Part shown: positions 1-64,000 of the stretch, one piece after another | How positions within the stretch are numbered: the stretch's first letter is position 1 | Layout: every line of letters starts with the position of its first letter | From: Escherichia phage vB_EcoM-Ro157lw | Direction: 5' to 3' (one strand) | Sequence record: MH051335.1 | Length of the DNA stretch: 64,000 bases | Made by a program: the position numbers and the translations under genes | The notes under the pieces: generated by a model | Seen by the model: the letters and a program-made list of their open reading frames with translations, nothing else | Databases searched by the model: none | Told to the model about the DNA's origin: nothing

Positions 1-50
1 TCCAGATTAGCAGTTGTGATAAAGTATTGTTCATGATAACCTCTTTAATT

Positions 51-71
51 CCCTTCCCATATCGGGAAGGG
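51..71 (+). terminator. GC-rich hairpin CCCTTCCC-ATATC-GGGAAGGG followed by A/T-rich tract; possible intrinsic terminator
   Basis: Perfect 8-bp inverted repeat with 5-nt loop read directly; downstream CAAATATTATTTT. Confidence 0.35.
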
Positions 72-229
72 CAAATATTATTTTACGCGAAAGAATAGGC
101 GCGTGCCACACAGCGAGTCCCAACGGCCCTCACCATCCCATATCGACCCAACACCAGCAGCGATTGGTCCAGCAGAATTGGCGGCATTGGCCCAGGCGAG
201 TCGTTTAAGCTTCCAACTGCACCAACGAT

Positions 230-463
230 TCACAGTTCGCCTCCAGACTTCAAAATTAATCCCGCATAGATTATTGCCAGAGCTAAAGGCGCACCGTCGC
301 CAGCCTCTCTATTCTCTTTGATTTGAAGAGTATCTTTTAGGAATTGAAGCTGAACGTTGAATTCATTTTCAATTCCAAGCACTCCAGCTAATCCTTTTAC
401 AGAATCTGCATATGCCTTGTCTATCACTTCTTTTGGCACCGTTAAGGTTAATTCATTTGCCAT
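230..463 (-). CDS. hypothetical protein (77 aa)
   Basis: ORF with GGAG-containing RBS upstream of ATG at 463; no recognisable motif. Confidence 0.4.
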   Translation of the reverse strand: MANELTLTVPKEVIDKAYADSVKGLAGVLGIENEFNVQLQFLKDTLQIKENREAGDGAPLALAIIYAGLILKSGGEL

Positions 464-674
464 TTTCTTTCCACTCCACAAATGTACTGCTACTTGTTTC
501 TCTATTTAGCAGGTATCTGCCGCGCATTCCACGAAGGCTGAATTCAACCGTCGATGGATTAGATTTTGAAAGCCACATCACTTGACCGTCGAACGGTCCG
601 CCAACGCATGTGTATTTGGCCTTTGGCTCACTCCTTTTGGGCCTCTTTGCCCGCTCTTTGATTGATAGTCTCAT
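453..674 (-). CDS. hypothetical basic protein (73 aa)
   Basis: ORF in six-frame track; Lys/Arg-rich N-terminus; overlaps neighbours by a few nt as in an operon. Confidence 0.35.
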   Translation of the reverse strand: MRLSIKERAKRPKRSEPKAKYTCVGGPFDGQVMWLSKSNPSTVEFSLRGMRGRYLLNRETSSSTFVEWKENGK

Positions 675-889
675 CAGTCTTCACCTTGAGATTCAAGACA
701 AGTAAGAACAAGCCACGTCATCGGAAGAATCAAAACCAGAGAAATAAGTGACCAAATGGACCAACACAAGATGACAGACTTGAATGTGTGAACGTCGCCA
801 AACGCAGCAGTGAAACAAAATCCCATTACGAAAGCAATCGCTGTGGAGTGATTATCAATGGCTTTGATGGCGCGGTCGATGAGTTTCAT
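674..889 (-). CDS. small membrane protein with two predicted transmembrane helices and charged C-terminus; holin-like
   Basis: 71 aa; hydrophobic stretches AIAFVMGFCFTAAFG and VILCWSIWSLISLVLILPMTWLVL; acidic C-terminal tail; size and topology as in class II holins. Confidence 0.4.
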   Translation of the reverse strand: MKLIDRAIKAIDNHSTAIAFVMGFCFTAAFGDVHTFKSVILCWSIWSLISLVLILPMTWLVLTCLESQGED

Positions 890-1037
890 ATTACCTCCGG
901 TTTTGAGTTAATATGATTATAATGCAGAATTTCAGAAAGGCAAACTTTTTGTGAATTTAAATTAAAAAAATGGCCAGAAATAATCTGGCCAAAAAGATCA
1001 CCCTTTATCCACTACTAAGCTGGAATCATAATTTTAC

Positions 1038-1067
1038 TTGATATAGCTGTCTCAAGCAAACTATAAT
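1038..1067 (+). promoter_or_regulatory. sigma70-like promoter candidate (TTGATA-18 nt-TATAAT) upstream of terminase gene
   Basis: Hexamers read directly; -10 abuts ATG 1068, so the true start codon may be the in-frame ATG at 1101. Confidence 0.3.
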
Positions 1068-2528
1068 ATGAATAAAATATTAACACATAATTGGAAAGTC
1101 ATGTACCAGTTGAATCCTGCTTTAAGAGAAGTCTGGAAGACGAAAGCGCGATACAAAGTCATATACGGCGGTCGTGCATCTTCCAAATCGCACGATGCCG
1201 CTGGTTTTGCTATTTATTTGGCGGCAAACTTCAAATTAAAATTCCTTTGCGTTCGACAATTCCAGAACAAGATTTCTGAATCAGTATATACGCTATTAAA
1301 AGATAAAATAGAGATTTCTGATTTTAAAGACGAGTTCAACTTATTAAAGAACTCTATTGAACACAAAAGAACAAAATCTGAATTTTTATTTTACGGTATC
1401 GCACGCAACGTTGACGAAATCAAATCAACAGAAGGTGTTGATGTTCTTTGGCTTGAAGAAGCGCATGCACTGACTGAAGAGCAATGGGACATCATTGAGC
1501 CGACAATTCGTAAGGAAGGGTCCGAAATATGGATCATATTTAACCCTGATGAAGAGGCTGATTTTGTCTACCAGAACTTTGTCATGCGACCGCCGAAGAA
1601 TGCCATCGTTAAGAAGATTAACTGGCAGGACAACCCATTCTTGTCGCAAACAATGCTGGATGTTATAGCTGGCATGTATGAGCGCGACCCGAAAAAGGCA
1701 GAACACGTTTATGGCGGAGTACCGAAGACTGGCGGCGACAAGTCGGTCATCAACCGTGCATTTGTCAAGGCCGCGCTAAACCTCCACAAACACCCTACGC
1801 TGGGGTGGAGCTTGTCAGGGTCTAACCGTATAGGCTTCGACGTGGCGGACGACGGCGACGACTTAAACGCCACAGCGTTTGTCACAGGCAACGTATTACG
1901 TGGCATCAAGACATGGGAAGGTCTGGAAGATGAATTGCTTAAGTCCGCAAGCGGAGTTTGGAAAGACGCATTGACATTCGGCGCATCAATCACCTATGAC
2001 GCCATCGGTGTTGGTGCATTTGCTGGTTCAAAATTTGATGAGCTTAATGAGTATGCAATCCATGAAAATCCAACATTCCCAAGAATCGAATTTAATGCGT
2101 TCAACGCGCAAGGTGCTGTTGATGATCCTGATGACGTTTTCCTTGAGTTACCACACGTTGAAATACTCAATAAAGACCATTTCGCAAACATAAAAGCGCA
2201 AAAATGGACTGAGATTGCCGAACGATTCAGAAAGACATATGAGTATGCGACAGGGCAAGCCGTATATCCGACCGATGAGTTGATTTCCATCGACACAGAC
2301 GGCATCCCAGAACTTGGTATTCCCGCTTGGTCTGCCGAAGAAATTGAGACGTTTCTTTTTGAGATGTCAGCACCGCGCAAAGACACGTCTGTTCTTGGTA
2401 AGTTCAAAGTTGAATCGAAAAAAGATATGGCAAAGCGTGGAGTCAAATCGCCTAACAAAGCGGACGCAGCAATCATGGCATTGATGAAACCAATTGTTGC
2501 AGCATCCGGCTTCTTCTCTAACCTTTAA
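1068..2528 (+). CDS. terL: terminase large subunit (ATPase plus nuclease)
   Basis: Walker A-like GGRASSKS near N-terminus, Walker B-like VLWLEEAH, acidic nuclease-type C-terminal half; first gene of the structural module. Alternative start at 1101. Confidence 0.85.
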   Translation: MNKILTHNWKVMYQLNPALREVWKTKARYKVIYGGRASSKSHDAAGFAIYLAANFKLKFLCVRQFQNKISESVYTLLKDKIEISDFKDEFNLLKNSIEHKRTKSEFLFYGIARNVDEIKSTEGVDVLWLEEAHALTEEQWDIIEPTIRKEGSEIWIIFNPDEEADFVYQNFVMRPPKNAIVKKINWQDNPFLSQTMLDVIAGMYERDPKKAEHVYGGVPKTGGDKSVINRAFVKAALNLHKHPTLGWSLSGSNRIGFDVADDGDDLNATAFVTGNVLRGIKTWEGLEDELLKSASGVWKDALTFGASITYDAIGVGAFAGSKFDELNEYAIHENPTFPRIEFNAFNAQGAVDDPDDVFLELPHVEILNKDHFANIKAQKWTEIAERFRKTYEYATGQAVYPTDELISIDTDGIPELGIPAWSAEEIETFLFEMSAPRKDTSVLGKFKVESKKDMAKRGVKSPNKADAAIMALMKPIVAASGFFSNL

Positions 2529-2531
2529 CAA

Positions 2532-2771
2532 TTAAAGCATTCCGTGCTGAAGGTCGAGCTTTCTTGCGGCAAACGACCTGGCACGGAATCGCTTACCCGC
2601 CCTTACTGCCTGTCGAATTTTCTTTTGCAAACACTTACGGTCAAAATCGTTGCGGTCGACGGCTTCGAGTAAATCGCGACGCAGTGCACCCAGTGTCGAC
2701 TTATCGGAGACTTCGACGCCGAGCGCGGCTGCAACATCTTTCAAAACATCGAGTTCGGTTAAAGTTCTCAT
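2532..2771 (-). CDS. hypothetical protein (79 aa) with SAP/HeH-like N-terminus and basic C-terminus
   Basis: ORF antisense to the structural operon; N-terminal LTELDVLKDVAAALGVEVSDKSTLGALRRDL resembles a helix-extension-helix DNA-binding motif. Confidence 0.35.
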   Translation of the reverse strand: MRTLTELDVLKDVAAALGVEVSDKSTLGALRRDLLEAVDRNDFDRKCLQKKIRQAVRAGKRFRARSFAARKLDLQHGML

Positions 2772-3184
2772 TTAATAATCCCCTTGATGTCTGATTCTGC
2801 CATGAAGATTGGAGTGCCGCCGCCAGGAACAATCGAGCGCGTAACTTTGTCAAACATATCGTTTTCTTCAACTTGAATACGATAAAATTTATTTTTGGAT
2901 GAAGATGGGCACAATCCCATAAATTTGCCGATTCCGCGAACGCATTCATCTTCAAAGTATACTGTTTCACCTTGAATGGAGTCGATATTGTCTACTGGAT
3001 AGACTTTGCGACCCAACAACCACTCATCCAAAGTCGCCTGCAAGACGTTTCGCGCATCTAAAATCCACGGGTCAATAGTAGCACCTTCGTATCGCGCAGC
3101 AGTGGCCTTTGCCAGTTCTTCATATTCGCATACGTTAACGACTTCGCCGTTGTGTAGGACGACAAATACAATTGTTGTGCTCAT
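2768..3184 (-). CDS. hypothetical protein (138 aa)
   Basis: ORF with 4-nt ATGA overlap to the downstream gene; AT-rich promoter region upstream at 3185-3313. Confidence 0.45.
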   Translation of the reverse strand: MSTTIVFVVLHNGEVVNVCEYEELAKATAARYEGATIDPWILDARNVLQATLDEWLLGRKVYPVDNIDSIQGETVYFEDECVRGIGKFMGLCPSSSKNKFYRIQVEENDMFDKVTRSIVPGGGTPIFMAESDIKGIIK

Positions 3185-3279
3185 TTCAATCTCCTTTCGT
3201 TTGGTTAACTAAAATATAACTCAAAATGATACAAAAGCAAAATATTTTATGAACTATTTATGATCACCATACATATCAT

Positions 3280-3308
3280 TTGCTTACAAACACATGAATA
3301 TTTATAAT
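3280..3308 (+). promoter_or_regulatory. sigma70-like promoter candidate (TTGCTT-17 nt-TATAAT) upstream of portal gene
   Basis: Hexamers and spacing read directly in a divergent intergenic region. Confidence 0.35.
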
Positions 3309-3346
3309 ATAGATTGATTCCCTTTCACTGTCAGGTGGCGTTAACA

Positions 3347-5722
3347 ATGAAAATTCTTGGCATAAAACTCTGGGAGAAGACGCAACCAGAAGCCGAACCA
3401 GCGGAGATGCCGCCAGGCGACCCATTGGCACCGTTTGAACGCCTTGAAAGGCGCGGCAGCGGTCAACGCTGGGAAAAGACTGAAAGCAATCGACCGACCT
3501 TTAAAACGGTTGATGACTTCCCTTTATATGAGCCTGATATTAATGGCGATGGTGTTGCAATCATAAAAGGTCGTTCAGTCGATTCCGCAACAGTATCCAA
3601 AAAGGTTATGGATAATGCCTTAAAGAACATCAGTTCAGAAGGGCAAGTCAACCCATACACAGTACCTATTCAACTTCAAAACTGGTATTTGTCACAGTCA
3701 TTCATCGGCTATCAAGCTTGCGCAATTATAGCGCAGCACTGGCTGGTGAACAAGGCTTGTTCCATGGTAGGCCGCGATGCGGTCCGTAAAGGCTGGGAAG
3801 TTAAATCCAGTTCTGAGTCAGAATTGTCAGTACAAGCCAGCGAACGCCTAAAGCAAATTGATAAAGAATTTAATATCAAAGAGCACTTAGTTGAAGCCGA
3901 ACGATTCAAAAATATTTTTGGTATCCGCGTCATCATATTTGATGTGCGTAGCGATGACCCAGAATATTACAGCAAGCCTTTTAACATTGATGGTGTGACA
4001 AAGGGGTCTTATAAGGGAATCATTCAGGTTGACCCTTATTGGATGATGCCATTTTTGACGTCTGAAAACACCGCCGACCCTGCATCACAGCACTTCTATG
4101 ATCCAGAATACTGGGTGATCAGTGGACAACGTTATCATCGAAGTCACCTCATCATCTTGCGCAATGATGAGCCAGCTGATATTCTCAAGCCAACTTATAT
4201 TTACGGCGGCATTCCTCTGACTCAGCAGATTTATGAACGCATCTATGCCGCTGAACGTACCGCTAACGAAGCGCCATTGCTGGCGATGTCCAAGCGTACA
4301 ACCACGCTGCGGACCGACGTTGACAAGGCTATTGCCAATGAGCGGTCTTTTGCAGAACGTCTGATGATGTGGATCAAGTACCGCGACAACTATGCAGTCA
4401 AAGTGCTTGGCCAAAAAGAAGAGATGGACCAGTTTGACATCAACTTGTCAGACTTCGACAGCATCATCATGAACCAGTACCAGCTTGTGGCCGCAATCGC
4501 AAAAGTTCCGTCGACCAAACTGCTTGGGACTTCGCCAAAAGGCTTTAACGCCACTGGTGAATTCGAGATGGTCAGCTATCACGAAGAGTTGGAAACGTGC
4601 CAGCAGCATGACCTGACAAAAATTCTCGACCGCCATTACAAAATCCTTCTCAAATCAGAAGGGGTGGATGTCGATGTTAAGGTTGCATGGGAACCAGTTG
4701 GCTCACTTACTGCTACTCAACTTGCAGAAATCAATGATAAGCGAGCCAACACTGGCAAAACTCTTATTGATGCTGGCGTCATTTCTCCTGATGAAGAGCG
4801 CGACCGCATCAAAGACGACAAAAACAGCGGCTACAACCGTCTGCCGGAAGACGCAGCAGAAGAAACCCCAGGGATGTCTCCAGAGAATATGGCATTGCTT
4901 GGCAAGTCTGCTGGTGAAGTCCTGCAAGGTAAGGCCGATATTGAACAGGCGAAAGCTGATGTCGTTAAGATGGGCGGCCAGTTCTATAGCGAAACAGGTA
5001 TTATGCCAGAGGGTGCCGCGCGTGGTGAGTTGGCGGAAAACCCTGACAAGGCGCCTGTCGAAATCAACATGGACGATACCGATGATGAATCAAGCCATCA
5101 GGTTGATGTCCTAACGCAGTTGAAAGAAGGGCTGGAGGGTATTGCGGATTACTACCTGAAAGAAGGTCAGGATGTGGATTTTGACCCTCAAAAAGATTCA
5201 CGGTCGGTGCAACCGTCTACCCTTCCAAGCGTTAAAGGACACGTCGTCAACTTACGCCACAACGTGGGTAAAATGGACGCAGCATCATTACCTAAGATGA
5301 AGTTGCACGGAATGATTCTTGGCATTGAGAATCCGCGAAACAGCATTCGTAGAGGAAACAGCCTTGACGGTGAATGGGCCGTGAAGATGCCGCACCACTA
5401 CGGATTCATCAAGGGCACCAAGGGCGCAGACGGTGATGAAGTCGACTGCTTTGTGGGTCCAAATCTGAAGTCGCCGAAAGTCTTTATCGTGAACCAAAAC
5501 GATAACTACTCTGGCGAGTTTGATGAACACAAGTGTATGCTTGGATTCGATTCAGCAGAAGAAGCGAAAGAAGCTTATCAAGCATCATTTGGTAACGGTT
5601 GGAACGGATTCGACTCAATCCACGAATTAGATGTGAACTCATTCAAGGAGTGGTTGAAGGGTGATTGCTCTCAAGCATACGGAGCACTCAATAATCCTAC
5701 TAATTCACCGAAGCAAGGTTGA
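3347..5722 (+). CDS. portal protein with C-terminal inorganic-pyrophosphatase-like extension
   Basis: About 790 aa immediately after the terminase; RBS AGGTGG before ATG 3347; C-terminal 130 aa carry the DGDEVDC motif matching the family I pyrophosphatase signature. Confidence 0.75.
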   Translation: MKILGIKLWEKTQPEAEPAEMPPGDPLAPFERLERRGSGQRWEKTESNRPTFKTVDDFPLYEPDINGDGVAIIKGRSVDSATVSKKVMDNALKNISSEGQVNPYTVPIQLQNWYLSQSFIGYQACAIIAQHWLVNKACSMVGRDAVRKGWEVKSSSESELSVQASERLKQIDKEFNIKEHLVEAERFKNIFGIRVIIFDVRSDDPEYYSKPFNIDGVTKGSYKGIIQVDPYWMMPFLTSENTADPASQHFYDPEYWVISGQRYHRSHLIILRNDEPADILKPTYIYGGIPLTQQIYERIYAAERTANEAPLLAMSKRTTTLRTDVDKAIANERSFAERLMMWIKYRDNYAVKVLGQKEEMDQFDINLSDFDSIIMNQYQLVAAIAKVPSTKLLGTSPKGFNATGEFEMVSYHEELETCQQHDLTKILDRHYKILLKSEGVDVDVKVAWEPVGSLTATQLAEINDKRANTGKTLIDAGVISPDEERDRIKDDKNSGYNRLPEDAAEETPGMSPENMALLGKSAGEVLQGKADIEQAKADVVKMGGQFYSETGIMPEGAARGELAENPDKAPVEINMDDTDDESSHQVDVLTQLKEGLEGIADYYLKEGQDVDFDPQKDSRSVQPSTLPSVKGHVVNLRHNVGKMDAASLPKMKLHGMILGIENPRNSIRRGNSLDGEWAVKMPHHYGFIKGTKGADGDEVDCFVGPNLKSPKVFIVNQNDNYSGEFDEHKCMLGFDSAEEAKEAYQASFGNGWNGFDSIHELDVNSFKEWLKGDCSQAYGALNNPTNSPKQG

Positions 5723-5723
5723 T

Positions 5724-6575
5724 ATGGCTTTTAAAGCTTCGAAAAAACGTGAACGCCGCTCACCCGATAGAATCGGGCGCGGCAGTCCGATAATCCCATC
5801 AAACGCTATTGCGATGGCCTACCGTCGTGAGATGAAAGGTCTTTGCTATGCGATGATTGATGACTATCAGGCAGGAATTTCAGAGTGGCTTGAAAAGAAG
5901 CAGGTGCAGAAGTTCTTTGCGCAAGACTCTGCTGATTCAACATTCCAAACTCTTATGAAACGTCTGCAGCTGAAATGGGCAAAGGCGTTTGCTCGTGTTG
6001 GGTCGAAGATTGCCGCTGATTTTATCAAGTCGGTTGAAAAGGGTGCTACTTCTGCTACATTCGCCAGCCTTAAGTCCGCAGGCATAGAAGCGCCAAAGGC
6101 CACATATAACAAATTCGTTGAGAACACTCTTAGAACAAGCGAGACGTTTAACACGACTCTAGTGACTAAGGTCGGCGAGGATATTCACAACAGAGTGTAC
6201 GAAGCAGTCATGCTTTCGCTGACTTCGCCCGACCCAGCCCAGCAAGGCACGTCAGGCATTCAGGCGGCGCTGCGAAACGTAAAACACTTCTCTGCAAAGA
6301 GAGTCGACTTAATCGCTAAAGACCAGACAAGCAAATTGTATTGCGTTCTAAGCGATGAAAGGATGCGCCAGAATGGAGTTGAAGAATTTGAATGGGCGCA
6401 CTCAGGAGCAGGAAAGGAGCCGCGAATCTCTCATGAACACGTCGACGGAATGAGATTTAAACTTGATGACAAGCGCCTATGGGAAGTTGGCGGAGAATTG
6501 AAGTTCAAAAAGGGTGACATCGGTCCTCCTGGATGGGCAATACACTGCAAGTGCAGGAAAATACCAATCATTTGA
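5724..6575 (+). CDS. head morphogenesis protein (SPP1 gp7 / Mu gpF-like minor head protein)
   Basis: Position directly after portal; basic N-terminus; C-terminal ...GWAIHCKCRK typical of this family. Confidence 0.55.
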   Translation: MAFKASKKRERRSPDRIGRGSPIIPSNAIAMAYRREMKGLCYAMIDDYQAGISEWLEKKQVQKFFAQDSADSTFQTLMKRLQLKWAKAFARVGSKIAADFIKSVEKGATSATFASLKSAGIEAPKATYNKFVENTLRTSETFNTTLVTKVGEDIHNRVYEAVMLSLTSPDPAQQGTSGIQAALRNVKHFSAKRVDLIAKDQTSKLYCVLSDERMRQNGVEEFEWAHSGAGKEPRISHEHVDGMRFKLDDKRLWEVGGELKFKKGDIGPPGWAIHCKCRKIPII

Positions 6576-6582
6576 GGTCATT

Positions 6583-7503
6583 ATGACGATACCAATCAGC
6601 ACGTTTCCTATATCTGGACAAACGCCAGTATTACCTGCTGTATATGCGAACGGTTTGGCGATTGTTTCAGAATTTACATCCGATAAAAATTTGATTGTTC
6701 CATTGAGTCCGCCATTGGCATCTGGATACAATTCAGTCGGCCAATTCTTTATGATCGGTAATGATGGCGATTCTACCAGCAAGCCGAATCTGACACTTTC
6801 AGTTCCCAAAATGGACATAACAGACGTGCAGACTGGTTTAACTGCATCTACAATCACCATCGCTTTTGGAGAAGCGGTGATTATAGGCATGGAGTCTGGA
6901 GGGTCCAAGAATGCTGTCGCCGTTAAGGTAGTCAAATCCAGCGGCAACCAATACACGTTACCAGCGGCAACGGCTTCTGTTCTCGGCGGCGTCAAGATAG
7001 GAAGTGGCATAAGTGTTGCAGGTGACGGTACAATTAGTGTTACTCAATACTCGTTACCGATTGCATCAGCATCAACCTTGGGTGGCGTAAAAGTAGGAAC
7101 GACACTATCAATTGATGGTTCTGGCGTCCTTAATGCTGCTGCAAGCACTGTGCAGAACGCAAGCAACAGCGTAAGCAATCCTCCGACAACTCTGGTGAAT
7201 CTGGCAACCTTAAACCTGCCTGCAGGGAAATGGCTTGTGACAGCAAGTCAGTTGACTGTCGCGACAGAAGGAGTTCAAGCGAATACCGGAATTACAGTAA
7301 AATTGTCAACAAGTAATTCAGATATTACGGATGATGCATTCACGATGTCTGCTGGCATTCGGGCTGCAGGTCGTTTCGGCGGCAATATTCCAACAAAGAT
7401 AATTACTCTTGCCGCGCCTGGCAACGTGTATCTAAACTATCAATGCACAGACGCATTGACATCTACCGTTTACGGACAGATCACCGCAATTAAGTTGAAC
7501 TAA
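6583..7503 (+). CDS. virion structural protein with internal S-x-LGGVK-x-G repeats (fibre or decoration-like)
   Basis: Repeats ASVLGGVKIGSGISVAGDGTISV and ASTLGGVKVGTTLSIDGSGVLNA; Gly/Ser/Thr-rich composition. Confidence 0.45.
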   Translation: MTIPISTFPISGQTPVLPAVYANGLAIVSEFTSDKNLIVPLSPPLASGYNSVGQFFMIGNDGDSTSKPNLTLSVPKMDITDVQTGLTASTITIAFGEAVIIGMESGGSKNAVAVKVVKSSGNQYTLPAATASVLGGVKIGSGISVAGDGTISVTQYSLPIASASTLGGVKVGTTLSIDGSGVLNAAASTVQNASNSVSNPPTTLVNLATLNLPAGKWLVTASQLTVATEGVQANTGITVKLSTSNSDITDDAFTMSAGIRAAGRFGGNIPTKIITLAAPGNVYLNYQCTDALTSTVYGQITAIKLN

Positions 7504-7513
7504 AGAGGAAGTT

Positions 7514-7651
7514 ATGCAAAAGATTATTCAGTCACGTTACGTTAAAGTGCGAAATATTAATTGCAACTCTTTGCTTTCTTGGAAATGGGCTGTTTACGAC
7601 TCGATGCTGATTGGCGTTTTAGTTGCTGGAGTGCTTTTTAATATTCACTGA
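7514..7651 (+). CDS. small hydrophobic protein (45 aa)
   Basis: Good RBS AGAGGAAG before ATG; hydrophobic stretch MLIGVLVAGVLF; below the length cutoff of the ORF track. Confidence 0.3.
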   Translation: MQKIIQSRYVKVRNINCNSLLSWKWAVYDSMLIGVLVAGVLFNIH

Positions 7652-7689
7652 ATCGCCTGGCAATGGATTGCCGCAGGATTTTACGCGTA

Positions 7690-7965
7690 TAATGACGTAT
7701 CATCCGTATCAAGTAAGTAGTTGTTTTCAAAAGAATCTTACGGATGATACGGATGATACGCGTTGCCGCGATAATTTATAGGAATTCAAATAAATTAATT
7801 TAAAATTATATATCTAATTTAATTTTATTTTTTTATAAACTCTTATATATGAAAAGTATCCGTATCATCCGTATCATCCGTAGCACACCAGTGATAGCGC
7901 GGCTTATACACCGATACGGATAAAAATACGCCTCATTTTATCCGTATCATCCGTATCACACTAAT
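7690..7965. repeat. iteron-like direct and inverted repeats of ATCCGTATCATCCGTATCA flanking an extremely AT-rich core
   Basis: Copies at 7695-7713, 7741-7760 (inverted), 7857-7884, 7911-7921 and 7937-7960; AT-rich core 7770-7856. Confidence 0.7.
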
Positions 7966-8073
7966 TAAGGCGCGGCTATATCGGTTGTTATACATATTCA
8001 AACCATAATTATTGTTTGCCTAAGTTTTTTTCATTAGATATAATACACAATACTTATTTGAGGGTGGATGCGA

Positions 8074-9486
8074 ATGCAAACGGCACGCGAAATTGACAAA
8101 AATGGATTCTTGACGATTGTGGGTTGTCCCATTTCGTCATTTGGCATTTTTGATTATTCTGCAGGTCAGGTTGGACTTGATGGTGATCCGAATCGCATCG
8201 TAAAAGTTTATCGCCCAGAGTCAGCGGTGAAAGACCCCGAAGCGATAGATTCATTCAAAAATATCCCTTTCATCGACAATCACGAAATGCTTTCTGGATT
8301 CGAAGGTGATGAGGATAACACAGCACCCGAAGAGTATGGCGTTGATGGCGTTCTGACTGGCAATGTTTATTATGACAAGCCATGGATGCGCGGCGACCTT
8401 AAAGTTTTTAGCCGTCGTCTGAAGAAGGCCATCGATTCTGGAAAGGTTGACTTGTCTTTGGGCTATGACTGTGAATTCATCATACAGTCTGGAGAGTTTG
8501 ACGGGCAGCCGTATGAAGTGGTACAGACAACTCTTCGCGGCAACCACATTGCTCTCGTGGACGTTGGTCGAGTACCAGGTGCACGGGTGCTGGATGGTCG
8601 TTGCTTTGACCATCTTTGTTTGACGACTGTAACACCATCCAACGAGGATTTAGACATGCCAAAACCGTTAAAAGGTAAAGCGCGTGATAATGCTGTTGAA
8701 CAGCTGAAATCACTGATCCCTGCGCTCGAACAATTTCTGAATGAAGAGAGCACCGAAGCTGCTCATCAGGACGAAGTTGAAGTGAAAGCAGAAGAGAAGG
8801 ATTCAACCGAAGAACGTGAAGAAGTGATGGTTGATCCAGAAGTCAAAGCAGAAGCTGAAGAGACTCCAGAAGGTGAAGAGAAGTTTGAAGTTGAAACTGA
8901 ATCTCACGCTGGCGGCGAGCTTCCGCAACTGATCAGCCAAATCGAAGCACTTATTGCAAAACTGAAAGGTGGCGCGGTAGGTGATGAAGAAGAAGTTGAA
9001 GCCGAAGTCAAAGACGAAGAAGTTGAAGTCAAGGCTGAAGATGTATCACCTTGCGACAAAGCTGAAGATGTGGTTAGCGGCCTGCAAAACAGCAACGTAA
9101 AGGGGGCTTCGGTCGAAAAAGATGACAAACCGACAAAAGCGGCGAAAGCGTCGCCAGGTCCAGCAAAAGGGGAACACTCAATGGCATCTGATTCAGCAGT
9201 TGCTGCTTTCTACGCTGATTCTGCTCGTAAGAATAGCCTCTACCAGCGCCTGTCTAAAGTTGTTGGTGCCTTTGATCATGCAACTATGGACTCCAAGTCC
9301 GTAGCGAAATATGGCGCTAAAAAGTTAGGCTTGAAGTGCGTTGATGGTGCTGAGTTTGACGTGGTGGATAATTATCTGCGCGGCGTTGAACACGGTCAAA
9401 AACAGCGTGTAGTCGCAAAACAAAAGGCCGCTGCGGATTCTGCAGCAACTGACGAAGCATTTGAAGCTTGGTTGAAAGGGGAATAA
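8074..9486 (+). CDS. scaffolding protein with acidic coiled-coil central region; possible N-terminal prohead-protease-like domain
   Basis: Sits between portal/head morphogenesis and capsid genes; long Glu-rich low-complexity segment; ATG 8074 has better RBS spacing than 8068. Confidence 0.5.
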   Translation: MQTAREIDKNGFLTIVGCPISSFGIFDYSAGQVGLDGDPNRIVKVYRPESAVKDPEAIDSFKNIPFIDNHEMLSGFEGDEDNTAPEEYGVDGVLTGNVYYDKPWMRGDLKVFSRRLKKAIDSGKVDLSLGYDCEFIIQSGEFDGQPYEVVQTTLRGNHIALVDVGRVPGARVLDGRCFDHLCLTTVTPSNEDLDMPKPLKGKARDNAVEQLKSLIPALEQFLNEESTEAAHQDEVEVKAEEKDSTEEREEVMVDPEVKAEAEETPEGEEKFEVETESHAGGELPQLISQIEALIAKLKGGAVGDEEEVEAEVKDEEVEVKAEDVSPCDKAEDVVSGLQNSNVKGASVEKDDKPTKAAKASPGPAKGEHSMASDSAVAAFYADSARKNSLYQRLSKVVGAFDHATMDSKSVAKYGAKKLGLKCVDGAEFDVVDNYLRGVEHGQKQRVVAKQKAAADSAATDEAFEAWLKGE

Positions 9487-9488
9487 AC

Positions 9489-10106
9489 ATGACTTTCCAA
9501 ACTAGTGTAGGCCGTCAATATACAACTGGCTTTCCTGGCGACATCGTTCGCGACGGCCCACAGCGTGGGAAGCCAGGCCGAATTGCCAACGCTAACGAAG
9601 GCGCAAACGTAAACGCCATCAGCCGTGTGTTCGGTTTTAAGACTGACGTATCCTTAATGGGTACTGGTCAAACCAAAACTTTGGGCGCGCAGGACTTTGA
9701 AGTTGAGCTGGGCGGCACTAACTACTACGGCATCCTCGGCAATAGCAAGCGTTACGCGCTGTATGGCAACTCTACTGGTCCTTTGGGTGCCAGCATGGTT
9801 CTGCCTCAATATAGCGAAGGCGAGTTCTATGATATGTGCACGGGCCTCGTAGTTGAAGTATTCAACCCAAGCACCAGTCCGCAGACGCTTAACTATGGCG
9901 ACCTGCTTGCTTATGTACCTAAAGGCATTTCCAGCGGTAACAACCCGAACAACTTGCCTATTGGTGCAATTATCGCCTATACTGGCTCATTGCCAACTGG
10001 CATGGTTGCCATCCCAGGCGGTATTGTGATTGACCCGACGACTATTGCCCTTTCCGGCCCAAGCGTCCAGTCTTCCACTTATACCATTGTACAATTGACT
10101 CGTTAA
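9489..10106 (+). CDS. head structural protein (decoration or minor capsid candidate)
   Basis: Immediately upstream of the major capsid gene; Gly-rich; RBS AAAGGGG. Confidence 0.4.
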   Translation: MTFQTSVGRQYTTGFPGDIVRDGPQRGKPGRIANANEGANVNAISRVFGFKTDVSLMGTGQTKTLGAQDFEVELGGTNYYGILGNSKRYALYGNSTGPLGASMVLPQYSEGEFYDMCTGLVVEVFNPSTSPQTLNYGDLLAYVPKGISSGNNPNNLPIGAIIAYTGSLPTGMVAIPGGIVIDPTTIALSGPSVQSSTYTIVQLTR

Positions 10107-10120
10107 TAGGCAGGTGAATA

Positions 10121-11260
10121 ATGACTCGCATTAGCCAAACACACTCTCGCCTCCCAGCGAGCAAGGTGCGCCCTTTTGATATGCAATCCGTGACCGACGC
10201 GGCTGTTTCCCAGCTTGCGCGTATCGGTATTGTGTTTGATTCCGCGATTGTGCGTGATCAGATTGAGCACTTAAACCGTGCAGGCGCTTTCCGCGTAGGT
10301 GACGCCGCATTTACTGCGCCGCAGACCACGCCATCAATCCCGACCCCGCTGCAGTTCCTGCAACAGTGGCTGCCTGGCTTCGTCAAAATCATGACCGCTG
10401 CCCGTAAAATTGACGAGCTGGTTGGTATTGACACCGTTGGTCAGTGGGAAGATGCAGAAATCGTTCAGGGCATCGTTGAACCAGCTGGCACCGCAGTTGA
10501 ATATGGTGATTTCACCTCTATTCCTCTGGCAAGCTGGAACGTGAACTTTGAACGCCGTTCCATCGTTCGCGGTGAAATGGGCATGGCAGTCGGCATGCTG
10601 GAAGAAGGCCGCGCGTCTGCGATGCGTCTGAACTCTGCAGAGACCAAGCGCCAGCAGGCTGCTGTATCTCTGGAAATCATGCGTAACGCAATCGGCTTCT
10701 ATGGTTGGTATAACGGGAACAACCGCACGTTCGGCTTCCTGAATGATCCAAACCTGCCAGCGGCAATGACTTCAAACACCACTTCCGGCTGGGCTACTGC
10801 GACCTTCCAACAGGTGACTGCAGACATCCGTTTGATGGTTCGTCAAATCCGTGTCAACTCTCAGGACCAGATTGATCCAGAGAAGGTTGATATGACTCTG
10901 GCGCTGCCGACCAACTCTATTGATTGGCTGTCAAACACCACCGACTTCGGTATTTCTGTACGTGACTGGATCACCCAGACTTATCCGAAGATGAAGATCA
11001 AATCCGCACCGGAACTCAACGGCGCACTTGGCAGTGACCCGACTTTCCTGAACGTGGCATATCTGTACGCTGATCACATCGATTCCTCAATTGATGGCTC
11101 AAGCGATGATGGTTCCGTATTCAGTCAGCTGGTCCAGACTAAGTTTATGACTCTGGGCGTTGAGAAACGCGCTAAGAGCTACGTTGAAGACTACGCAAAC
11201 GCAACAGCAGGCGTTCTGCTCAAGCGTCCTTTCGCAGTCGTCCGTATGACTGGTATCTAA
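10121..11260 (+). CDS. major capsid protein
   Basis: 379 aa following scaffold; RBS AGGTGA; strong hairpin directly downstream, typical of highly expressed capsid genes. Confidence 0.7.
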
Positions 11261-11285
11261 TTGCTGTGATTACACAGTAAAACAC

Positions 11286-11315
11286 ATGGGGCGTGGTCGA
11301 AAGGCTTCGCCCCAT
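11286..11315 (+). terminator. stem-loop downstream of capsid gene (ATGGGGCG...CGCCCCAT)
   Basis: 8-bp perfect stem with 14-nt loop; U-tract weak, so may act as an attenuator or RNA stabiliser. Confidence 0.4.
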
Positions 11316-11375
11316 ATCAATAGACCTCAAGGGCTGTAGGGGCTTATCTGAGGCTTATATAAATAGGACTACAAA

Positions 11376-11840
11376 ATGCCAAAATACATCGTTTCAACTA
11401 TGTCTATGTCAGTCAACTACACTTTCTATACGGAAGTGAAAGAAAACCCGAATGCAAAAGCTGGTTCAGGCGCTCTTCCAAATATTCGCAAACAGATTCT
11501 GATCAAGGGCGGTGCTGGTCTTACTTCGGCAACTTCCGGCTTTGGTGAAATGGCAAAAGGCGCTGATGGTGCACCTTTGTGGACTCCTGAAGGAATCGTC
11601 ACCGTTGTAAGCGATGCTGATTTTGAACATTTAAAAGATCATCACGTATTCAAGCAGCACCTTGAAAAAGGTCTGGTTAAAGTGGTTAACCACGACATCG
11701 TTGGCAATCATAAAGCTGTCGCTAAAGAAGTGCGCGGCATGTCAGATGACCCGTTCGCACCTATGACGCGTGAGACGGCTGACAAGCGCATCAAGGTTAA
11801 ATTGAGCGGCGAACAAGAAGATGATTTGTTCCGCGTTTAA
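11376..11840 (+). CDS. hypothetical virion protein (154 aa)
   Basis: ORF in structural operon between capsid and sheath. Confidence 0.45.
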   Translation: MPKYIVSTMSMSVNYTFYTEVKENPNAKAGSGALPNIRKQILIKGGAGLTSATSGFGEMAKGADGAPLWTPEGIVTVVSDADFEHLKDHHVFKQHLEKGLVKVVNHDIVGNHKAVAKEVRGMSDDPFAPMTRETADKRIKVKLSGEQEDDLFRV

Positions 11841-11845
11841 ATAAG

Positions 11846-12310
11846 GTGAATGCCATGTCATTAGATTACGAAAAGTTCAGAATAAAATTTCCACAGTTTG
11901 CTGATCAGGTAAAATTCCCTGACACAATGCTTCAAGTATTCTATGACATGGCATGTGAATTTATTGAATCACAAGACAGTCCTTGTCGTGTTTTAAATGG
12001 CAGTAAATTGGAGCTGGCATTGGAATATATGACGGCTCATCTTTTATGCATAGCCACAGACCAACAGGTGTCTGTGTCTTCTGGTGACGGAGTTGAACAA
12101 GGCGGCTTCGTGACTGGTGCAACAATCGGTGACATCACCGTGAATAAGGTAGCGCCGCCTGCAAGTGATGGTTGGGAATACTGGCTTTCAAGCACTCCTT
12201 ATGGCATGGCGCTTTGGGCGCTTCTGCAAGCACTGGCTGTCGGCGGCTTGTCGTTTGGCGGTCTTCCAGAGCGCGAAGGATTTCGTAAAATTGGTGGGGT
12301 ATTCTGGTGA
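11846..12310 (+). CDS. head-tail joining protein candidate (154 aa)
   Basis: Gene order only; RBS AAGGTGA. Confidence 0.4.
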   Translation: MNAMSLDYEKFRIKFPQFADQVKFPDTMLQVFYDMACEFIESQDSPCRVLNGSKLELALEYMTAHLLCIATDQQVSVSSGDGVEQGGFVTGATIGDITVNKVAPPASDGWEYWLSSTPYGMALWALLQALAVGGLSFGGLPEREGFRKIGGVFW

Positions 12311-12693
12311 GGATTCCTGGCGTGAACTTATATCGAGTTGCGACAAAGGTCATCGGTCGCCAACCGATTCAATATTACATGTACAAGGGGCGCACTCTTG
12401 ATAAAATGCGCAACTACGTTACCACTTATGAAGAACCAATCACGCTACTTGCTTCGGTGCAGGCTGTTCTTCGAAATCAATACGTCGAGCTTGGATTGGA
12501 GCTTCAAAAGAACTATGTCAAAATCTGGGTAGACAAAGACATTGTTGACCTTGACCGCGACGCTTCCGGCGACTATTTTGTGTTTGGTGGGAAAACGTAT
12601 AAAATGGAAGATGAAACGACATGGTTTGACCAAGATGGTTGGACGACTTGCCTTGCCGTGGAAATAAAACAAAGCTTTCCAGTGTCTACTTGA
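12307..12693 (+). CDS. head-tail joining protein candidate (128 aa)
   Basis: Gene order only; overlapping stop/start with neighbours. Confidence 0.4.
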   Translation: MRIPGVNLYRVATKVIGRQPIQYYMYKGRTLDKMRNYVTTYEEPITLLASVQAVLRNQYVELGLELQKNYVKIWVDKDIVDLDRDASGDYFVFGGKTYKMEDETTWFDQDGWTTCLAVEIKQSFPVST

Positions 12694-12694
12694 G

Positions 12695-13276
12695 GTGTAT
12701 ATGACAGATGTCGACCTGATTGACATGCTGGCAACGCGAATTGAAGAAGGTCTGGCGGCGTATAGTCGTGCAGACCTTTCTGCTGTTCCGGTCCAGAAAA
12801 AGTATCAACCGACTCAACAGGGTATTCCGACTGGTGACCAAATTTGGTTTAACCTTTTATTCTCAGTTCCGTTTGGATGGTCCATGAGGAAAAGTGAATT
12901 TGTCAATGATGAGTCTCAATTTGTAAACGGAAAATTCAAAGATATTGAAGATCAAATATACGCTACACGTTTTCAAATCAGCGGCTTATTTCCAGAAGTT
13001 CCTGGCAATCCAGAAAAGCCTACTGCTAATGACGTATTGACTTATTTGGCAAGATTCATAACTCATAAAGCGAATTTGAGGGATTGGTTCAAAAAGCATC
13101 AGGCATCAGTATATCGAATCGACATGAATAATAATGAAAAGTTTTATGATGACATGTCGCAATTTGAATCATTCCCTTCTTTTGATTTGGTAATACTTCA
13201 CAGAAACGCAATTTCAATTGATACTCCTGCTGTTGCAAGAGCTGTTAATAATGATTTGGGTGATATTCCGGTGTAA
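12695..13276 (+). CDS. hypothetical virion protein (193 aa)
   Basis: Gene order only. Confidence 0.4.
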   Translation: MYMTDVDLIDMLATRIEEGLAAYSRADLSAVPVQKKYQPTQQGIPTGDQIWFNLLFSVPFGWSMRKSEFVNDESQFVNGKFKDIEDQIYATRFQISGLFPEVPGNPEKPTANDVLTYLARFITHKANLRDWFKKHQASVYRIDMNNNEKFYDDMSQFESFPSFDLVILHRNAISIDTPAVARAVNNDLGDIPV

Positions 13277-13277
13277 T

Positions 13278-13763
13278 ATGACAAAATCAAAAATGATAGA
13301 AAAACAGATTAAGGCGCTTCAGTCTATGAAGGGTCTTACTGTTGAGGCAGGATGGTTTGATTCTACCAGATACCCTTCAGAAACTGGTGGAGAAGGAATA
13401 CTGGTGTCAGAAGTCGCGCGGCTTAACGAGTTTGGTCACATAGCCGTTTTGAACTTTGGACAAGGCCCAGTCAGGGTAGAAGTGCCACCCAGACCATTCA
13501 TGAGATATGCCTATGAATTATTCGTTAGTGAGCGCAGTGAAATAGAGAATAAAATTGCTAAAAAGATTTTTTCCGGTAAAATAGACGCTAGACAGGCATT
13601 GGGTCAAATTGGGCTTGCGATGGAAGCAAAGATTGTCGAATCAATTAAAAACGGACCGTGGCAACCAAATGCCAGATATACTGTACGTGTGAAGGGATTC
13701 GACAAGCCTTTGATTCACACTAGCCTCATGTGGCAATCTGTCAGCAGCCAAGTCATTAAATAA
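13278..13763 (+). CDS. tail completion / virion morphogenesis protein candidate (161 aa)
   Basis: Gene order just before the sheath; ATG 13278 follows the upstream stop at 13276. Confidence 0.4.
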   Translation: MTKSKMIEKQIKALQSMKGLTVEAGWFDSTRYPSETGGEGILVSEVARLNEFGHIAVLNFGQGPVRVEVPPRPFMRYAYELFVSERSEIENKIAKKIFSGKIDARQALGQIGLAMEAKIVESIKNGPWQPNARYTVRVKGFDKPLIHTSLMWQSVSSQVIK

Positions 13764-13775
13764 GAGGACACCGAC

Positions 13776-15314
13776 GTGATCAGTCAATCTCGTTATATTA
13801 AAATTGTATCAGGGGTCGGAGCAGGCGCGGCTGTTGCAGTTCGCAAACTGTCGCTTCGCGTCATGACTTCTAATACAGTTCTGCCGCCGGGCATTGTAGC
13901 AGAATTTTCAACGGCTGATGCTGTTGGATCATATTTCGGTTATTCTTCCGAAGAATATAAGCGCGCAGCATTATATTTTGGATTCATCAGCAAGCAAATT
14001 AACTCGCCTGATTCAATCAGCTTCTCGCGTATTGTTTCAACTGCGATTCCAGCAATGGTAATCGGTGATACTGAGCCTAAAGTGCTTGCTACGTTTCAAG
14101 CATTCACTGGCGCTATTTTAAGCATCACTTATGATGGCACAGACTACCTGACTGACGCAATTAACCTTTCAGCGGCAACAAGTCTGGCGAATGTGGCTGA
14201 ACTTCTGGAAACGGCAATCAATACTAAATTTGCAGCAGAAGGTGGCACGTCGGTGCCTGCACTTGCTGATGCAGAAGTGTATTGGAACGCTAATACTCAG
14301 CAGTTCACGCTGGAAGCAGCGCCGTCGACCGCTGGCGCAGGCAACCTGTCTATCAACGTCACAGGCCAACCGACCGACCCGTCTCAAGCATTGGGTTGGA
14401 CCACCACTGGCACCGTAACCGTTGCAGGCCAGGGCGTTTCAAGTCCGGTAGAAGCAATCGCAGCATCTGTGGAAATCTCCAACAACTTCGGCTCATTCCT
14501 TTTTGCTGGGGCTGACCGAACTCTGGAAGAAATTACCGCTGTGGCAGCGTGGAATCATTCGCAGAATAATATGTACATGTATTTATTCTCGACTTCGTTC
14601 GCTAATATCGGGTCATACTACACCGCTCTGAAAGGGTACTCAGGCGTTGGCATGATGATTCGCGCCACTAACCTTGCAAACGATTACATCGACCAAGCGC
14701 CTGCTGAAATCCTCGCGGCGACGAACTATAATACTGTGAATGCGACTCAAAACTACATGTATTATCAGTTTGATACTCGCAACGTGACTGTTTCAACTGA
14801 CTCTCGCGCAGATACTGCTGATCAAAATCGTGCTAACTACATCGGTGCAACTCAGCAGGCCGGACAAACCTTGGCATTCTTCCAGCGCGGCGTATTGATG
14901 GGCGGGTCTACCGCAGCAGTTGACATGAATACTTATGCCAACGAGATGTGGCTTAAATCTGCTATCACTTCTCAGCTGTTCAGCATGTTCTTGAATCTTG
15001 GTCGCGTGCCTGCAAACGAAGAAGGTAAAGCGACTGTACAAGCCATGATTCAAGTTGCTGTTGACAATGCGAAGGTTAACGGCACCATCTCTGTTGGCAA
15101 GGCGCTGACTGAGATTCAGAAACAATACATCACGCAAACTTCCGGTGACAACACTGCTTGGCGGCAGGTTGAAACTATCGGTTACTGGCTGACTGTAGAT
15201 TTTGATACTGAAACCACTTCCGATGGGCGCACCGAATACTATGCAACATACACGCTAATCTACTCTAAAGATGATGCTGTGCGTCGCGTTGAAGGTCGTG
15301 ACGTCCTTATCTAA
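13776..15314 (+). CDS. tail sheath protein
   Basis: 512 aa, GTG start with RBS AAGAGGA; followed by a 155-aa tube-like gene, as in contractile-tail modules. Confidence 0.55.
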   Translation: MISQSRYIKIVSGVGAGAAVAVRKLSLRVMTSNTVLPPGIVAEFSTADAVGSYFGYSSEEYKRAALYFGFISKQINSPDSISFSRIVSTAIPAMVIGDTEPKVLATFQAFTGAILSITYDGTDYLTDAINLSAATSLANVAELLETAINTKFAAEGGTSVPALADAEVYWNANTQQFTLEAAPSTAGAGNLSINVTGQPTDPSQALGWTTTGTVTVAGQGVSSPVEAIAASVEISNNFGSFLFAGADRTLEEITAVAAWNHSQNNMYMYLFSTSFANIGSYYTALKGYSGVGMMIRATNLANDYIDQAPAEILAATNYNTVNATQNYMYYQFDTRNVTVSTDSRADTADQNRANYIGATQQAGQTLAFFQRGVLMGGSTAAVDMNTYANEMWLKSAITSQLFSMFLNLGRVPANEEGKATVQAMIQVAVDNAKVNGTISVGKALTEIQKQYITQTSGDNTAWRQVETIGYWLTVDFDTETTSDGRTEYYATYTLIYSKDDAVRRVEGRDVLI

Positions 15315-15320
15315 ATAATT

Positions 15321-15338
15321 GCCGCCGTAACTGGCGGC
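15321..15338 (+). other. short GC hairpin GCCGCC-GTAACT-GGCGGC between sheath and tube genes
   Basis: 6-bp perfect stem read directly; no U-tract. Confidence 0.3.
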
Positions 15339-15361
15339 CATCTCTCTGAGAGGAATCTGTA

Positions 15362-15829
15362 ATGATTAACGTTTCCGGTTTTGGCGCTTCGATTCGTTTA
15401 GTGGCATCAAACACTTTTCCAAATGGTGTAACTCTTTCTGATTTCGCAGATGATGCTGATCCGATTGACGCGCCTGATCTTCAAATCTCTGAAGCCGCAA
15501 TGGGGTTGAACGGTGACCTGGTAGTCTGGAACCGTGCCAACCCTCTTGAAGTAGGCGTCAACATCATCCCTACTTCTGAAAGCGATGTAAACTTAGATGT
15601 TCTGGCAGCGGCTAACCGTGTAGGCAAGCGCAAGAACTCTGCGAAAGACGTGATCACCCTTATTCTGACCTACCCTTCTGGCATGGTCATCACACTGAAC
15701 AAGGGAACTTTGACGACTGGTTCAGTGATTCCTGGCATCCAGTCTCAGGGTCGTGTAAAAACACGTCAATATCGCTTTAAGTTTGAGAACGTAGTCAAAA
15801 CTGGCGTGAGCAACCAAGAGATTTTATAA
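15362..15829 (+). CDS. tail tube protein
   Basis: 155 aa directly after the sheath; paralogous to 16780-17277. Confidence 0.5.
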   Translation: MINVSGFGASIRLVASNTFPNGVTLSDFADDADPIDAPDLQISEAAMGLNGDLVVWNRANPLEVGVNIIPTSESDVNLDVLAAANRVGKRKNSAKDVITLILTYPSGMVITLNKGTLTTGSVIPGIQSQGRVKTRQYRFKFENVVKTGVSNQEIL

Positions 15830-16158
15830 TGTATCAAATACCACTTGACAGCGTACCTAACCAGAATATCAGCTTTAACGTTGACGGTGCTTATTGGCAG
15901 CTGCACATATTCGCCGCAATTGAGCACATGTGCGCAGATGTTTACCGCAATGGCGAATTGTTGATTCAGGGGGTACGTTGTTTTGGTGGTATACCAATGG
16001 TGCCTTATAAATATCTCATGATTGGGTACGGCAACTTTATTTTTGACAGCGTACCCGATTATGAGCATTTTAACTCTGGCGGCTGTAATTTATATTACAT
16101 GTCAGAATCTGAGTTGGCTGAATTCCAGAAAACTGCTGAAGCGGAGTTTGCAATTTGA
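15829..16158 (+). CDS. hypothetical tail protein (109 aa)
   Basis: Gene order; overlapping start/stop. Confidence 0.4.
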   Translation: MYQIPLDSVPNQNISFNVDGAYWQLHIFAAIEHMCADVYRNGELLIQGVRCFGGIPMVPYKYLMIGYGNFIFDSVPDYEHFNSGGCNLYYMSESELAEFQKTAEAEFAI

Positions 16159-16511
16159 CAACTCTAACGATTGAAGTTAATGATAACAATGACCTGTTTC
16201 TGCCTGATGGAAGAAATTTGAATATTCTGTCAGGAGAAAAGGCCATGGTACAAGTTATCAAGGCGGCGCATCAAATGCGACTTGGTGAAGACTTGTACGA
16301 TGTTGAAAACGGAGTCGATTATTTAGGCACTGTTTTCAAATCGCCCGTTGATGAAGACGGTGCGAGAAAGTCGATTGCAGATGCTATTCTGAAGAAAGCA
16401 GACGTTGCCGGAATCGACTCATTGACTGTCACCATCCAAAACGGTATTCTTGGATTCACCGCTGAAGTGGTGACTATTTATGGCGAACGTATAAAGGTGA
16501 GTAATCAATAA
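16155..16511 (+). CDS. hypothetical tail protein (118 aa)
   Basis: Gene order; overlapping start/stop. Confidence 0.4.
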   Translation: MTTLTIEVNDNNDLFLPDGRNLNILSGEKAMVQVIKAAHQMRLGEDLYDVENGVDYLGTVFKSPVDEDGARKSIADAILKKADVAGIDSLTVTIQNGILGFTAEVVTIYGERIKVSNQ

Positions 16512-16777
16512 TGGCACAAGTAATTCATTTTGCTAATGGCGTCATGAAATTTGGCGAAAAATTTGAAGACGCATCGGAATTATTCAAAAAGACTTCAAAC
16601 CCTGTTGCGGAGAAGAAAGAACAGGTTGAAGAGAAGGCAGTAGAATCGAAAGTTGATTTTGATTCAATGAGCGTCTCTGAATTGAAGGCTTATGCAAAGG
16701 AACATGAGATTGACATCAAAGGTCTTTCTTATAAGGATGAAATTCTTGCAGCAGTTAAATCTGCATCTGCGGAGTAA
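16511..16777 (+). CDS. small protein with C-terminal SAP/Rho-N-like helix-extension-helix motif
   Basis: SVSELKAYAKEHEIDIKGLSYKDEILAAV resembles SAP/Rho_N motifs. Confidence 0.4.
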   Translation: MAQVIHFANGVMKFGEKFEDASELFKKTSNPVAEKKEQVEEKAVESKVDFDSMSVSELKAYAKEHEIDIKGLSYKDEILAAVKSASAE

Positions 16778-16779
16778 AC

Positions 16780-17277
16780 ATGGTCAATATTAGTGGATTT
16801 GGCACAAGCATTAGAATTGTCGCTCTCCAATCTTTTCCTGTTGGGCTGAATATCAGTTCTTTGTCTGATGACCAGGATTCGCTAATTATTGAGGAAGTTG
16901 AATCAGTAGGCTATCAACTTACTTATGACGGCGGCATTTGTATTTATGACAAGGCCGCCGTCGTTCGCGTATCCATTGCAGTGATCCCAAACACTGAAGA
17001 CGACATAAACCTAAAGCTTTTGCTTTCCGCTCGTAAAGGCGGATTCAAGTGGCTTCCTATACAGGATGTCACATCAATGCTTATTACATATCCTGATGGC
17101 GGCAGAGTAGCATTTTCGAACGGGACCATAATCAGCGGTCCGCTTGGCGACTCCATTGAGCAATCCGGTCGTCGTAAGACAAACAGATATACATTTGTGT
17201 TTGCCAGCTACGGCGGCGCACAGAGCACATCACAAATTGCAAAAGGCGTGGTGCAGAGCATATTGGGGTCAATTTAA
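16780..17277 (+). CDS. tail tube-like protein, paralog of 15362-15829
   Basis: N-terminus MVNISGFGTSIRIVALQSFPVGL aligns with MINVSGFGASIRLVASNTFPNGV of the upstream tube gene; similar length. Confidence 0.5.
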   Translation: MVNISGFGTSIRIVALQSFPVGLNISSLSDDQDSLIIEEVESVGYQLTYDGGICIYDKAAVVRVSIAVIPNTEDDINLKLLLSARKGGFKWLPIQDVTSMLITYPDGGRVAFSNGTIISGPLGDSIEQSGRRKTNRYTFVFASYGGAQSTSQIAKGVVQSILGSI

Positions 17278-17810
17278 TGGCTATCGATTTATTGTCATAT
17301 AGTCTTTCCAACAGAAGCTTCACAATAAGAAGCTTCAACCTTGGGGAAGTGTCAACGCTTGGTTGGGCGATTGTTAACGTTAAAATAAGACTCCAAGCAA
17401 AGATATTCAAGAACCAAAGGGAGGATGGAAGCTATATTGTCGATGGCAGGGTCAAAATGCCTAGAATATTGACTGTGACTGTAATAGCACAGACAAAAAG
17501 CGCGTCCGAAGCAATCGCAAAGATGCTGCAAAATAGGTCCACTATATACACAATAAATTCTCGTGGGCTAATATTTGAACGTATGGTGCTGCAAAATAAC
17601 AATTTCAGCCAAGATGCTGACAATATAACTTCACAACCCATACAACTGGTCTTCCACGAGATATTAACACAGCAGGATGTGTCTATTCAAACAGCGCAAG
17701 CAGCCGACTCCACTGTCATTGAGCGCGGCATCGCTTATATAAAAGAGACTACTGCCAGCGTCACTGGCGTTGCAACAAAGGTGATGAATGGCATCAAGGG
17801 GATGCTCTGA
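17277..17810 (+). CDS. hypothetical tail protein (177 aa)
   Basis: Gene order. Confidence 0.4.
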   Translation: MAIDLLSYSLSNRSFTIRSFNLGEVSTLGWAIVNVKIRLQAKIFKNQREDGSYIVDGRVKMPRILTVTVIAQTKSASEAIAKMLQNRSTIYTINSRGLIFERMVLQNNNFSQDADNITSQPIQLVFHEILTQQDVSIQTAQAADSTVIERGIAYIKETTASVTGVATKVMNGIKGML

Positions 17811-18370
17811 TGGACTTTGTTTCGATTCTGCTTTCTGGTCAATCTCTGACCATAACGAATGAGTCGACAGGGCTTCCTGTCTGGACAAGGCTTTCTCCAG
17901 TGTCTGCAGAAATAACATCACCAGCAGAAACTACTCAATTTCCACTTGCTGGAACGGCGATGCAGGTGGTGGAAGTATCAAGCACATCCTCAGTAAGTAA
18001 TTTACAGGCGGCAAAAGTAATAATGCCAGCGCACATGGCGCTAAACGTAATTTGCAACGACCAATCGACTATTGAAAACATAATTAATACATTCGACAAT
18101 GATGAAGTCACATTTTCAATAACTTCTCGAAGCATAATTGCAAGCAAAATGTCGATGTCTGATGTCGAAATAACTCAGTCAGAAGAAAACCTGAATGGAG
18201 TCTCAATTGTAATAACATTTGAACAGACGTCATTTAGTATTCAAGGAAGCTTTGACCCTAAACAGTCCGCAGATGAATCGTCAAATGGCGTGGCTATTAA
18301 AGAGCCAGTCAGTTTGACTACAACTGTGAGTTCGTTATATAATAAAATAAAATCAACAGTAGGAATATAA
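17810..18370 (+). CDS. hypothetical tail protein (186 aa)
   Basis: Gene order. Confidence 0.4.
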   Translation: MDFVSILLSGQSLTITNESTGLPVWTRLSPVSAEITSPAETTQFPLAGTAMQVVEVSSTSSVSNLQAAKVIMPAHMALNVICNDQSTIENIINTFDNDEVTFSITSRSIIASKMSMSDVEITQSEENLNGVSIVITFEQTSFSIQGSFDPKQSADESSNGVAIKEPVSLTTTVSSLYNKIKSTVGI

Positions 18371-18371
18371 A

Positions 18372-18788
18372 ATGAAGATCACCAATAAACAAACCGGTCG
18401 TAAAGTAGAAATTAAAATCAGCAAAATGACTGCGATGGAAGGCTGGAACATCCAGCGCCGATTTATCGAATTTGCAATGTCAAAAGACCCTGCATTCCGT
18501 TCAGAATACACAATGGAAGTATTAAGCTTTGCAAAGGTTGAACTTGATGTCGGGCAAGAAATTCCGCTGAGCACTGGCGCACTTATTGACAACCATCTTG
18601 GCGACTGGGAAAACTTGAAATTGGTTTTCGAAGCGGTGTTGATGGAAAACGGAATCAACCCAGAGACTCACGCTGAACGTGAAGGATACTGGGAACAAGC
18701 CGGCGGCGAAATGGCTGCAGCATTTATTGGCGAATCGATGCGATTAATCGCGCCATTCCTCAGCGGCGAGACTCCAAACAAGGGGTAA
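18372..18788 (+). CDS. tail assembly chaperone candidate
   Basis: 138-aa acidic protein immediately upstream of the tape measure gene; positional inference only. Confidence 0.4.
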   Translation: MKITNKQTGRKVEIKISKMTAMEGWNIQRRFIEFAMSKDPAFRSEYTMEVLSFAKVELDVGQEIPLSTGALIDNHLGDWENLKLVFEAVLMENGINPETHAEREGYWEQAGGEMAAAFIGESMRLIAPFLSGETPNKG

Positions 18789-18791
18789 ACT

Positions 18792-20972
18792 GTGTCTGAC
18801 TCATTAGAAAAATTTGTTCTTCAATATACGGTGGACTTGAAAGAGTCCATCAATCGTCTTGAGCAATTGCAAGATAAGGTTGATCAGACAAATAAAAAGG
18901 CAAAGGCCGCTGGTAAGGACTTCACCGGAGCATTCAAAGATGTGTTTGGTGAGCTGAAGCCTCTCACAGCTGAACTGGGGTCCATTGACGGAATCCTTGC
19001 GCGGCTTACTTACCGCTTTGCCGCGCTCGTTCCTGTTGTCGCAGGATTGGCCGTCGTCGTCAAATCCATTGTTGATGTTCGAAAAGAATATGAAGCGCAA
19101 AGGAAGCTGGGATTTGAAGCAGGTCTTTCACCAATTGGCGTGGAGCAATTACAGCGACAATTGAATGAAAGTTCAGGTGGCATTCTTGGTGCGCAGGGGT
19201 CAAGGGATTTGATCAGCAAAGCTTCTAATCTCGCATTCAACGCATACACCAACCCAGATGTGATGAACAAGGACAACTTGTTACTGAACAAGATGGGCAC
19301 TAGTCCTTTCAACAGTAACGGCGGCATCAAAGACACAAACCAGCTTCTTGATGAAATTGGCACAAAGCTGAGAAGTGTGAATGAGCAAACCGCTCGTGCT
19401 ATTGGTGCTCTGGCAGGTTTTACCGCCGATGAAGTCCGTGCGCTTCGTGAGCGAAATCAATCAGTCAAAGAAAGCACCCGTATAAGCGACGAAGAAACCG
19501 CGAAGCTGCAAAGACAGCAGGCCGCTCTTGAAACGATACGAAACAGCATGGGCCAAATTCAAGAAGACTGGCGACGCATTGAACTGGTAATCGGTGAGAA
19601 CGTGATGCCTGCATTCTCGACGCTTGTCAGCAAAACCGCCGATACAGTCGAAGGATTCCAGATGATGTTCCAAAGAATGTCTGATGGATGGTCCGAATTT
19701 GTCGACAATTTCATTGCTGACTTGAAGCACCCGTTTGATAAACAGGCGGCTGTCAACGAGCGCCACGAGCGTGCCGTTGACAGATGGATCACTCAGATGG
19801 CTGACGGCGATGTGAAACGCCAGAGGAATCAGGAGCAAAACGCGGCTGAACAACGTTCTGCGCAAGCACTTTTCACTCGCGATATAAACCTGTTTTCAAG
19901 CGCCGTTTCAACCTTTGCTGGTGTTATTGATGAGCGACAAGCGTGGGCTGCATGGGCTGGTGAGATAGGACGAAGCGCAGGCCAATCCGCAATGCCTGGC
20001 ACGCCAGCACTAAGCACTGGTGCGACCGTAGGCAACAACTTGGGGTCAGGAAATCCGACTGCATATGACTCAATCTATGAGGAAGCCTCCAAGCGTTATG
20101 GAATCCCTGTTGCGATGATGAAGGCCGTCACAGAAGTCGAATCTGGATTCAACCCTAATGCCGTAAGCGGAGCAGGCGCGACCGGACTGATGCAAATAAT
20201 GCCTTCCAACTTCAAGGGACTTGGTATCACAGACGGTAATGACCCAAGACAAAACATTATGGGCGGCGCTCAACTTCTCAAGGAATATTTAACTGCTGCC
20301 AATGGCGATTGGAATCTTGCACTGACTATGTATCACGGCGGATATGACCGCAGCGGATGGGGAAAGAACACCCGTGCATACCCTGGCAAGGTGATGGCCG
20401 CTCTCGAACGACAGGCGAATGGAGAATACGCCACGGGAGCGCCGCAAGGTGCACCAGTTACTCCAGTGCTTAGCGGTAGCGGAGTAGAAGCGCCAAAAGG
20501 CAGCTACGCTCCAGTACAGGGCCAATCCCGCCAAACGGTGCAATACAGACAGTTGCAAGAAGCAATTGCAGGATACCTAAACGTGCCAGTTGAGCAGCTG
20601 ATGCAAGGACAAGTCAACAAAGGTGATATTGACTTTGCTCAAACTTACCTTAAACTTGGAACGCAAAGGGATTATATTAAAAACATGCAGCTGGCTTCAA
20701 CTCCAGGTGTAAGGCCGAACATTCAGGCCGAAGCCATGAAGAATGCTCGTCTCGCGGCATTCCAGCTTGAAGCATTCCAGAAATACGGCGGCGACCTTTC
20801 CGCGAATAGTCGACCTGGTGGGCGTGATATTACTATGGGTCAGAAAAACGTTGTCATCAACGTCAACGGCGCTCAAGACCCAAGAAGCACGGCGATTGAG
20901 ACTAAGCGTGTGCTTGAACAAGATGATATCAACGACATAAACAACCTTACTGCTACACCTTTGAAGTGGTGA
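18792..20972 (+). CDS. tail tape measure protein with soluble lytic transglycosylase (SLT) domain
   Basis: 726 aa, coiled-coil-rich N-terminal half; SLT motifs TEVESGFNPNAVSGAGATGLMQIMPS and GGAQLLKEYL. Confidence 0.8.
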   Translation: MSDSLEKFVLQYTVDLKESINRLEQLQDKVDQTNKKAKAAGKDFTGAFKDVFGELKPLTAELGSIDGILARLTYRFAALVPVVAGLAVVVKSIVDVRKEYEAQRKLGFEAGLSPIGVEQLQRQLNESSGGILGAQGSRDLISKASNLAFNAYTNPDVMNKDNLLLNKMGTSPFNSNGGIKDTNQLLDEIGTKLRSVNEQTARAIGALAGFTADEVRALRERNQSVKESTRISDEETAKLQRQQAALETIRNSMGQIQEDWRRIELVIGENVMPAFSTLVSKTADTVEGFQMMFQRMSDGWSEFVDNFIADLKHPFDKQAAVNERHERAVDRWITQMADGDVKRQRNQEQNAAEQRSAQALFTRDINLFSSAVSTFAGVIDERQAWAAWAGEIGRSAGQSAMPGTPALSTGATVGNNLGSGNPTAYDSIYEEASKRYGIPVAMMKAVTEVESGFNPNAVSGAGATGLMQIMPSNFKGLGITDGNDPRQNIMGGAQLLKEYLTAANGDWNLALTMYHGGYDRSGWGKNTRAYPGKVMAALERQANGEYATGAPQGAPVTPVLSGSGVEAPKGSYAPVQGQSRQTVQYRQLQEAIAGYLNVPVEQLMQGQVNKGDIDFAQTYLKLGTQRDYIKNMQLASTPGVRPNIQAEAMKNARLAAFQLEAFQKYGGDLSANSRPGGRDITMGQKNVVINVNGAQDPRSTAIETKRVLEQDDINDINNLTATPLKW

Positions 20973-20976
20973 TAAT

Positions 20977-21849
20977 TTGAAAAAGAGAATCCTTAAGGTC
21001 ACCTTATCTATGCCGGATGGCACAAGCCAAGTTCTTGATGAAGGATTGATGCTCAGATGCCGAATCAAAAAGGCAGCACTTTCCGTTCAGAATAAGGCCA
21101 CGATTGAAGTCGCAGGATTAACAGGGTACTTGAGAGAGTACCTGCTTTCCAACTTCACGGCATTCAACAAACGTCTGCGTGATCAAGGTCAGTTGGCGGC
21201 GAACTACGTTAATGTGACTATTGAAGCTGGATACAGAGAAGGGAGCGTAATCAGCAGCAACTTGGTATACAAGGGACAGGTGACTACGGTGGAGATAACA
21301 GCGCCGCCGCCGAATATCGTCATCAGAATCACGTGTTATACAAACCAAATAAACAGAACGAAGTTCATAACTCAAGCCGCGCCATCCAACCCGACTTTCA
21401 AAGAGTTTGTGGAATGGTCTGCAAAGCAAATGGACATTGATACTGTTATTTGCGACACGTCGATTAACAATCAGCGCCTTGTAAACCCAGGAAGAACGAC
21501 ATATGTTGCTGCTGCGCTGCTGCTTGAGATCCAGAACTATCAACGCAACTCCATCGCGGCATACATTGATGACGATACGTTAATTGTTAAGGATAAAGAC
21601 AAAATTCTAAATCCAGACCAGATTACGGTCATTGAGGAATTTGTCGGAATACCGATGTGGAACGAGTGGGGTGCAGACTTCACTTGTATGTATAACGCAG
21701 ATTTGAAGCTTGCACAAGGTGTTAAATTCAAATCAGTCTTAAACCCAAGCTTGAACGACACCACATTTGTCATCATGCAACTTGAATATGATTTAGCGAG
21801 TCGTGATGACATATTTACGGTGACGGGCGGCGTTGCACCATCGGCATAA
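20977..21849 (+). CDS. baseplate / distal tail protein candidate (290 aa)
   Basis: Gene order after the tape measure; TTG start with RBS. Confidence 0.4.
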   Translation: MKKRILKVTLSMPDGTSQVLDEGLMLRCRIKKAALSVQNKATIEVAGLTGYLREYLLSNFTAFNKRLRDQGQLAANYVNVTIEAGYREGSVISSNLVYKGQVTTVEITAPPPNIVIRITCYTNQINRTKFITQAAPSNPTFKEFVEWSAKQMDIDTVICDTSINNQRLVNPGRTTYVAAALLLEIQNYQRNSIAAYIDDDTLIVKDKDKILNPDQITVIEEFVGIPMWNEWGADFTCMYNADLKLAQGVKFKSVLNPSLNDTTFVIMQLEYDLASRDDIFTVTGGVAPSA

Positions 21850-21851
21850 AT

Positions 21852-22373
21852 ATGAGAAAGAATAAAATAATCGACTTGTTTGGCGTAACTTATGAAATTC
21901 ATCAATTCAGCGCAATAGATGCATTTGAAATGGTCGATGACATAAGTATATTAACCCCACTTGAATTATTGAGTGAATGTTATGTAATAAAATACGACGG
22001 GTCCAAAGTAAGGCTTAATTCTGAAAAAGTAATTAGTGAAGAAGTGAAAAGTATTCCTAATCACTTGCCGCCTAATCTTGTGTTGAAAGTGTTAATGGAA
22101 GCCGTTAAAAAGCACAACTTTGGATTCCTTAGCGATTGGAAAAGCACCAAAATTCCAAATAGATTCTTGGCGGATGCACCGACAGTAGAGCCTAATTATC
22201 TTGAGCCAATGGTTGCAAGTCTAATAAATAACGGCCTTGCATCTTTAAAGGAGTTGGAAGAATACTATTCACTGCGTGATGCATTTGCTATGTTTGATGG
22301 TTTAATAGCAAAATCACTTAATGAAGCCTACTCAAACGAAGCTGCCATTAAAGAATCAAAGTCAAATCGCTAA
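21852..22373 (+). CDS. hypothetical baseplate-region protein (173 aa)
   Basis: Gene order. Confidence 0.4.
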   Translation: MRKNKIIDLFGVTYEIHQFSAIDAFEMVDDISILTPLELLSECYVIKYDGSKVRLNSEKVISEEVKSIPNHLPPNLVLKVLMEAVKKHNFGFLSDWKSTKIPNRFLADAPTVEPNYLEPMVASLINNGLASLKELEEYYSLRDAFAMFDGLIAKSLNEAYSNEAAIKESKSNR

Positions 22374-22383
22374 AATATTGCTT

Positions 22384-22432
22384 ATAGACTCCTTATAGAT
22401 TATAATTTGTTGATCAGATATAAGGAGTCTAT
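22384..22432 (+). promoter_or_regulatory. 14-bp perfect inverted repeat whose right arm contains the Shine-Dalgarno and start codon of the next gene
   Basis: ATAGACTCCTTATA at 22384-22397 and TATAAGGAGTCTAT at 22419-22432; loop contains TATAAT. Confidence 0.4.
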
Positions 22433-23159
22433 GATGGCAGAAAAGTTAACCCAACTTACAAGCCCCAACCAAACTGACAAATCAAGTATGTTTGCCGCGC
22501 TTCAGGGAATGCTGGACCGTGGCAAGTATACCACTGATGGCATGATTCCTGCGCAAGTAATATCTTATGACCGCAAGAAAAATTTAGCAGTCATAAAACC
22601 TGTTATTCATTTCGTAAGTCTTGATGATAAGCCAGTGGAGCGTCAACCTTTGGTGTCAATTCCGGTACTGGCAATCGGCGGCGGCGGATTCGTGATCAAC
22701 TTCCCTTTGAAGGAAGGCGACTTGGGCTGGATATTCGCTGGCGACCGCGAGTTGTCGACATTCCTTGAAGAATTGAAGCCGACCGCGCCTACCAATGGCC
22801 GTGTAAAAACTTTCGCTGATGGACTGTTCATACCGGATGTATTCCGAAAATACACCATAAGCGGAGAGGATGCAGGGTCAATGGTAATTCAATCCCTCAG
22901 CGGCGCTGTGAGAATTGCACTAAGCGATGACTCAATAAACATAACTGCGTCTTCTGGAGTAAACGTCAAGACCCCGATAACCACTATCGATCAACAACTG
23001 ATAGTAAATGGAAAGGCAACATTCAATGGTGGGATAGAAGGCAAAGAAGGAACGACGGCAACGCTTCCGACTGGCACAACGGTCGGCGGCATTGATGTAT
23101 CCACTCACGGGCATATCGGTAACGGGCCTGGAAACAGAACTGGGAATATGATAGAATGA
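22431..23159 (+). CDS. baseplate hub / spike protein candidate (gpV-like)
   Basis: Gene order; Gly-rich C-terminus with HGHIGNGPGN; RBS AAGGAG. Confidence 0.45.
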   Translation: MMAEKLTQLTSPNQTDKSSMFAALQGMLDRGKYTTDGMIPAQVISYDRKKNLAVIKPVIHFVSLDDKPVERQPLVSIPVLAIGGGGFVINFPLKEGDLGWIFAGDRELSTFLEELKPTAPTNGRVKTFADGLFIPDVFRKYTISGEDAGSMVIQSLSGAVRIALSDDSINITASSGVNVKTPITTIDQQLIVNGKATFNGGIEGKEGTTATLPTGTTVGGIDVSTHGHIGNGPGNRTGNMIE

Positions 23160-24427
23160 GTGCACAATATTCTTACATAGTAAGCACTGGTGTGATCACC
23201 ATTGACACGGCAGATTTATTGGCTGATGTTCAAGGTGAATGGATTGAGTCTTTAGGGGTCGGGCTTGATGTTGATGCTTCGACGCCGCAAGGCACGCTAA
23301 TCGCAACAGAGACGTTGGCAAGAACTTCAGTGATGAAGAATAATGCCGAATTGGGAAGTCTCATCAACCCTAACTACTCATATGGAGTATACCTTGATGC
23401 AATCGCGGCGCTTCTTGGCATCGAGCGCACAAAGAATGTAAGCACAATGTTGAAAGGTGTGACTGCAGAGGGAACGCCGCTGCTGGAAATTCCTGCTGGA
23501 AGTCTTCTTACTGATTCAAATGGTACATACTGGTATGTGCTGGAAGACGTTCAAATCACTTCGACTGGCAAGACAAGCAACATGACTCTTGCGTCAAAAG
23601 ATTATGGCTCATTTACCGTTGCGCCTGATGAAGAGTTTACAGTGGTGCAAGGTTATGACGTCATCGGATGGTCAAGAACGTATTCAACATCAGCAACGAC
23701 GACCGTGCCAGGCACCCAATACATGGGCGACGGAGCATTAAAGGCCGCTCGCGTTAAGCGTCTTTACCAGCAGGGCATCGCATCACTTGGTGCCATCCGC
23801 GCTCGCGCCATGTCTGTCGACGGTGTAGAGTCTGTGATGGTCGTGGAGAATGACACAGGAGCGCCTGGAACGGTGCGCGGCATTACCTTCTCAACGCCTA
23901 ACGGTGTTTGGGTATGCGCAAGCGGAACATTTGACAAGCAAGTGTTTGCGGAGACGATATTCAAGGCGAAGATGGGTGGTCAACCTTGGGACTTTGGCGC
24001 TACTAATCAAGGAAATCCGGTAAACTCGCCTGATGGAATCGAAGTGGTCGATGCAGAATCACAGTTGTCTTATTTCGTCAAATTTAACACTGCAGTGATA
24101 TATGATTTGTATGTTGACATAACCGTTTCAAGAGGAACGGCGACCGCTGATGCAGAGTCCATTATTGCCGCTGTACTAAATTACGGAAATGGCAATTTTA
24201 ACGGTGAGCAGGGATATACAGTAGGCCAATCTCAATCTTCTTTTGAAATTGCTTCGGCAGTATCCTGCGAATATCCAGGACTTTATATCAAAGATTGCAA
24301 AATTGCAGCAGTTAAAAGCGGACAGGCAGCGCCAACTTATCCTTCCGATTATGGCAGCGAGTGGATTGCCAATCCTTGGGACAAGGCCAATACTATGCGC
24401 GGCTTCATCAACGTTAAATTTGTGTGA
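23156..24427 (+). CDS. baseplate wedge protein candidate (gpJ-like)
   Basis: 423 aa, overlapping start with upstream gene; gene order. Confidence 0.45.
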   Translation: MSAQYSYIVSTGVITIDTADLLADVQGEWIESLGVGLDVDASTPQGTLIATETLARTSVMKNNAELGSLINPNYSYGVYLDAIAALLGIERTKNVSTMLKGVTAEGTPLLEIPAGSLLTDSNGTYWYVLEDVQITSTGKTSNMTLASKDYGSFTVAPDEEFTVVQGYDVIGWSRTYSTSATTTVPGTQYMGDGALKAARVKRLYQQGIASLGAIRARAMSVDGVESVMVVENDTGAPGTVRGITFSTPNGVWVCASGTFDKQVFAETIFKAKMGGQPWDFGATNQGNPVNSPDGIEVVDAESQLSYFVKFNTAVIYDLYVDITVSRGTATADAESIIAAVLNYGNGNFNGEQGYTVGQSQSSFEIASAVSCEYPGLYIKDCKIAAVKSGQAAPTYPSDYGSEWIANPWDKANTMRGFINVKFV

Positions 24428-24433
24428 GGAACT

Positions 24434-27172
24434 ATGCAAAAGTTTGACACAAACCTGTTGCAAAACCTTAAGTGGATGCAGAACAACGCGCCAAACATCA
24501 CATCTTTGGTTCAGAAGAAGAGTGATTGGTATGAGCGATATCAAGATCAGTTTTGGATTGACTGGTACAAAAACATATTCAACATTGATACTTGTGATGC
24601 AATGGGCATCTATATTTGGTGCGACATCCTATGCATACCAAGAGACTTTGTTGACTTAAGTAACTATGAGCACAACTGGGCATTCGGGCCAACACGCGAC
24701 AACTTTGAAGGGCCGGACAATATCGGCGGCAACTTCTTTGGTGCTGGCGGAAAGGTTGTGAAAAACATTGAAGAAGCGCGCATCCTTCTGAAGCTTCGTT
24801 ATCTGACGCTTACAAGTGATGGCCGCATCGAAAGCATCAACCGTATGCTTAAGTGGATTTTTAACCGTGGGGAAGCTTGGGATTACTCTTCATCCAGATA
24901 CGCATATGTGACAGACAATACTCAAGGCGCGGTGTCTTCTTCTGAATCAACAAACGGTTCATTCCTTCTGTATGACTGGCAGGGGTCGACTGAGATTCAG
25001 CACGATTATAAACAAATTCTTTTGAGTCACGGCAACAACGCAGGACTTACCATAAGTGGGGTGGCAGGGACTGTTTCGCGAATGGCACACCCAGACTGGT
25101 ATTCATGGGGTAATGGCTCCGGCGCTGGTATTGTCGGCGGTGATACGCGCCAATATGGCGGCCCTGACTATTACGGCCAACTGTGTGGTGATTACCCAGG
25201 AGAGGCCATAGAGAATTTCGCCAACGCAGTACGGGTCATCAAGACCGCTTCCAGCGGCGAGCCTGTGTATTCTTTGGCCAGTAATCCAAGCGCCCAATCT
25301 ATTGCGCTTCCTTCTCAGGCTGGTGTCAATGTTTGCTATAGCTTCTACATAAAAGTGCTTTCTGAAAACGTGGCTTCTGTTTCCGTAACAGAGAACAGTG
25401 ATGCATCGAGTAATGGAAAACTTTTCGACCCAGTGACTGGGCAGTTCAACCTTGACTCTTCTTTGAGTTATTTCATCACAGGCAAGTTCGACGGTGTGAG
25501 AAGGGAATCAAACCGTGGTGGCATCAAGGCAATCGGCGGCGATTGGTACAGAATCTGGATTGTAGAACAAACTGCGAACGCGACAGCTGGGGTAAACACA
25601 AGCTTTTCAATTGAGTTGAAAGCAACTGCCGCTGGATCAACTCAGACTCGCGAATTGCCTGAAGGGTCTGATGCGCTTCTTTTTGGATACTCAATTTGTG
25701 TTTGCGACCCTGTTCAGAATCCTAATGGGCCTGAGCCTTATTTCTATGGGACTCAAAATCCGCCTGCAGATGGCACAGCAATTTTGTCTGTTACGGCAGG
25801 AACGCTCAACAACATTTCTTGCGCAAACGGTCCGTTGACGACAAGAAATGGCGTGGTGGGCGAGTCATTTATGCAGCCTGGGTCATCACTTGCGTACTCT
25901 GGTTCAATCGGCGGCTACCCGTACCCAGGAAACGCCACTCTAATCGCAGAAACAGACGGAATCAGACGCTCATGGAACGTTAGCCGATTGGACGGAGTAC
26001 CGCCGCCGCCGACCGCTGACTATTACATGGAATATGTCATCGGGCCTTATTTCGCCAACAACTTGTCTGATAACTTTAAGACGCTAGTTGGCGACAGGAA
26101 TGAAGGATTCTTGCCAGCCAATGCCGGAATACGTTGGCAGCTTTACCAAGAAGTCGCAGACTTATCCGATATTGATTTGACTGTCAGCAACATAACAGAC
26201 ACGCGAGTAGGATTCGAAACGGAAGGTGTCGCATGGATTAACACTGACGGGATCATCAGAGTTGGCGGCATAAACGAGTGGCCGTTGAACAACTTTAATG
26301 GTGTTATAAGACAGCTTGAATCTCTGAAAGGTGTGAACCAAGTCATCGACGGCGCACTTGTCAACGACTATTCAATCTCAAAAGCTTCAAGAGATGACTT
26401 TGGTCGTGAAATTCCACGCGCGGCAATCACTAACTACTGGCGATACACACAGCCCAATGACGGCACATCTTTTGGCAATATCGTCAAGGACGGAGCTAAC
26501 ACGGTAACGGCGACGCCAATCAGCGGTGTGCCCAACCAGTTCCCATCATTCAAGCTTTCCGCTACAATAGGGACTGTGCCAGCGTCCGGTTATGCACGCG
26601 CTGTACTTGCTACTAAATACACTGGCACCTTGACTGGTCCTTTGTCATTTATCGCAATAGTTAAAAACAACACGGTAAACGGTCAAAAACTTTTCGTAAC
26701 CGTACCGGATGGTATGGGCGGCTATATCCCTAAATTCTACAGCATAGGCGCAGGTGATTTGCAACGTATCGAAATTGACCTTGCTGCTGAGATTGTTGCA
26801 GGAACGACTTGGGATGGTTCGACAGGTGGAATCAGCATTGGTTTGATATCAGGGAAAGACTTGCCGACCGAAGTTGGTACGACTCTTGAACTTGATATTT
26901 TAAGCTTGATGCTTGTTTCTGGTAATACGATGAATGCGCTTGCGATTTCAACAAGCGAAGACTTTACAAAGAAAACTGCAACTTCTATATACATCAAAAA
27001 CCCAGGGTCACTGGCGACTGGAGTTCAATTGATAGCTTCGAATGGGGATGTTGTAGCGACAGTAAACTTTCCAAGAAGTGCTGCTGGCGGTTATGTTTCA
27101 AGCATGAATATAACTGACTTAACTGGTGATTGGGCATCAACCCTTTTATCAAAAATTAAATACATCGTGTAG
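24434..27172 (+). CDS. large tail fibre / baseplate-associated receptor-binding protein
   Basis: 912 aa, Gly/Ser/Thr/Asn-rich; located between baseplate genes and the distal fibre. Confidence 0.5.
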   Translation: MQKFDTNLLQNLKWMQNNAPNITSLVQKKSDWYERYQDQFWIDWYKNIFNIDTCDAMGIYIWCDILCIPRDFVDLSNYEHNWAFGPTRDNFEGPDNIGGNFFGAGGKVVKNIEEARILLKLRYLTLTSDGRIESINRMLKWIFNRGEAWDYSSSRYAYVTDNTQGAVSSSESTNGSFLLYDWQGSTEIQHDYKQILLSHGNNAGLTISGVAGTVSRMAHPDWYSWGNGSGAGIVGGDTRQYGGPDYYGQLCGDYPGEAIENFANAVRVIKTASSGEPVYSLASNPSAQSIALPSQAGVNVCYSFYIKVLSENVASVSVTENSDASSNGKLFDPVTGQFNLDSSLSYFITGKFDGVRRESNRGGIKAIGGDWYRIWIVEQTANATAGVNTSFSIELKATAAGSTQTRELPEGSDALLFGYSICVCDPVQNPNGPEPYFYGTQNPPADGTAILSVTAGTLNNISCANGPLTTRNGVVGESFMQPGSSLAYSGSIGGYPYPGNATLIAETDGIRRSWNVSRLDGVPPPPTADYYMEYVIGPYFANNLSDNFKTLVGDRNEGFLPANAGIRWQLYQEVADLSDIDLTVSNITDTRVGFETEGVAWINTDGIIRVGGINEWPLNNFNGVIRQLESLKGVNQVIDGALVNDYSISKASRDDFGREIPRAAITNYWRYTQPNDGTSFGNIVKDGANTVTATPISGVPNQFPSFKLSATIGTVPASGYARAVLATKYTGTLTGPLSFIAIVKNNTVNGQKLFVTVPDGMGGYIPKFYSIGAGDLQRIEIDLAAEIVAGTTWDGSTGGISIGLISGKDLPTEVGTTLELDILSLMLVSGNTMNALAISTSEDFTKKTATSIYIKNPGSLATGVQLIASNGDVVATVNFPRSAAGGYVSSMNITDLTGDWASTLLSKIKYIV

Positions 27173-27182
27173 AGGAACGGCA

Positions 27183-28970
27183 ATGCCAACACTTATTAAC
27201 AGACCTTTCGCGCAAAGCGGTGATGTATCCGTGGTGCCGGATGCAAGCCCAAGCGGTTATGTAAACTTCCAGCGCGGCTACACCCCTGACTATGCGCTTG
27301 CTCTGGAGGCCGGAAACGTCGCCGCGAAAGCTGTTGAGCGCGAATCGATGAACTGGTTGCTGAATTTGATTACAGACAACCTTATGTTTATTCAAGATCA
27401 TGGTGCTCAACAATATTTCTCTTCTGACTTGAAGCCGGATGGATACCCGAAAAATGCCATTGTTGTCAGCAACTCTGGAACGCCTTCAGCGCCTGAGTGG
27501 CGCATCTTTCAAAGCGTGGTCGACGGCAACACAAGCGCCGTACCAGCTAACGGAGAAACGGAATCTTGGCAGGAATTAACGCTGCCCAGCGAAGCGCGAA
27601 AATACATTCCGATGCCTGCCGGAGGCGATGCGCAAAACCCGTACTTCGTTCGCGGATTGATTTCAAGCTTTGTGGACTTCGATAATATTACGACTTCCAC
27701 AACTATCGTCATTCAATCCGATGCCGTCGCCGCTCTGTGCTCTAACATCCCGAATGCGGTTGGCGCGACGAAGGTTGCAGGTCGCCTTCAGGTTTGCGCT
27801 TGGCAGGTCGATGCGCAAACCTTTGCCTTGCAGCAATATACATCAATGAATGGCTATTTGTTTACCCGCTCTTACACTTCTGGTGCTTGGAGTGCTTGGA
27901 TTCAAAATGCCACTGTTCAAGACGTGCAAATTGGAACGCCGAATCTTGCATCAGGTAAAGGAGCGCAAGACATAATCCTTACCGTCCCAGCAGGTTATTC
28001 ATGGCCTCCGTCAGCAGGTAGTCGCCTGACAATCGTCAATGATGTAACGACTACCGGACCTGTCACCGTGACCATTGGTGTAAACAAAGTTGCCGTTCTT
28101 GGATTCGACGGCGGCGAGTTGCCAGCTGGCGCTATCGTAGGCTTGCTGCCATTCACCATCATTTATGACGGCACTGTTTGGCGTCTCCTTCAGGCGTTTG
28201 GCGCGGCGCAAATCGGCGTTGATGCTACTGAGGCGCAACAGTTTGTTACAAAGCGCCAACTCGATGCTTTGGCTGCGAAATTGATCACTATGGGCGACGT
28301 ATTCGAAGTCGGTGAGACTCGATTCCTCACCAACGGAACAGACCCGAATACTAAACTGGGCGCTTACGGCCAGGTATGGACACGACTTCCTGATAACATG
28401 GTCATCAGAACATCTGGCACGGCGCGAAACGGTCTTGCCACTGGCGGCGCGGACTCTGTTACTCTCACCGCTGCAATGCTTCCTCTCCACAATCACAGCG
28501 TGAACATTACCACGCGACAAAGTGGTCCATGGTCTAATACCACTGGAGATGCTGGAAATCACAACCACACAGGTGATACAAGTCAAAACGGTGCTCACGT
28601 GCATGGAATGGATACGGCAGGCAACCATCACCATGACAGCAGCTGGGGTGAAGCCAATACTAGCGATGCGCGGTACGGCGTTTATGATGGGACACACAAC
28701 AACTTCGGAAGTCGCAAAGGCGGCGACTGGGATAACTACAAATACAACACTTCGACTAACGGCAACCACGTCCATAATATTCAATCTTCTGGATCACACA
28801 CCCATGGGTTGAATATAAATTACGCTGGCAATCACAGCCACAGTTATACCCTTCCCGCTCACACTCATGATGTGGTCGGTAACACTGGCGATGCAGGACA
28901 GTCGGTGCCAACGGCTGTTGCGACTTTGCCGCGATACGTTGTTTTGAATGGCTGGTACAGAAGCGCATAA
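27183..28970 (+). CDS. tail fibre protein with His-rich HxH repeat region near the C-terminus
   Basis: Repeated HNH, HNHT, HVHG, HHHD, HVHN, HTHG, HSHS, HTHD motifs around residues 440-560, like metal-binding HxH fibre tips. Confidence 0.55.
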   Translation: MPTLINRPFAQSGDVSVVPDASPSGYVNFQRGYTPDYALALEAGNVAAKAVERESMNWLLNLITDNLMFIQDHGAQQYFSSDLKPDGYPKNAIVVSNSGTPSAPEWRIFQSVVDGNTSAVPANGETESWQELTLPSEARKYIPMPAGGDAQNPYFVRGLISSFVDFDNITTSTTIVIQSDAVAALCSNIPNAVGATKVAGRLQVCAWQVDAQTFALQQYTSMNGYLFTRSYTSGAWSAWIQNATVQDVQIGTPNLASGKGAQDIILTVPAGYSWPPSAGSRLTIVNDVTTTGPVTVTIGVNKVAVLGFDGGELPAGAIVGLLPFTIIYDGTVWRLLQAFGAAQIGVDATEAQQFVTKRQLDALAAKLITMGDVFEVGETRFLTNGTDPNTKLGAYGQVWTRLPDNMVIRTSGTARNGLATGGADSVTLTAAMLPLHNHSVNITTRQSGPWSNTTGDAGNHNHTGDTSQNGAHVHGMDTAGNHHHDSSWGEANTSDARYGVYDGTHNNFGSRKGGDWDNYKYNTSTNGNHVHNIQSSGSHTHGLNINYAGNHSHSYTLPAHTHDVVGNTGDAGQSVPTAVATLPRYVVLNGWYRSA

Positions 28971-28978
28971 GGTGATTT

Positions 28979-29623
28979 ATGATTAACGCAAACGTAATAT
29001 CTAAAGGGACCGGATGCAGCATGGATGTTGCAGAGAAATGGGTGGACCCTTTCAAGCAGGCTTGTGAGCACTACGGAATCAAAAGCAAGAGTGCCATCGC
29101 GGCATTCCTTGCAAACGTAGGAGTAGAGACAGGCAGCTTGAAAACATTTGTGGAAAATCTCAACTACTCTGCACAGGGTCTTGCCAACACGTGGCCTAGT
29201 CGTTACAGCGTCAACGGTCGCTCTGGAAGTTCCCCGAACTCATTGGCCCTGTCGATTGCCCGTAAACCAATGGAAATCGCCAATAATACATATGCAAACC
29301 GCATGGGAAATGGTTCGGTAGCATCTGGCGACGGCTGGAAGTACCGTGGCCGTGGTGCCATTCAGCTGACTGGCAAGGCGAACTATGCGGAATATACGCG
29401 CCAATCAGGCTATGATGCGTTGAACAATCCTGATATTCTGACTGAACCAAAATACATTGCCGACAGCGCGGCATGGTTCTTTAAGAATAGCGGTTGTATC
29501 CCTCTTGCGGATGCAGGAAATTTTGATTCAACCGTTAAGCGAATTAACGGGGCCGCGCCGAACGCAGCAAACCACGGTGAGTTGCGAAGAAAGCGTTACA
29601 AAGATGCACTAGCAGTTATGTAA
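28979..29623 (+). CDS. endolysin, glycoside hydrolase family 19 (chitinase class I-like)
   Basis: GH19-type motifs including YRGRGAIQLTGKANY and AAFLANVGVETG; no signal peptide. Confidence 0.75.
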   Translation: MINANVISKGTGCSMDVAEKWVDPFKQACEHYGIKSKSAIAAFLANVGVETGSLKTFVENLNYSAQGLANTWPSRYSVNGRSGSSPNSLALSIARKPMEIANNTYANRMGNGSVASGDGWKYRGRGAIQLTGKANYAEYTRQSGYDALNNPDILTEPKYIADSAAWFFKNSGCIPLADAGNFDSTVKRINGAAPNAANHGELRRKRYKDALAVM

Positions 29624-29629
29624 GAAAAA

Positions 29630-29643
29630 GGCCCATATGGGCC
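29630..29643. terminator. bidirectional intrinsic terminator between convergent genes
   Basis: Perfect palindrome GGCCCATATGGGCC flanked by A-run upstream and T-run downstream. Confidence 0.6.
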
Positions 29644-29648
29644 TTTGT

Positions 29649-29879
29649 TTATTTTACGGCTTCAACTTGGACGGGCGGAGCGGAACTTGTATCAATGTCT
29701 GGCAAGTCGAAGTAATACCCCGCCATACCAATCACACCCACAATCGCGGCCCGTGCCACCTTGCTGCTAATTGACTCCCCAATAAGCTTTACCAACAGGG
29801 ATAAGATTTGAGACGTCAAAGCCTTTTTCAGCCTTTTGTTTTCTTCCAAATCTTTCTGCATAACTACCACCCATGTCAA
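29649..29879 (-). CDS. small protein with one C-proximal hydrophobic helix; holin or antiholin candidate
   Basis: 76 aa; AAIVGVIGMAGYYF hydrophobic segment; convergent with the endolysin. Confidence 0.35.
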   Translation of the reverse strand: MTWVVVMQKDLEENKRLKKALTSQILSLLVKLIGESISSKVARAAIVGVIGMAGYYFDLPDIDTSSAPPVQVEAVK

Positions 29880-30418
29880 CGCACTTCCTGTGTCTTAACA
29901 TTACCTGAAGCATCTCTCAAGGGCAGTGGATAGTAGGCCATTTGGTAGTCTGATACGCCTTCAATGTGATAAAACACGATTACGTCTTTGCTGTTGATGA
30001 GCATGTTAACGACATCTGATTTATCTTCTGGAGTGAGTATTAGTGCGCCGCCTGTCCTGCTGTCTACTGCAACAGGGTATGTCTTGTCGACAAGGCCGCT
30101 GTCCAATGTATTATACCTGACAACGATTTCAGGGGCATCAACTTTTGCCATTGACATTCCGAACACAAACGACACTACTTGTCGACCGCGATCATTCATT
30201 ACGCACATCTTTTCTTTGTCAAATCTTTCTTTTATTACGTCGTATTTGTTCCAGCAGAACTCAAAGGATTGCCCATTGTTGAAATATCTTGTCAAAACTT
30301 TTGCACTTCCATTCGGCGGCGTAAACATATTTTCAGCCGATGCAGTCTTGGTGAAGAATATAACTGTCAGCATAGCCATGATGATGATCAAAACAATCTT
30401 TAATTTGTTCGCTTTCAT
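29876..30418 (-). CDS. secreted or membrane-anchored protein (180 aa) with N-terminal signal sequence
   Basis: N-terminus MKANKLKIVLIIIMAMLTVIFFTKTASA (basic n-region, hydrophobic core, ASA cleavage-like site). Confidence 0.5.
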   Translation of the reverse strand: MKANKLKIVLIIIMAMLTVIFFTKTASAENMFTPPNGSAKVLTRYFNNGQSFEFCWNKYDVIKERFDKEKMCVMNDRGRQVVSFVFGMSMAKVDAPEIVVRYNTLDSGLVDKTYPVAVDSRTGGALILTPEDKSDVVNMLINSKDVIVFYHIEGVSDYQMAYYPLPLRDASGNVKTQEVR

Positions 30419-30502
30419 TATAATTCACCTTTTGATTATGAATATTAATAGTATAGGCTCAAGGTTTTGAAAGTAAATACGCCGAAAGTAAATAAAAGAA
30501 AA

Positions 30503-30518
30503 GCCGGAAATTTCCGGC
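30503..30518 (-). terminator. intrinsic terminator downstream of the ligase gene
   Basis: Perfect palindrome GCCGGAAATTTCCGGC followed on the minus strand by TTTTCTTTTATTT. Confidence 0.55.
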
Positions 30519-30593
30519 TTTATGTATACACTGTATATTAAATTCTAGAAAACAGCGCGATAGATTATACGCACCAATTATTTATCCAGTGTG

Positions 30594-31571
30594 TTAAAAA
30601 TACTCCATATCGGTGATATCACGGAAGCACTTATACAAGGCAGAGCGCGGCACGTCAACTATGCCAAAGTTAAAGAATTTATATGTCAGATACTTGTTTC
30701 GATAATTCTCGCGATTCTCCCAAAGCATTTTTCTCTCTGCCATAGGCATTGAACCAGCGGAGACGCGGAAGGGAATCATTTCACCTTTCTCATCAACATA
30801 TTTTGGATTGACAACCACAAATGATCCAAGGTATCCTTTTGCAACTAAGCCTTCAGCCTCTTTCGAACGCTTAGTGCGACCCAGCTCATCAATGAATGCT
30901 TCGTTGTTGTTCTCCATCATCTCAACGAAGTCTATGATCAGTCCTTCTTCATCGGTCCACGGCTTGTCCTTCCACACATCACGTGACTTTGGCGTCGCGC
31001 GGCCATGCTTGTATTTGCCCGTCCAAGACTTGCCATACAAGCCTTCATAGCCAAGCTGGTCTGCTTCGATTTGCATCGCCGCGTACTGTTCCATATTTTC
31101 GATGTTTCGATATTCGAGAGCGCGAAGGAATGGGCGTCGACCATGGTTGATGAGGTGCTGATTGACTTCAGCAACTCTAGCGCGATAGTTTGCATAACGT
31201 TTTTCAAAAGGCAAATCAGGGTCGCTGAAGTCATCAAACACCCACCATGTAAAGTTAGTGATTGCATCAGTGTTCATGCATGCAGTATAGGCCTGTTGCA
31301 TGACGTTCTTGTCGTTCGGATTGCCGTCAATTAGCTCTCCATCAAGGCCGTGAATCAATTCACCCAAAAAGAGGAACTCTTTCTTGATTTGAATGTTGCG
31401 CAACGCCATGCCGGACGTGCCCATTGGCAAATTGTCATATGCCATCGCGCGTATGCCATCGACCTTGAATGACAGTCCGCAAGGCAGCGGCACATCTTCG
31501 CCGCGCTCGATGATTTGTTTACGCTGGCACCCTTTCATTGGTTTTAATGCTTTGATTTCTCCTGCCATCAC
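30594..31571 (-). CDS. ATP-dependent DNA ligase
   Basis: Adenylation motif I KVDGIRA (KxDGxR) with Lys nucleophile; size about 325 aa. Confidence 0.8.
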   Translation of the reverse strand: MMAGEIKALKPMKGCQRKQIIERGEDVPLPCGLSFKVDGIRAMAYDNLPMGTSGMALRNIQIKKEFLFLGELIHGLDGELIDGNPNDKNVMQQAYTACMNTDAITNFTWWVFDDFSDPDLPFEKRYANYRARVAEVNQHLINHGRRPFLRALEYRNIENMEQYAAMQIEADQLGYEGLYGKSWTGKYKHGRATPKSRDVWKDKPWTDEEGLIIDFVEMMENNNEAFIDELGRTKRSKEAEGLVAKGYLGSFVVVNPKYVDEKGEMIPFRVSAGSMPMAERKMLWENRENYRNKYLTYKFFNFGIVDVPRSALYKCFRDITDMEYF

Positions 31572-32161
31572 TCAAACTCCTTATTCATCACTTGTTCCAT
31601 TGCATAGGCGTAAGCCTGATCAGTCGATTTGATAAACGTTCCGTTGTACATCACTCCTTTACGGTCCTTGATGTCTTCATAGGCGGCTTGAGCGCAATCA
31701 GACAGTCGAAGTCCATAATCATGCGCTACGCCGGAAAGATAATCGACTGCGGCCATGATGGTGACATCAATATCCATACTCTGATTTTTAGCAATGGCGT
31801 CACCAAGCCGTCCGAGAGTCTTTGCCAAGCGAAGGATAAACGAGTGAGGGTGGGCACCTTTGTCAGCGCAACCGCCGCCGTTGATGTCTTCGATTTTTGC
31901 ACCATTTTGCGCGGCAAGAATAGTTAACACAACAAGGCAATCGCCGATGTCATCCTTGATTGCGGCTTGTAAATCACAGATGGCCTGCTCTGTATATCCG
32001 ATTTCAGGGTCAAAGAACACAAGGTCATGTAATTGATCAATGTGGTCGGTCAACTCCCCAAACTCGCTAATAAGCTTCGGGTATTGGTCCTTAAGGTCGC
32101 AGCCTTGGATGATGTTACGGTCAGAAGCCCACTGGCGAATGTTTGCATAAATCTGGTTCAT
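31568..32161 (-). CDS. mazG: MazG-like nucleoside triphosphate pyrophosphohydrolase
   Basis: EFGEL and DDIGDCLVVL motifs typical of all-alpha NTP pyrophosphohydrolases. Confidence 0.6.
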   Translation of the reverse strand: MNQIYANIRQWASDRNIIQGCDLKDQYPKLISEFGELTDHIDQLHDLVFFDPEIGYTEQAICDLQAAIKDDIGDCLVVLTILAAQNGAKIEDINGGGCADKGAHPHSFILRLAKTLGRLGDAIAKNQSMDIDVTIMAAVDYLSGVAHDYGLRLSDCAQAAYEDIKDRKGVMYNGTFIKSTDQAYAYAMEQVMNKEFE

Positions 32162-32676
32162 TTATTTTCCTTTGATGCATTGAATTGATCGATTTTAATT
32201 TTAGCCTGATTATAAGTATCAATCAAGCTATTAACCTTCTCTTTTAATCGGTTTGTTTCTGCGGCGAACTGAACAAGAAAACTGACATCTTCTTCTGATA
32301 GTCCACAGTTTCCTTCTGGGATAGAGAGGCGTCCAGTGGTCGCAGAGTCGGGCATACTCCTGAGTAATTCACGGGAGCAGCTGAGTTGCTCGCGCAGCTT
32401 GATATTCCCAGACTTGTAACGAGCAATAGTGTCATCAGCAACCAGTTGCGCTTCCTGGCGACCCTTCTCATATGCCGATGCCGATTCAACCTGTAAAGAT
32501 GCAATTTGCTCTTCGAGTGCATTTATCTTGTCCTTACGCTCATTGAGCGATGTCAGATATTGATTATCCTTGGCCAGTGATGCGTTGGTTTGCTGAAGGT
32601 CTTCAACGTATGATCCAGCGGCGAACGCGCCAACAAGGGCCAGAATCTTCAGAAGCGGCACAATTCTTTCTATCAT
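32158..32676 (-). CDS. i-spanin (Rz-like inner-membrane spanin)
   Basis: N-terminal transmembrane helix IVPLLKILALVGAFAAGSYV, then coiled-coil periplasmic domain; a lipoprotein ORF is embedded in the +1 frame. Confidence 0.5.
   Translation of the reverse strand: MIERIVPLLKILALVGAFAAGSYVEDLQQTNASLAKDNQYLTSLNERKDKINALEEQIASLQVESASAYEKGRQEAQLVADDTIARYKSGNIKLREQLSCSRELLRSMPDSATTGRLSIPEGNCGLSEEDVSFLVQFAAETNRLKEKVNSLIDTYNQAKIKIDQFNASKENK
32244..32435 (-). CDS. o-spanin (Rz1-like outer-membrane lipoprotein) fully embedded in the i-spanin gene
   Basis: 63 aa; signal MTLLLVTSLGISS followed by lipobox Cys; Pro-containing short mature peptide; different frame inside 32158-32676. Confidence 0.4.
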   Translation of the reverse strand: MTLLLVTSLGISSCASNSAAPVNYSGVCPTLRPLDASLSQKETVDYQKKMSVFLFSSPQKQTD

Positions 32677-32733
32677 GATGCACCAGATAAATAAAAGGCC
32701 GCCAATCGGCAGCCTTGTTGATTTGATTGTCGA

Positions 32734-33594
32734 TTAAAACTCTTCTGCGTCGGTCGGAGTTTCATTAACAGGGCCAGCGGCACCGCTTGCTTCTTCCTGC
32801 TTGCTGCGGTCAATGTTAACGTTGCCGCCAACTACATCGTTGTGGAATGCTTTGGCGACTTCATACAGACCTTTGTCCTGCACCAGACCTTCCAGCTCAA
32901 ACTTCAGAACTGACCAGGTGTTGCCATCTTTAGACTGAGACGCAGTACCCATGCGAACGATGTTCATGAAGGTCGGCGGAGTTTTCAGGCCCTGCGGAGT
33001 CTGAACTTTCTTCTGCTGCAGAGCGGTCATCAGCATGCGAGACGGCTTGATCATGGAAGAAGTCAGAGACAGCATTGCGCTACCAAATTCACCAGTTTCT
33101 TCGTTCAACAGGATCACAAAGTGGTTACGTGTATCTGCGTAGTAAGGTGATTTCTTCTCGTGCACCTTGCCGTTTTCGTCTGGCACAAACACCTTACCGT
33201 TGATTTCAACAGCGCGGCCTGCTGCGACTTCTGCATCAACGTGCTCTTTGGTGAATTCACCTTTAAAGCCTTTATCGTCGGACTCGCGACCGCCCCAAAG
33301 GATGAAGGTGCGTTTGAATGCGCAAGGGATGATCTGCACACCTTTCTTGCCGTCATACAATTCACCAGTAACGGTGTTGTACAACATACCAGCTTTTGCG
33401 CCAGGAACGTGTTTTGGATCATCTTCGTCGACCATCGGAGACATCTTTTGCAGTACGACGATAAAAGGAATGGCATAAGCGTCGGCATCGGCACCTTCAA
33501 AGCCAGCGCCAAAATCGGTCATGTCGACAAAATCAGCCATAGCGGACATCTGGGTGTTTTTCACTGCAACTTCGGTAGTTTCTTTCTTAGACAT
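32734..33594 (-). CDS. single-stranded DNA-binding protein candidate (T7 gp2.5-like) with acidic C-terminal tail ending in Phe
   Basis: C-terminus ...ETPTDAEEF; location in replication module. Confidence 0.45.
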   Translation of the reverse strand: MSKKETTEVAVKNTQMSAMADFVDMTDFGAGFEGADADAYAIPFIVVLQKMSPMVDEDDPKHVPGAKAGMLYNTVTGELYDGKKGVQIIPCAFKRTFILWGGRESDDKGFKGEFTKEHVDAEVAAGRAVEINGKVFVPDENGKVHEKKSPYYADTRNHFVILLNEETGEFGSAMLSLTSSMIKPSRMLMTALQQKKVQTPQGLKTPPTFMNIVRMGTASQSKDGNTWSVLKFELEGLVQDKGLYEVAKAFHNDVVGGNVNIDRSKQEEASGAAGPVNETPTDAEEF

Positions 33595-33653
33595 TTGATG
33601 TTTTCCTATAGTATCAAGTTTCGTGGCAACCTGATTTCAAGATAAAGGTTAAA

Positions 33654-34211
33654 TTACTTTTTGCTTTTAGGCAAGGTTATTTTAGCTTCTTTATACTCAA
33701 AAACGCTAATATCTTCACTAACTGGATTACCCGCTTCCAGCTGTTCTTTTACAAATGACTTCAGTGTAGCAGAGTGAACGCCTTGTTTCAACGTGGCTTC
33801 AACACCATCTTCACGCAGCGCGGCAACAATCTCTTGCGCTTGCTCGATTTCTTCGCGACCGAACTCAGCCGTGACGCTGGACTTGATCAAGCCGCCGTAA
33901 CCGTTGTTGACAAGCCAATCGAATACCTTCAATTCATTTTCTTTCTTGATTGAAGCATTGACTTTTGACTCGACCTTGATTTTGGTCTTGTCTTCAAGCT
34001 TGATTTCGGACACGCCAAGCTCATCCATGACGCCAGGAAGCAGAACAGTTTTGATTTCACTGATGCGCTGCTTTTGCATATCAGCTTCATCTTCAAGCTC
34101 TGTCAAAGCTTCTTGGCGCTCTGCCAATTCCGATACTAAGCGCGCAAGGCGCTCTTGGATGCTCTCAGGAGCGACCTGCGGCAAATCATCTTCCCAATTA
34201 ATATTGCTCAT
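33654..34211 (-). CDS. hypothetical coiled-coil protein (185 aa), possible recombination or replication accessory
   Basis: Acidic, predicted long helices; adjacent to SSB-like gene; no diagnostic motif. Confidence 0.4.
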   Translation of the reverse strand: MSNINWEDDLPQVAPESIQERLARLVSELAERQEALTELEDEADMQKQRISEIKTVLLPGVMDELGVSEIKLEDKTKIKVESKVNASIKKENELKVFDWLVNNGYGGLIKSSVTAEFGREEIEQAQEIVAALREDGVEATLKQGVHSATLKSFVKEQLEAGNPVSEDISVFEYKEAKITLPKSKK

Positions 34212-34471
34212 ATTTTACCTTCTTGCATTAGCCCTTCAACACGGGTCATTTGATAACGTTCAGGTTTCCAAGCCGCCAAAGCCTTCTCAGCGCCTTTTAA
34301 GGTTTTATATGCCTTGATGCCAGGCATAATAACGGTATTCACCCCAGCACCGTTGCCATAATCAAACTCTTTTACAACGCGGAACATGCCGTCAATTTCT
34401 TTGACCAAAAGACGTTTGAACGCGATTGCGCCAGTAGCTTCATTTTTGTAACGTTCAAGGATGCGTACCAT
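34208..34471 (-). CDS. hypothetical protein (87 aa)
   Basis: ORF with overlapping stop/start in operon. Confidence 0.4.
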   Translation of the reverse strand: MVRILERYKNEATGAIAFKRLLVKEIDGMFRVVKEFDYGNGAGVNTVIMPGIKAYKTLKGAEKALAAWKPERYQMTRVEGLMQEGKI

Positions 34472-34545
34472 TTTGTATTCCTCTATTTCGTTTCGATGAA
34501 GTAATTATGACTCATCTTCCGTGACAAGTCAAATTATTTTTGATA

Positions 34546-36069
34546 TTAATTCATCTTTTTGCCGTCGAGGATGTGATCAGCAAGCATTGACTTCATACTG
34601 AGTGAACGCTGAATTTCTTCGTCGATGGTATCAACACCAATAAAATCAACATACAACACGCTTGATTTGGTGCCGATGCGGTGATTTCGGTCTTCGGATT
34701 GCTTGCGCAACTCGTTATCGTAGTTGCAAGAATAATAAATTGCCAAGTCGGCGGCGGTAAGCGTGATGCCGATGCCTGCCGCTGCAGCGTGGCAAACCAA
34801 GACTTGCGTTCCGCCGTTCTCGACTGTATTCTTCTGGAAGTCATCAATTAAGAACTCTCGCTGCTCTTTGGACGTTTCACCATTGTATACACCAGTGACC
34901 ACGCCTTCAGACTCAAGCCAGTCCTTAATCTGGTTCATCTCTTCCTTAAAGATGGCCCAAACGATGAATTTGCGCTCTGGGTCGTCTTCCAGCACACCTT
35001 CCACATAATCCTTAAAGGCCGTGAATCGTGGGTTGTCTTCCATGTAGACCATCTCATCATACACCTTAACAAAGCCGGATGTAACCTGCTTCATCTTAGT
35101 GCGAGACGCGATCATCTCAAACTTGACGTTTTCTTCTTCGCCCTTGTATTCCATCAAATAGTTGTACTCATTCTTGAGTTCATCGTAAACATCACGTTGT
35201 TTAGGCGACAACTCGAAGTCGATAAACTTGTACACCTTCTCTGGAAGGTCCGGCAAGTATTCCGCTTTTGTCGCACGAAAATAGTGCGGTTCCATCAGCC
35301 GGATAAGCTTGTCAAGGTTTTTGTACATCGGTCGACCAAACTGGTCTTTGCGCGGCACTTGCGGAATCCCATAACCATTGCCGCCGATTTTCTTGAGGAT
35401 GGCTTGCATCTCTGGGTCGTGCGCTTCAAGTAGCACTGTAAATTCAGAGTTAAAGGCACGGAATGATTTGGTGCCGAGCAATCCTGCTTCAAGGAAGTGG
35501 TATTGCATGTAAATATCCGCAGGCGAGCGCGGCAACGGCGTGCCAGAAAGGATTCGACGGGCCTTTGCCAGCCGTCCCAATTCCACAACCTTGATGGAGC
35601 GTTTGGCTGTGTTATTCTTGATGCGCGTTGATTCGTCGATGATCATCAGGCAGCGGTACTTCTTCAAGACCGACTCGATGTGTTGATAACCGACTGGTGT
35701 GTTGACAGTATCGATGTTGAATGAGAAGATGCGCGCAGGCACTTCGCCTTCGGGGTAGTGATCAGCAAACATCTTCTCCCAAAGCGCCTTGCCCTTTTTA
35801 GTTTTCATCTTATCGTTGCCGCACCAGTAGTGCCCAATCCACTTGATGGAAAGGTGCTCTGGCGCTTCACGACGAATCCAGTTTGAGTGGACCCCGTTTG
35901 GAGCGATGACGACCATGGCGTCGAAAGCGCCAGCGGTGAAGTGCTTTTCAAACTCTGCCAAAGCGGTCCAAGTTTTACCAAGACCCTGTTCCATGAAATA
36001 GGCAAAGTATTTTCTGCGGCCTGCTTTATCAAGCGCCAGAAGCTGGTGGCGCATCCCTTGTGTTTTCAT
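34546..36069 (-). CDS. SNF2-family (SF2) DNA helicase / translocase
   Basis: Motif I GLGKT, motif II DESTRIKN, C-terminal helicase domain; followed by VRR-NUC gene as commonly seen in phages. Confidence 0.75.
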   Translation of the reverse strand: MKTQGMRHQLLALDKAGRRKYFAYFMEQGLGKTWTALAEFEKHFTAGAFDAMVVIAPNGVHSNWIRREAPEHLSIKWIGHYWCGNDKMKTKKGKALWEKMFADHYPEGEVPARIFSFNIDTVNTPVGYQHIESVLKKYRCLMIIDESTRIKNNTAKRSIKVVELGRLAKARRILSGTPLPRSPADIYMQYHFLEAGLLGTKSFRAFNSEFTVLLEAHDPEMQAILKKIGGNGYGIPQVPRKDQFGRPMYKNLDKLIRLMEPHYFRATKAEYLPDLPEKVYKFIDFELSPKQRDVYDELKNEYNYLMEYKGEEENVKFEMIASRTKMKQVTSGFVKVYDEMVYMEDNPRFTAFKDYVEGVLEDDPERKFIVWAIFKEEMNQIKDWLESEGVVTGVYNGETSKEQREFLIDDFQKNTVENGGTQVLVCHAAAAGIGITLTAADLAIYYSCNYDNELRKQSEDRNHRIGTKSSVLYVDFIGVDTIDEEIQRSLSMKSMLADHILDGKKMN

Positions 36070-36488
36070 GACAATTCCTCTAAATACTTGATGATGTGAT
36101 GGATGGACCCGCTCGCGGCGACCATATCCAAAATCTCACCCTTAGTATATTCTTTTAATCGCAATGAAGGGTGAACTAAATAATAAGCCTTTTCAGAATC
36201 TACCTTCAGCAGCACAAATGACGAGAACTTCCAATCATTCCAAGAAGTCAAAAAGCTTTGTTGGCCTTTCTCAAATGCACTTTTAAAAGGAAGAGTGGTG
36301 GCCCTTGCAGGCCACGATTCAAAAAACTTCATTTCAAGCCAAAAGCCGCGCCCTTTCCGGTTGGTGCCGATTACATCCGGCACACCATCACCCGTCATGG
36401 ATTCGATTCTTTGAAGCTTCAGTACTGATTCTGAATGCTTCTTCAAAGGAACGAAAATGTATTTTTGTTCACGGTTATTTGTTGCCAT
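36066..36488 (-). CDS. VRR-NUC domain nuclease (PD-(D/E)xK fold)
   Basis: GVPDVIG...GFWLEMK matches the D...E-x-K catalytic pattern; adjacent to SNF2 helicase. Confidence 0.55.
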   Translation of the reverse strand: MATNNREQKYIFVPLKKHSESVLKLQRIESMTGDGVPDVIGTNRKGRGFWLEMKFFESWPARATTLPFKSAFEKGQQSFLTSWNDWKFSSFVLLKVDSEKAYYLVHPSLRLKEYTKGEILDMVAASGSIHHIIKYLEELS

Positions 36489-37131
36489 CTGGATACACCT
36501 GTTTGATCACGTCGACTATAAACATGTCAATGCCTTCAAGCTTTCGACCTTTCATCAGGAAGAATGCACCGTTCCCGACGTTCTCTGCAATGTATTTCCC
36601 GTATTTCTGGAACTTCTCTGGACGAATCCTGAAGCGCATTGGCGAGTCGGTCGAGTCGTCCTTGCACATAAGGTCGATGAACTGAGTTTCAAGCTTGTTT
36701 CCATACTGATCAAACTCTGCGTAGCGGCCATCGGCCTGAAGACCCTTTTTAAGCTTGCCGTGCTTTGTATAAATGCCGCGCTCAAGACGTTTACGGATGC
36801 GTGTTGCTTCGTTCTCGTCAGCCAGCACTTTCTTGGTCAACTTGCCGATTACTATTGCACGCTCGTCATCGCCGACTTCCTTCATCTGACGTATTGAAGC
36901 ACCGGAAGTAACGCCAATCAGATAGGGGTCATTATACGCCCAGCCAAACTTGGTGTGCATCTCTGTAAGGTCGCCGTATTTGACTTCAGCATTGGCCAAT
37001 GCATCCTTTTGTTTTTGCGTTAAGGTTCCGGCTTCACGTGCTTCGATGTACTTCATCGCTTTCACCATTCCGTACCCTTTAGCGTTCATGATGCCGCCAA
37101 TTAGCTTTCCGTTAGCGATTGGCCAATGCAT
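36475..37131 (-). CDS. dnaE: DNA polymerase III alpha-like protein, C-terminal fragment (separated from the N-terminal ORF by a frameshifting 127-bp duplication)
   Basis: First 45 residues duplicate the last 45 residues of the upstream ORF 37112-39499; removing one copy of the duplication fuses both ORFs in frame. Confidence 0.6.
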   Translation of the reverse strand: MHWPIANGKLIGGIMNAKGYGMVKAMKYIEAREAGTLTQKQKDALANAEVKYGDLTEMHTKFGWAYNDPYLIGVTSGASIRQMKEVGDDERAIVIGKLTKKVLADENEATRIRKRLERGIYTKHGKLKKGLQADGRYAEFDQYGNKLETQFIDLMCKDDSTDSPMRFRIRPEKFQKYGKYIAENVGNGAFFLMKGRKLEGIDMFIVDVIKQVYPDGNK

Positions 37132-37246
37132 CCTTTTGTTTTTGCGTTAAGGTTCCGGCTTCACGTGCTTCGATGTACTTCATCGCTTTCACCATTCCGT
37201 ACCCTTTAGCGTTCATGATGCCGCCAATTAGCTTTCCGTTAGCGAT
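36991..37246. repeat. perfect tandem duplication, unit 127 bp (two copies, 36991-37117 and 37118-37244, identity extends 2 nt further)
   Basis: seq[i] equals seq[i+127] across the whole span, read directly; lies inside the polymerase coding region. Confidence 0.9.
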
Positions 37247-39499
37247 GGTCCAGTTCATTGAAGAGTGATCAGGGTCGATTGGCACATAATCCACGCCTTC
37301 CTTTGCAAGTTCACGTAATATCGCAATCGTCTGGTCTTCGTCCTTGGCAGCGCGTAAGCAAGCAGCGGCAAATTCCAACGGATAGTGTCGTTTAAGCCAC
37401 AAGGTCCAGTAGGTCACGACCGCGTATGATACGGAGTGTGACTTGTTAAATCCCCATGACCCGAACGTCGCCATTGCTTGCCAAAGCTTTCTTGCATCAG
37501 CTTCCGGTACGCCGTTATTTATTGCGCCTGCAACGAAGTCTTCGCCAAGCTTGTTAAAGTATTCCTCACCCTTACGGCCTGACATCGCCTTACGTACAGC
37601 GGATGTCTTCGCCCAGTCAAATGAACCAATCTCTTTAACCACGGCCATGATTTGCTCTTGGTAAAGAAACACGCCGTAAGTCTCTTTTAAGTACGGCTCA
37701 AGCTGCGGCACGTCGTACTCAATCGGCGCACGTCCTGCCGCGCGTTCGATGTATTTCTGGGCCATACCGGATGACAACGGGCCAGGTCGGCCAAGTGCTG
37801 TCAGGTTATCGATTTTGTTAAAGTTATCAACGTGCACAAAGTTGGTTACTGAGCGTACAGCGTCGCCTTCGAACTGGAAGATTCCTGACATCTTATTTTC
37901 GTTAAGGATGTCAAGGACGCTTTGATCATTGAGCTTGATTCCGTACAGTGTTTCAGCATCTATCACGCCAGTATCAGAAATGATGCCGAGGGTACGAAGG
38001 CCCAATGCATCAAGCTTCAAAAGGTTAAGGTATTCGCTGTCAGGCTTATCAATTTGTGCAATCCCTTCCGCCGTTACCGTACAGTAATCAGAGATTGGAT
38101 CATTACACACGATGATTCCCGCTGCGTGAACGCCAGTGTGGGAAGGGTGAATTTCAAGGTCACCCATGCATCGCGCGGCATCAGGATATTTAGCCACAAA
38201 CTCTTGGCCCGTGGTCGTTGTTGCAAAGGTGTCCTCCAGGCCGTGGCCATAACGGGCGTCACCGGATGAGTATTCAAGCAATGCGTTTTTAATGTTGGCC
38301 GTTTCGTGATATCCAATGTTGAATTTCTTACCAACCTGAGCCATTACTGAGTTGGCCTTAAGCGTGTTGATGTTGCCAAGCTTTGCAACGTTCATTTCGC
38401 CGTATTTTTCTTTAAGGTAATCAAACACCATATAGCGTTTGGTATCCTCAAAGTCAATATCAATATCAGGAAGGTCTGCGCGGCTTACGTCAATGAATCG
38501 GGCAAACAGTAGCTTATACGGGATTGGGTCAACTTCCGTGATGCCGAGGCAATAACAAACCAGTGAACCAGCCGATGAGCCGCGAGCGGGTCCGACGAGC
38601 ATTTTTGTTTTTGCGAATCGTACAAGGTCCGCTACCACCAGAAAGTATGAGTCGAAATCTTTCAGCTGAATCTGGTGAATCTCTTCGTTGAATCGGTCCT
38701 CATATTCCTGAGTCCATTCTTTGATGTGGCCTGCCTTAAGGCGGTACTCCATCCCCTCACGAGCAAGCTTTACCATGTCACCAGCAAGGTGGATAATCGG
38801 TGCCTTGCGCAGCTTCAGGTCAAGTCCCACGATTCCGTTTGCAATGTCAACTGCATTGGCCGTTGCTTGATTCAACTCATCTTCGGTCAATATTCCTTTA
38901 AGCTGTTTGCGCAAGTCTTCCGCGTCAACGATACAGTGCGGCTTGACCGTGTCGCGCACTTCCCAAGCATAAGCAAAGTCAACGTGCTCAGGTGAAGGCA
39001 TGTGGTTGTATCCGGTTAAAACCAGCGGCCTTCCGTTGCTGCGGTGAGCCAATACCTGGCGCTTGGCCAAAAGGAACGATGATGGGTTGACGTCTATATA
39101 ATCGTAGTCCTCTGGCCGCAGCAACTCCACGGCCCCGCCACAGAATTTAACGACGCCATCGAGCGCCCCGAACTCTGCACGGGTCAGTCCGCCGCGCTGT
39201 GTTGCAAGCGTGGTCGCGTTGTAAAAGGATTTCAGGTCAAGCGCCAATATCCAAGCCTTCGGTTTGAATCCCTTTTTCGGGTCCGCATCAGGGTCGATGA
39301 TTGGAATTTCCATGCCGAACATAGGCTTAATATCATTTTTCTGGCACTCCTTTTCCCATCGAACGTGACCCCATGTATTGTTATCAACTAATGCCGCGAC
39401 TTCGCAGCCCAACTCTTTGAGCCGTGCTATAATTTCAGGATGCCGTCCATATACTTCTTTGAACGTGTAACCGCTGCGAACTCTCAATTGTGGAAACAT
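37112..39499 (-). CDS. dnaE: DNA polymerase III alpha-like replicative polymerase (PHP plus polymerase core), N-terminal 795 aa
   Basis: N-terminal PHP-like domain and large polymerase core; TAATG overlap with the upstream exonuclease gene. Confidence 0.75.
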   Translation of the reverse strand: MFPQLRVRSGYTFKEVYGRHPEIIARLKELGCEVAALVDNNTWGHVRWEKECQKNDIKPMFGMEIPIIDPDADPKKGFKPKAWILALDLKSFYNATTLATQRGGLTRAEFGALDGVVKFCGGAVELLRPEDYDYIDVNPSSFLLAKRQVLAHRSNGRPLVLTGYNHMPSPEHVDFAYAWEVRDTVKPHCIVDAEDLRKQLKGILTEDELNQATANAVDIANGIVGLDLKLRKAPIIHLAGDMVKLAREGMEYRLKAGHIKEWTQEYEDRFNEEIHQIQLKDFDSYFLVVADLVRFAKTKMLVGPARGSSAGSLVCYCLGITEVDPIPYKLLFARFIDVSRADLPDIDIDFEDTKRYMVFDYLKEKYGEMNVAKLGNINTLKANSVMAQVGKKFNIGYHETANIKNALLEYSSGDARYGHGLEDTFATTTTGQEFVAKYPDAARCMGDLEIHPSHTGVHAAGIIVCNDPISDYCTVTAEGIAQIDKPDSEYLNLLKLDALGLRTLGIISDTGVIDAETLYGIKLNDQSVLDILNENKMSGIFQFEGDAVRSVTNFVHVDNFNKIDNLTALGRPGPLSSGMAQKYIERAAGRAPIEYDVPQLEPYLKETYGVFLYQEQIMAVVKEIGSFDWAKTSAVRKAMSGRKGEEYFNKLGEDFVAGAINNGVPEADARKLWQAMATFGSWGFNKSHSVSYAVVTYWTLWLKRHYPLEFAAACLRAAKDEDQTIAILRELAKEGVDYVPIDPDHSSMNWTIANGKLIGGIMNAKGYGMVKAMKYIEAREAGTLTQKQKDALANR

Positions 39500-40041
39500 T
39501 ATTTACTCCAGATGTCATATACGCCAATTTGTTGGCAGACTTTGTGCAGTAATATTACGTCGTCTAATGCACGGTGCTTCTGTTCATATTTTCCGAAATA
39601 TAATTCATACAGCTCTTGAAGCTTAACTCTTCGGCCAAAAATAGGCAAGGTTTGCTCGACTGTACAAATGTTTATTTCTGGAAAATTAACATCACCAAGT
39701 GTAAGACCTTCGCGCTGTAATGCATAATCAAGGATGTTCTTATCGAATGCATGGTTGTGCGCGATAGTGGCATCAGTCTTCTTGAAGATGTCTTTTAGTT
39801 GCGGAACGAAATGAATAAAGGGTGGATTGCACTCAAGGTCTTCATTGGTTAATCCGGTAATCTTTGTGATGATTTCTTCAATCACAATTTCAGGATTAAT
39901 TATGAACTCGAACGTTTCAAGAATCTCTTTGCCGTCCGTCAACAGGCCTGCAAATTCAATAGGGCGCGGCTGCATCCCAAGCGGTGCTTTCGGGTGCACG
40001 GTTAATCCGGTTGTTTCGAAGTCATAAGGGAGAAATAACAC
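39499..40041 (-). CDS. dnaQ: DnaQ-like 3'-5' proofreading exonuclease (DEDDh)
   Basis: Exo I DFETTGL, Exo II HNHAFD, Exo III HRALDD. Confidence 0.75.
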   Translation of the reverse strand: MLFLPYDFETTGLTVHPKAPLGMQPRPIEFAGLLTDGKEILETFEFIINPEIVIEEIITKITGLTNEDLECNPPFIHFVPQLKDIFKKTDATIAHNHAFDKNILDYALQREGLTLGDVNFPEINICTVEQTLPIFGRRVKLQELYELYFGKYEQKHRALDDVILLHKVCQQIGVYDIWSK

Positions 40042-40094
40042 ATTGGCCTCCTACAAAAGGCCGCCCATTAGGACGGCCACAGATTCAAGATTCG

Positions 40095-40646
40095 TTATGC
40101 AGTGTACGGAGTACCATCTTGATTCAACCGCACGATGAACTTAAGGTCGACGCCGATGATTTCACGCGTATCAAAGATCACATAGTTGTAACGACGCTGA
40201 CCAGCAATATTTGGGTTGGTGTGAGAGTCAGTTACAACTTCCTGCGCAACCTGAATGCCTTCTTCTTTAAAGAACTTGCGCCATTCAGCGAGTTCAGCGG
40301 CAGTCACGTGCATACCAAGATGGCTAACCTGATTGTCGTGTGCATCAATATATTCGATGTTTTCGTTAATCCAGTTGCGACCTTTCGTGTAGTCAAGAAT
40401 TTCAAGTTCAAGAGGCTTACCAGCGCCGCCATCGGTGCCGTTGCCAGCTTGATAGTTGAAGCGCAAGTCAGCTTCGTTGGTGCAATCGCCGCGCTGACCT
40501 TTAAAGTCATCAGCTTCAAATACGCGACCAGTAGCAACAACATGATCATGGAACCATTCTGTCAGGCCGATTTTAGCCAGAAAATCCTGTGCGCGCTGAG
40601 CATCTGGAATTGACAGGGCGATTTGTTCAATTTTAAAGTGTGGCAT
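40095..40646 (-). CDS. VOC-family (glyoxalase/bleomycin-resistance/dioxygenase fold) protein
   Basis: Two beta-alpha-beta modules with IEQIALSIPD and SHLGMHV metal-site-like patterns; motif-level only. Confidence 0.4.
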   Translation of the reverse strand: MPHFKIEQIALSIPDAQRAQDFLAKIGLTEWFHDHVVATGRVFEADDFKGQRGDCTNEADLRFNYQAGNGTDGGAGKPLELEILDYTKGRNWINENIEYIDAHDNQVSHLGMHVTAAELAEWRKFFKEEGIQVAQEVVTDSHTNPNIAGQRRYNYVIFDTREIIGVDLKFIVRLNQDGTPYTA

Positions 40647-40666
40647 TTTGTTTCCTTAATTAAATA

Positions 40667-40837
40667 TTATTGATTAATTACTGTGTTGCCTTCGATGGAA
40701 TAAGTCTCAATGGAACCGACGCGCTCGTGGTTAATCTTTGCGTTTTCGATTCTTATTACTTCAAATCCAACGCCTTCTTGATCAATCTTCACTTCTGCCA
40801 CGTCGCCAATCACTTCTACAACAACTTTGATAGTCAT
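40667..40837 (-). CDS. small hypothetical protein (56 aa)
   Basis: Translated by hand: MTIKVVVEVIGDVAEVKIDQEGVGFEVIRIENAKINHERVGSIETYSIEGNTVINQ; fills the gap between VOC and SDR genes. Confidence 0.3.
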   Translation of the reverse strand: MTIKVVVEVIGDVAEVKIDQEGVGFEVIRIENAKINHERVGSIETYSIEGNTVINQ

Positions 40838-40840
40838 GAT

Positions 40841-41524
40841 TTATTTCCCAAATGGAATATCAGTACCAGACATAAAGCGCCATGCGCCCGTAATTAAGAT
40901 ATGGCGAATGAAGTCAGCAATTACTTGCGGCTCAGTCTCCAATCCGTTCATCAATGCCTTTTTCTGGTATTCAGCGGCATACTCAGGAGTCCAGCCGCGA
41001 GTCGCGCAAACAGCATCTTCAATCTGTTTGGACATGCCAGTACCACGTAGCTTGTTAGGACTAATAGAGAATACCGTGATCCCGTATTTAGGCGTAAGCT
41101 CGTGAGCCATCTGCTTGCTAATCATAAGCGCAGCAGCCTTGGATGCATTATAACACAAGCTGGACGTCATAGGAATATGCGCAGCATTAGAAACGATATT
41201 GATCACAAAACCTTTGTTGTCGATAAGACTTTTCAGCGCGGCCTGAGTCGTGTTGACGAAAGAGAAGGCGTTGGTGTGCATAACGCGATTGAACTCTTCG
41301 TAGTTAACATCTTCGAACCAGTTGTTGGAGTTGACGCCAGCGCAGTTGATCAAGCCTTCTACGTCGTATTGAGAGAGAAGCTCTTTCATCTGTTTCGCGT
41401 TACGGATGTCATAGCCGTTCTCCAAATCAATACCGACAACTTCATGACCGTAAGCGCCAAGGGTGTCAAAAATGGATTTACCAAGACCGGAATTGCAGCC
41501 AGTTACAACAATTACTTTTTTCAT
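40841..41524 (-). CDS. short-chain dehydrogenase/reductase (SDR)
   Basis: Cofactor motif VTGCNSGLGK (TGxxxGxG) and catalytic YNASK (YxxxK). Confidence 0.7.
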   Translation of the reverse strand: MKKVIVVTGCNSGLGKSIFDTLGAYGHEVVGIDLENGYDIRNAKQMKELLSQYDVEGLINCAGVNSNNWFEDVNYEEFNRVMHTNAFSFVNTTQAALKSLIDNKGFVINIVSNAAHIPMTSSLCYNASKAAALMISKQMAHELTPKYGITVFSISPNKLRGTGMSKQIEDAVCATRGWTPEYAAEYQKKALMNGLETEPQVIADFIRHILITGAWRFMSGTDIPFGK

Positions 41525-41589
41525 TTATTTATCCTTTTTGGACTTCGTTTCGATGAGATAAATATAACTCATCGAAACGCACAAGTAAA

Positions 41590-42462
41590 CTATTTATTGA
41601 AATTAATATTATGGGTGTTAACAAGACGTTCACACATGGCGCTGTAAACACCATCATCGTGTATAGAGTCTTCGTGCTTCAGGCCGCTGATTGCGAAGCG
41701 TGTAAGCTTGACAATCTTAAGCTCGAACAGATGCCACATGTGGTAGTCTTCCGGCGTTTTCAACGTCACGCCATTAGGGAAAAGCACTTGCATAACCTGA
41801 CCTACCATCACAGCGTTATCGCCATAGACAGCGTTGCGCTCACGGAAGGTTGCTGCCATTGCATCAAGAATATCGGCGGCAGTTGCCGGAGATTGTTCAA
41901 CTTCCACAGCCTTAGTCTCTTCTTGCCCTGTTGCGCTTGGATCAATTGCTAATTGTTGCACCACTTCACCTGCCTTGCAAAGATTAAATGTAAAAGCGAT
42001 TTTATTTTGAGCAACGGAATTATAATACAATGCTTCATCTTGCATCCGCGCGAGTACGTCTTGTCGGTCGTCGAATACATTGATGATTCGATAATCGCCG
42101 TGCCGCAATGCGTGCGATAGCCATGCAGATTTCATAATAGTTGATGGACGTTTGTCGCCATAGTCTCTCATCTTGATTGTAAATTCATCAAAAGGAAAAA
42201 CATTATCCAGACGTTCAAAAGTCACTTGTCTGTATTTTTCTGGCCTTGCAGTCCAATATTCAACCGCCTCACCGCGAAGAGATGCCGACTCTACTGCTGA
42301 TGCAATGTGAGGATAGAACTGATCATAACCAATACCGCTGTGATAGTCATCATAGTCTGACGACGGACCTGCCACCTTTATGCGGTCTAAGCGCCAACGG
42401 TCATCAAACAGCGTTCCGTCAAGGTCGAATACATTTAAGATTTCGCTGTTTTTAATGCTCAT
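41590..42462 (-). CDS. HAD-family phosphatase domain fused to a C-terminal domain of unknown function
   Basis: Motif I FDLDGTL (DxDGT), later NVFDDRQD; C-terminal 140 aa alpha-helical with acidic patches. Confidence 0.5.
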   Translation of the reverse strand: MSIKNSEILNVFDLDGTLFDDRWRLDRIKVAGPSSDYDDYHSGIGYDQFYPHIASAVESASLRGEAVEYWTARPEKYRQVTFERLDNVFPFDEFTIKMRDYGDKRPSTIMKSAWLSHALRHGDYRIINVFDDRQDVLARMQDEALYYNSVAQNKIAFTFNLCKAGEVVQQLAIDPSATGQEETKAVEVEQSPATAADILDAMAATFRERNAVYGDNAVMVGQVMQVLFPNGVTLKTPEDYHMWHLFELKIVKLTRFAISGLKHEDSIHDDGVYSAMCERLVNTHNINFNK

Positions 42463-43289
42463 CCTTTTGATACTCCATCTTTAGCAACTGGATTGTTGGT
42501 GATTGGCATCGCACTCCAAAACTGGATGCGCAACTCTTCTTGCTGTGCCGTGGTATCCATCCAATCACGATACCAAGGGCAATGGGCTTTGCCATGACGA
42601 GGAAACGCGCATTTACCCATACCGATGCATTGCGGCTGTAATAATGGATTTGCCCACGGGTGCACCTTGAGGACTTCCGCAACCATTGCGCGGAATACTT
42701 CTTGATACTCGCCTTGAGTGCGCGTGCACAAGCGGTTTGACGCCATCTGCTGCAGCGTGCGCAAGTTGAACTTTGCCATGATATGCGTTTGCATATTAGA
42801 AGGCAACACGGCACGTGCATCTTGAATCTCTGCGCCAGCCGCGCGAAGCTCTTGATACAAAGCATCGATAGTCGCCATCGCATCATCCCACTTCTCTGCT
42901 AAGTATTGCTTTTGAAGTAAAGATTGGTGCTCTTCATCAGTCCCAAACGCTTCACATTGATCAATCAACTCTGGATTTTGGTGTGAGAATGCCTTCGGAC
43001 GAATCGCATCAAATGCAGACGACTCCTGAGCGCGGCTGGTACGTTCTTGATATGCGCCTGTGCGTGTGCGCACCATCTGATGGGTCATGTTCTTTGAAAC
43101 ATCGGTGATGTCAAAGATATAGTCCACAAAGTCAAAAGGCGACTTGATTGTATCAAGCATGTAGCGCCAGTGCTCTTGCTTCTCTGATTCCGTCATCTCA
43201 GAGACAGGCTTGCCAGTCATGCGCGTGTTCTTTGTTTCCAGCAAAAGGTCAAGTGCATCTTGGGTGTATCGAATTAATTTAACTTTCAT
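42459..43289 (-). CDS. thyX: flavin-dependent thymidylate synthase ThyX-like, with Cys-rich C-terminal extension
   Basis: RTRTGAYQERTSR aligns with ThyX motif RHRxxxYxQxSxR; VLPSNMQTH...PW matches the conserved ThyX C-terminal block; extra CIGMGKCAFPRHGKAHCPW tail. Confidence 0.65.
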   Translation of the reverse strand: MKVKLIRYTQDALDLLLETKNTRMTGKPVSEMTESEKQEHWRYMLDTIKSPFDFVDYIFDITDVSKNMTHQMVRTRTGAYQERTSRAQESSAFDAIRPKAFSHQNPELIDQCEAFGTDEEHQSLLQKQYLAEKWDDAMATIDALYQELRAAGAEIQDARAVLPSNMQTHIMAKFNLRTLQQMASNRLCTRTQGEYQEVFRAMVAEVLKVHPWANPLLQPQCIGMGKCAFPRHGKAHCPWYRDWMDTTAQQEELRIQFWSAMPITNNPVAKDGVSKG

Positions 43290-43302
43290 TTTAATTATCC
43301 TA

Positions 43303-43749
43303 TTAACGGTAGTTCACTAGTTGCTGATCACCAGAGAAGGTGCAATGATAAACAAATTGTGCATTATAAAGCAACTGAAAACTTTTCTTTGGTTCACTAT
43401 TAGCACTCATCGATGTGAATACTTCTGCACCGGAACGGTTTTCACCGATTAAGTTGACAAAGCCGCCAGTTGTGCGAGGTTGAACGAAAGTGAAACGTTG
43501 CATCCACGGAGTCCGGTTGACACCTTTTCCGGTGAATCCTTGAATCTGAATATTCAGACCTTCTTGCTCATTCACACCGATGTAAGTGGTAATCTTCGCA
43601 CCAGTCGTTGCTGCGGTCTTACCGTCCATCGCTTCGCAATCATAAACAGCGATTGAATCGGAAGTACGGATGGCAGCTTCAGTCGCTTCCATATACATGG
43701 TGCCGAGAATAGCAGTTGCGGCAAGCGCGATTCCAGTGATTCGTTTCAT
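43303..43749 (-). CDS. secreted protein (148 aa) with N-terminal signal peptide
   Basis: MKRITGIALAATAILGTMYMEATEA signal-like N-terminus. Confidence 0.45.
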   Translation of the reverse strand: MKRITGIALAATAILGTMYMEATEAAIRTSDSIAVYDCEAMDGKTAATTGAKITTYIGVNEQEGLNIQIQGFTGKGVNRTPWMQRFTFVQPRTTGGFVNLIGENRSGAEVFTSMSANSEPKKSFQLLYNAQFVYHCTFSGDQQLVNYR

Positions 43750-43814
43750 TTTCGTTTCCTCTATGAGTTCTGCTTCAATGATTAAAGTATACGCCCATTG
43801 AAGCAGAAAGCAAA

Positions 43815-44810
43815 TTATTTATTAGCAATATAAGCAAATTTTTGATAGTTATTTGCTTTGATGAGTTTTTCAACTTCAACAAGATCATGAGCGACGTCAT
43901 CAAGCAAAATGTTTCGCCAGGTAGCAAATCGACCGACACTAAACACGTTCAAATCCATAGTCAGCTGCAGGAGTAAGGCGTGTCGCAAGTCTTTCGGAAT
44001 GTCGACAATCTTTCCATATTTCTGGTCGACCTTTTCAACTTCTTCAAGAGCGATGTCACTCCATGAGAGGCCAAATGCCGTCAGCACCTCGTCGACTTCT
44101 GCGCGCAGCTTGATGTCACGGTAACGAGTGATGCCGCCAGCGGCTTCAACTGCAGCTTCACTTACGCTGACCAAAGGAATTGTTTCAATGATAAGCGTGT
44201 CACCAGTAATTGATGCGCGGTAAGTTCTGACGGAGTAGTCAGGGAAGTAAATTGTCTGATACAAATCACACTTACGTTTAATCTTAAAGCGGTAAACACG
44301 AATGTTTGCTTTATCAAATGAGAAATCAAGCTTTTGATCAATCCCAGCCAGCTTCATCATGACTGGCAGCGGCGACGTGTTGATGATTGGCGTCTCGCTA
44401 TAGCCGCAAAGAGTATCAACCGGAGTATTAAAGAATATGCGGTCACCCAGTTTGTCGACAAGCTGATCATAAAAGTCATCAGGCGCAATATAACGCGTTG
44501 CAGTCTTAAGATTCATGATTGAACGGCTGCCAAACTGATTGGTGACCTTCATGGAATACATATTGGCAAGGTTGATTGGGCAATGGTCGTGGTAGTAGTT
44601 GCCGCGAAAATACACAGCCTTGTCAACTGTCACTGCCTTAAAAGGGATTCCGGTAATACGGCTTACTTCTTCGCCACGGAAGCGTAGCAGCGCCTTGTGC
44701 TGTTGCGCTCGCTCCCCTGCTTCGTACACAACAGAGTTCGGGAAGTGACACGCTGTGATAAGTCCTGCCAATCCGCCGCCGATAATCATTACAGGTTGTT
44801 TCATGTTCAT
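43815..44810 (-). CDS. FAD/NAD(P)-binding Rossmann-fold oxidoreductase
   Basis: N-terminal dinucleotide-binding motif VMIIGGGLAGL; family not assignable by eye. Confidence 0.5.
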   Translation of the reverse strand: MNMKQPVMIIGGGLAGLITACHFPNSVVYEAGERAQQHKALLRFRGEEVSRITGIPFKAVTVDKAVYFRGNYYHDHCPINLANMYSMKVTNQFGSRSIMNLKTATRYIAPDDFYDQLVDKLGDRIFFNTPVDTLCGYSETPIINTSPLPVMMKLAGIDQKLDFSFDKANIRVYRFKIKRKCDLYQTIYFPDYSVRTYRASITGDTLIIETIPLVSVSEAAVEAAGGITRYRDIKLRAEVDEVLTAFGLSWSDIALEEVEKVDQKYGKIVDIPKDLRHALLLQLTMDLNVFSVGRFATWRNILLDDVAHDLVEVEKLIKANNYQKFAYIANK

Positions 44811-44942
44811 TTGTCCTTTGTGGGTGATATGAGAAGTATAATAGCTAAATTATTTTACAGCAACAAGTCATTTTATTTAGTACAGATGAAAAAAGACCCA
44901 CAACAAGTGTGGGTCAATTACCGCTGCATAACCGTCCTAAGG

Positions 44943-45782
44943 TTATTCCGCTTGATCACCGTCTTCGGCATCTTCGTTGGATTCAACATCGACAAACTCG
45001 ATGTGGCCCATCTCTTCCAGCTTGCTCAGGTAGGAGCGAACGGAAGCGCCAAACAGTTGATCTTTAACTTTTTCGCCCAGCTCATCGATAGACTGCGCCA
45101 CGCCAACTTCGCCTTCTTTGATCGCCGCCAGAACGCGTCCACGGGTGGAATGCTCTTGCGGCTGGCTCAGGCCATTGCCAGTGTAGATGAAGTGGGTTGC
45201 TTTTGCGCGACGCTGACCGTTTGCCTTTTTAGCAGCCTTACGTTCTGCGATGGCTTTGCGACGTTCTTCAGCTTCTTTCTTACGCTGTTCTTTCTGCTTT
45301 TCTGCAGCTTCTTTAGCCGCAATCTTAGCAGCTTCACGCTCTGCCTTGCGTTTCGCTTTAGCTTCTTCTTTGGCCTTCTCTTTTTCGGCCTTCGCTGCAG
45401 CACGGGCTTGATCACGCTCTGCTTTCTTAGCAGCAGCTTGTTCAGCTTTCAGGCGCTTGGCTTCTTCTTTGGCCTTTGCCTTTTCGATTTCTTTTGCTGC
45501 TTTAGCGGCTTCACGCTCTGCTTTCTTAGCAGCTGCTTTTTCTGCACGCTCTTTGGCTTTCTTCGCTGCTTCTTCAGCACGTTTCTGTGCTTTCTCATCA
45601 GCGGCCTGCTTGCGTTTCAGTGCAGCTTCTTCACGCTTGGCTTGTTTTTCCTGCTCACGCTTCTGGCGTTTTTCTTCGGCTTCTTTCTTTTTAGCCAGGC
45701 GTTTTTCTTCAGCCACGCGACGACGTTCTGCTGCAGCTGCTTGTTTTTCTTCTTTAGATAATACTTTGATTGCTTCGGCCAT
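44943..45782 (-). CDS. Lys/Ala/Glu-rich low-complexity protein with small globular C-terminal domain
   Basis: About 200 residues of KxAExxAK-type repeats, then about 80 non-repetitive C-terminal residues. Confidence 0.5.
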   Translation of the reverse strand: MAEAIKVLSKEEKQAAAAERRRVAEEKRLAKKKEAEEKRQKREQEKQAKREEAALKRKQAADEKAQKRAEEAAKKAKERAEKAAAKKAEREAAKAAKEIEKAKAKEEAKRLKAEQAAAKKAERDQARAAAKAEKEKAKEEAKAKRKAEREAAKIAAKEAAEKQKEQRKKEAEERRKAIAERKAAKKANGQRRAKATHFIYTGNGLSQPQEHSTRGRVLAAIKEGEVGVAQSIDELGEKVKDQLFGASVRSYLSKLEEMGHIEFVDVESNEDAEDGDQAE

Positions 45783-45941
45783 ATTCACAGTCCTTAAATA
45801 AATTAGTTTATTTTATATTCCCCGTTTGGGATAACTTAATTATGCCTTCAGTCGCCGCCAGTAGCAACTAAAAACTCTGGCGGCAATGCCACTTTAATTA
45901 AACTGATTTTCAGTTTTATTTTTCGTAAATTTACGTCAACA

Positions 45942-47126
45942 TTAACGCGCTTTCAAATCACGGTACACAGTCAGATTCTTCTTAGCGCGGGTAATAGCTG
46001 TATACATCATCTTGGCATACGGAACGCCGCGCAAGATTTCTTCCAGCACGCACACATTGTCCCACTCGCTGCCTTGAGATTTGTGCACCGTTATGACATA
46101 GCCATAGTCCATTCCTCCAACAGCGCGTTGGGCCTCTTTGCGCACTTCCTGATCAGTAGAGAAGGAAAGAGGATTTATCTTAACCTTTATATCTTTGCCA
46201 TCGGTAAGCGAGCGCAAATTTACATACATTATTTCATTGGACTCATCTTCATCCCTTTCAAAGTCCGGTACTGGCTCATAACTAATAACAATCCCTTGCT
46301 CGCCATTACAGAATCCTGGACCGTGTTGGTTGAATGTACAAATAACTTTCTCGCCGATTCCTGGCATTGGCGTTATACGTCCGCTCACTTGTCGCAATAA
46401 TGAATTCCATTTATCTTTAGTGCTATTATATGAGCAAATAATTTGATCATCTTCGCCCATGAATTTCTTCAGTGCGGTAACGCGCGGCGATTCAGCCAAC
46501 ACCTTTACGTCATCGTATTCACGCGGAGGAAGTCGGTTGCCCTGTCGCACGAAGAAGGAAGCGCGGATTATGTTGGACTCTTTTCCCTGCCGCATGATTT
46601 CGGTTAACAGTACGTCAACGGCATCTTCAGTAAAGTAGGCGGCGGCTTTTACCGGAGGGACTTGCCCAATGTCGCCTAATGCCAGCACAGGGATGCGGTG
46701 ATCAAGAAGGCGCTCTGTGTCCCACTCGCCAACCATTGAAGCTTCATCAAGGACTACAAGATGCGGCTTTTCGTCCAGCTTTGACTTTCTCGAAAATATT
46801 GGCTCATTGTCGTCATTTACGCCGCGAACGTTATAGATGAACTGGTGAAGGGTCTTCGCGCCACGACACCCTTTCTGCTTCAATCGGCTGGCGGCCTTTC
46901 CGGTCGGCGCAATATAAATGGCACCGTACTCACCGACACAACGGCGCACAATCTCACGCGCAATAGAGGTTTTACCTGTTCCTGCATAGCCAGCGATGAA
47001 AAACACGCGCTTCGTCGTTTTACCGTCCTGCAATCGCTTGTACCATGCAACGGCCTTTTCGATGGCATCAATCTGTTGCGCGTTAAACTGAATCGCTGGC
47101 TCATTATTAAATTCTGGAATGTTCAT
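45942..47126 (-). CDS. SF1 DNA helicase (Dda/RecD-like)
   Basis: Walker A AGYAGTGKT, Walker B VLDEASM, VITVHKSQGSEWDNV and YTAITRAK motifs. Confidence 0.75.
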   Translation of the reverse strand: MNIPEFNNEPAIQFNAQQIDAIEKAVAWYKRLQDGKTTKRVFFIAGYAGTGKTSIAREIVRRCVGEYGAIYIAPTGKAASRLKQKGCRGAKTLHQFIYNVRGVNDDNEPIFSRKSKLDEKPHLVVLDEASMVGEWDTERLLDHRIPVLALGDIGQVPPVKAAAYFTEDAVDVLLTEIMRQGKESNIIRASFFVRQGNRLPPREYDDVKVLAESPRVTALKKFMGEDDQIICSYNSTKDKWNSLLRQVSGRITPMPGIGEKVICTFNQHGPGFCNGEQGIVISYEPVPDFERDEDESNEIMYVNLRSLTDGKDIKVKINPLSFSTDQEVRKEAQRAVGGMDYGYVITVHKSQGSEWDNVCVLEEILRGVPYAKMMYTAITRAKKNLTVYRDLKAR

Positions 47127-47452
47127 TATAACTCCACTACGCTTTCAAGGTCCAGATATACTGGAATAAAATGGCAATCTTCTTTTCGTTCAAACATCTC
47201 ACCGTCAACGTGACTGAAGAAAACAGTCGTGTTTGGTATCTTCCACCCTTGCTCGTCTCGCACCAGGTACGCCATGGATTCAACAGGGATGTAAAGCGAT
47301 ACCGGATTTGCGGCAAAGATGAATTTGATTCTGTCTGGTTGACCCAGGAATCGCATAATTGTAAGACTTGAATTCAGTCTTGTATTAAGGAAGGACTCAA
47401 CGATGCCGACGTGTGTTGCACGTTCGCGTTGCTTCGTATCTTTTTCGTTCAT
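47126..47452 (-). CDS. hypothetical protein (108 aa)
   Basis: First gene of the minus-strand operon; promoter region upstream. Confidence 0.4.
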   Translation of the reverse strand: MNEKDTKQRERATHVGIVESFLNTRLNSSLTIMRFLGQPDRIKFIFAANPVSLYIPVESMAYLVRDEQGWKIPNTTVFFSHVDGEMFERKEDCHFIPVYLDLESVVEL

Positions 47453-47555
47453 TTCAGGCGACCTTTGTTAGTGCGGAAATATTTTTTGATAGTATAATTG
47501 CAGATATAGTATAAAGCAAAGTAAATCGAAATTGTGAACTAAATGGTAAATATTG

Positions 47556-47583
47556 TTGACTTTGCATCACTCAATATTATACT
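47556..47583 (+). promoter_or_regulatory. sigma70-like promoter (TTGACT-16 nt-TATACT) for the plus-strand early operon
   Basis: Near-consensus hexamers read directly; RBS GGAAAGAAAG then ATG 47613. Confidence 0.45.
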
Positions 47584-47612
47584 GCAGGTATTGATCACCG
47601 AAGGAAAGAAAG

Positions 47613-48695
47613 ATGGCTAGTTTAAGAGAAGAAGCAAAAATAATCGAAGAGTTTTTGACGGAACTCCAAAGAGGCATTCCAGAAGATGAACGCGTCATGA
47701 CCGTGTTTGCGCCTGAAGCAACGGTGCAGACCGACGAGCGCGGCAAAAAGATTAACAGCAGCTTCTGGCCTAAGCCTTGGAAGCTTGGCAAGCCGCTGAT
47801 GCAACATCAGAACGGTTACGCCTGCATAAGTTCAATGCGTAAGTCTCCCAACCCAAAGACAGGCGAGATGCGATACTGGCGCACGGAATCGGCTTTCGGT
47901 CATGGCATGGCGATGATGGTCGACGACATCGGACACGGTAAAGGGTCAAAGGGCGATTTAGATTTGGAGTTCTTTTTCGAGCGCCTAAAACCAACCGTCA
48001 TCGTCGAGACTTCGCCGAACAACCATCAGCTGTGGTACTTCTTTAAAGAACCGATTGACCATCTTATTCAGTTCAAAGCATTCCTTGGGTCTTTCGTAAA
48101 CATGGTACTCAAGAAGGGCGGCGACAACACGATTAAAGACGTGACGCGCGTGGGCCGTGTTCCTGGGTGCATCAACAACAAGCGTGTGACTCACGACGGC
48201 CCCTATAAATATGTCGATGAGAACGGCGACCCGTTCCGCTGCCGACTTGTCCATGCAGACTATTCCTTGCGCTACACAATCGAAGAGATTTGCCAAGCCT
48301 TCGGTTTCCACGTCGTTATGCCGCAAAAGCGTGAAATTCAAATCGACGTTGACGAATACAAATATGACGCTGTTTGGTATAAGATAGCCCAGCAAATCCT
48401 TGCGCGCAATAAGATGGGCGAAGGGTCAGATGGCGATGTGGTTGAAAACATGTCAGGTAAATGTCGCATCATCTGTCCTTGGGGTGAAGAGCACACCAAC
48501 GGCGACCCATACGGCGCTTATTTTCGCGGCCCAATCCCTGGCGCTGAACATGAATTCGTTTTCGGTTGCGCTCACGACTGTCACCGGAAAGGGGAAGGCA
48601 AGAAAGGATGGACCGCTTTTGTTGAAGCAGTAGTCATGCCTTATATTGAGAATCAACTTGATATGATAAATCGTCGCGCAGGTGGCATAAAATAG
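47613..48695 (+). CDS. putative primase-polymerase (AEP-like) with C-terminal Cys/His zinc-binding cluster
   Basis: Acidic MMVDDIGHG segment, C-terminal CRIICPWGEEH...FGCAHDCH cluster, paired downstream with VirE/D5-like NTPase. Confidence 0.45.
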   Translation: MASLREEAKIIEEFLTELQRGIPEDERVMTVFAPEATVQTDERGKKINSSFWPKPWKLGKPLMQHQNGYACISSMRKSPNPKTGEMRYWRTESAFGHGMAMMVDDIGHGKGSKGDLDLEFFFERLKPTVIVETSPNNHQLWYFFKEPIDHLIQFKAFLGSFVNMVLKKGGDNTIKDVTRVGRVPGCINNKRVTHDGPYKYVDENGDPFRCRLVHADYSLRYTIEEICQAFGFHVVMPQKREIQIDVDEYKYDAVWYKIAQQILARNKMGEGSDGDVVENMSGKCRIICPWGEEHTNGDPYGAYFRGPIPGAEHEFVFGCAHDCHRKGEGKKGWTAFVEAVVMPYIENQLDMINRRAGGIK

Positions 48696-48753
48696 TTTGC
48701 TTTTATTTTTCTAGCAACTATAATCATTTTATGAACTGAAGCAGAGGTTATTT

Positions 48754-48900
48754 ATGCAAAGCGAAGAATTGAACATCGAGCTTGAAGGTCTGTTAAATTC
48801 GTTAGAACCTAAGCACGTAGAGCTTCCCACCCTTGAAGGTGTCATGGCTCACCACCAATCGGCTGCGGCCAAACAATACTCTGAATTTGTTAAGGAATAA
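48754..48900 (+). CDS. small hypothetical protein (48 aa)
   Basis: ATG with RBS GAGGT; below ORF-track cutoff. Confidence 0.3.
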   Translation: MQSEELNIELEGLLNSLEPKHVELPTLEGVMAHHQSAAAKQYSEFVKE

Positions 48901-48902
48901 AA

Positions 48903-49193
48903 ATGAACGAACCAAAAATGATGACCACTGAAGAAGCGCAAAAACTTCGCGTGGAGAACGAGCTGAAGCTTGTCAATGAAATTCTTCCTCTGTTTAAAGG
49001 CTATGCGGTTGAAGAAGTTGTTGGCGCAATCCTTAATGTTTCGACTCACGTGGCGATGAATCTGAATGCAGAGCGTTTCAATACTTTGCTGACGATTAAC
49101 AACTTCACTGTCAGTGCAACGTTTACCGTTGAGCCAGTGAATTTTGAAGAAGCTGCAGCCGCGATTCAACAACGGCGAGATCAAGAGGTGTAG
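48903..49193 (+). CDS. hypothetical protein (96 aa)
   Basis: ORF in early operon. Confidence 0.4.
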   Translation: MNEPKMMTTEEAQKLRVENELKLVNEILPLFKGYAVEEVVGAILNVSTHVAMNLNAERFNTLLTINNFTVSATFTVEPVNFEEAAAAIQQRRDQEV

Positions 49194-49194
49194 C

Positions 49195-49458
49195 ATGGGT
49201 GCTTTCCGCAACGAGTTTGTTTGGAACGTCACAAGCAGTCTTTCGACTTGTCCTAACTGTGCAAGCGATGTGATCAAGGTGCGGCAGCATCGCAATGCAG
49301 AGGAAGGTGCCTGGGAGGACGGCGACCTTGTAGAGTGCCAGTGTTGCTCTCACGAAGGCGTGGTGGAGCTTTACGCCGGAGAAGGTTGTCCACCAGCAGA
49401 ACGTACAGCACGCGTTGAATGGGATGCGACAGACTCCATCGGTGATCCTCAACAGTAA
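49195..49458 (+). CDS. small zinc-ribbon-like protein (two CxxC pairs)
   Basis: CPNC ... CQCC spacing; RBS AAGAGGTG. Confidence 0.4.
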   Translation: MGAFRNEFVWNVTSSLSTCPNCASDVIKVRQHRNAEEGAWEDGDLVECQCCSHEGVVELYAGEGCPPAERTARVEWDATDSIGDPQQ

Positions 49459-49470
49459 ATTTAGGTATAG

Positions 49471-49581
49471 ATGCATATGAAAGCCGTAAAGAAATACACA
49501 TTAATCATTTCCCTTGTTATCATCCTGGGGCTATTATATGTATTGGATATGGCATATTATTTGGCAGGGGTGAGTAAATGA
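49471..49581 (+). CDS. small hydrophobic peptide (36 aa)
   Basis: Single hydrophobic helix LIISLVIILGLLYVL; overlaps next start (ATGA). Confidence 0.25.
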   Translation: MHMKAVKKYTLIISLVIILGLLYVLDMAYYLAGVSK

Positions 49582-49868
49582 ATATTGTAATTCTTTATGG
49601 TGAGAATATCAGCGATGACGACATCGAAGTTGCCGTTGATGTTTACGGTATCGATGAGGTGAAACGTGTTGAAGAAATTAATGGCTCAAATCTTAATGAG
49701 ATTGCCAAAGAAGCTGGTTGCCCTTCGGAAGAGATTCTGGTGGTTACTAACGATGACCTGTCTTCTATGGATTGTTTGCGCCGCATCTTCACCGATTGCC
49801 AATACCTTCATTCTGTTCAGTCAGTAAACAAATTGAGAAAGGCATACGCTGACCAATTTCCTTGCTGA
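49578..49868 (+). CDS. hypothetical acidic protein (96 aa)
   Basis: ORF in early operon. Confidence 0.4.
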   Translation: MNIVILYGENISDDDIEVAVDVYGIDEVKRVEEINGSNLNEIAKEAGCPSEEILVVTNDDLSSMDCLRRIFTDCQYLHSVQSVNKLRKAYADQFPC

Positions 49869-49919
49869 TAGTTCACCAGTTATATTGCTTTAAACTGAGT
49901 TTTACTATATTAATATACA

Positions 49920-49944
49920 ACGCCAGATTTCTGGCGTTTATTTA
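49920..49944 (+). terminator. intrinsic terminator (ACGCCAG-ATTT-CTGGCGT then TTTATTT)
   Basis: 7-bp stem, 4-nt loop and U-tract read directly. Confidence 0.5.
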
Positions 49945-50004
49945 CCGCACCCTGAAAGGATATATCCATGCAACAATATAACAAAGCCGTATCAGGAGGA
50001 TTAA

Positions 50005-51675
50005 ATGTCAATTGAACATGACAATCTTCCAGAGGATACAGGTGATGAATTTGGTGCAATCTTTGACGAAATTCAAGACGCTGGTGTTTCAGAAGAGATG
50101 CAAGCGGCAGAGCAGCAAGGCACCAGAGCTAAAATCAGCCTCCAGCATAAGGCTGTTGAGAAAGATGCAGAGCGCATGGAGTGCTACGGTGAAGAAGACT
50201 TGGTTGAAAGAGCACGTTTGCTCGCCTCACTTCAGGTAATCAAGTTCCCTCACTACAAACCGACGAAAGATGATTTTGTTCTTCAGGCGGACCGGACGAG
50301 TGACATGAACCGTTATGCGGTTTTCGACGCGTTGTTTGATAAGGGAAGCGGCATTGTCCCATTCCCTCACAAAGATACTTTTCGTGGACGCTTAGTCGAC
50401 CATCGCGGCGAAACATTCACCGACCGGACGTTGGAAGTCACAGAGATAGTTGCCGCTGTAGACGCAGCAGGTCTGTCCAACCCAAACTCACGTCAGGTCG
50501 CTCAATCCTATAAGGAATGGGCTATGCGTTATCAGCGCGACGACCTGATGGACTTCTTCTACAAGAAGCTGCCTGAATGGGACGGTACTGCGCGCATTGA
50601 AAAATACCTTATCGAGCTATTCCGACCGTTCGATACAGAGTTAAACCGACAAATCGGTGTGTATTTTTGGCTATCGCTCTATAACCGCCTGACCAATCCT
50701 GGCTGTCAAGCGCCAATCTCCATTGCGCTCATCGGCGGCCAGAACGCAGGGAAGAGTTATTTTAGTAAGCTGCTTTGCGAAGCTATTATGAACGACCGCC
50801 ACGCAACACCGATTCCGTTGAACTTGGCCGCGCAGAACTTCAACCCGTTCTTGCGAGCTATTACGGGTCGCTCAATTATCGCGAACGTTGGTGAGATGAC
50901 AGGCTTTAAAAAGGCCGACATCGAAAACATGAAAGCATTCCTGACTAAGACGGAAGATGACCTGGACTTCAAATTTGAAGATACGCAGGTTAAACCACGC
51001 CAGTGGATTGCTATCATGGACGGCAACGAATACGCAGGCATGCAGCGTGACGATACGGGCAACCGTCGTGTGTATCCTATCTTTGTTGGCCAACTCGCCG
51101 ACAAGGACGGGCAACCGAACTGGTCGAAAGACTTCCAAGCTGACCTTTCCACTTTGAAAGAAGACGTTTGGCAACTGATGGCTGAGTGTGCTGCGTGGAT
51201 GGAGAAGCACGGCGAAGCAGGTTACAACGCGTTTGTCGGTGAAACATCTCGCATGCTTACTGAGTTCAGCAAGAACGAAATGGAACGCGCTCGCGGCGTT
51301 ATCCGTGATGAGATGGTCGACAACGACCTTGTTGAAGTCGTCATCACCGCGCCTTATGACCGACATCACAGCGGACGCTGGCACATCACCAGTGGTGCAA
51401 TCGCTATGGGATTCAGAGCTAAGTGCGGCAAGTCGCCTTTCTCACGTACCCTTGCGCCGCACATGTCGAAGCTTGGATTTGAGCCTGCAACCTATCGCAA
51501 CCAGCGTGGCTACTTTACGCCGCTGATTAAGAATGAAGCAGGGGAATACATTTCTGACTTGATGACTATCTTAGCGTATCTTATCCGCGACGAGTCTGAC
51601 CCTGAAGATATTGAATTCTTGAAGAAGGTTATTGAACGCAAACGTTCTTTAGGAAGAGATAAGGATGAATTCTGA
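50005..51675 (+). CDS. VirE/D5-like P-loop NTPase (primase-associated helicase)
   Basis: Walker A LIGGQNAGKS; 556 aa; shortly downstream of the primase-polymerase candidate. Confidence 0.6.
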   Translation: MSIEHDNLPEDTGDEFGAIFDEIQDAGVSEEMQAAEQQGTRAKISLQHKAVEKDAERMECYGEEDLVERARLLASLQVIKFPHYKPTKDDFVLQADRTSDMNRYAVFDALFDKGSGIVPFPHKDTFRGRLVDHRGETFTDRTLEVTEIVAAVDAAGLSNPNSRQVAQSYKEWAMRYQRDDLMDFFYKKLPEWDGTARIEKYLIELFRPFDTELNRQIGVYFWLSLYNRLTNPGCQAPISIALIGGQNAGKSYFSKLLCEAIMNDRHATPIPLNLAAQNFNPFLRAITGRSIIANVGEMTGFKKADIENMKAFLTKTEDDLDFKFEDTQVKPRQWIAIMDGNEYAGMQRDDTGNRRVYPIFVGQLADKDGQPNWSKDFQADLSTLKEDVWQLMAECAAWMEKHGEAGYNAFVGETSRMLTEFSKNEMERARGVIRDEMVDNDLVEVVITAPYDRHHSGRWHITSGAIAMGFRAKCGKSPFSRTLAPHMSKLGFEPATYRNQRGYFTPLIKNEAGEYISDLMTILAYLIRDESDPEDIEFLKKVIERKRSLGRDKDEF

Positions 51676-52322
51676 TGAATAAAGCAATCAACATCGCTAA
51701 ATTCTTTCAACATCTTGGTGAACTGAACAAAGAGAGTGACGTTCACGGAGAAGAAATGAACCGGATGATTTCAACCGTGTTGCGTGGTTTTGGTTACGAT
51801 AAGGACTCCATCAACTGTAAGCGCACGAAGCTTGTCGATGAGACATACCTTTACTATGTTGAATTGCGCGTAGGCAAAGATTTGATGATCATCGACCCAA
51901 AACTGGAAGGGGCGCACTGCTTTGGTGCTCACCCTCGTGCGAGTGAATTCAAGGGTCGCGGTCGCAACCGACTCCAGAAGCTTGATGATGCAGGCGACCT
52001 GAACATCTCGATGTTCCTCAAAGAGTTCCTTGCTCTGCCGAAGGTTGCATCTTCAACGGGCCGTGATGACCTGTGCAAGATTGGATTCAGAACTAAAGAT
52101 TTGCGCAATGCGCTACGCAAGAAGGGATTTGTGCCTTCTTATGATAACGTCGCCGCGCTGATGGCTTCCATGGAGGAAGCTGAAGCAATGGACAAGGTGC
52201 GCGGCTATTTCCTGAATACAGGCTACACAATGTATGAGTGGCACACCAAAGGATTGACGGTCGCCGACTTCATCTATTCATTAGAGCAGAAGTATGTACG
52301 CAATATGCAGGCCACAGGATAA
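51675..52322 (+). CDS. hypothetical protein (215 aa)
   Basis: ORF with overlapping start. Confidence 0.45.
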   Translation: MNKAINIAKFFQHLGELNKESDVHGEEMNRMISTVLRGFGYDKDSINCKRTKLVDETYLYYVELRVGKDLMIIDPKLEGAHCFGAHPRASEFKGRGRNRLQKLDDAGDLNISMFLKEFLALPKVASSTGRDDLCKIGFRTKDLRNALRKKGFVPSYDNVAALMASMEEAEAMDKVRGYFLNTGYTMYEWHTKGLTVADFIYSLEQKYVRNMQATG

Positions 52323-52361
52323 TTATCATCAAAATATTTGCTTTTCTGACGAGGTGATATT

Positions 52362-52586
52362 ATGATTAATTTAGACAGGATTGAGTTAGCACTTAGTACC
52401 TTAATCAAATATTACCAGTTTGCTTTTAAGGCTAGTTTGTTTGGCTTGTTCAATCCTCATCAAGCAGCAAAGGCGCGAAGCAATGCAAACCGTCTTCGCT
52501 GTGCTGGTATAGTCATCCACGACCGGATATTGACAGAGGGTAGATTCAGCCATGAATACACAAGGGAGAATAACAAAGCAACGTAG
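52362..52586 (+). CDS. hypothetical protein (74 aa)
   Basis: RBS GAGGTG before ATG. Confidence 0.35.
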   Translation: MINLDRIELALSTLIKYYQFAFKASLFGLFNPHQAAKARSNANRLRCAGIVIHDRILTEGRFSHEYTRENNKAT

Positions 52587-52757
52587 AGCTTTACAAGTTC
52601 TCATCCACTACCTGACACGCCTTTATCCAACGGCGCACGAGCAGAATCCATCAACGGGTCACCTGTTTAAGCGCCGTAACCTTTCGTTGAAAACATTCGC
52701 TTTAATCCAATACGACCGCTACCTGGACGGGCGCTACTGCGGCCCGAAGGACTCACT

Positions 52758-53036
52758 ATGATTACTACATACAAAGTGTTCTTTGTCAAGTGCACGTCAT
52801 CGATTGATGACCAGTTTACTGCTGGAAAGAATTATCCCGTGATTTCTGAGTCAAGAATAGATATAATCTTGAACGATCATGAAATCTATGAGCCGATGCC
52901 AGCGACTGCGTTTGATGTTATCGGTCACGTTCGGATTAAGACGAATGTTGAAACGATGCATGACCCGTTGTTCAAGAAGCAAATTAAGAATGCCATGCAG
53001 GACTTTTGCGCGGCTATGTTTAAATACTATAAGTGA
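52758..53036 (+). CDS. hypothetical protein (92 aa)
   Basis: ORF in early operon. Confidence 0.4.
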   Translation: MITTYKVFFVKCTSSIDDQFTAGKNYPVISESRIDIILNDHEIYEPMPATAFDVIGHVRIKTNVETMHDPLFKKQIKNAMQDFCAAMFKYYK

Positions 53037-53043
53037 GTTGAAG

Positions 53044-53265
53044 ATGAGAAAGAAAACTCTTAAGGCTGGGGACCGCATCCGTTGGATGTCAGGACAGAAT
53101 ATGCGCGCAGGCACCATCCTTGAGCTGGATCAATACCTTACTGATTCGCGTGGTCGCAATCACTATCGCGTTCGAATCGATACGGTAAAAGAAGATGACA
53201 AGTCAATTGTTGGTGAAGTGGTCATCGTTACTCCACATCAAATTAAGGCGGCTTGTGAAGCATGA
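53044..53265 (+). CDS. hypothetical protein (73 aa)
   Basis: ATG 53044 directly after the upstream stop. Confidence 0.4.
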   Translation: MRKKTLKAGDRIRWMSGQNMRAGTILELDQYLTDSRGRNHYRVRIDTVKEDDKSIVGEVVIVTPHQIKAACEA

Positions 53266-53525
53266 ACAGCAAATTCGGAATCAAAGATAAATGCCAATTA
53301 CTTTTTGAAATGAGAGTTGCTGAGAAAGAGCGTTTAGATTTTGAAGCAGAATTGAGAGAAGAGGAAGAGATGAATAAATTTCAGTTCAACGATAAAAAGA
53401 TCAGTAAAGCAGACGCAATCAAGCAGCTTCGCCGCGTACTTGAAGCCAGCGGCCATACGAAAGAGCGTGCACGCGTCCTGGCCAAAGAACATTATAAACG
53501 TTTTGTGTCACAAATCAGAGGTTAA
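53262..53525 (+). CDS. hypothetical protein (87 aa)
   Basis: Overlapping stop/start. Confidence 0.4.
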   Translation: MNSKFGIKDKCQLLFEMRVAEKERLDFEAELREEEEMNKFQFNDKKISKADAIKQLRRVLEASGHTKERARVLAKEHYKRFVSQIRG

Positions 53526-53527
53526 TT

Positions 53528-54019
53528 ATGATCATCCATCGCCCTTTAATGTTAAACAGAGAAGAGTGTGAAGAAATTTTACACGCATTGAGACGTGCAG
53601 AGGCAGATGTCAACATTCGTGTAAAGGTAAGAAACTTTATCATGAATGAGTTTAAAAGTGATGATGTTGGCTATGCCATCGATGAATTACTGAAGCGAAA
53701 CGTCAAGGGTGCAACAAGACCTATTCACCATCAATCACGTTGCGTAAGAGTTCCTATTCAAACTTATGTTGATAAAAAGCCGCGCCTTAAGCCAATTGAC
53801 ATATTTGACATCAAGAACGGCGACTCAATCATAAGCAAGGACGCGGAAGAGGGCGCAATTCCTATTAATGGCCGGGTGATTTACGTGTCGCACGATGCTG
53901 ACCAGACTTTAATTCAATGGGTAAGGTTTGATAAAACTGCCGGCGGCAAGTATCGCTACTATGGCGATGAGCGATTCACCACTAAATTCTATAAGGTACT
54001 CGATCATGGCTCATGTTAA
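53528..54019 (+). CDS. hypothetical protein (163 aa)
   Basis: ORF in early operon. Confidence 0.45.
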   Translation: MIIHRPLMLNREECEEILHALRRAEADVNIRVKVRNFIMNEFKSDDVGYAIDELLKRNVKGATRPIHHQSRCVRVPIQTYVDKKPRLKPIDIFDIKNGDSIISKDAEEGAIPINGRVIYVSHDADQTLIQWVRFDKTAGGKYRYYGDERFTTKFYKVLDHGSC

Positions 54020-54353
54020 AGATGAAACGCTGTATGGCGCAGAGATTAAGAAGCGCGTGCGTGAGATGGCTGAAGGCGGTACGTTGATACCGTCGCGAGT
54101 CCGTTGCGACCACGTGATTGGCGTATCCGGTACGAAGGAGATGGGTGTGTTGGTAAAAGACATTCGCGTTGGGGATGTCATGGTCATCGACCGACAAGCG
54201 CGAGTCGTTATCCAGGTGCAACCGAACGATGATGAAGGATGTGTCCTATTGAAGCTGAAGAAGCTTTCATCCAGCCCAGCAAAAGCCGTCATCAAGAAGG
54301 TCTGGCCCGAAGGATTACGCAAACTCATTCGTCGACCCGTGGAAAATGTATAA
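54006..54353 (+). CDS. hypothetical protein (115 aa)
   Basis: ATG 54006 in frame of ORF 53928-54353. Confidence 0.4.
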   Translation: MAHVKDETLYGAEIKKRVREMAEGGTLIPSRVRCDHVIGVSGTKEMGVLVKDIRVGDVMVIDRQARVVIQVQPNDDEGCVLLKLKKLSSSPAKAVIKKVWPEGLRKLIRRPVENV

Positions 54354-54589
54354 TGGAAGATTATATCAATGCGATGTACATGGCATTCTATGTCGTGCAG
54401 CTTCCCAATGGCGCGGTATTTTATGGCGAGTACACCTTTGACGTTCAATATGACGTCTCAGAGCGTACAGTGTTAACAAGGGAGTTGATTGCGGACCTTA
54501 AGGACGACATCAAGCGCGTCGCGCGGCAGCAGTTCAATTTGGATGACACCGTAATTGTTCGCATCACCGGAATAACAGAGGTGCAGTGA
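54353..54589 (+). CDS. hypothetical protein (78 aa)
   Basis: TAATG stop/start overlap. Confidence 0.4.
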   Translation: MEDYINAMYMAFYVVQLPNGAVFYGEYTFDVQYDVSERTVLTRELIADLKDDIKRVARQQFNLDDTVIVRITGITEVQ

Positions 54590-54918
54590 TGACCCGTGAT
54601 CAGATACTCGCCGCGCATGAGCGTGAAAAGGTTAAAGATATTTGTAAAAGGCACAGATTATTTGCTGACTCTTACGTCTTCTTAAAGTCCTGCATCAAGC
54701 AAAACGCAAGGATGGATAACACCGTATTGACATTCAACCTTTTGTCTAACGGAGCAAAGCTTGATGCGATATGCGGATGCAGAATTGCCAGCAATAACTT
54801 CGCCCAAAGAGAGAGGAAAGATGCATTCATCTACCGATTCTCTTACCGGATTGGAGACACAAAGATAACAAGGACAAGGCACGAGATAGAGATTGACCTA
54901 CTCCACTATGTAAAATGA
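54586..54918 (+). CDS. hypothetical protein (110 aa)
   Basis: Overlapping start. Confidence 0.4.
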   Translation: MMTRDQILAAHEREKVKDICKRHRLFADSYVFLKSCIKQNARMDNTVLTFNLLSNGAKLDAICGCRIASNNFAQRERKDAFIYRFSYRIGDTKITRTRHEIEIDLLHYVK

Positions 54919-54921
54919 ATA

Positions 54922-54951
54922 TCAAAAAGGTGAGCTAAATGCTTGCCTTTT
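54922..54951 (+). repeat. 30-bp element TCAAAAAGGTGAGCTAAATGCTTGCCTTTT, copy 1
   Basis: Identical 30-mer recurs at 56462-56491; contains AAGGTGA plus ATG. Confidence 0.7.
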
Positions 54952-55003
54952 CTTTTATCAATACTTATACTCTTTTCATCAAGACTGACAAGCGAGGTGA
55001 ATT

Positions 55004-55321
55004 ATGATTTACTTAGGCATCGACAAGGAACAAGACGAGCGGTTAGGAAGCGTGTTAAACTTAGACTTGAACACAGCTGTACACACCAAGCCTTGGCCAG
55101 AGGCGCACCCCGACGTAGTTGTACCCGTTGCACCTTGGGCGCGTTACGTTGCCATTGACGATAACGGCCTTGTCCATTGTTATTCAGAAAGGCCAACGTA
55201 TTTCGAGCTTCACCGCGAATGGCTGATGACTGGATGGGCAAAGGTGCGCTGCTGCGGCGAAGTCGGTCTGGAAGGATGGGGATTCAAGGCTAGTGAATCG
55301 TGTGTCGAGGTGCAATTATGA
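55004..55321 (+). CDS. hypothetical protein (105 aa)
   Basis: RBS GAGGTG. Confidence 0.4.
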   Translation: MIYLGIDKEQDERLGSVLNLDLNTAVHTKPWPEAHPDVVVPVAPWARYVAIDDNGLVHCYSERPTYFELHREWLMTGWAKVRCCGEVGLEGWGFKASESCVEVQL

Positions 55322-55536
55322 ATGCCGCGCTGGGTAAGTTGTCTTTTAACAAGCGCAATGAGTTGCGCATGGTGTCTCGTTTTCAGTTTTTATTAAATGC
55401 TATGTCAAGCGTTGCCATAACAATGCTTCGCGCCGATTGCCCTGCTGAAAAGCGTGAGACTTTATTTGAACGTCATAAACAATTACAAAAGGCTGCGTTT
55501 AAGCTGCAGCAATACGCTATGGAGTATGCAAAATGA
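55318..55536 (+). CDS. hypothetical protein (72 aa)
   Basis: Overlapping stop/start. Confidence 0.4.
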   Translation: MNAALGKLSFNKRNELRMVSRFQFLLNAMSSVAITMLRADCPAEKRETLFERHKQLQKAAFKLQQYAMEYAK

Positions 55537-55817
55537 AGGTGCAACGCTGCCCACATTGCTTGTTAACTATGCGACTTCCTGTTGAAGAATATTTACATCA
55601 CGTTAATGTTTGTGAAGCTAATCCTGAAAATTCGACGCGTTACTATTATCACTATCACGCAGAAGCGGAAGATGGATCAGGCGCAACAGGAATCGTTACC
55701 ACGAAAGAAATGGTTATCACCAAAAAGGCGTATGAAAGCCTGCTGGATACAATAAAGGAAGTATCTGGAAAAGAAATAATCTGCATCAAATCTTTGTCTT
55801 TCTTACACGAGGTGTAA
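55533..55817 (+). CDS. small zinc-finger-like protein (CPHC...H...C)
   Basis: N-terminus MKVQRCPHCLLTMRLPVEEYLHHVNVCEANPEN; paralog of the next gene. Confidence 0.45.
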   Translation: MKVQRCPHCLLTMRLPVEEYLHHVNVCEANPENSTRYYYHYHAEAEDGSGATGIVTTKEMVITKKAYESLLDTIKEVSGKEIICIKSLSFLHEV

Positions 55818-55818
55818 A

Positions 55819-56202
55819 ATGAGAATGAAACGTTGTCCGTATTGCCACGATGTGATGCATCTTCCGCATGAAGAGTTCGTGCAGCACATGGCTAATTGCG
55901 ATAAGAATCCTAATAGCGAGAGTCAGCTTGAAGAAAGAATGTTCTTGGTGTCATTCAAGTATTCAGCTTACGATACACAGCCTGCTTATGGTGCACAAAG
56001 TGCTGCTTACAGACCGATGACATTGAGAAGTGACATTGACTCGATGCAGCTTGCGGCCTGGATTAACGTTAAGGAAGGCATCACATGGCACTTTATCGCG
56101 CGCATCCAATCCCAGATTCTACAAATCAAGCGCGAATACAACCGTGACATCACTGAAGTGAAGGTGCTTTCCATTACGCCGATGAATAAGGAGTTGCCGT
56201 GA
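55819..56202 (+). CDS. small zinc-finger-like protein (CPYC...H...C), tandem paralog
   Basis: N-terminus MRMKRCPYCHDVMHLPHEEFVQHMANCDKNPNS aligns residue-by-residue with the previous ORF. Confidence 0.45.
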   Translation: MRMKRCPYCHDVMHLPHEEFVQHMANCDKNPNSESQLEERMFLVSFKYSAYDTQPAYGAQSAAYRPMTLRSDIDSMQLAAWINVKEGITWHFIARIQSQILQIKREYNRDITEVKVLSITPMNKELP

Positions 56203-56513
56203 ACAAGGGTCCGATGACTAAGCTGGCCGTTGCCGCGCGGAAGCTTCGACAAGCCGTTAATGGGTCGCGGCCCGTGGTGTTAACACTCGACGATGCAAAG
56301 GCACTGGTAGAGCTACTCGACGAGCACAACCGACGCAAGAATCTGGAGAACACATTACGCTGGCGCGTCACCCCCAGCAGGGCGGGAGAGCGAGAAGAAA
56401 GCTTACTTGCGACGCAAACTAAGGTCGGTCGGCCTCCACGAAGAGGCGAAGAAGATTTGATTCAAAAAGGTGAGCTAAATGCTTGCCTTTTTATTTGCCT
56501 GTATTATACTTAG
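56199..56513 (+). CDS. hypothetical protein (104 aa); 3' end runs through the 30-bp repeat
   Basis: ORF in six-frame track; true stop uncertain. Confidence 0.3.
   Translation: MNKGPMTKLAVAARKLRQAVNGSRPVVLTLDDAKALVELLDEHNRRKNLENTLRWRVTPSRAGEREESLLATQTKVGRPPRRGEEDLIQKGELNACLFICLYYT
56462..56491 (+). repeat. 30-bp element TCAAAAAGGTGAGCTAAATGCTTGCCTTTT, copy 2
   Basis: Identical to 54922-54951. Confidence 0.7.
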
Positions 56514-56538
56514 TTCATCAAGCAAAGGAGATTTGATT

Positions 56539-56844
56539 ATGAGTACCGAAGCAATGAAGAAAAAGGTTTTGAACGCTTTGCAAGAAGCCGTGAATTGTGG
56601 TGCTATTAAAGCCTTCAAGGAGACTCAAGAAGGCGGTGAGCCAGTATTCTTCTTCAAGAATAAAAAGGACGGCGTTGCAGCAATCATGCTGTTAAAGAAT
56701 AGTGCTGACACATTTATCCTTTGCGTCGGAGGGTATGACCTTATCGTTAATGATGTATTTATCAATTGTGCCGACGGCCTTGACCCTATGTTGACATTTG
56801 AGCGTCGCGCCATCCGTGTTGCGACATTTGGAGGGAAGTTATGA
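56539..56844 (+). CDS. hypothetical protein (101 aa)
   Basis: Strong RBS AAAGGAG before ATG 56539; N-terminal region related to N-terminus of 57301-57804. Confidence 0.4.
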   Translation: MSTEAMKKKVLNALQEAVNCGAIKAFKETQEGGEPVFFFKNKKDGVAAIMLLKNSADTFILCVGGYDLIVNDVFINCADGLDPMLTFERRAIRVATFGGKL

Positions 56845-57134
56845 GACTAAGCCTAGCGCAAATTCAAACATTGTACCGAATGGAAGACGGCACGCCATAC
56901 ATGCTGCGCGGCGACCGCAAGAAGGCTTATGAAAAGCGGCCATCACTGTTCCACGACATCAATGCGCCATCAATCCCTGTCTTATTCCGGTTGGGCCTTG
57001 TTGATTGGGCGGTGCCAGGAGAGAAAGACCCGACGCGCTATTCATCCGTGGTGATGACAAAAGCAGGTCGCGCGGCATTAAAAGAAATTAAAGAGAATAT
57101 GACTGGAGGTAAATATTATGACATCCAACCTTAA
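56841..57134 (+). CDS. hypothetical protein (97 aa)
   Basis: Overlapping stop/start. Confidence 0.4.
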   Translation: MRLSLAQIQTLYRMEDGTPYMLRGDRKKAYEKRPSLFHDINAPSIPVLFRLGLVDWAVPGEKDPTRYSSVVMTKAGRAALKEIKENMTGGKYYDIQP

Positions 57135-57282
57135 AGCCCGTTTATTATTCACCAAGCCGCATGTGCCGTATAAGATTAGCAAGCGCACCTGGCTTAACAT
57201 TTACAACCGCAGCGGCGACCGTTGTTTGTACAAGGCAAAGCGGCGCAAGAAGGTATATTCTTACACGACATCCATCAAATAA
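57118..57282 (+). CDS. small basic protein (54 aa)
   Basis: RBS GGAGG before ATG 57118; Lys/Arg-rich. Confidence 0.3.
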   Translation: MTSNLKARLLFTKPHVPYKISKRTWLNIYNRSGDRCLYKAKRRKKVYSYTTSIK

Positions 57283-57300
57283 GACTAGGAGAAGACAACA

Positions 57301-57804
57301 ATGAAAATCGAACAACTCGAAGCAGTATTGGAAATGGCCGTAAAGGCAGGCGCAATCAAAAGCTATCGCCGCGAGAAGTCTGAGGGTGTTGCGCACTTTT
57401 GTCGCAACTTCTATATCGTCGGCAACCTTAACGACCACTACACCATCGAGTGGTATATCAATATCATGACACTTAAGTCGCGCACCATGGAGCTTTGGTG
57501 CGATGACATCTGCTTATCTAAAACCAATCCATCCTACGACGTTGCATTGGCATTCTATTACGGAAGCCGTCAGCCTGTCGCCCACATAGGCGAGAAGCAT
57601 GAGCATCTTAAGGCACGACCAGAGGAATCAATGGAAGGCTGGATTGAATGGGCTGGAGGAAAGAATCCGGTGCCTGGTAAGAAGGTCATGCTGATGTGGA
57701 GGAATGAAGCAAAGTCGTCGTATTCGTCCAATTCAGAGGGATGGCTATGGCAGCACAACGGAAGCGTTTATGACATCATTGCATATCGCGTCGTGGAGGA
57801 ATAA
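57301..57804 (+). CDS. hypothetical protein (167 aa) sharing C-terminal domain with 59007-59432
   Basis: C-terminus ...W..WAGGKNP..G..V...DIIAYRVVEE aligns with ...WFGGDNPAAGEMV...DIIAYRVVKEG. Confidence 0.45.
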   Translation: MKIEQLEAVLEMAVKAGAIKSYRREKSEGVAHFCRNFYIVGNLNDHYTIEWYINIMTLKSRTMELWCDDICLSKTNPSYDVALAFYYGSRQPVAHIGEKHEHLKARPEESMEGWIEWAGGKNPVPGKKVMLMWRNEAKSSYSSNSEGWLWQHNGSVYDIIAYRVVEE

Positions 57805-58145
57805 TGGAAGAGCAAGAAGGCCGTGAGCTAACTTTCGACGAGCAAATGAAAGAGCTTCAGCGCACATCGCCGCTGCGCGGTAAGGTTATTGACATCGAGG
57901 CGAGCGACTCCAATCTCACCCAGTGGCGTCTCAAATGCATCAGCACAAGCAAGGATATGTTAAGCTTCAAAGTCGGTCAGACTTATTTGCTTTATGAGGC
58001 AAAAGGACTTATTATTGATGGAAGGCAAATTGTCTTCACGGTCGTCAACGGGATGCGTTGGTTCGTGAAGCGTGATGTCGAGGGTCGTGACATGTTTGTC
58101 GCAGGCTTTCCAGAAGCAAGATTCCAATTGGAGAAGGTTAAATGA
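57804..58145 (+). CDS. hypothetical protein (113 aa)
   Basis: Overlapping start. Confidence 0.4.
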   Translation: MEEQEGRELTFDEQMKELQRTSPLRGKVIDIEASDSNLTQWRLKCISTSKDMLSFKVGQTYLLYEAKGLIIDGRQIVFTVVNGMRWFVKRDVEGRDMFVAGFPEARFQLEKVK

Positions 58146-58460
58146 AAACTCTTCACTTGCATGCGCAATCGCTTGCATCTAAGTTTGGATTCATGGACGG
58201 TGACATCGTGTCACTTTTCTGTGAAGAAATAATATTGAATCAGAATTAAAAGATAAGGACTCGCACGACGTTTTAATCAAATTAGTAAGGAAGCACCTTT
58301 TGCCTTTGGTGAGTCATGTTAAGGTATTTGAAATATTAACGATGCACAACCCGATACGCTGTGAAGATGACTTCATTGATGAGATGCGTCACAGCGATGT
58401 TCAAGTTGAAGTGGGCCTTGAAGAAGTGTTACAGTGCATTAAAGAAACGGAGAAATTCGA

Positions 58461-58793
58461 ATGAAATTGAAATGGTACGTGGACCCTGAGCCAACAGGCC
58501 AATACAGGTCATTCCAACGTCGCGGCTGGCCGACTTGTTACAGCGGCAATCCCGATAAAGAAGATTGCGAGCTTCTCGCGCAAATCGTAAGCCTCGACCA
58601 TCACGGCTATGAAGGCCACTACGCGAGAGCAACCAACCTTCGGCTCAAGGTGCGCATCCATTTCAAGGTCGCAGGCGAGGACCGCACCGGACTCTCCAAG
58701 GAAGAGTTCAGCAGCATCGCCGAAGCAAAGGCATGGCTCAAGGCATTCTATAAGAACAACCCTAAATTCTATCCAACTAAGGATGCATCATGA
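58461..58793 (+). CDS. hypothetical protein (110 aa)
   Basis: ORF in early operon. Confidence 0.4.
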   Translation: MKLKWYVDPEPTGQYRSFQRRGWPTCYSGNPDKEDCELLAQIVSLDHHGYEGHYARATNLRLKVRIHFKVAGEDRTGLSKEEFSSIAEAKAWLKAFYKNNPKFYPTKDAS

Positions 58794-59023
58794 CCGATAA
58801 ACAATACGCAGTCGGGCAGCGTGACATCGAGCAACTCGACGAGGGCGGCTATTATACGCGCCACATCTTTGCCATGACGCATGAAGGACTTTACAGCAAG
58901 TCGGACATCGCCGCTGAACTGGCCCACCGTGACTTGCAAATTGACATGTTGCGTATCGCTCTTGAAAAGCAAACGCAAATCGCTATTGAAATTTTGGAGA
59001 AGTTAAATGATACAACGTTATGA
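58790..59023 (+). CDS. hypothetical protein (77 aa)
   Basis: Overlapping start. Confidence 0.4.
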   Translation: MTDKQYAVGQRDIEQLDEGGYYTRHIFAMTHEGLYSKSDIAAELAHRDLQIDMLRIALEKQTQIAIEILEKLNDTTL

Positions 59024-59432
59024 CCTGACATACGATGTGGCGACAGAAGATTTCGACATCACTCCTGTTCCAGAAAGTCACGAAGGACGTTTTGTTGCAT
59101 ATGAGGACTATGCCGCGCTGGAAGCGAAATGCAGTGAAGCGCAACGCGAGTTGGTTGCATTACGCTCACAGGTCCGTGATGCGTCGGCGCTCGTTAAGCA
59201 GTTGCATGACGTTGTTGCTACTATAGGCGTGGATGTTGATGCGCCGAAGGAGGAAGCGTGGACCGTGTGGTTTGGTGGCGATAATCCGGCGGCTGGGGAA
59301 ATGGTTGAATACAAGCTGCGCAATGGAGGAGATAAAGTGCTGTCAAGAATCTCCGACCATCTTCACTGGGGTCATATAGGCGCGTTAAAGGGCAGCGACA
59401 TCATTGCTTATCGGGTCGTTAAGGAGGGGTGA
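59007..59432 (+). CDS. hypothetical protein (141 aa), C-terminal domain paralogous to 57301-57804
   Basis: Shared C-terminal block ending DIIAYRVV. Confidence 0.45.
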   Translation: MIQRYDLTYDVATEDFDITPVPESHEGRFVAYEDYAALEAKCSEAQRELVALRSQVRDASALVKQLHDVVATIGVDVDAPKEEAWTVWFGGDNPAAGEMVEYKLRNGGDKVLSRISDHLHWGHIGALKGSDIIAYRVVKEG

Positions 59433-59968
59433 TGGGTGGCTTTTGGCGTAAATCAAAATACTCTAAAGAGTTGCATTACTTTCTTAAGGGTGAAGGCATA
59501 AGCATTTGCGGAAGATATAAAATGGATGGCAATTCAAATTTGCAAAGTGACAAGAAGACTCACTGGCTGCTCAAGGAAGAGTGCCATGTTTGCCGCGAAA
59601 GGCTAGACAAGAAAACGAAAATGGTCGACTACATAAAGGAGCTTCAAAGCAGGTGCAAAAGTCCGCAGGAGTTCGCCATTGCTCTTTGGGATGATCACCC
59701 TGAATTAAGAAAGGAATGGTTAAAGACTGACGCAATCAACTCTATATTTAAAATGAAATACAGGACCACTGCAAGATATAAAATGGATAGCAAAATAATT
59801 CAGAAGGTATTTTCTTATTGGAGGGATACAGTTGATATCGTGAAAATAAAGAAATACCAAAAGGAAGTGCTGCTGGAATTGGAAAGGATTGGCTATAAAG
59901 TCACCAATAAAATGATAGAGGGAGAGATAAAAAGACGGGCTGACAAAGGATTTATGCCTAAATTATAG
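59429..59968 (+). CDS. hypothetical protein (179 aa) with Cys/His pairs near the N-terminus
   Basis: CGRYK...CHVCRERL; Lys-rich. Confidence 0.4.
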   Translation: MMGGFWRKSKYSKELHYFLKGEGISICGRYKMDGNSNLQSDKKTHWLLKEECHVCRERLDKKTKMVDYIKELQSRCKSPQEFAIALWDDHPELRKEWLKTDAINSIFKMKYRTTARYKMDSKIIQKVFSYWRDTVDIVKIKKYQKEVLLELERIGYKVTNKMIEGEIKRRADKGFMPKL

Positions 59969-60240
59969 TGGATAAAAGAACAATTGTTTACGTGTTTTGA
60001 ATAATGGGATGTGTACAATGGGTCGCTTTACGCGGCCTTTTGTTGTTTTGGTCGTGTTTCTTGATGGAATAATTATGAGGCGATGTTTTATTTATTAATT
60101 GTGCGGAAATATTTAGAAATATATATAAACAGGATTGTTAATATTTTAATAGCGTATGACTATTGGTCCGTGGTGTTTGTTAGGAATTATCTATGGATTG
60201 AAATTTTAGTGTCGTGAAACGTGGTGTTTGAACACATTTG

Positions 60241-60600
60241 ATACGCGTAAAATACGGCTAAAAATTAAGCGTATCATGGCTGCAGGCCGCGCCGTTCCTG
60301 GATTCATCCTTTCCAAATTGGTACACCCTTACGTCATGATACGTCATGGTTTTTTATCCGTATCAGTGTACAGCCCTTGCCGCGCCTGGCTTGTACATTA
60401 ATCTTACGGATGATACGGATAAAACTGGGCATCGTTATATATATAATTTGAAAAATTAATTAACTCCATTTTGAATTAATTTAAATTAATTTTTTCTACA
60501 TCCTCATACTTATGTTAATTTATATATTTAACGTATTATCCGTAAGATATAAGTAAAAACAAAGACTTGCGGCAATACGGATGATACGTCATGATACGCT
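60241..60600. repeat. second iteron-like region: ATCCGTATCA-family repeats flanking an AT-rich core
   Basis: TTATCCGTATCAG, CTTACGGATGATACGGATAAAA, TTATCCGTAAG, ATACGGATGATACGTCATGATACG read directly; AT-rich core 60431-60520. Confidence 0.7.
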
Positions 60601-60826
60601 TCAACCAGCCAGCAGCGGCTAAGTCATTGATTTGCATAACACGCGGCGAAAGGGATGGATTTCTTTTATACGTATCAAACAGTACACCAAGCACCACGGT
60701 CCGCTATTCATTAAGCATTGTGATTTATGTACGTTTACAGCCAATTTGAACATCAATCTGCACTTGAATATAATGTTCAATCATTGTATAATTCACACTA
60801 TTAATTTGCACTATGGGATTTGCACT

Positions 60827-61300
60827 ATGAGTCAAGATTATGTAGCAATGCCTGAAGACTTTGAAGACCCGCGATTTGCAGAGCATAATCAGGCATTATT
60901 CGATGAGTTCATTGACCTTGTTATTCAGGGCCATGACATGCGCGCAGCTTTTGCACTAGTATTTGGCATGGAGGTTGCGACCGATAACTACACTGGCCAG
61001 CGAATCCTCTGCACGCAACGCAATCCGTACTACAAGATGCGCTACAAAAAGCGTATGGAAGAGATGCCATTGAAGGAATTGTGGAGCGTAAAGAGTTCCA
61101 TCCACAATTTAGTGAAGCTTGTGCGTGATCCAGAAGTCGCGGCATCAGCCAAGCTTAATGCCATTCGTGAACTGAATATCATCTACGGCATTACGATGAT
61201 TGATGAAAACGGCAATAGTAAAATGGGCCGTTCCATGGATGATTTCTACAAGGATTTTGGAGAGGCGGCCAAAGAGGGTGAGCAATTCTCCCGCCACTAG
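60827..61300 (+). CDS. hypothetical protein (157 aa); start codon lies inside an ATTTGCACTATG motif
   Basis: ATG 60827 in frame of ORF 60632-61300; no conventional RBS spacing. Confidence 0.4.
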   Translation: MSQDYVAMPEDFEDPRFAEHNQALFDEFIDLVIQGHDMRAAFALVFGMEVATDNYTGQRILCTQRNPYYKMRYKKRMEEMPLKELWSVKSSIHNLVKLVRDPEVAASAKLNAIRELNIIYGITMIDENGNSKMGRSMDDFYKDFGEAAKEGEQFSRH

Positions 61301-61319
61301 CCAATTTGCACTATAAAAC

Positions 61320-61353
61320 GGCCCTAGAACACATTTTCTCCACTTCTAGGGCC
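61320..61353 (+). other. stem-loop GGCCCTAGA...TCTAGGGCC (9-bp stem, 16-nt loop)
   Basis: Perfect inverted repeat directly after the stop at 61300; no U-tract. Confidence 0.3.
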
Positions 61354-61728
61354 ATCGGTAATACGACGGGGAAGGCTGCAACCATAAACGCGTTAGAAAG
61401 TGTATTATTATAAGTCATCTTTTAGTCACTTTACGTAACAATTTACGACCTTCAGCCGTCCAGTCGAACGACTCCACCAGCAGATTTGCACTATAACCTA
61501 AGACGATGCGCCCTTTCTCGTTATCAACCCGCCAACAAGTCTCGAATAGCATTCGATTTGCACTATTAACTATCGCCGCAGCGCGCGTTGGGTAAGCGCA
61601 ATTTGCACTATGGTCGTAAAGGGATAAGGTGCGACCACTTCCGATGGACAACGTAGCGATGAGAATAAGCGTATTCATAAGCCACCAATTTGCACTATGA
61701 AAAGCGACCCCGAAGGGCCGCCATTCGA

Positions 61729-62355
61729 TTAGATGATCTGGAAGGTGTAGGACTTGTTGCCGAACTCAAAGTTTAAGCGCCCAGCTTCCTTGAGCTTCAT
61801 ACGGAAGCGAATGTGCTTGCTATCCGGTAAGCCCAGCGCGGCGAACGCTACGCGGACTGATTTGAACTCGCCTACACCCTCGACCATAACGGCGTTACGC
61901 GTGAGACGCTTTTGCGCCACTTCCTTGTTATCCCAACTTTTTGCAATACCTTCGCTATTCGAACGGCGATGGGAAGGACTGGCAATTTTATCCGCGCCAA
62001 CCGGAGTATCATTCAGGCCGCTCTTGACGAATGCTTCATACTCTTCGTCGGTCATCGCGTCGAGTTCTTCCTGAGTCGGCTCGGCCTTTTTAACGACCGC
62101 ACGCGCCTTATGCGTTTTTACATCGCTGGACACTTCCTCGCACGGCTTCGCGTCTGGAATGGGCGATTCGTTGGACGGCTCATCGAGCGCGTTTAAGGAC
62201 TCGATTAACGCGATGACGCGAGTCTCAGCGGTGCGACGGTCCGCAAACTTCTTAATCGGTTTTGAGCCGGAGTTAGCGTTATAGAACGCAACGAGGTCGG
62301 CGGTCTTAGTTGCGATAACGTCGCCGCTAGTAGAGAAACGATTCAAGCTAACCAT
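61729..62355 (-). CDS. hypothetical protein (208 aa)
   Basis: RBS AGGAG upstream on the minus strand; divergent from the downstream plus-strand genes. Confidence 0.45.
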   Translation of the reverse strand: MVSLNRFSTSGDVIATKTADLVAFYNANSGSKPIKKFADRRTAETRVIALIESLNALDEPSNESPIPDAKPCEEVSSDVKTHKARAVVKKAEPTQEELDAMTDEEYEAFVKSGLNDTPVGADKIASPSHRRSNSEGIAKSWDNKEVAQKRLTRNAVMVEGVGEFKSVRVAFAALGLPDSKHIRFRMKLKEAGRLNFEFGNKSYTFQII

Positions 62356-62496
62356 AATAAACTCCTAGTTTGGGAGCGGCGTTAACGACCTATTCGCTAA
62401 CTCATCCCGTCCCGATATGAGTACATTATAATATAGTGTAGAAAAAAGTAAAGCACTTTTTCGATAAAAATGCGATAAATTATTTTATCTTTTTTC

Positions 62497-62524
62497 TTTA
62501 CTTCTTCGTACACTCGCGTATACT
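62497..62524 (+). promoter_or_regulatory. sigma70-like promoter (TTTACT-16 nt-TATACT), copy 1 of a duplicated promoter-leader module
   Basis: Shares TTCGTACACT spacer core and downstream TTTATATCGAGA with the copy at 62894-62922. Confidence 0.4.
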
Positions 62525-62579
62525 TGTTTATATCGAGACGGGCGATGGCCTTCCTTCTACTAGCATCGGGAGCTTTATT

Positions 62580-62882
62580 ATGACTACTTTAATCTCTTCC
62601 ATCCTTACTTACGACGAAGACCGTTTAACCGTTCGCTCTCTTATCGCCGCCGTTAACGCGGAACTAGAATCCAGCGCCATTAAGGTCCGCGCGGTCGCCT
62701 TCGTCGGCCTCTCCTTCGACGAAATTAAATACGCCGAACGTAGCGCCATCCGCTTCGCGAAGACCGACGACGAAGCCGTCACCCTTATCGAGACGGTTAC
62801 GCCGCGCGACGAAGCGTTAATTATCGTCGAGTATATCGACGTAGAAGGCGATAATGCTTATAAATATTTTATCGCAAAATAA
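62580..62882 (+). CDS. hypothetical protein (100 aa)
   Basis: RBS GGGAG; CG-dinucleotide-rich codon usage distinct from the upstream genome. Confidence 0.45.
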   Translation: MTTLISSILTYDEDRLTVRSLIAAVNAELESSAIKVRAVAFVGLSFDEIKYAERSAIRFAKTDDEAVTLIETVTPRDEALIIVEYIDVEGDNAYKYFIAK

Positions 62883-62893
62883 CGAAAAAGTGC

Positions 62894-62922
62894 TTTACTT
62901 ATTCGTACACTAAGACTATAAT
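62894..62922 (+). promoter_or_regulatory. sigma70-like promoter (TTTACT-17 nt-TATAAT), copy 2
   Basis: Hexamers read directly; same flanking sequence as copy 1. Confidence 0.4.
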
Positions 62923-62989
62923 GTTTTATATCGAGAGGGGATGAGGTAGCGAATAGGTCGCTACCCTCCCGACTAACTAGGAGAATATT

Positions 62990-63280
62990 ATGATTACTTT
63001 ATCCGCTATCCGTTCCGCTCGCGTCGAAACTTCCGAAAACTCTAACGTATTTGGCGAAACCTTAGAGAGCGTTTATCTCTCTAACGTAGACGCGATTATC
63101 GAGTCTATTTATGAGCCGATCAACTTTCTCGACCTTTACAAGTATCGCGACGAGGACATCGTATCCTACCGCGTAACGATTAACGGCTTCGTCTATACGA
63201 TTACCGAAATCGGCGGCGAATATATCGCTGTACCGCAACTCGGCGGCGAAGTAACTTACTTTAAAATCGTAAGCCTTTAA
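62990..63280 (+). CDS. hypothetical protein (96 aa)
   Basis: RBS AGGAG; same leader architecture as 62580-62882. Confidence 0.45.
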   Translation: MITLSAIRSARVETSENSNVFGETLESVYLSNVDAIIESIYEPINFLDLYKYRDEDIVSYRVTINGFVYTITEIGGEYIAVPQLGGEVTYFKIVSL

Positions 63281-63291
63281 GGAGAAGAAAG

Positions 63292-63501
63292 ATGACTAAT
63301 ATGAATAACTCTCTTAACGCGCGCGCCCATCGCACCGCCGTAATCGATATGTTTCGCGAGCTTAAGGAATTATGCGATAATATGAACGCGATGTTATCCA
63401 TCGGCGGCTGGGGATACGAAGAAGAAGTTAAATACGCGGTTATGCGTCGCCGTCGCGATAACGTCCTTGGGCAAATTAAACGCGCCGGATTATTCCTTTA
63501 A
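63292..63501 (+). CDS. hypothetical protein (69 aa)
   Basis: RBS AAGGAG; terminator follows. Confidence 0.4.
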   Translation: MTNMNNSLNARAHRTAVIDMFRELKELCDNMNAMLSIGGWGYEEEVKYAVMRRRRDNVLGQIKRAGLFL

Positions 63502-63527
63502 TTATAATCACCCACCGTTACTAATAG

Positions 63528-63550
63528 GCCGCGCTTAGTCGCGGCTTTTC
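63528..63550 (+). terminator. intrinsic terminator (GCCGCG-CTTAGT-CGCGGC then TTTTCTTCG)
   Basis: 6-bp GC stem plus U-rich tract read directly. Confidence 0.5.
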
Positions 63551-63671
63551 TTCGTCCCTATCTCGATGCGCTTCTCCTCGAAAACTCCTTTATCCTTCCC
63601 TTCTTCGTCGCATAATCTTCGTCGAGATGCGCCTTAGTTCGCATAACAGGTATTACGTTAAATGGAGAACA

Positions 63672-63745
63672 TCGCGTAAGTCGTTGTTTTATATAGACAC
63701 CTATATCGGAACGTTAAGGCGGGTCGCGTAAGTCGTTGTTTTATA
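63672..63745 (+). repeat. two direct copies of TCGCGTAAGTCGTTGTTTTATA spaced 52 bp apart in a non-coding stretch
   Basis: Copies at 63672-63693 and 63724-63745; a further direct repeat AATCATTCGCTTTC occurs at 63871 and 63916. Confidence 0.6.
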
Positions 63746-64000
63746 AAGGCGCAAAACTTTCCCTTCGTTCCGAACTAAAACGAGAAATATGCCGACCCTT
63801 CGCCCGAAAATAGTACGCATGCGAAATTACCGACATCTAGAATAATCCCCACCGATATTATTCTGCGCGCAATCATTCGCTTTCGAACTATTATGCTTCA
63901 TATTATTATGCGTCGAATCATTCGCTTTCTAATTGTAACGCTGGAAACTGTAACGGCGATTGATTATTGCGTTCGTGTGGTTTTTAGGGCATGGGTCTTT

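What the first reader, a model, noticed from the sequence alone, without database searches (positions are those of the whole stretch)
15362..17277. Two paralogous tail-tube-like genes separated by three small ORFs
The proteins at 15362-15829 and 16780-17277 share a clearly alignable N-terminus (M-x-N-[VI]-SGFG-x-SIR-[LI]-VA) and similar length. Contractile tails normally have one tube protein; a second copy may form the tube initiator or baseplate-proximal ring, or be a recent duplication.
Basis: seen in the sequence. Interest (0 to 1): 0.4.

Follow-up and report, generated by a model that had tools for sequence, protein, structure and literature searches.

The report
Tail tube and baseplate-tube paralogues
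The two similar genes are the tail tube protein and its old duplicate, the "baseplate tube", which forms one ring at the bottom of the tube; relatives of this E. coli phage already have solved structures showing this, so the finding is real but ordinary.

Summary
ORFs 15362-15829 (155 aa) and 16780-17277 (165 aa) align without gaps over 143 residues (33% identity, E 2e-32). Both belong to Pfam PF22764.

The window is a Wifcevirus-type E. coli myophage, 99% identical in DNA to ECP_WGS_SA1 and vB_EcoM_WFH. These phages are distant relatives of the Pseudomonas Pbunaviruses E217 and Pa193, whose virions have been solved by cryo-EM.

- The first ORF is the orthologue of the tail tube (Pa193 gp33, E217 gp32; E 1.9e-48).
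- The second is the orthologue of the "baseplate tube" or "tail tube-B" (Pa193 gp37, E217 gp36; E 1.1e-52). This protein forms a single hexameric ring between the tube and the baseplate cap.
- Two of the three ORFs in between are baseplate adaptors: the helical-bundle/plug protein and the sheath initiator. The third is a non-conserved 88-aa protein that is not in the solved models.

The duplication is ancient, not recent. Orthologues across four genera share 43-59% identity, paralogues 25-39%, and the two genes are 46% identical in DNA.

It is already known, so interest is low.

The parts
13776..15314 (+). Tail sheath (context; gene immediately upstream of the tube gene)
   Evidence: Pfam DUF3383 2.3e-120 and PHROG 205 'tail sheath'. 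53-55% identical to the sheaths of SN, BcepF1 and MTx.
15321..15338 (.). GC-rich perfect hairpin GCCGCCgtaactGGCGGC in the sheath-tube intergenic spacer, followed by a GAGAGG ribosome-binding site for the tube gene
   Evidence: Its function (mRNA stabiliser or processing site) is inferred only. There is no T-run on the + strand.
15362..15829 (+). Tail tube protein (orthologue of E217 gp32 / Pa193 gp33)
   Evidence: PDB 9b42_M 'gp33 Tail tube' 1.9e-48 over residues 1-150; 8fuv_T 5.8e-42. PF22764 2.8e-60. 53% identical to the SN/Pa193 tube.
15829..16158 (+). Baseplate adaptor, 'helical bundle' or plug (orthologue of E217 gp33 / Pa193 gp34; Pam3 gp18 family)
   Evidence: PDB 9b45_A 7.1e-26 and 8env_G 1.4e-25. 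Pfam Pam3_gp18 4.8e-16.
16155..16511 (+). Sheath initiator (orthologue of E217 gp34 / Pa193 gp35); TTG start
   Evidence: PDB 9b45_G 'gp35 Sheath initiator' 4.6e-23, residues 1-111 aligned to 1-111; 8env_H 1.3e-21. PHROG 120 7.1e-21.
16511..16777 (+). 88-aa ORF in the 'gp35 slot': conserved position, non-conserved sequence, weak HeH/SAP/Rho_N-like matches at the C-terminus; not part of the solved virion models
   Evidence: No PDB match. Weak Pfam SAP, Rho_N and DUF6887 hits at residues 47-87. PHROG 10541 1.1e-28. No BLASTP match to the ORF in the same slot of MTx, BcepF1 or SN.
16780..17277 (+). Baseplate tube / 'tail tube-B' (orthologue of E217 gp36 / Pa193 gp37): single hexameric ring under the tube. 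It carries a tube-B-specific C-terminal extension (about residues 145-165)
   Evidence: PDB 9b45_M 'gp37 Baseplate tube' 1.1e-52 over residues 1-162; 8env_I 2.2e-49. PF22764 1.9e-53. 51-59% identical to tube-B of SN, BcepF1 and MTx. The C-terminal extension is conserved in all four tube-B proteins and absent from all tubes.
17277..17810 (+). Ripcord-1 (orthologue of E217 gp37 / Pa193 gp38), one half of the heterohexamer below the tube-B ring
   Evidence: PDB 9b45_S 2e-19 and 8eon_A 5.6e-19. Pfam Gp38_E217 and Dit_like.
17810..18370 (+). Ripcord-2 (orthologue of E217 gp38 / Pa193 gp39), paralogue of ripcord-1
   Evidence: PDB 9b45_V 5.1e-27 and 8eon_D 6.5e-27. Pfam Gp38_E217 1.9e-72. 24% identical to ripcord-1, E 4e-6.
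20977..21849 (+). Tail hub (orthologue of E217 gp41 / Pa193 gp42), trimer below the ripcords
   Evidence: PDB 8eon_E 9.3e-86, residues 1-283 aligned to 1-280. Pfam E217_GP41 1.4e-118.

Best explanation
The window carries the tail and baseplate module of a Wifcevirus-type E. coli myophage, built on the same plan as the Pseudomonas Pbunaviruses E217 and Pa193. ORF 15362-15829 is the tail tube protein, which polymerises as stacked hexameric rings along the whole tail (34 rings, 204 copies, in E217 and Pa193). ORF 16780-17277 is an ancient paralogue specialised as the 'baseplate tube' (tail tube-B). Six copies form one ring coaxial with the tube. On its distal face that ring sits on the threefold (ripcord-1/ripcord-2)3 heterohexamer, which in turn sits on the trimeric hub and tail tip. 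Its proximal face presents a tube-like surface on which the first true tube ring stacks. It therefore links the sixfold repetitive tube to the symmetry-reducing baseplate cap, and it most likely acts as the template on which tube polymerisation starts. Its tube-B-specific C-terminal extension is inferred to reach outward to the sheath-initiator adaptor, as the Pa193 paper describes for gp37. Shown here: homology, orthology, synteny and the age of the duplication. Taken from the published structures of orthologues: ring position, copy number and contacts. Inferred: that the Wifcevirus proteins do the same, and that the ring nucleates the tube.
For: Paralogy: 33% identity over 143 residues, E 2e-32; both in PF22764. 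Orthology to solved chains is reciprocal and unambiguous. ORF1 scores 1.9e-48 against the tube and 3.4e-25 against the baseplate tube. ORF2 scores 1.1e-52 against the baseplate tube and 1.4e-21 against the tube. All neighbours map one-to-one and in the same order onto the E217/Pa193 cap and adaptor proteins. The ten-gene order from sheath to tape measure is identical in Wifcevirus, Myosmarvirus MTx, Bcepfunavirus BcepF1 and Pbunavirus SN. A neighbour-joining tree separates a tube clade from a tube-B clade, and each clade holds all four genera. 379 phage records give 735 matching places, so two copies is the rule. The published cryo-EM descriptions place gp36/gp37 as a hexameric ring with a tube-like fold (RMSD 3.6-4.2 A to the tube) between the tube and the gp37/gp38 heterohexamer. 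Paralogue divergence is greatest at residues 31-60 (2 of 20 identical). That stretch corresponds to the beta-hairpin loop that makes the contacts between tube subunits in E217 and Pa193, as expected if the ring below has changed partner. The BASEL paper states that Wifcevirus structural genes were annotated from the Pbunavirus cryo-EM structure on the basis of clear homology.
Against: No Wifcevirus virion structure or proteome was examined here, so position and copy number are transferred from orthologues that are 51-53% identical. My own structure prediction failed (pLDDT 29 with a two-sequence alignment), so the fold rests on sequence homology to solved chains. The 'nucleates tube polymerisation' step is an inference from position. 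In the minimal myophage Pam3 the protein called tube initiator is of the Dit-like/ripcord type, not a close tube paralogue.
Confidence: 0.93

Rival explanations
1. A recent tandem-like duplication of the tube gene, giving two redundant or alternative tube subunits.
For: Similar length and a strikingly similar N-terminus (13 of the first 20 residues identical).
Against: Nucleotide identity is 45.7%. The shared Ser5, Ser10 and Arg12 use different codon families (TCC/AGT, TCG/AGC, CGT/AGA), so there has been no recent duplication or gene conversion. Each copy is much closer to its orthologue in other genera (43-59%) than to its paralogue (25-39%). Tube-B has its own conserved C-terminal extension.
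Confidence: 0.01
2. The second copy is a minor tube subunit that copolymerises with the major tube, or caps the tube at the head-proximal end like a terminator, rather than forming the baseplate-proximal ring.
For: The tube fold is also used at other junctions. This work contains no direct Wifcevirus structural data.
Against: Orthologues in E217 and Pa193 are seen only as one ring at the baseplate end. The head-proximal end is served by separate collar and gateway proteins, whose orthologues are present in the window: 12307-12693 (PF22755 E217_gp28) and 12695-13276 (PF22756 E217_gp29). The gene sits among baseplate-cap genes in conserved order.
Confidence: 0.04
3. The similarity is chance or a compositional artefact, and one of the ORFs is not a gene.
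For: None.
Against: E 2e-32. Both proteins are 100% or nearly 100% conserved in other Wifcevirus isolates and have orthologues in hundreds of phages. Both have solved-structure homologues.
Confidence: 0

Closest known systems
Pseudomonas phage Pa193 gp33 (tail tube) and gp37 (baseplate tube), PDB 9b42/9b45; E217 gp32 and gp36 ('tail tube-B'), PDB 8fuv/8env/8eon
   Same: Full-length orthologues (1.9e-48 and 1.1e-52; about 53% and 51% identity). Same Pfam family. Same gene order, with the same adaptor genes between the two copies and the same ripcord, hub and tip genes after them. Same tube-B C-terminal extension.
   Different: Different host (E. coli/Shigella rather than Pseudomonas) and genus (Wifcevirus). 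About half the residues differ. The ORF in the gp35 slot is unrelated in sequence. The number of tube rings in Wifcevirus is not known.
Cyanophage Pam3 tube gp14 and tube initiator gp17 (minimal myophage, PMC9942802)
   Same: A tube-fold hexameric ring between hub and tube starts the tube. The plug (Pam3 gp18 family) and a sheath initiator are shared components.
   Different: Pam3 has one initiator ring, a homohexamer with a C-terminal helical domain. Its Dit-like assignment is my inference by analogy with Bordetella phage IFTN1: the Dit_like Pfam hits were obtained on the window's ripcords and on IFTN1, and Pam3 gp17 itself was not scanned. The Pbunavirus/Wifcevirus plan has two layers instead: a ripcord-1/ripcord-2 heterohexamer plus an extra ring made of a close tube paralogue (tube-B). 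IFTN1, which has the same sheath, tube and hub families, has the simple Pam3-like arrangement with one PF22764 gene.
T4 gp19 (tube) with gp48/gp54 (baseplate-tube junction proteins)
   Same: From my own knowledge of the T4 baseplate structure (Taylor et al. 2016), not tested here: tube-fold proteins form rings between the central hub and the first gp19 ring and act as tube initiators.
   Different: No detectable sequence relationship was found or tested here. T4 has a far more complex baseplate.

Membership tests
Pfam PF22764 (E217_Gp32; the tube-fold family of Pbunavirus-like myophages) | Score above the curated gathering threshold (27 bits) over the full profile | tested here: met
   202.5 bits over profile positions 1-143/144 for ORF 15362; 180.4 bits over positions 2-143/144 for ORF 16780.
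Tail tube orthologue group (E217 gp32 / Pa193 gp33) | Best match to the tube chain rather than the baseplate-tube chain; position immediately after the sheath gene; no C-terminal extension | tested here: met
   ORF 15362 scores 1.9e-48 against the tube and 3.4e-25 against the baseplate tube. It follows the sheath gene after a 47-nt spacer. It groups with the tube clade.
Baseplate tube / tail tube-B orthologue group (E217 gp36 / Pa193 gp37) | Best match to the baseplate-tube chain; position directly upstream of ripcord-1 and ripcord-2; conserved C-terminal extension beyond the tube core | tested here: met
   ORF 16780 scores 1.1e-52 against the baseplate tube and 1.4e-21 against the tube. Its stop overlaps the start of ripcord-1 at 17277. 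The C-terminal motif, roughly GAQ followed by ~10-11 variable residues and then Q-[SN]-[IV]-L, is shared by all four tube-B proteins and absent from all tubes.
Baseplate tube / tail tube-B orthologue group | Tube-like beta-sandwich fold | tested here: inconclusive
   AlphaFold2 with only the two window paralogues as the alignment gave pLDDT 29.4, which is unusable. The fold is inferred from about 51% identity over 162 residues to solved chains.
Baseplate tube / tail tube-B orthologue group | Single hexameric ring (6 copies per virion) between the tube and the ripcord heterohexamer | not testable with these tools
   Known for E217 and Pa193 from cryo-EM. It needs a Wifcevirus virion structure or quantitative proteomics.

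The most novel reading that the evidence does not exclude
The two-layer cap (an extra tube-B ring plus a split ripcord-1/ripcord-2 ring, with the plug and sheath-initiator genes moved between the two tube genes) may be a single derived elaboration of the simpler Pam3/IFTN1-type plan, arising at the base of the Pbunavirus/Wifcevirus/Myosmarvirus/Bcepfunavirus supergroup. Within it, the one slot that is conserved in position but not in sequence (16511-16777, here with an HeH/SAP-like C-terminus) would encode a lineage-specific assembly factor or ejected protein of unknown role. The Wifcevirus-specific sharing of S-I-R at positions 10-12 in both paralogues would reflect co-evolution with a common partner such as the tape measure protein.
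Probability: 0.15. Interest if true: 0.25.

Novelty: already known. Interest (0 to 1): 0.08.

Why it matters
It matters little beyond correct annotation. Both proteins are 98-100% identical to deposited Wifcevirus proteins, and their roles follow from the solved E217 and Pa193 virions. The practical value is in correcting database labels: many GenBank, RefSeq and PHROG records call the tube, tube-B and both ripcords 'tail fiber protein' or 'hypothetical protein'. The comparison also gives a clean example of how a contractile-tail baseplate cap grows more complex by duplicating tube-fold genes.

Tried and rejected
1. Structure prediction of ORF 16780 with an alignment of only the two window paralogues gave mean pLDDT 29.4 and pTM 0.22. 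The model was unusable, so no fold search was run.
2. A literature search for 'E217 + ripcord + gp36' found nothing. Broader terms found the E217 and Pa193 papers.
3. Gene conversion as the cause of the highly similar N-termini was rejected on codon evidence.
4. An intrinsic terminator after the tube gene, which could explain the tube to tube-B stoichiometry, was not found. No convincing site lies between 15829 and 16780. The predicted sites are within the number expected from shuffles (9 found against 5.2 +/- 2.2).
5. A PDB search for the 88-aa ORF returned only chance-level hits.
6. A second diverged PF22764 copy was looked for in the tail module of Bordetella phage IFTN1 and none was found.
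7. I deliberately did not spend the large protein-database searches, because the verdict does not depend on them.

Full report
**What is there.** The ORF list shows a tightly packed + strand gene array typical of a myophage tail module. The two ORFs of the finding are at exactly the stated coordinates: 15362-15829 (155 aa) and 16780-17277 (165 aa). BLASTP of one against the other gives 47/143 identities (33%), 61% positives, no gaps and E = 2e-32. Both match Pfam PF22764 (E217_Gp32) end to end (2.8e-60 and 1.9e-53) and PHROG 2420.

**Which phage.** The 4.6-kb stretch 13776-18370 is 97.8-99.1% identical in DNA to the 15 best-matching Wifcevirus isolates, including Escherichia phages ECP_WGS_SA1, AV128, vB_EcoM_WFH, FEC19 and ECML-117 (28 records match in all, eight of them at only 80-90%). 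The 165-aa protein is 100% identical to those of ECML-117, FEC19 and ECP_WGS_SA1. The BASEL-completion paper states that Wifcevirus phages are distant relatives of Pbunavirus. It also says the cryo-EM structure of a Pbunavirus was used to annotate their structural genes.

**What the two proteins are.** Sequence searches against the PDB give reciprocal, unambiguous orthology.
- ORF 15362 matches Pa193 gp33 'Tail tube' (9b42_M, 1.9e-48, residues 1-150 to 1-150) and E217 gp32 (8fuv_T, 5.8e-42). It matches the baseplate-tube chains much more weakly (about 4e-25).
- ORF 16780 matches Pa193 gp37 'Baseplate tube' (9b45_M, 1.1e-52, residues 1-162 to 1-164) and E217 gp36 (8env_I, 2.2e-49). It matches the tube chains more weakly (1.4e-21 and 3.2e-16).
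- The E217 paper describes gp36 ('tail tube-B') as similar to the tube gp32 (RMSD 3.6 A). It forms a hexameric ring concentric with the tube and provides the attachment surface for three gp37/gp38 heterodimers, below which sit the trimeric hub gp41 and the tip gp43.
- The Pa193 paper says the same for gp37 (RMSD 4.2 A to the tube).
- Both phages have 34 tube rings (204 copies) and one tube-B ring.

**The genes in between and around.**
- 15829-16158 is the orthologue of E217 gp33 / Pa193 gp34 (helical-bundle adaptor, Pam3 plug family).
- 16155-16511 is the sheath initiator (E217 gp34 / Pa193 gp35). It aligns from residue 1, which supports the TTG start at 16155.
- 16511-16777 (88 aa) has no PDB match and only weak HeH/SAP/Rho_N-type Pfam hits at its C-terminus. 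The papers do not list its Pbunavirus counterpart among the modelled proteins.
- Downstream, 17277-17810 and 17810-18370 are ripcord-1 and ripcord-2. They form a second, more diverged paralogue pair (24% identity, E 4e-6).
- 20977-21849 is the hub.
- Upstream, the collar and gateway orthologues are present.

The window therefore reproduces the E217/Pa193 tail plan gene for gene.

**Age of the duplication.** I fetched the same region from Serratia phage MTx (Myosmarvirus), Burkholderia phage BcepF1 (Bcepfunavirus) and Pseudomonas phage SN (Pbunavirus).
- The ten-gene order from sheath to tape measure is identical in all of them.
- Tube orthologues are 43-57% identical and tube-B orthologues 48-59%. 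Paralogues, within or between phages, are 25-39% identical.
- A neighbour-joining tree gives two clean clades, each holding all four genera.
- All tube-B proteins share a C-terminal extension that no tube has.
- In the window the two genes are 45.7% identical in DNA. The shared Ser and Arg residues of the N-terminal motif use different codon families, which excludes recent duplication or gene conversion.
- tblastn finds 379 phage records with 735 matching places, so two copies per genome is the rule across Pseudomonas, Escherichia, Burkholderia and Serratia phages. Vibrio, Xanthomonas, Pantoea and Erwinia phages also have matches, but their copy number was not inspected.
- The least conserved stretch between the paralogues is residues 31-60 (2 of 20 identical). 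It corresponds to the extended beta-turn or loop that makes the contacts between tube subunits in E217 and Pa193. That fits a ring whose distal partner has changed.

**Comparison with simpler relatives.** Bordetella phage IFTN1 (40 kb) has the same sheath (DUF3383), tube (PF22764), plug and hub (E217_GP41) families. It has only one PF22764 gene and one Dit-like gene, in the canonical order sheath, tube, an unassigned 141-aa ORF in the position where myophages usually encode the tail assembly chaperone, tape measure, Dit-like, plug, hub, spike. This is the plan of the minimal myophage Pam3, where a homohexameric tube initiator gp17 sits directly between hub and tube. The Pbunavirus/Wifcevirus plan thus looks like an elaboration. 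The initiator is split into two paralogues and an extra ring made of a tube paralogue is inserted. This direction of evolution is my inference.

**Mechanism.** Most likely (confidence about 0.93), six copies of the 16780 product form the baseplate-proximal ring that adapts the sixfold tube to the threefold cap and offers the surface on which the first ring of the 15362 product stacks. The tube-B C-terminal extension probably reaches the sheath initiator, as reported for Pa193 gp37. Expression differences are not obvious from the sequence. The tube gene has its own spacer with a GAGAGG ribosome-binding site preceded by a GC hairpin. Tube-B starts 2 nt after the preceding stop codon, with a GGAG 6 nt upstream of its ATG. 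No convincing terminator lies between them.

**Limits.** No Wifcevirus virion structure or proteome was available. My AlphaFold run with a two-sequence alignment failed (pLDDT 29). Fold, position and copy number are therefore transferred from orthologues that are 51-53% identical.

**Verdict.** Interest is low.

Noticed in passing
window 17277-17810 and 17810-18370: A second adjacent paralogue pair, ripcord-1 and ripcord-2 (E217 gp37/gp38), both in Pfam Gp38_E217/Dit_like and 24% identical (E 4e-6). In E217 and Pa193 they form the threefold heterohexamer directly under the tube-B ring.
   Followed up: yes
window 16511-16777: The 88-aa ORF between the sheath initiator and tube-B is the only gene of the ten-gene sheath-to-tape-measure module with no BLASTP match in MTx, BcepF1 or SN. 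Only a short N-terminal motif (I-x-F-x-N-G-V/T-like) is shared. The rest is of variable length (71-143 aa) and acidic or Pro-rich in the other genera. Here it carries weak HeH/SAP/Rho_N-like hits. It is absent from the solved virion models.
   Followed up: partly
window 16155 and 20977 (L001 9470 and 14235): The RefSeq annotation of vB_EcoM_WFH starts the sheath-initiator gene 30 codons late (ATG at window 16245) and the hub gene 11 codons late (21010). Alignments to the solved Pa193/E217 chains begin at residue 1 of the longer TTG-initiated ORFs.
   Followed up: partly
window 15362-18370 and database records: The tube, tube-B and both ripcords are widely labelled 'tail fiber protein' (PHROG 2420 and 2580, the Pfam PF22764 description, many RefSeq records). 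This is a propagated misnomer; none of them is a fibre.
   Followed up: yes
window 15321-15338: A perfect 6-bp GC hairpin (GCCGCC gtaact GGCGGC) lies in the 47-nt spacer between the sheath and tube genes. There is no T-run on the + strand. It may be an mRNA stability or processing element.
   Followed up: no
window 15389-15397 and 16807-16815 (residues 10-12 of both paralogues): Both Wifcevirus paralogues have S-I-R at positions 10-12. In MTx, BcepF1 and SN these positions differ between the paralogues and among the orthologues. The codons differ, so the match is at the protein level (convergence, co-evolution or chance).
   Followed up: partly
L005 (Bordetella phage vB_BaM-IFTN1) 3433-10330: This 40-kb phage has the same sheath, tube, plug and hub families but a single tube gene and a single Dit-like gene, in the canonical Pam3-like order. 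It represents the simpler plan from which the two-layer cap may derive.
   Followed up: partly
window 18372-18788: A 138-aa ORF lies directly upstream of the tape-measure/SLT gene. It is conserved (46-52% identity) in all four genera and belongs to PHROG 4627, of unknown function. Its position suggests a tail assembly chaperone. No frameshift signal was looked for systematically.
   Followed up: no

What the first reader, a model, noticed from the sequence alone, without database searches (positions are those of the whole stretch)
22384..22432. Perfect 14-bp inverted repeat able to sequester the ribosome-binding site of the baseplate spike gene
ATAGACTCCTTATA and TATAAGGAGTCTAT pair exactly, and the right arm contains the AAGGAG Shine-Dalgarno and the ATG at 22431. 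The 21-nt loop contains TATAAT. This looks like a translational control hairpin, or a promoter embedded in a structure that sets the stoichiometry of a low-copy baseplate component.
Basis: seen in the sequence. Interest (0 to 1): 0.4.

Follow-up and report, generated by a model that had tools for sequence, protein, structure and literature searches.

The report
Promoter nested in RBS-masking hairpin

Summary
The window is a Wifcevirus (Lindbergviridae) E. coli myophage. The 14-bp perfect inverted repeat (22384-22397 / 22419-22432, 21-nt loop) is exactly as described. It folds at -26.7 kcal/mol (z = -6.4) and ranks second of 21,310 windows in this sequence.

The left arm fills the 17-nt spacer of a sigma-70-type promoter, TTGCTT-N17-TATAAT. 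The right arm holds the Shine-Dalgarno and the start codons of the spike gene.

In the relative Pseudomonas phage 14-1, a published transcription start (P018) was mapped at the same junction. It lies 19 nt before the spike ATG, and the promoter was reported active in E. coli and P. aeruginosa.

RNA started at the predicted site (about 22413) lacks the left arm, so the Shine-Dalgarno is open (P unpaired 0.81). Read-through RNA from upstream masks it (0.001).

All 23 lineages carry a -10 box at this junction. In 15 of the 23, with unrelated arm sequences, the DNA upstream of the start site pairs with the spike leader (Fisher p about 4e-17). Other promoters of the structural gene module tested do not show this.

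This is the logic of T4 genes e, soc, 49 and I-TevI, so it is a new member of a known kind. No start site or expression data exist for this phage. The stoichiometry idea is unsupported.

The parts
21852..22373 (+). Upstream gene of 173 aa (PHROG 4774, unknown function); stop codon TAA at 22371-22373.
   Evidence: ORF list and PHROG match at 1e-72. It has no PDB relative and is absent from the quoted part of the vB_Eco4M-7 virion mass-spectrometry table, which lists gp58 and gp60 but not gp59. It is syntenic in all relatives.
22342..22349 (+). Outer helix, 5' strand (CUGCCAUU), inside the upstream gene. It pairs with 22433-22440 in long read-through RNA and also covers the second AUG.
   Evidence: Fold of 22325-22470: -34.4 kcal/mol, z = -4.8. 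The stretch 22329-22373 is invariant in 12 Wifceviruses, including synonymous sites. Ribosomes translating the upstream gene would open this helix (inference).
22378..22383 (+). Predicted -35 hexamer TTGCTT (3 of 6 matches, TTG conserved), 17 nt from the -10 box.
   Evidence: Read from the sequence. Relatives have TTTACT, TTTACA or TTTACC at the same 17-nt spacing. That is the -35 seen in the mapped sigma-70-like promoters of 14-1.
22384..22397 (+). Left arm ATAGACUCCUUAUA, containing the anti-Shine-Dalgarno CUCCUU. It fills the promoter spacer, so it lies upstream of the predicted transcription start.
   Evidence: geometry relative to the promoter.
22401..22406 (+). -10 hexamer TATAAT in the hairpin loop.
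   Evidence: In the relatives whose -10 box could be placed, a -10 box lies mostly 21-32 nt before the spike start, and 17 of the 27 sequences scanned have a perfect TATAAT. It is positionally homologous to the TATACT of 14-1 promoter P018.
22412..22414 (+). Predicted transcription start, most likely A22413. Inferred, not measured.
   Evidence: It is the 7th-8th base after the -10 box. In 14-1 the mapped start (28318) is the 8th base after TATACT and 19 nt before the spike ATG.
22419..22432 (+). Right arm UAUAAGGAGUCUAU in the 5' leader. It contains the Shine-Dalgarno and the first two bases of the first ATG.
22422..22427 (+). Shine-Dalgarno AAGGAG.
   Evidence: Probability unpaired is 0.001 in read-through RNA and 0.81 in RNA starting at 22413.
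22434..23159 (+). Baseplate central spike gene (241 aa from the ATG at 22434; an alternative in-frame ATG lies at 22431).
   Evidence: Pfam PF18352 at 3e-15. PDB 8eon_F 'Baseplate spike gp43' of phage E217, three chains, E = 2e-55. Most annotated relatives start at the second ATG.
18314..18343 (+). Upstream sigma-70-like promoter candidate (TTGACT-N18-TATAAT, 11 of 12 matches), a plausible source of read-through RNA. It belongs to the model, not to the element itself.
   Evidence: Consensus scan and sequence. It is positionally analogous to 14-1 P016/P017, upstream of the gene that precedes the lytic tail protein. No convincing terminator lies between it and 22384.

Best explanation
The inverted repeat and the TATAAT form one device: a host-type (sigma-70) promoter nested inside a hairpin that masks the ribosome-binding site.

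- RNA polymerase arriving from upstream promoters of the tail module transcribes both arms. The resulting stem of 14 or more base pairs buries the Shine-Dalgarno and start codon, so the spike gene is poorly translated from read-through polycistronic RNA.
- RNA polymerase that initiates at TTGCTT-N17-TATAAT starts at about 22413, inside the loop. That RNA lacks the left arm, has a leader of about 21 nt with a free Shine-Dalgarno, and is translated.
- Spike synthesis, and probably that of the downstream wedge genes, therefore depends on this promoter and not on upstream transcription.

What is shown: the repeat, its thermodynamic exceptionality, its position relative to the promoter hexamers, its conservation, and the arm-level co-variation across lineages. 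What comes from the literature: the start site and the promoter activity in the orthologous 14-1 junction. What is inferred: the start site in this phage, the existence of read-through RNA, and the translational outcome.
For: (1) Structure. The fold is -26.7 kcal/mol with z = -6.4, and the element ranks second of 21,310 windows.

(2) Geometry. The left arm equals the promoter spacer and the right arm equals the leader.

(3) Orthologous promoter. 14-1 P018 has its start site at 28318 on the + strand. It is classed sigma-70 and marked as experimentally validated. Transcription unit TU018 covers gp42 (spike) and gp43 (supplementary tables S3 and S5 of bioRxiv 10.1101/2023.10.13.562163). Its activity in E. 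coli and P. aeruginosa is reported in PMC10914365. The start site falls between the two arms of the 14-1 stem.

(4) Accessibility. The probability that the Shine-Dalgarno is unpaired is 0.001 in RNA starting at 22250 or 22330, and 0.78-0.84 in RNA starting at 22410-22416.

(5) Conservation of the architecture.
- All 23 distinct lineages keep a gap of about 35-85 nt with a -10 box before the spike gene. They include Wifcevirus, Myosmarvirus, Kylevirus, Pbunavirus, Carpasinavirus, Salmonella phage PCSE1 and IMG/VR contigs.
- In 15 of the 23, the segment upstream of the predicted start pairs with the leader better than shuffles at p < 0.05 (Fisher p = 4e-17).
- In a swap test, a lineage's own upstream segment is the best partner in 11 of 23 cases, against 1 expected.
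- The arm sequences are unrelated between lineages, which amounts to co-variation of whole arms.

(6) Specificity. The pairing is absent at 14-1 P013, P014, P016, P017 and P019, and at the window's promoter candidates at 8016-8044 and 18314-18343.

(7) Strand. The + strand RNA duplex is more stable than its - strand mirror in 12 of 15 lineages (Wilcoxon p = 0.03).

(8) Reach of the ribosome. The left-arm helix starts 5-23 nt after the upstream stop codon in 13 of 14 lineages. A terminating ribosome should therefore not open it, or should open only its first few pairs (ribosome footprint from general knowledge).

(9) Purifying selection. Only 2 of 60 intergenic bases vary, against 28-41% at third codon positions.

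(10) Precedent. T4 genes e, soc, 49, I-TevI and segB, and mobE of phage Aeh1, work this way (PMC3014915 and PMC2988022).
Against: - No start site, transcript map or expression measurement exists for any Wifcevirus. The start site is transferred from a phage whose spike protein is only about 44% identical.
- The -35 hexamer matches in only 3 of 6 positions, and the consensus scan did not list this promoter.
- Read-through from upstream has not been shown. The 14-1 long reads from P016/P017 ended after about 1 kb, a length limit the authors acknowledge.
- Because the leader is only about 20-30 nt long, any repeat that brackets the -10 box and the start site must overlap the translation initiation region. 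Overlap with the Shine-Dalgarno therefore does not by itself prove selection at the RNA level.
- The G-U counts are inconclusive and the strand-asymmetry test is weak (p = 0.03, and some lineages are related).
- Eight of the 23 lineages show no significant pairing.
- One Wifcevirus (vB_Eco4M-7) carries an uncompensated A-to-C change in the right arm.
- In T4 the device separates early from late expression. Here both flanking modules are structural genes, so the selective benefit is not obvious.
Confidence: 0.62

Rival explanations
1. Plain translational attenuator. Every spike mRNA contains both arms, and the hairpin simply lowers spike translation to fit a low copy number.
For: The hairpin is very stable and buries the Shine-Dalgarno and AUG. 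The spike is a trimer, with three chains in 8eon.
Against: The orthologous junction in 14-1 has a mapped and validated start site between the arms. A -10 box is conserved at that position in 23 lineages. A stem of -24 to -27 kcal/mol that leaves the Shine-Dalgarno unpaired with probability 0.001 would nearly abolish translation rather than tune it. Yet the spike was well detected in vB_Eco4M-7 virions, with 79% sequence coverage.
Confidence: 0.08
2. DNA-level element. The two arms are binding sites for a dimeric regulator, or extrude as a cruciform, and so control the promoter that lies between them.
For: The repeat brackets the -10 box and the start site, a classic position for an operator. 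Most arms are perfect Watson-Crick repeats and would be equally symmetric as DNA. The G-U counts do not separate the two readings.
Against: - The arm sequence is unique in the window, whereas regulators usually have several sites.
- Arm sequences, lengths (7-19 bp) and their positions relative to the -10 box differ in every lineage. This is hard to reconcile with a conserved DNA-binding protein.
- Spacers of 20-30 bp disfavour cruciform extrusion (general knowledge).
- The + strand RNA is more stable than its mirror in 12 of 15 lineages.
- 14-1 P018 was reported active in uninfected E. coli and P. aeruginosa with no phage factor present. The cloned fragment ended before the right arm.
Confidence: 0.1
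3. RNA processing or stability element. The hairpin is an RNase III site, or a 3'-end protective stem for the upstream mRNA, and masking of the ribosome-binding site is incidental.
For: With its extensions the window stem is about 24 bp long, which is within the range of RNase III substrates (general knowledge). It follows a stop codon and has no U-tract, like intercistronic stabiliser hairpins.
Against: Stems in other lineages are only 7-12 bp, as in Pbunavirus, L030, L035 and L055; that is too short for RNase III (general knowledge). No 3' end was called at this site in 14-1. The idea explains neither the conserved -10 box between the arms nor the start site there.
Confidence: 0.1
4. Translational coupling device. 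Ribosomes finishing the 173-aa gene melt the hairpin, so that spike translation on polycistronic RNA is tied to translation of the upstream gene.
For: The outer helix 22342-22349 / 22433-22440 lies inside the upstream ORF and would be opened by translation. In Salmonella phage PCSE1 the left arm starts at the stop codon.
Against: In the window the perfect 14-bp core starts 11 nt after the stop codon, and in Hera and Kyle the core starts 20-23 nt after it. That is beyond the reach of a terminating ribosome (general knowledge). Every other gene junction in this module achieves coupling simply by overlapping or abutting the stop and start codons.
Confidence: 0.05

Closest known systems
Phage T4 genes e (lysozyme), soc, 49, I-TevI/II/III and segB, and mobE of phage Aeh1: an RBS-sequestering hairpin with a late promoter inside it
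   Same: [quoted passage not shown] A promoter sits so that its transcripts lack the 5' strand of the helix and are translated (PMC3014915 and PMC2988022). The window has the same anatomy.
   Different: - The promoter here is a host sigma-70 type, not a T4 gp55 late promoter (TATAAATA).
- The phage family is unrelated (Lindbergviridae).
- The regulated gene is a baseplate spike inside a co-directional structural module rather than a late gene embedded in early or middle transcripts. The benefit is therefore probably operon insulation rather than delayed timing, which is an inference.
- Nothing has been measured in this phage.
Pseudomonas phage 14-1 promoter P018 and transcription unit TU018 (Putzeys et al. 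2024)
   Same: It is the orthologous junction: PHROG 4774 gene, then a gap, then the spike gene. It has a -10 box at the same distance from the ATG and a 10-bp stem (UGGGAAGGCU / AGGCUUUCCCA) whose left arm lies upstream of the mapped start site.
   Different: The sequence is unrelated and GC-rich. The stem is shorter and not significant by whole-region folding (z = -1.9 to -0.25), though it is significant in the two-segment test (p = 0.002-0.004). The main text of the paper gave no hit for gp42, and none of its 'hairpin' or 'secondary structure' passages concerns this junction.
Phage P2 late promoter PV, which heads the V-W-J-I-H-G baseplate and tail-fibre operon (recalled from general knowledge, not tested here)
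   Same: The gpV-type spike gene is the first gene of its own transcription unit, followed by the gpJ-type wedge gene.
   Different: PV depends on the Ogr activator and is not known to be nested in a hairpin that masks a ribosome-binding site.
T4 gene 25 (baseplate) stem at its translation initiation region
   Same: It is a conserved stem at the translation start of a baseplate gene.
   Different: As I recall it (not in the passages read here), that stem lies between the Shine-Dalgarno and the AUG and brings them closer together, which enhances initiation. It is not a promoter-dependent mask.

Membership tests
T4-type promoter-in-hairpin translational gate (e, soc, 49, I-TevI) | [quoted passage not shown] | tested here: met
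   The fold is -26.7 kcal/mol with z = -6.4. The probability that the Shine-Dalgarno is unpaired is 0.001 in RNA starting at 22250 or 22330. This is a computation only; no structure probing was done.
T4-type promoter-in-hairpin translational gate (e, soc, 49, I-TevI) | A promoter is placed so that its transcripts start inside the hairpin and lack the 5' arm. | tested here: inconclusive
   TTGCTT-N17-TATAAT has its spacer equal to the left arm. The -10 box is conserved in 23 lineages. The start site was mapped between the arms in the orthologous 14-1 junction. The start site has not been measured in any Wifcevirus.
T4-type promoter-in-hairpin translational gate (e, soc, 49, I-TevI) | Promoter-initiated RNA has an accessible ribosome-binding site. 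| tested here: met
   The probability that the Shine-Dalgarno is unpaired is 0.78-0.84 for starts at 22410-22416. Leader accessibility is higher in the short RNA than in the long RNA in most lineages.
T4-type promoter-in-hairpin translational gate (e, soc, 49, I-TevI) | Upstream-initiated transcripts really do read through the site. | not testable with these tools
   No convincing terminator was predicted between 18343 and 22384. None of the 14-1 transcript 3' ends (TTS) seen in the tables lies on the + strand of the structural region. No transcript data exist for this phage.
T4-type promoter-in-hairpin translational gate (e, soc, 49, I-TevI) | Translation differs between the two classes of transcript (about 100-fold for T4 gene e). 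| not testable with these tools
   This needs reporter fusions, toeprinting or ribosome profiling.
T4-type promoter-in-hairpin translational gate (e, soc, 49, I-TevI) | The internal promoter belongs to a later temporal class than the upstream promoters. | not tested
   Both the internal promoter and the upstream candidate look sigma-70-like. No temporal data are available. If they belong to the same class, this would be a functional variant that insulates operons rather than one that sets timing.
Intrinsic (Rho-independent) terminator | A GC-rich stem followed directly by a U-tract. | tested here: not met
   The stem is AT-rich and is followed by GAUGGCAGAAAAG, with no U-run. The terminator scan did not list it.
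Any curated RNA family (Rfam 15) | A match to a covariance model. | tested here: not met
   No match at E <= 1 in 22250-22550 on either strand.

The most novel reading that the evidence does not exclude
The promoter-in-hairpin may be a family-wide boundary between operons that needs no terminator. By blocking spike translation on read-through RNA, it would expose untranslated RNA to Rho. That would end the upstream tail, tape-measure and hub transcription unit inside the spike gene, and leave the spike and wedge operon to its own host-type promoter. The device would be rebuilt with new arm sequences in each genus. One lineage (L055) even pairs it with what looks like a leaderless mRNA.
Probability: 0.2. 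Interest if true: 0.6.

Novelty: new member of a known kind. Interest (0 to 1): 0.45.

Why it matters
It gives a concrete, testable rule for how the spike and wedge operon is expressed in Lindbergviridae. This family includes the Pbunavirus phages, which I know to be widely used in Pseudomonas phage therapy, and the O157-targeting Wifceviruses.

It also shows that the T4 trick of placing a promoter inside a hairpin that masks the ribosome-binding site exists outside T4-like phages. Here it uses a host sigma-70 promoter and is maintained by co-variation of whole arms across many genera.

There is a practical consequence. Anyone who refactors or reboots these genomes, or moves the spike gene, should keep the promoter and the left arm together. 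Otherwise spike expression could become dependent on read-through.

Finally, it adds a post-transcriptional layer to the published 14-1 transcription map. That map reported promoter P018, but the paper's text gave no sign that the structure around it was noticed.

Tried and rejected
- Repeated-element idea. I searched the window for other copies of the arm with up to 3 mismatches and found none beyond chance. The list of inverted repeats shows no second element of this type.
- Co-variation within the genus. The region is almost invariant in 12 Wifceviruses, so no compensatory changes are available. I therefore moved to comparison between genera.
- IMG/VR scan with a single protein. It returned only Wifceviruses. 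A five-sequence alignment was needed to reach 56 loci.
- The 14-1 alternative 'CTGGG' promoter motif also occurs in the Pbunavirus gap. I rejected it for this site because table S3 classes P018 as sigma-70, and the mapped start fits the TATACT box and not CTGGG + 5.
- G-U versus A-C counts in whole-region folds did not discriminate between the strands. The two-segment duplex comparison gave only weak support for the + strand.
- Intrinsic terminator: rejected, because there is no U-tract.
- Rfam: no match.
- Earlier PB1-like and Wifcevirus genome papers mention neither this promoter nor the hairpin.
- PRS-1, the most divergent Pbunavirus record, is flagged unverified and appears to have an indel next to the ATG, so I did not use it.
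- Burkholderia phage BCSR129 has a different downstream gene and an ambiguous fold, so I left it out.

Full report
**What the window is.** The region 21800-23200 is 99.6% identical to Escherichia phage EC150 and 91-99% identical to 27 other records of the genus Wifcevirus, family Lindbergviridae. The local gene order on the + strand is as follows:
- lytic tail protein (18792-20972);
- baseplate hub (20977-21849; Pfam E217_GP41, 1e-118);
- a 173-aa protein of unknown function (21852-22373; PHROG 4774);
- a 57-60 nt gap;
- the central spike (22434-23159);
- a baseplate J-like wedge protein (23156-24427).

The spike assignment is firm. The protein matches PDB 8eon_F, 'Baseplate spike gp43' of phage E217, at E = 2e-55. 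That entry holds three such chains. It also matches phi92 gp138.

**The observation.** The repeat is exactly as reported:
- The arms lie at 22384-22397 and 22419-22432, are 14/14 complementary, and have 21 nt between them.
- TATAAT is at 22401-22406, AAGGAG at 22422-22427, and ATG codons at 22431 and 22434.
- The second ATG has the better spacing (6 nt) and matches the M-A-E/N start of orthologues. Most annotators chose it.
- As RNA, the 72-nt region folds at -26.7 kcal/mol against -10.2 +/- 2.6 for shuffles (z = -6.4).
- It ranks second among 21,310 windows of 72 nt on both strands once GC content is regressed out.
- The arm sequence is not a dispersed repeat.
- In 12 Wifceviruses only 22412 and 22420 vary between 22374 and 22433. 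Third codon positions of the two flanking genes vary at 41% and 28%. The non-coding stretch is therefore under strong purifying selection, but the genus offers no compensatory changes.

**What lies between the arms.** The same gene order, with a gap only at this junction, occurs in several other genera: Serratia phage Hera, Erwinia phage TropicalSun, Pantoea phage Kyle, Salmonella phage PCSE1, Xanthomonas phage Carpasina and the Pbunaviruses. It also occurs in dozens of IMG/VR contigs. In the lineages whose -10 box could be placed, a TATAAT-like box lies mostly 21-32 nt before the spike start codon. It is a perfect TATAAT in 17 of the 27 sequences scanned. Many have TTTACT or a close variant 17 nt upstream.

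For Pbunavirus 14-1 this promoter has been found experimentally.
- Table S3 of Putzeys et al. lists '14-1 P018, TSS 28318, +, sigma70, this work'. Table S5 lists TU018 running from 28318 and covering gp42 (spike) and gp43.
- The main text reports significant reporter activity of P018 in P. aeruginosa. It names only P011, P032 and LUZ19 P006 as inactive in E. coli.
- In the 14-1 sequence the start is the 8th base after TATACT and lies 19 nt before the ATG.

Transferred to the window, the promoter is TTGCTT (22378-22383), a 17-nt spacer, then TATAAT (22401-22406), with a start at about A22413. The left arm is the promoter spacer itself and the right arm is the 5' leader.

**Consequence for the RNA.** RNA that begins at 22250 or 22330 has the Shine-Dalgarno unpaired with probability 0.001. 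RNA that begins at 22410-22416 has it unpaired with probability 0.78-0.84. In longer RNA a further helix, 22342-22349 with 22433-22440, also covers the second AUG. Translation of the upstream gene would open that helix. The perfect 14-bp core starts 11 nt after the stop codon. From general knowledge of the ribosome footprint, that is at or beyond the reach of a terminating ribosome.

**Is the architecture selected?** The arm sequences are completely different in other genera, yet the same arrangement recurs. Examples:

| Lineage | Left arm | Right arm |
|---|---|---|
| Kyle | ACCTCTTACAGTA | TACTGTAAGAGGT |
| L042 | TCTCTCCCGGTG | CACCGGGAGAGA |
| L051 | ACTCCATGAC | GTCATGGAGT |
| L061 | GCACCCGCT | AGCGGGTGC |
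| 14-1 | GGGAAGGC | GCUUUCCC |

Hera has a 16-17 bp stem whose left arm includes the -10 box.

I ran an alignment-free test. For each lineage I split the region at the predicted start site and computed the best duplex between the upstream part and the leader.
- The native duplex beats 500 shuffles at p < 0.05 in 15 of 23 lineages (Fisher combined p = 4e-17).
- When upstream parts are swapped between lineages, a lineage's own upstream part is the best partner in 11 of 23 cases, against 1 expected.
- Whole-region folding gives a similar picture: 17 of 28 sequences have p < 0.05.
- The pairing is specific to this promoter. It is absent at the five other mapped + strand promoters of the 14-1 structural region, and at the window's two other promoter candidates that have short leaders.
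- The + strand RNA duplex is more stable than its - strand mirror in 12 of 15 lineages (p = 0.03). This weakly favours selection on the RNA rather than on a DNA palindrome. Simple G-U counts did not help.

**Mechanism and rivals.** The best-supported reading is a transcript-origin filter. Read-through RNA from upstream promoters carries a masked spike start, while RNA from the nested promoter carries an open one. A strong upstream candidate lies at 18314-18343, positionally equivalent to 14-1 P016/P017. I put this reading at about 0.6.

The rivals, in brief:
- **Attenuator acting on all spike mRNA (0.08).** It conflicts with the mapped orthologous start site and with the good detection of the spike in virions.
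- **DNA operator or cruciform (0.10).** It is hard to square with arms that are unique in the genome and differ in every lineage, and with spacers of 20-30 bp. In addition, P018 was reported active without any phage factor.
- **RNase III or stabiliser hairpin (0.10).** It is possible for the long Wifcevirus stem but not for the 7-12 bp stems elsewhere. It also ignores the conserved promoter.
- **Ribosome-mediated coupling (0.05).** In most lineages the left-arm helix starts several to 23 nt after the stop codon; in the window the perfect 14-bp core starts 11 nt after it.

The idea that the block goes on to trigger Rho-dependent polarity, and so marks an operon boundary, is pure inference.

**Comparison with what is known.** This is the design described for T4 genes e, soc, 49, I-TevI/II/III and segB, and for Aeh1 mobE. 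In these, upstream transcripts form an inhibitory helix at the ribosome-binding site, and a late promoter immediately upstream gives transcripts that lack the 5' strand (PMC3014915 and PMC2988022).

Three things differ here: the type of promoter (host sigma-70), the phage family, and the context (a structural gene inside a co-directional structural module). The papers I could search that deal with PB1-like phages and Wifceviruses do not mention the structure, and Rfam has no matching family. I therefore file it as a new member of a known kind.

The membership features that can be computed are met. The position of the start site is supported by homology only. Read-through, the difference in translation, and the temporal class of the promoters remain untested.

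**Verdict.** Interest is moderate. It is not a new principle, but it is a cleanly testable module conserved across a phage family, and its promoter has already been mapped experimentally in a relative.

Noticed in passing
window 7693-7764, 7895-7966, 60352-60424, about 60550-60600: Two long intergenic regions hold clusters of direct and inverted repeats of TGATACGGAT(G/A). One of them (7693-7764) is the top-ranked hairpin of the whole window. They look like iterons or operators, or sites near the genome ends or an origin.
   Followed up: no
window 22329-22373: The last 45 bases of the 173-aa gene show no variation at all in 12 Wifceviruses, synonymous sites included. The stretch contains the 5' strand of an outer helix (22342-22349) that pairs with 22433-22440. 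It also lies where a promoter UP element would sit.
   Followed up: partly
L055 about 1520-1560 (IMG/VR contig 3300048898_000066): The TATAAT box is only 6 nt before the spike ATG (M-A-N-Q...) and there is no Shine-Dalgarno, so the promoter's transcript would be leaderless. Even so, the AUG lies in a 9-bp inverted repeat (AGCCATCCGT / ACGGATGGCT) that brackets the -10 box.
   Followed up: partly
L062 1510-2087 (IMG/VR contig 3300013306_000117): An insert of about 0.5 kb separates the PHROG 4774 gene from the spike gene. The TAGAAT box and an 11-bp inverted repeat (AGAATAGGCC / GGCCTATTCT) have stayed right next to the spike GTG start.
   Followed up: partly
window about 16015-16065 (+): A perfect stem of about 16 bp (CTCATGATTGGGTACG ... 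CGTACCCGATTATGAG) lies inside a coding sequence of the tail module. It is among the 10 most exceptional folds in the window.
   Followed up: no
window 11288-11314 and 15321-15338: GC-rich hairpins without clear U-tracts follow the 379-aa gene (probably the major capsid protein) and the 512-aa gene (probably the tail sheath). Apart from the spike gap, these are the only other gaps in the 21-kb structural module. They may be attenuators or RNA stabilisers.
   Followed up: no
window 21852-22373: The conserved 173-aa protein has no PDB relative. In the passage of the vB_Eco4M-7 virion mass-spectrometry table that I saw, gp58 and gp60 are listed but gp59 (this protein) is not. It may be a non-structural assembly factor placed between the hub and the spike.
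   Followed up: partly
L014 2162-3459 (phage LMA2 gp42, wedge gene): The record annotates a run of 7-9 G that varies between subpopulations and gives a putative frameshift at the start of the wedge gene, just downstream of the spike. This would be another layer of control on the same operon in Pbunavirus.
   Followed up: no

What the first reader, a model, noticed from the sequence alone, without database searches (positions are those of the whole stretch)
27183..28970. His-rich HxH repeat block in the distal tail fibre
About ten HxH-type motifs are clustered within roughly 120 residues near the C-terminus. Similar histidine boxes coordinate metal ions in interdigitated trimeric fibre tips of T4-like phages. 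The antisense ORF 28011-28784 is a by-product of this biased region.
Basis: partly seen in the sequence, partly recalled or inferred. Interest (0 to 1): 0.4.

Follow-up and report, generated by a model that had tools for sequence, protein, structure and literature searches.

The report
Known T4-like histidine-metal tail fibre tip
The histidine cluster is real and marks a T4-gp37-type, probably metal-stapled needle tip on the conserved tail fibre of a Wifcevirus coliphage, but it was already described for a near-identical phage, so it is ordinary.

Summary
The gene at 27183-28970 (+) encodes a 595-aa tail fibre of a Wifcevirus-type E. coli myovirus (89-97% nt identity to 28 published phages). 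It carries 8 HxH motifs, not about ten, in aa 436-562. This is far more than chance, and all 16 motif histidines are invariant in 8 orthologues.

A family profile matches the T4 gp37 receptor-binding tip (hhalign 98.9%, E 2.4e-17). The layout is the same: collar, 4 HxH going out, a variable 44-aa head, 4 HxH coming back, then a C-terminal strand. T4 has 3+4 HxH holding seven iron atoms.

The N-terminal 370 aa match the baseplate-attached fibre gp47 of Pseudomonas phage Pa193. The upstream gene is a baseplate wedge protein. So this is a one-piece fibre, not a "distal" half-fibre.

The antisense ORF is non-coding. It is explained by the absence of TTA/CTA/TCA sense codons, not by histidine bias as such.

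[quoted passage not shown] Metal binding and trimer geometry remain inferred.

The parts
27183..28970 (+). Tail fibre gene (595 aa plus stop). It is the orthologue of the conserved Wifcevirus tail fibre (ManiWeber Bas99_0031, called 'Gp32' in the paper).
   Evidence: ORF. 89-97% nt identity over 100% of its length to 28 Wifcevirus records. Synteny of wedge, fibre and endolysin genes. Variable sites at codon positions 1/2/3 number 48/20/301 across 8 orthologues.
27183..28292 (+). N-terminal anchor and shaft (aa 1-370). It resembles the beads-on-a-string region of Pa193 gp47 that docks on the baseplate wedge.
   Evidence: phmmer against PDB 9B45 chain gp47: aa 2-372 align to residues 4-368, E 1.3e-31. 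phrog_4900 and phrog_5717, both 'tail protein'. Structural description in PMC11456595. Only 4% of aa sites vary among orthologues.
28293..28487 (+). First part of the collar domain (aa 371-435), of the gp37 D10 / gp10 C-terminal type. It ends in the motif TGG-x-DSVTLT-x(3)-LP-x-H.
   Evidence: hhalign of family profile A2 against T4 gp10: 91.4%, E 9e-7 over this segment. PDB 2FKK hit at 7e-4. Homologues carry Pfam PF21939 Gp10_C. The boundaries are approximate, set by analogy with gp37 D10 811-881 (PMC6957217).
28488..28634 (+). Outgoing arm of the needle (aa 436-484) with 4 HxH motifs: H436/H438, H460/H462, H472/H474 and H482/H484.
   Evidence: The His residues are invariant in 8 orthologues. 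Aligned to the gp37 HxH region.
28635..28766 (+). Distal head or tip (aa 485-528). It is the most variable segment and the likely receptor-contact module (WGE..RYGVYD..DWDNYKYNTST).
   Evidence: 34% of aa sites vary, against 4% in the N-terminal part. Two alleles differ by a 1-aa indel. Its position matches the gp37 tip residues 933-959, which were mapped as receptor-binding (PMC6957217). The module is shared with Xenorhabdus and Photorhabdus tail fibre proteins and is replaced by other heads in P0123-P0147.
28767..28868 (+). Returning arm of the needle (aa 529-562) with 4 HxH motifs: H529/H531, H539/H541, H551/H553 and H560/H562.
   Evidence: The His residues are invariant. The spacings 10, 12, 9 mirror the outgoing 10, 12, 24 when read from the tip. 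Aligned to gp37 HxH 966-1000.
28869..28967 (+). C-terminal segment (aa 563-595) that returns to the collar and ends in LNGWYRSA.
   Evidence: W, R and A are invariant across the family. The equivalents are gp37 ...NYIVRLA and gp10 ...YRWIRIA. The distance from the last HxH to the C-terminus is tightly fixed in the family (median 33, 5th-95th percentile 29-36; here 35).
28011..28784 (-). Antisense ORF (257 aa). It is a non-coding by-product lying in register with the sense codons.
   Evidence: It is bounded by sense TCA codons 277 and 538, with no TTA/CTA/TCA between them. The stop-free length varies from 173 to 260 aa among 8 orthologues. In its footprint, variable sites at sense codon positions 1/2/3 number 31/18/168, so most fall on antisense position 1. 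No Pfam or PHROG hit at E<=1. It is never annotated in relatives.
24434..27172 (+). Upstream baseplate wedge or 'triplex' protein (912 aa). It is the probable docking partner of the fibre and is not a proximal half-fibre.
   Evidence: aa 4-185 match Pa193 gp46 'Baseplate wedge 2' (E 1.4e-41) and E217 gp45 triplex (E 4.9e-41). Pfam PF11041 (DUF2612 / Phage_Wedge1), E 2e-15. The gp46 loop binds gp47 in Pa193 (PMC11456595).

Best explanation
The gene encodes the conserved, baseplate-attached, homotrimeric tail fibre of a Wifcevirus-type coliphage.

The N-terminal ~370 aa form beta-sheet 'beads', as in Pbunavirus gp47. They dock on the wedge protein encoded just upstream.

The C-terminal ~225 aa are a T4-gp37-type tip. 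A collar domain (aa ~371-435 plus the last ~20-30 aa) has a long needle inserted into it (aa 436-562).

In the needle each chain runs out to a small distal head (aa 485-528) and back. Each arm carries four G-x-H-x-H motifs.

By homology with gp37, the three chains intertwine. Each HxH level contributes six imidazoles to one octahedral metal site on the three-fold axis. T4 holds Fe2+ at such sites. This fibre would hold up to eight ions.

The ions act as structural staples that set the register and rigidity of the needle. The variable head contacts the host surface.

Shown here: gene, orthology, motif count and conservation, homology to the gp37/gp10 C-terminal domains and to the gp47 N-terminus, and the non-coding status of the antisense ORF. 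Inferred: trimer, interdigitation, metal identity and number, and receptor-binding role of the head.
For: There are 8 HxH motifs, far above chance. All 16 motif His are invariant in 8 orthologues, whereas the two non-motif His (483, 505) vary.

The family profile matches T4 gp37 residues 785-1026 with hhalign probability 98.9%, E 2.4e-17. The top profile hit in the PDB is 2XGF at 3e-5, followed by gp10 C-terminus 2FKK at 7e-4 and the A-1(L) long tail fibre 8KEC at 1.6e-3. The collar segment matches gp10 at 91.4%.

The layout and spacing match. gp37 has HxH at 883, 915, 929 | 966, 980, 989, 998. Here they are at 436, 460, 472, 482 | 529, 539, 551, 560. Both proteins end in ...R-x-A.

Across 243 family members, 85% have out and back HxH counts that differ by at most 1, with matched arm spans. 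The distance from the last HxH to the C-terminus is fixed at 29-36 aa. This is what a hairpin-like needle inserted in a collar predicts.

For gp37, seven iron atoms are coordinated by HxH, H929/H931 are essential, and the tip binds LPS and OmpC (PMC6957217).

The N-terminus matches Pa193 gp47 and the upstream gene matches gp46.

An AlphaFold 3 trimer has been published for the ManiWeber orthologue. [quoted passage not shown]
Against: No trimer model or metal site could be computed here. The AF2 monomer of the C-terminal 226 aa had mean pLDDT 55.8, and Foldseek found nothing.

The window protein itself hits no Pfam family, so the link to gp37/gp10 needs a profile.

The HMM hits have high compositional bias. 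Pairwise BLASTP to gp37 gives only E 3e-5.

No gp38-like chaperone is present in the window. The fibre therefore folds differently from T4 gp37 or uses an unrecognised helper.

The metal identity is unknown. T4 gp12 uses Zn at its single HxH site.

The published trimer ipTM of 0.64 is moderate.
Confidence: 0.85

Rival explanations
1. The C-terminus is a gp12-type short-tail-fibre receptor-binding head with a single zinc site. The additional HxH motifs would be surface decoration rather than an axial metal ladder.
For: T4 gp12 has one HxH (aa 445). PHROG 'tail collar' families match the C-terminal region. There is a weak Pfam S_tail_recep_bd signal at E 0.63. The fibre is conserved across the genus, as a short-fibre-like adhesin would be (PMC11990801).
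Against: hhalign of the family profile against full-length gp12 is not significant (probability 0.2%, E 0.33), whereas gp37 gives 98.9%. All eight motifs, not just one, are invariant. The motif layout mirrors gp37.
Confidence: 0.05
2. The His-rich block is a compositionally biased or flexible segment without bound metal. For example, it could be a pH-sensitive or surface-adhesive stretch, and the resemblance to gp37 would be compositional.
For: The region is rich in G, N, H, S and T. The HMMER hits carry a large bias term. The AF2 monomer is of low confidence there.
Against: Shuffling the same composition almost never gives 8 HxH. The His are invariant while neighbouring residues vary. The G-x-H-x-H context, the balance between arms and the fixed C-terminal distance hold across more than 240 homologues. 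hhalign corrects for composition and still gives E 2.4e-17. Low monomer confidence is expected for an obligate intertwined trimer.
Confidence: 0.06
3. The bound metal has a functional role, not only a structural one. Under the 'Ferrojan horse' idea, fibre iron mimics siderophore-iron to engage an iron-uptake receptor or delivers iron.
For: The hypothesis exists in the literature for HxH fibres (PMC11705849).
Against: In gp37 the irons are buried on the axis and are needed for folding (PMC6957217). BASEL Wifcevirus isolates depend on O16 O-antigen, not on an iron transporter (PMC11990801). Nothing in the window bears on it.
Confidence: 0.02
4. The antisense ORF 28011-28784 is a genuine overlapping gene.
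For: It is 257 aa long with a TTG start. A long stop-free stretch in this antisense frame is present in all 8 orthologues.
Against: Its length changes from 173 to 260 aa because of different stops in different orthologues. Substitutions fall on sense codon position 3, which is antisense position 1. It has no family hit. It is fully explained by the lack of TTA/CTA/TCA sense codons.
Confidence: 0.02

Closest known systems
Conserved tail fibre of Wifcevirus phages (ManiWeber/Bas99 'Gp32' = GenBank Bas99_0031; also kaset CDS0033, ECML-117 AFO10494, Mansfield gp051)
   Same: It is an orthologue. Nucleotide identity is 89-97% over the full length and the synteny is the same: wedge, fibre, then GH19 endolysin. 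The same 8 HxH motifs are present. It has already been predicted to have a gp37-like elongated tip with HxH motifs for ion coordination (PMC11990801).
   Different: Only a few amino-acid differences. This copy carries the 'SSWGEANTSD...GGDWDNYKY' tip allele, as in kaset, FEC19 and Mansfield. ManiWeber, WFH and ECML-117 carry the 1-aa-shorter allele.
T4 gp37 long-tail-fibre receptor-binding tip (domains D10 and D11, PDB 2XGF)
   Same: A collar domain carries an inserted out-and-back needle. G-x-H-x-H motifs lie on both arms and flank a small distal head, and the C-terminus ends in ...R-x-A. Profile homology is 98.9%. In T4 the HxH motifs hold seven Fe ions and the head binds LPS and OmpC (PMC6957217).
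   Different: There are 4+4 HxH instead of 3+4, and a 44-aa head of unrelated sequence instead of ~34 aa. The tip sits on a 370-aa Pbunavirus-type anchor attached directly to the baseplate, not at the end of a four-protein jointed fibre. No gp38 homologue is adjacent or anywhere in the window. Metal has not been demonstrated.
Pbunavirus tail fibre (Pa193 gp47, PDB 9B45; E217 homologue)
   Same: The N-terminal ~370 aa are homologous (E 1.3e-31), and the upstream partner is homologous to gp46/gp45 wedge-triplex. Both are one-piece fibres attached to a simple baseplate.
   Different: Pa193 gp47 is 962 aa with a different and much longer distal part. Beyond residue ~370 there is no significant similarity.
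Pfam PF21939 (Gp10_C) tail-fibre and 'phage baseplate' proteins of Xenorhabdus, Photorhabdus, Erwinia, Serratia and Pantoea prophages
   Same: The collar plus HxH-needle C-terminal domain is the same (26-39% identity). The Xenorhabdus and Photorhabdus subset shares the same head module.
   Different: They are shorter proteins (170-440 aa) with different N-termini (Phage_fiber_2, tail-collar). They usually have 4-6 HxH, though some have up to 17.

Membership tests
T4 gp37-type receptor-binding tip (collar D10 plus HxH needle D11, PDB 2XGF) | Significant sequence or profile homology to gp37 residues ~785-1026 | tested here: met
   hhalign of A2 against gp37 785-1026: probability 98.9%, E 2.4e-17. 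hmmsearch of A1 against the PDB: 2xgf_A is the best hit, E 3e-5. Pairwise BLASTP E 3e-5.
T4 gp37-type receptor-binding tip (collar D10 plus HxH needle D11, PDB 2XGF) | Several G-x-H-x-H motifs on two arms flanking a distal head, inserted in a collar whose last strand is the C-terminus | tested here: met
   4+4 motifs here against 3+4 in gp37, with mirrored spacing and a conserved ...WYRSA end. Arm balance and a fixed C-terminal distance across the family.
T4 gp37-type receptor-binding tip (collar D10 plus HxH needle D11, PDB 2XGF) | Intertwined homotrimer with axial octahedral His6 sites | not testable with these tools
   Only monomer prediction is offered. The monomer model had pLDDT 55.8 and was uninformative. 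A published AF3 trimer of the orthologue reports the gp37-like tip, ipTM 0.64 (PMC11990801).
T4 gp37-type receptor-binding tip (collar D10 plus HxH needle D11, PDB 2XGF) | Bound Fe2+ (seven in T4) | not testable with these tools
   This needs metal analysis of purified protein. The T4 data are in PMC6957217.
T4 gp37-type receptor-binding tip (collar D10 plus HxH needle D11, PDB 2XGF) | Dedicated gp38-type folding chaperone encoded next to the fibre gene | tested here: not met
   The next gene is a GH19 endolysin. tblastn of T4 gp38 against the window finds nothing below E 0.75. gp57A was not tested. This is an accessory feature of T4, not part of the fold definition.
Pfam PF21939 Gp10_C (gp10/gp11/gp12/gp37 collar-head superfamily) | Score above the Pfam gathering threshold | tested here: inconclusive
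   The window protein itself gives no Pfam hit. Its homologues at 26-39% identity all pass. The family profile against T4 gp10 gives 91.4%, E 9e-7 on the collar segment.
T4 gp12 short-tail-fibre receptor-binding domain (PF14928 / SSF88874) | Homology to the gp12 C-terminal head with its single Zn-binding HxH | tested here: not met
   hhalign probability 0.2%, E 0.33. Pfam S_tail_recep_bd E 0.63, below threshold.
Pbunavirus/Wifcevirus baseplate-attached one-piece tail fibre (Pa193 gp47 type) | N-terminal bead domains homologous to gp47 residues 1-~370 | tested here: met
   phmmer E 1.3e-31, aa 2-372 against 4-368. phrog_4900, E 1.8e-46.
Pbunavirus/Wifcevirus baseplate-attached one-piece tail fibre (Pa193 gp47 type) | Encoded directly downstream of the gp46-type wedge/triplex subunit that carries the fibre-attachment loop | tested here: met
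   The N-terminus of the upstream ORF 24434-27172 matches Pa193 gp46 (E 1.4e-41) and E217 gp45. The arrangement is conserved in relatives.
Wifcevirus conserved tail fibre (ManiWeber 'Gp32') | Full-length orthology and synteny with published Wifcevirus genomes | tested here: met
   28 records cover 100% of the gene at 88-97% nt identity. The flanking genes are identical. The paper's numbering runs ahead of the GenBank locus tags (Gp32 vs 0031; Gp114 vs 0109).

The most novel reading that the evidence does not exclude
This invariant fibre would be the Wifcevirus equivalent of a short tail fibre. Its rigid needle, with eight metal sites, would carry a head module that is exchangeable with Xenorhabdus and Photorhabdus prophage or tailocin fibres. 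That head would bind a conserved inner LPS or core structure and trigger contraction, while the separate T-shaped fibre handles O-antigen. The number of HxH rungs (4 to 17 in the family) would act as a modular ruler that sets needle length to the depth of the host's surface glycan layer. A further point is that it folds without a gp38-type chaperone.
Probability: 0.2. Interest if true: 0.35.

Novelty: already known. Interest (0 to 1): 0.12.

Why it matters
It matters little beyond annotation. The result turns a "tail protein / hypothetical protein" label into a domain-resolved description: baseplate anchor, collar, HxH needle and variable head. It also locates the 44-aa segment most likely to set receptor contact, which is useful for host-range engineering of Wifcevirus phages.

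It shows that the gp37-type metal-ladder needle is a portable module found on quite different fibre scaffolds, with 4 to 17 rungs. The principle (T4 gp37, 2010) and its presence in this genus (BASEL paper, 2025) are both published. Only experimental proof of metal content and receptor would add new knowledge.

Tried and rejected
- **Direct Pfam scan** of the protein and of its C-terminal 226 aa: no hit. A profile built from homologues was needed.
- **Single-sequence homologue search** of the C-terminus in the word-indexed database: only 5 hits. The profile search gave 451, and exhaustive phmmer gave 305 representative clusters.
- **AF2 monomer model** of the C-terminal domain with a 107-sequence alignment: mean pLDDT 55.8, pTM 0.28. 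Foldseek against the PDB gave only gp10 at E 3.9. This is uninformative, as expected for an obligate intertwined trimer.
- **Linker-fused triple copy** to mimic a trimer: I prepared it but did not submit it.
- **gp12-like head hypothesis:** rejected by hhalign.
- **DNA-level tandem duplication** as the origin of the HxH repeats: none found.
- **gp38-type chaperone** in the window: none.
- **T-shaped second fibre** (Bas99_0109): not present in the 64-kb window.
- **Antisense ORF as a gene:** rejected.
- **Arm-splitting rule:** the 'largest gap equals head' rule mis-splits proteins whose first HxH is followed by long FDYGTK repeats (the 1+n classes). The 85% balanced figure is therefore conservative, and the sequences are not phylogenetically independent.
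Full report
**What the window is.** The stretch 27183-28970 matches 28 phage records over 100% of its length at 88-97% nucleotide identity. All are Wifcevirus-type E. coli or Shigella myoviruses of about 68 kb, including kaset, TH35, ECML-117, WFH, FEC19, Mansfield and BASEL Bas98-101. In all of them the gene lies between a 912-aa gene and a GH19 endolysin, as it does here.

**The observation.**
- The ORF tool lists a GTG start at 27126, but this overlaps the upstream gene. The ATG at 27183 is preceded by AGAGGAA, and it is the start annotated in every relative.
- It has 19 His, and 18 of them lie in aa 436-562.
- There are eight HxH motifs, at aa 436, 460, 472, 482, 529, 539, 551 and 560. Most sit in a G-(N/A/S)-H-x-H context. 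The count is eight, not "about ten".
- Shuffling the whole protein gives 0.57 motifs on average, with a maximum of 5 in 20,000 shuffles. Shuffling only the His-rich 146 aa reaches 8 in 0.015% of trials.
- No other stop-free stretch in the window has even three HxH.
- There is no tandem repeat at DNA level, so the repetition is old and held at protein level.

**Conservation.**
- In eight orthologues spanning the genus, variable sites at codon positions 1/2/3 number 48/20/301. This shows purifying selection on the + frame.
- All 16 motif histidines are invariant. The middle residues (N/S, V/S, H/Y) and the only non-motif His in the block (H505, which is H, N or R) vary.
- Amino-acid variability by segment is 4% in aa 1-370, 5% in aa 371-435, 12% in the two HxH arms and 34% in aa 485-528, which lies between the fourth and fifth motif. 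There are two alleles that differ by a one-residue indel.

**What the C-terminal part is.**
- The protein itself hits no Pfam family. PHROGs call it a tail, tail-collar or tail-fibre protein.
- Its C-terminal 226 aa retrieve homologues at 26-39% identity that carry Pfam PF21939 (Gp10_C), often with Phage_fiber_2. Exhaustive phmmer finds 305 representative clusters.
- A profile of these homologues finds the T4 gp37 tip (PDB 2XGF, E 3e-5) as the best solved structure. Next come the gp10 C-terminal domain (2FKK, 7e-4) and the long tail fibre of cyanophage A-1(L) (8KEC, 1.6e-3; PMC10966104).
- hhalign of the 107-sequence profile gives 98.9% probability, E 2.4e-17, against T4 gp37 residues 785-1026. 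It gives 91.4%, E 9e-7, against gp10 over the pre-HxH collar segment only. Against gp12 it gives nothing.

**Comparison with the T4 gp37 architecture.**
- gp37 D10 (residues 811-881 and 1010-1026) is a collar shared with gp10, gp11 and gp12. D11 (882-1009) is an elongated insertion in which seven iron atoms are coordinated by HxH motifs. H929 and H931 are essential. The tip residues 933-959 bind LPS and OmpC (PMC6957217).
- gp37 has HxH at 883, 915, 929 | 966, 980, 989, 998, with spacings 32, 14, [37], 14, 9, 9.
- The window protein has 436, 460, 472, 482 | 529, 539, 551, 560, with spacings 24, 12, 10, [47], 10, 12, 9.
- Both proteins end in a conserved ...R-x-A strand.
- The protein therefore maps as follows: collar (aa ~371-435), outgoing arm with 4 HxH (436-484), head (485-528), returning arm with 4 HxH (529-562), and return to the collar (563-595).

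**A sequence-only test of the out-and-back architecture.** Among 243 family members, 85% have out and back HxH counts that differ by at most one, for example 9+8, 8+7, 7+6 and 4+4. In the long members the arm spans are matched, for example 102/92 and 92/82 aa. The distance from the last HxH to the C-terminus is fixed at 29-36 aa, and here it is 35. The sequences are related, so this is supportive rather than a probability.

**What the N-terminal part is.**
- Residues 2-372 align to residues 4-368 of the Pa193 tail fibre gp47 (PDB 9B45) at E 1.3e-31.
- In Pa193 this region forms three trimeric beta-sheet "beads". Loops at residues 38-52 dock on the attachment loop of the wedge/triplex subunit gp46 (PMC11456595).
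- The N-terminal 185 aa of the upstream 912-aa ORF match that gp46 (E 1.4e-41) and E217 gp45.
- This is therefore a one-piece fibre attached directly to the baseplate. The label "distal tail fibre" is wrong, because it implies a T4-like jointed fibre with the upstream gene as the proximal half.
- The same anchor-plus-HxH-tip architecture occurs in other representative clusters (P0123, P0124, P0125, P0129, P0132, P0147). Their N-terminal identity is 32-54%, they have 8-12 HxH, and their heads are unrelated.

**The antisense ORF.**
- ORF 28011-28784 (-) lies exactly in register with the sense codons. Its stops can therefore arise only from sense TTA, CTA or TCA codons.
- The gene has only eight such codons, at 102, 132, 161, 221, 257, 273, 277 and 538. 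This leaves codons 278-537 open.
- That stretch begins 158 codons before the His block, so His richness is not the specific cause.
- Among orthologues the longest stop-free antisense stretch varies from 173 to 260 aa. Substitutions fall on sense position 3 (31/18/168 within the footprint).
- There is no Pfam or PHROG hit, and nobody annotates it. It is a by-product.

**Prior knowledge.**
- Humolli et al. [quoted passage not shown] They add that it is highly conserved across the genus, and they suggest a "more mechanical role" in infection. Their AlphaFold 3 trimer has ipTM 0.64.
- The GenBank tag of the orthologue is Bas99_0031. The paper's numbering runs ahead of the locus tags: its T-shaped fibre "Gp114" is Bas99_0109. 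Bas99_0032 is the endolysin. The identification is therefore secure, although it is inferred.
- HxH counting in gp37-type tips is routine in the field (PMC6563267; PMC11705849).

**Mechanism and confidence.** I put 0.85 on the following.
- The protein is a homotrimeric, baseplate-anchored fibre.
- Its tip is a gp37-type intertwined needle stapled by up to eight axial His6-metal sites.
- The variable 44-aa head is the host-contact module.

Not shown here are trimer geometry, metal identity and number, and the receptor. My only structural attempt, an AF2 monomer, was uninformative.

Differences from T4:
- It has 4+4 rather than 3+4 motifs.
- The head sequence is different.
- The scaffold is different.
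- No gp38-type chaperone is adjacent or anywhere in the window.

**Verdict.** It is already described for a near-identical orthologue and is a member of a well-known structural class. Interest is low.

Noticed in passing
window 24434-27172 (+): The upstream wedge protein is 912 aa, but only its first ~185 aa match Pa193 gp46 (504 aa) and E217 gp45 (500 aa). The remaining ~730 aa have no Pfam assignment; there is only a weak sub-threshold DUF1297 hit, and phrog_4797 has unknown function. They could be an extra baseplate-borne domain, for example a glycan-binding or fibre-like extension.
   Followed up: partly
window 28635-28766 (aa 485-528); proteins P0001, P0006, P0007, P0009, P0015-P0024, P0067, P0086, P0090, P0127: The head module between the 4th and 5th HxH (HxHDSxWGE..RYGxYD..NNxGS..DWDNYK[YF]NTSTxGxHxH) is shared with tail fibre proteins of Xenorhabdus and Photorhabdus, and its sequence match there appears far closer than the 26-39% identity over the whole domain. 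Those proteins have only 4 HxH. This suggests that the head is a horizontally exchanged unit independent of needle length.
   Followed up: partly
L012 5001-5933 (Xenorhabdus bovienii contig JBPFGP010000006.1): The closest non-Wifcevirus homologue, P0001 (310 aa), is an apparently orphan tail-fibre gene. It sits next to an AlpA-like fragment, SrfB/VWA genes, a transposase and DndB. It is not inside a tail gene cluster.
   Followed up: no
family of proteins P0001-P0266: The number of HxH motifs per protein ranges from 4 to 17 (P0021 has 17 in 424 aa; P0014, P0022, P0027, P0036 and P0048 have 15-16), with matched out and back arms. The needle length therefore appears to be modular.
   Followed up: partly
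whole window (1-64000): The second, T-shaped dual-RBD tail fibre described for Wifcevirus (ManiWeber Bas99_0109, 777 aa) gives no tblastn hit in the window at E<=1e-3. It presumably lies in the ~4 kb of genome outside the window.
   Followed up: partly
window 29876-30418 (-): This 180-aa ORF has a signal-peptide-like N-terminus (MKANKLKIVLIIIMAMLTVIFFTKTASA) and no PHROG hit. An ORF of the same length sits at the same position in relatives (Bas99_0034; L014 and L015). It lies between the endolysin and the DNA ligase and could be a secreted or periplasmic protein of unknown role.
   Followed up: no
L001 and L011 (ManiWeber PQ850618.1): The gene numbers used in the BASEL paper (Gp32, Gp114) do not equal the GenBank locus tags (Bas99_0031, Bas99_0109). 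Anyone cross-referencing the paper with the record needs to allow for a growing offset.
   Followed up: yes
window 28979-29623 (+): The gene immediately downstream of the fibre is a GH19 (chitinase class I-type) endolysin rather than a tail-fibre assembly chaperone. The lysis gene therefore closes the structural module on the + strand, and the next genes are on the opposite strand.
   Followed up: partly
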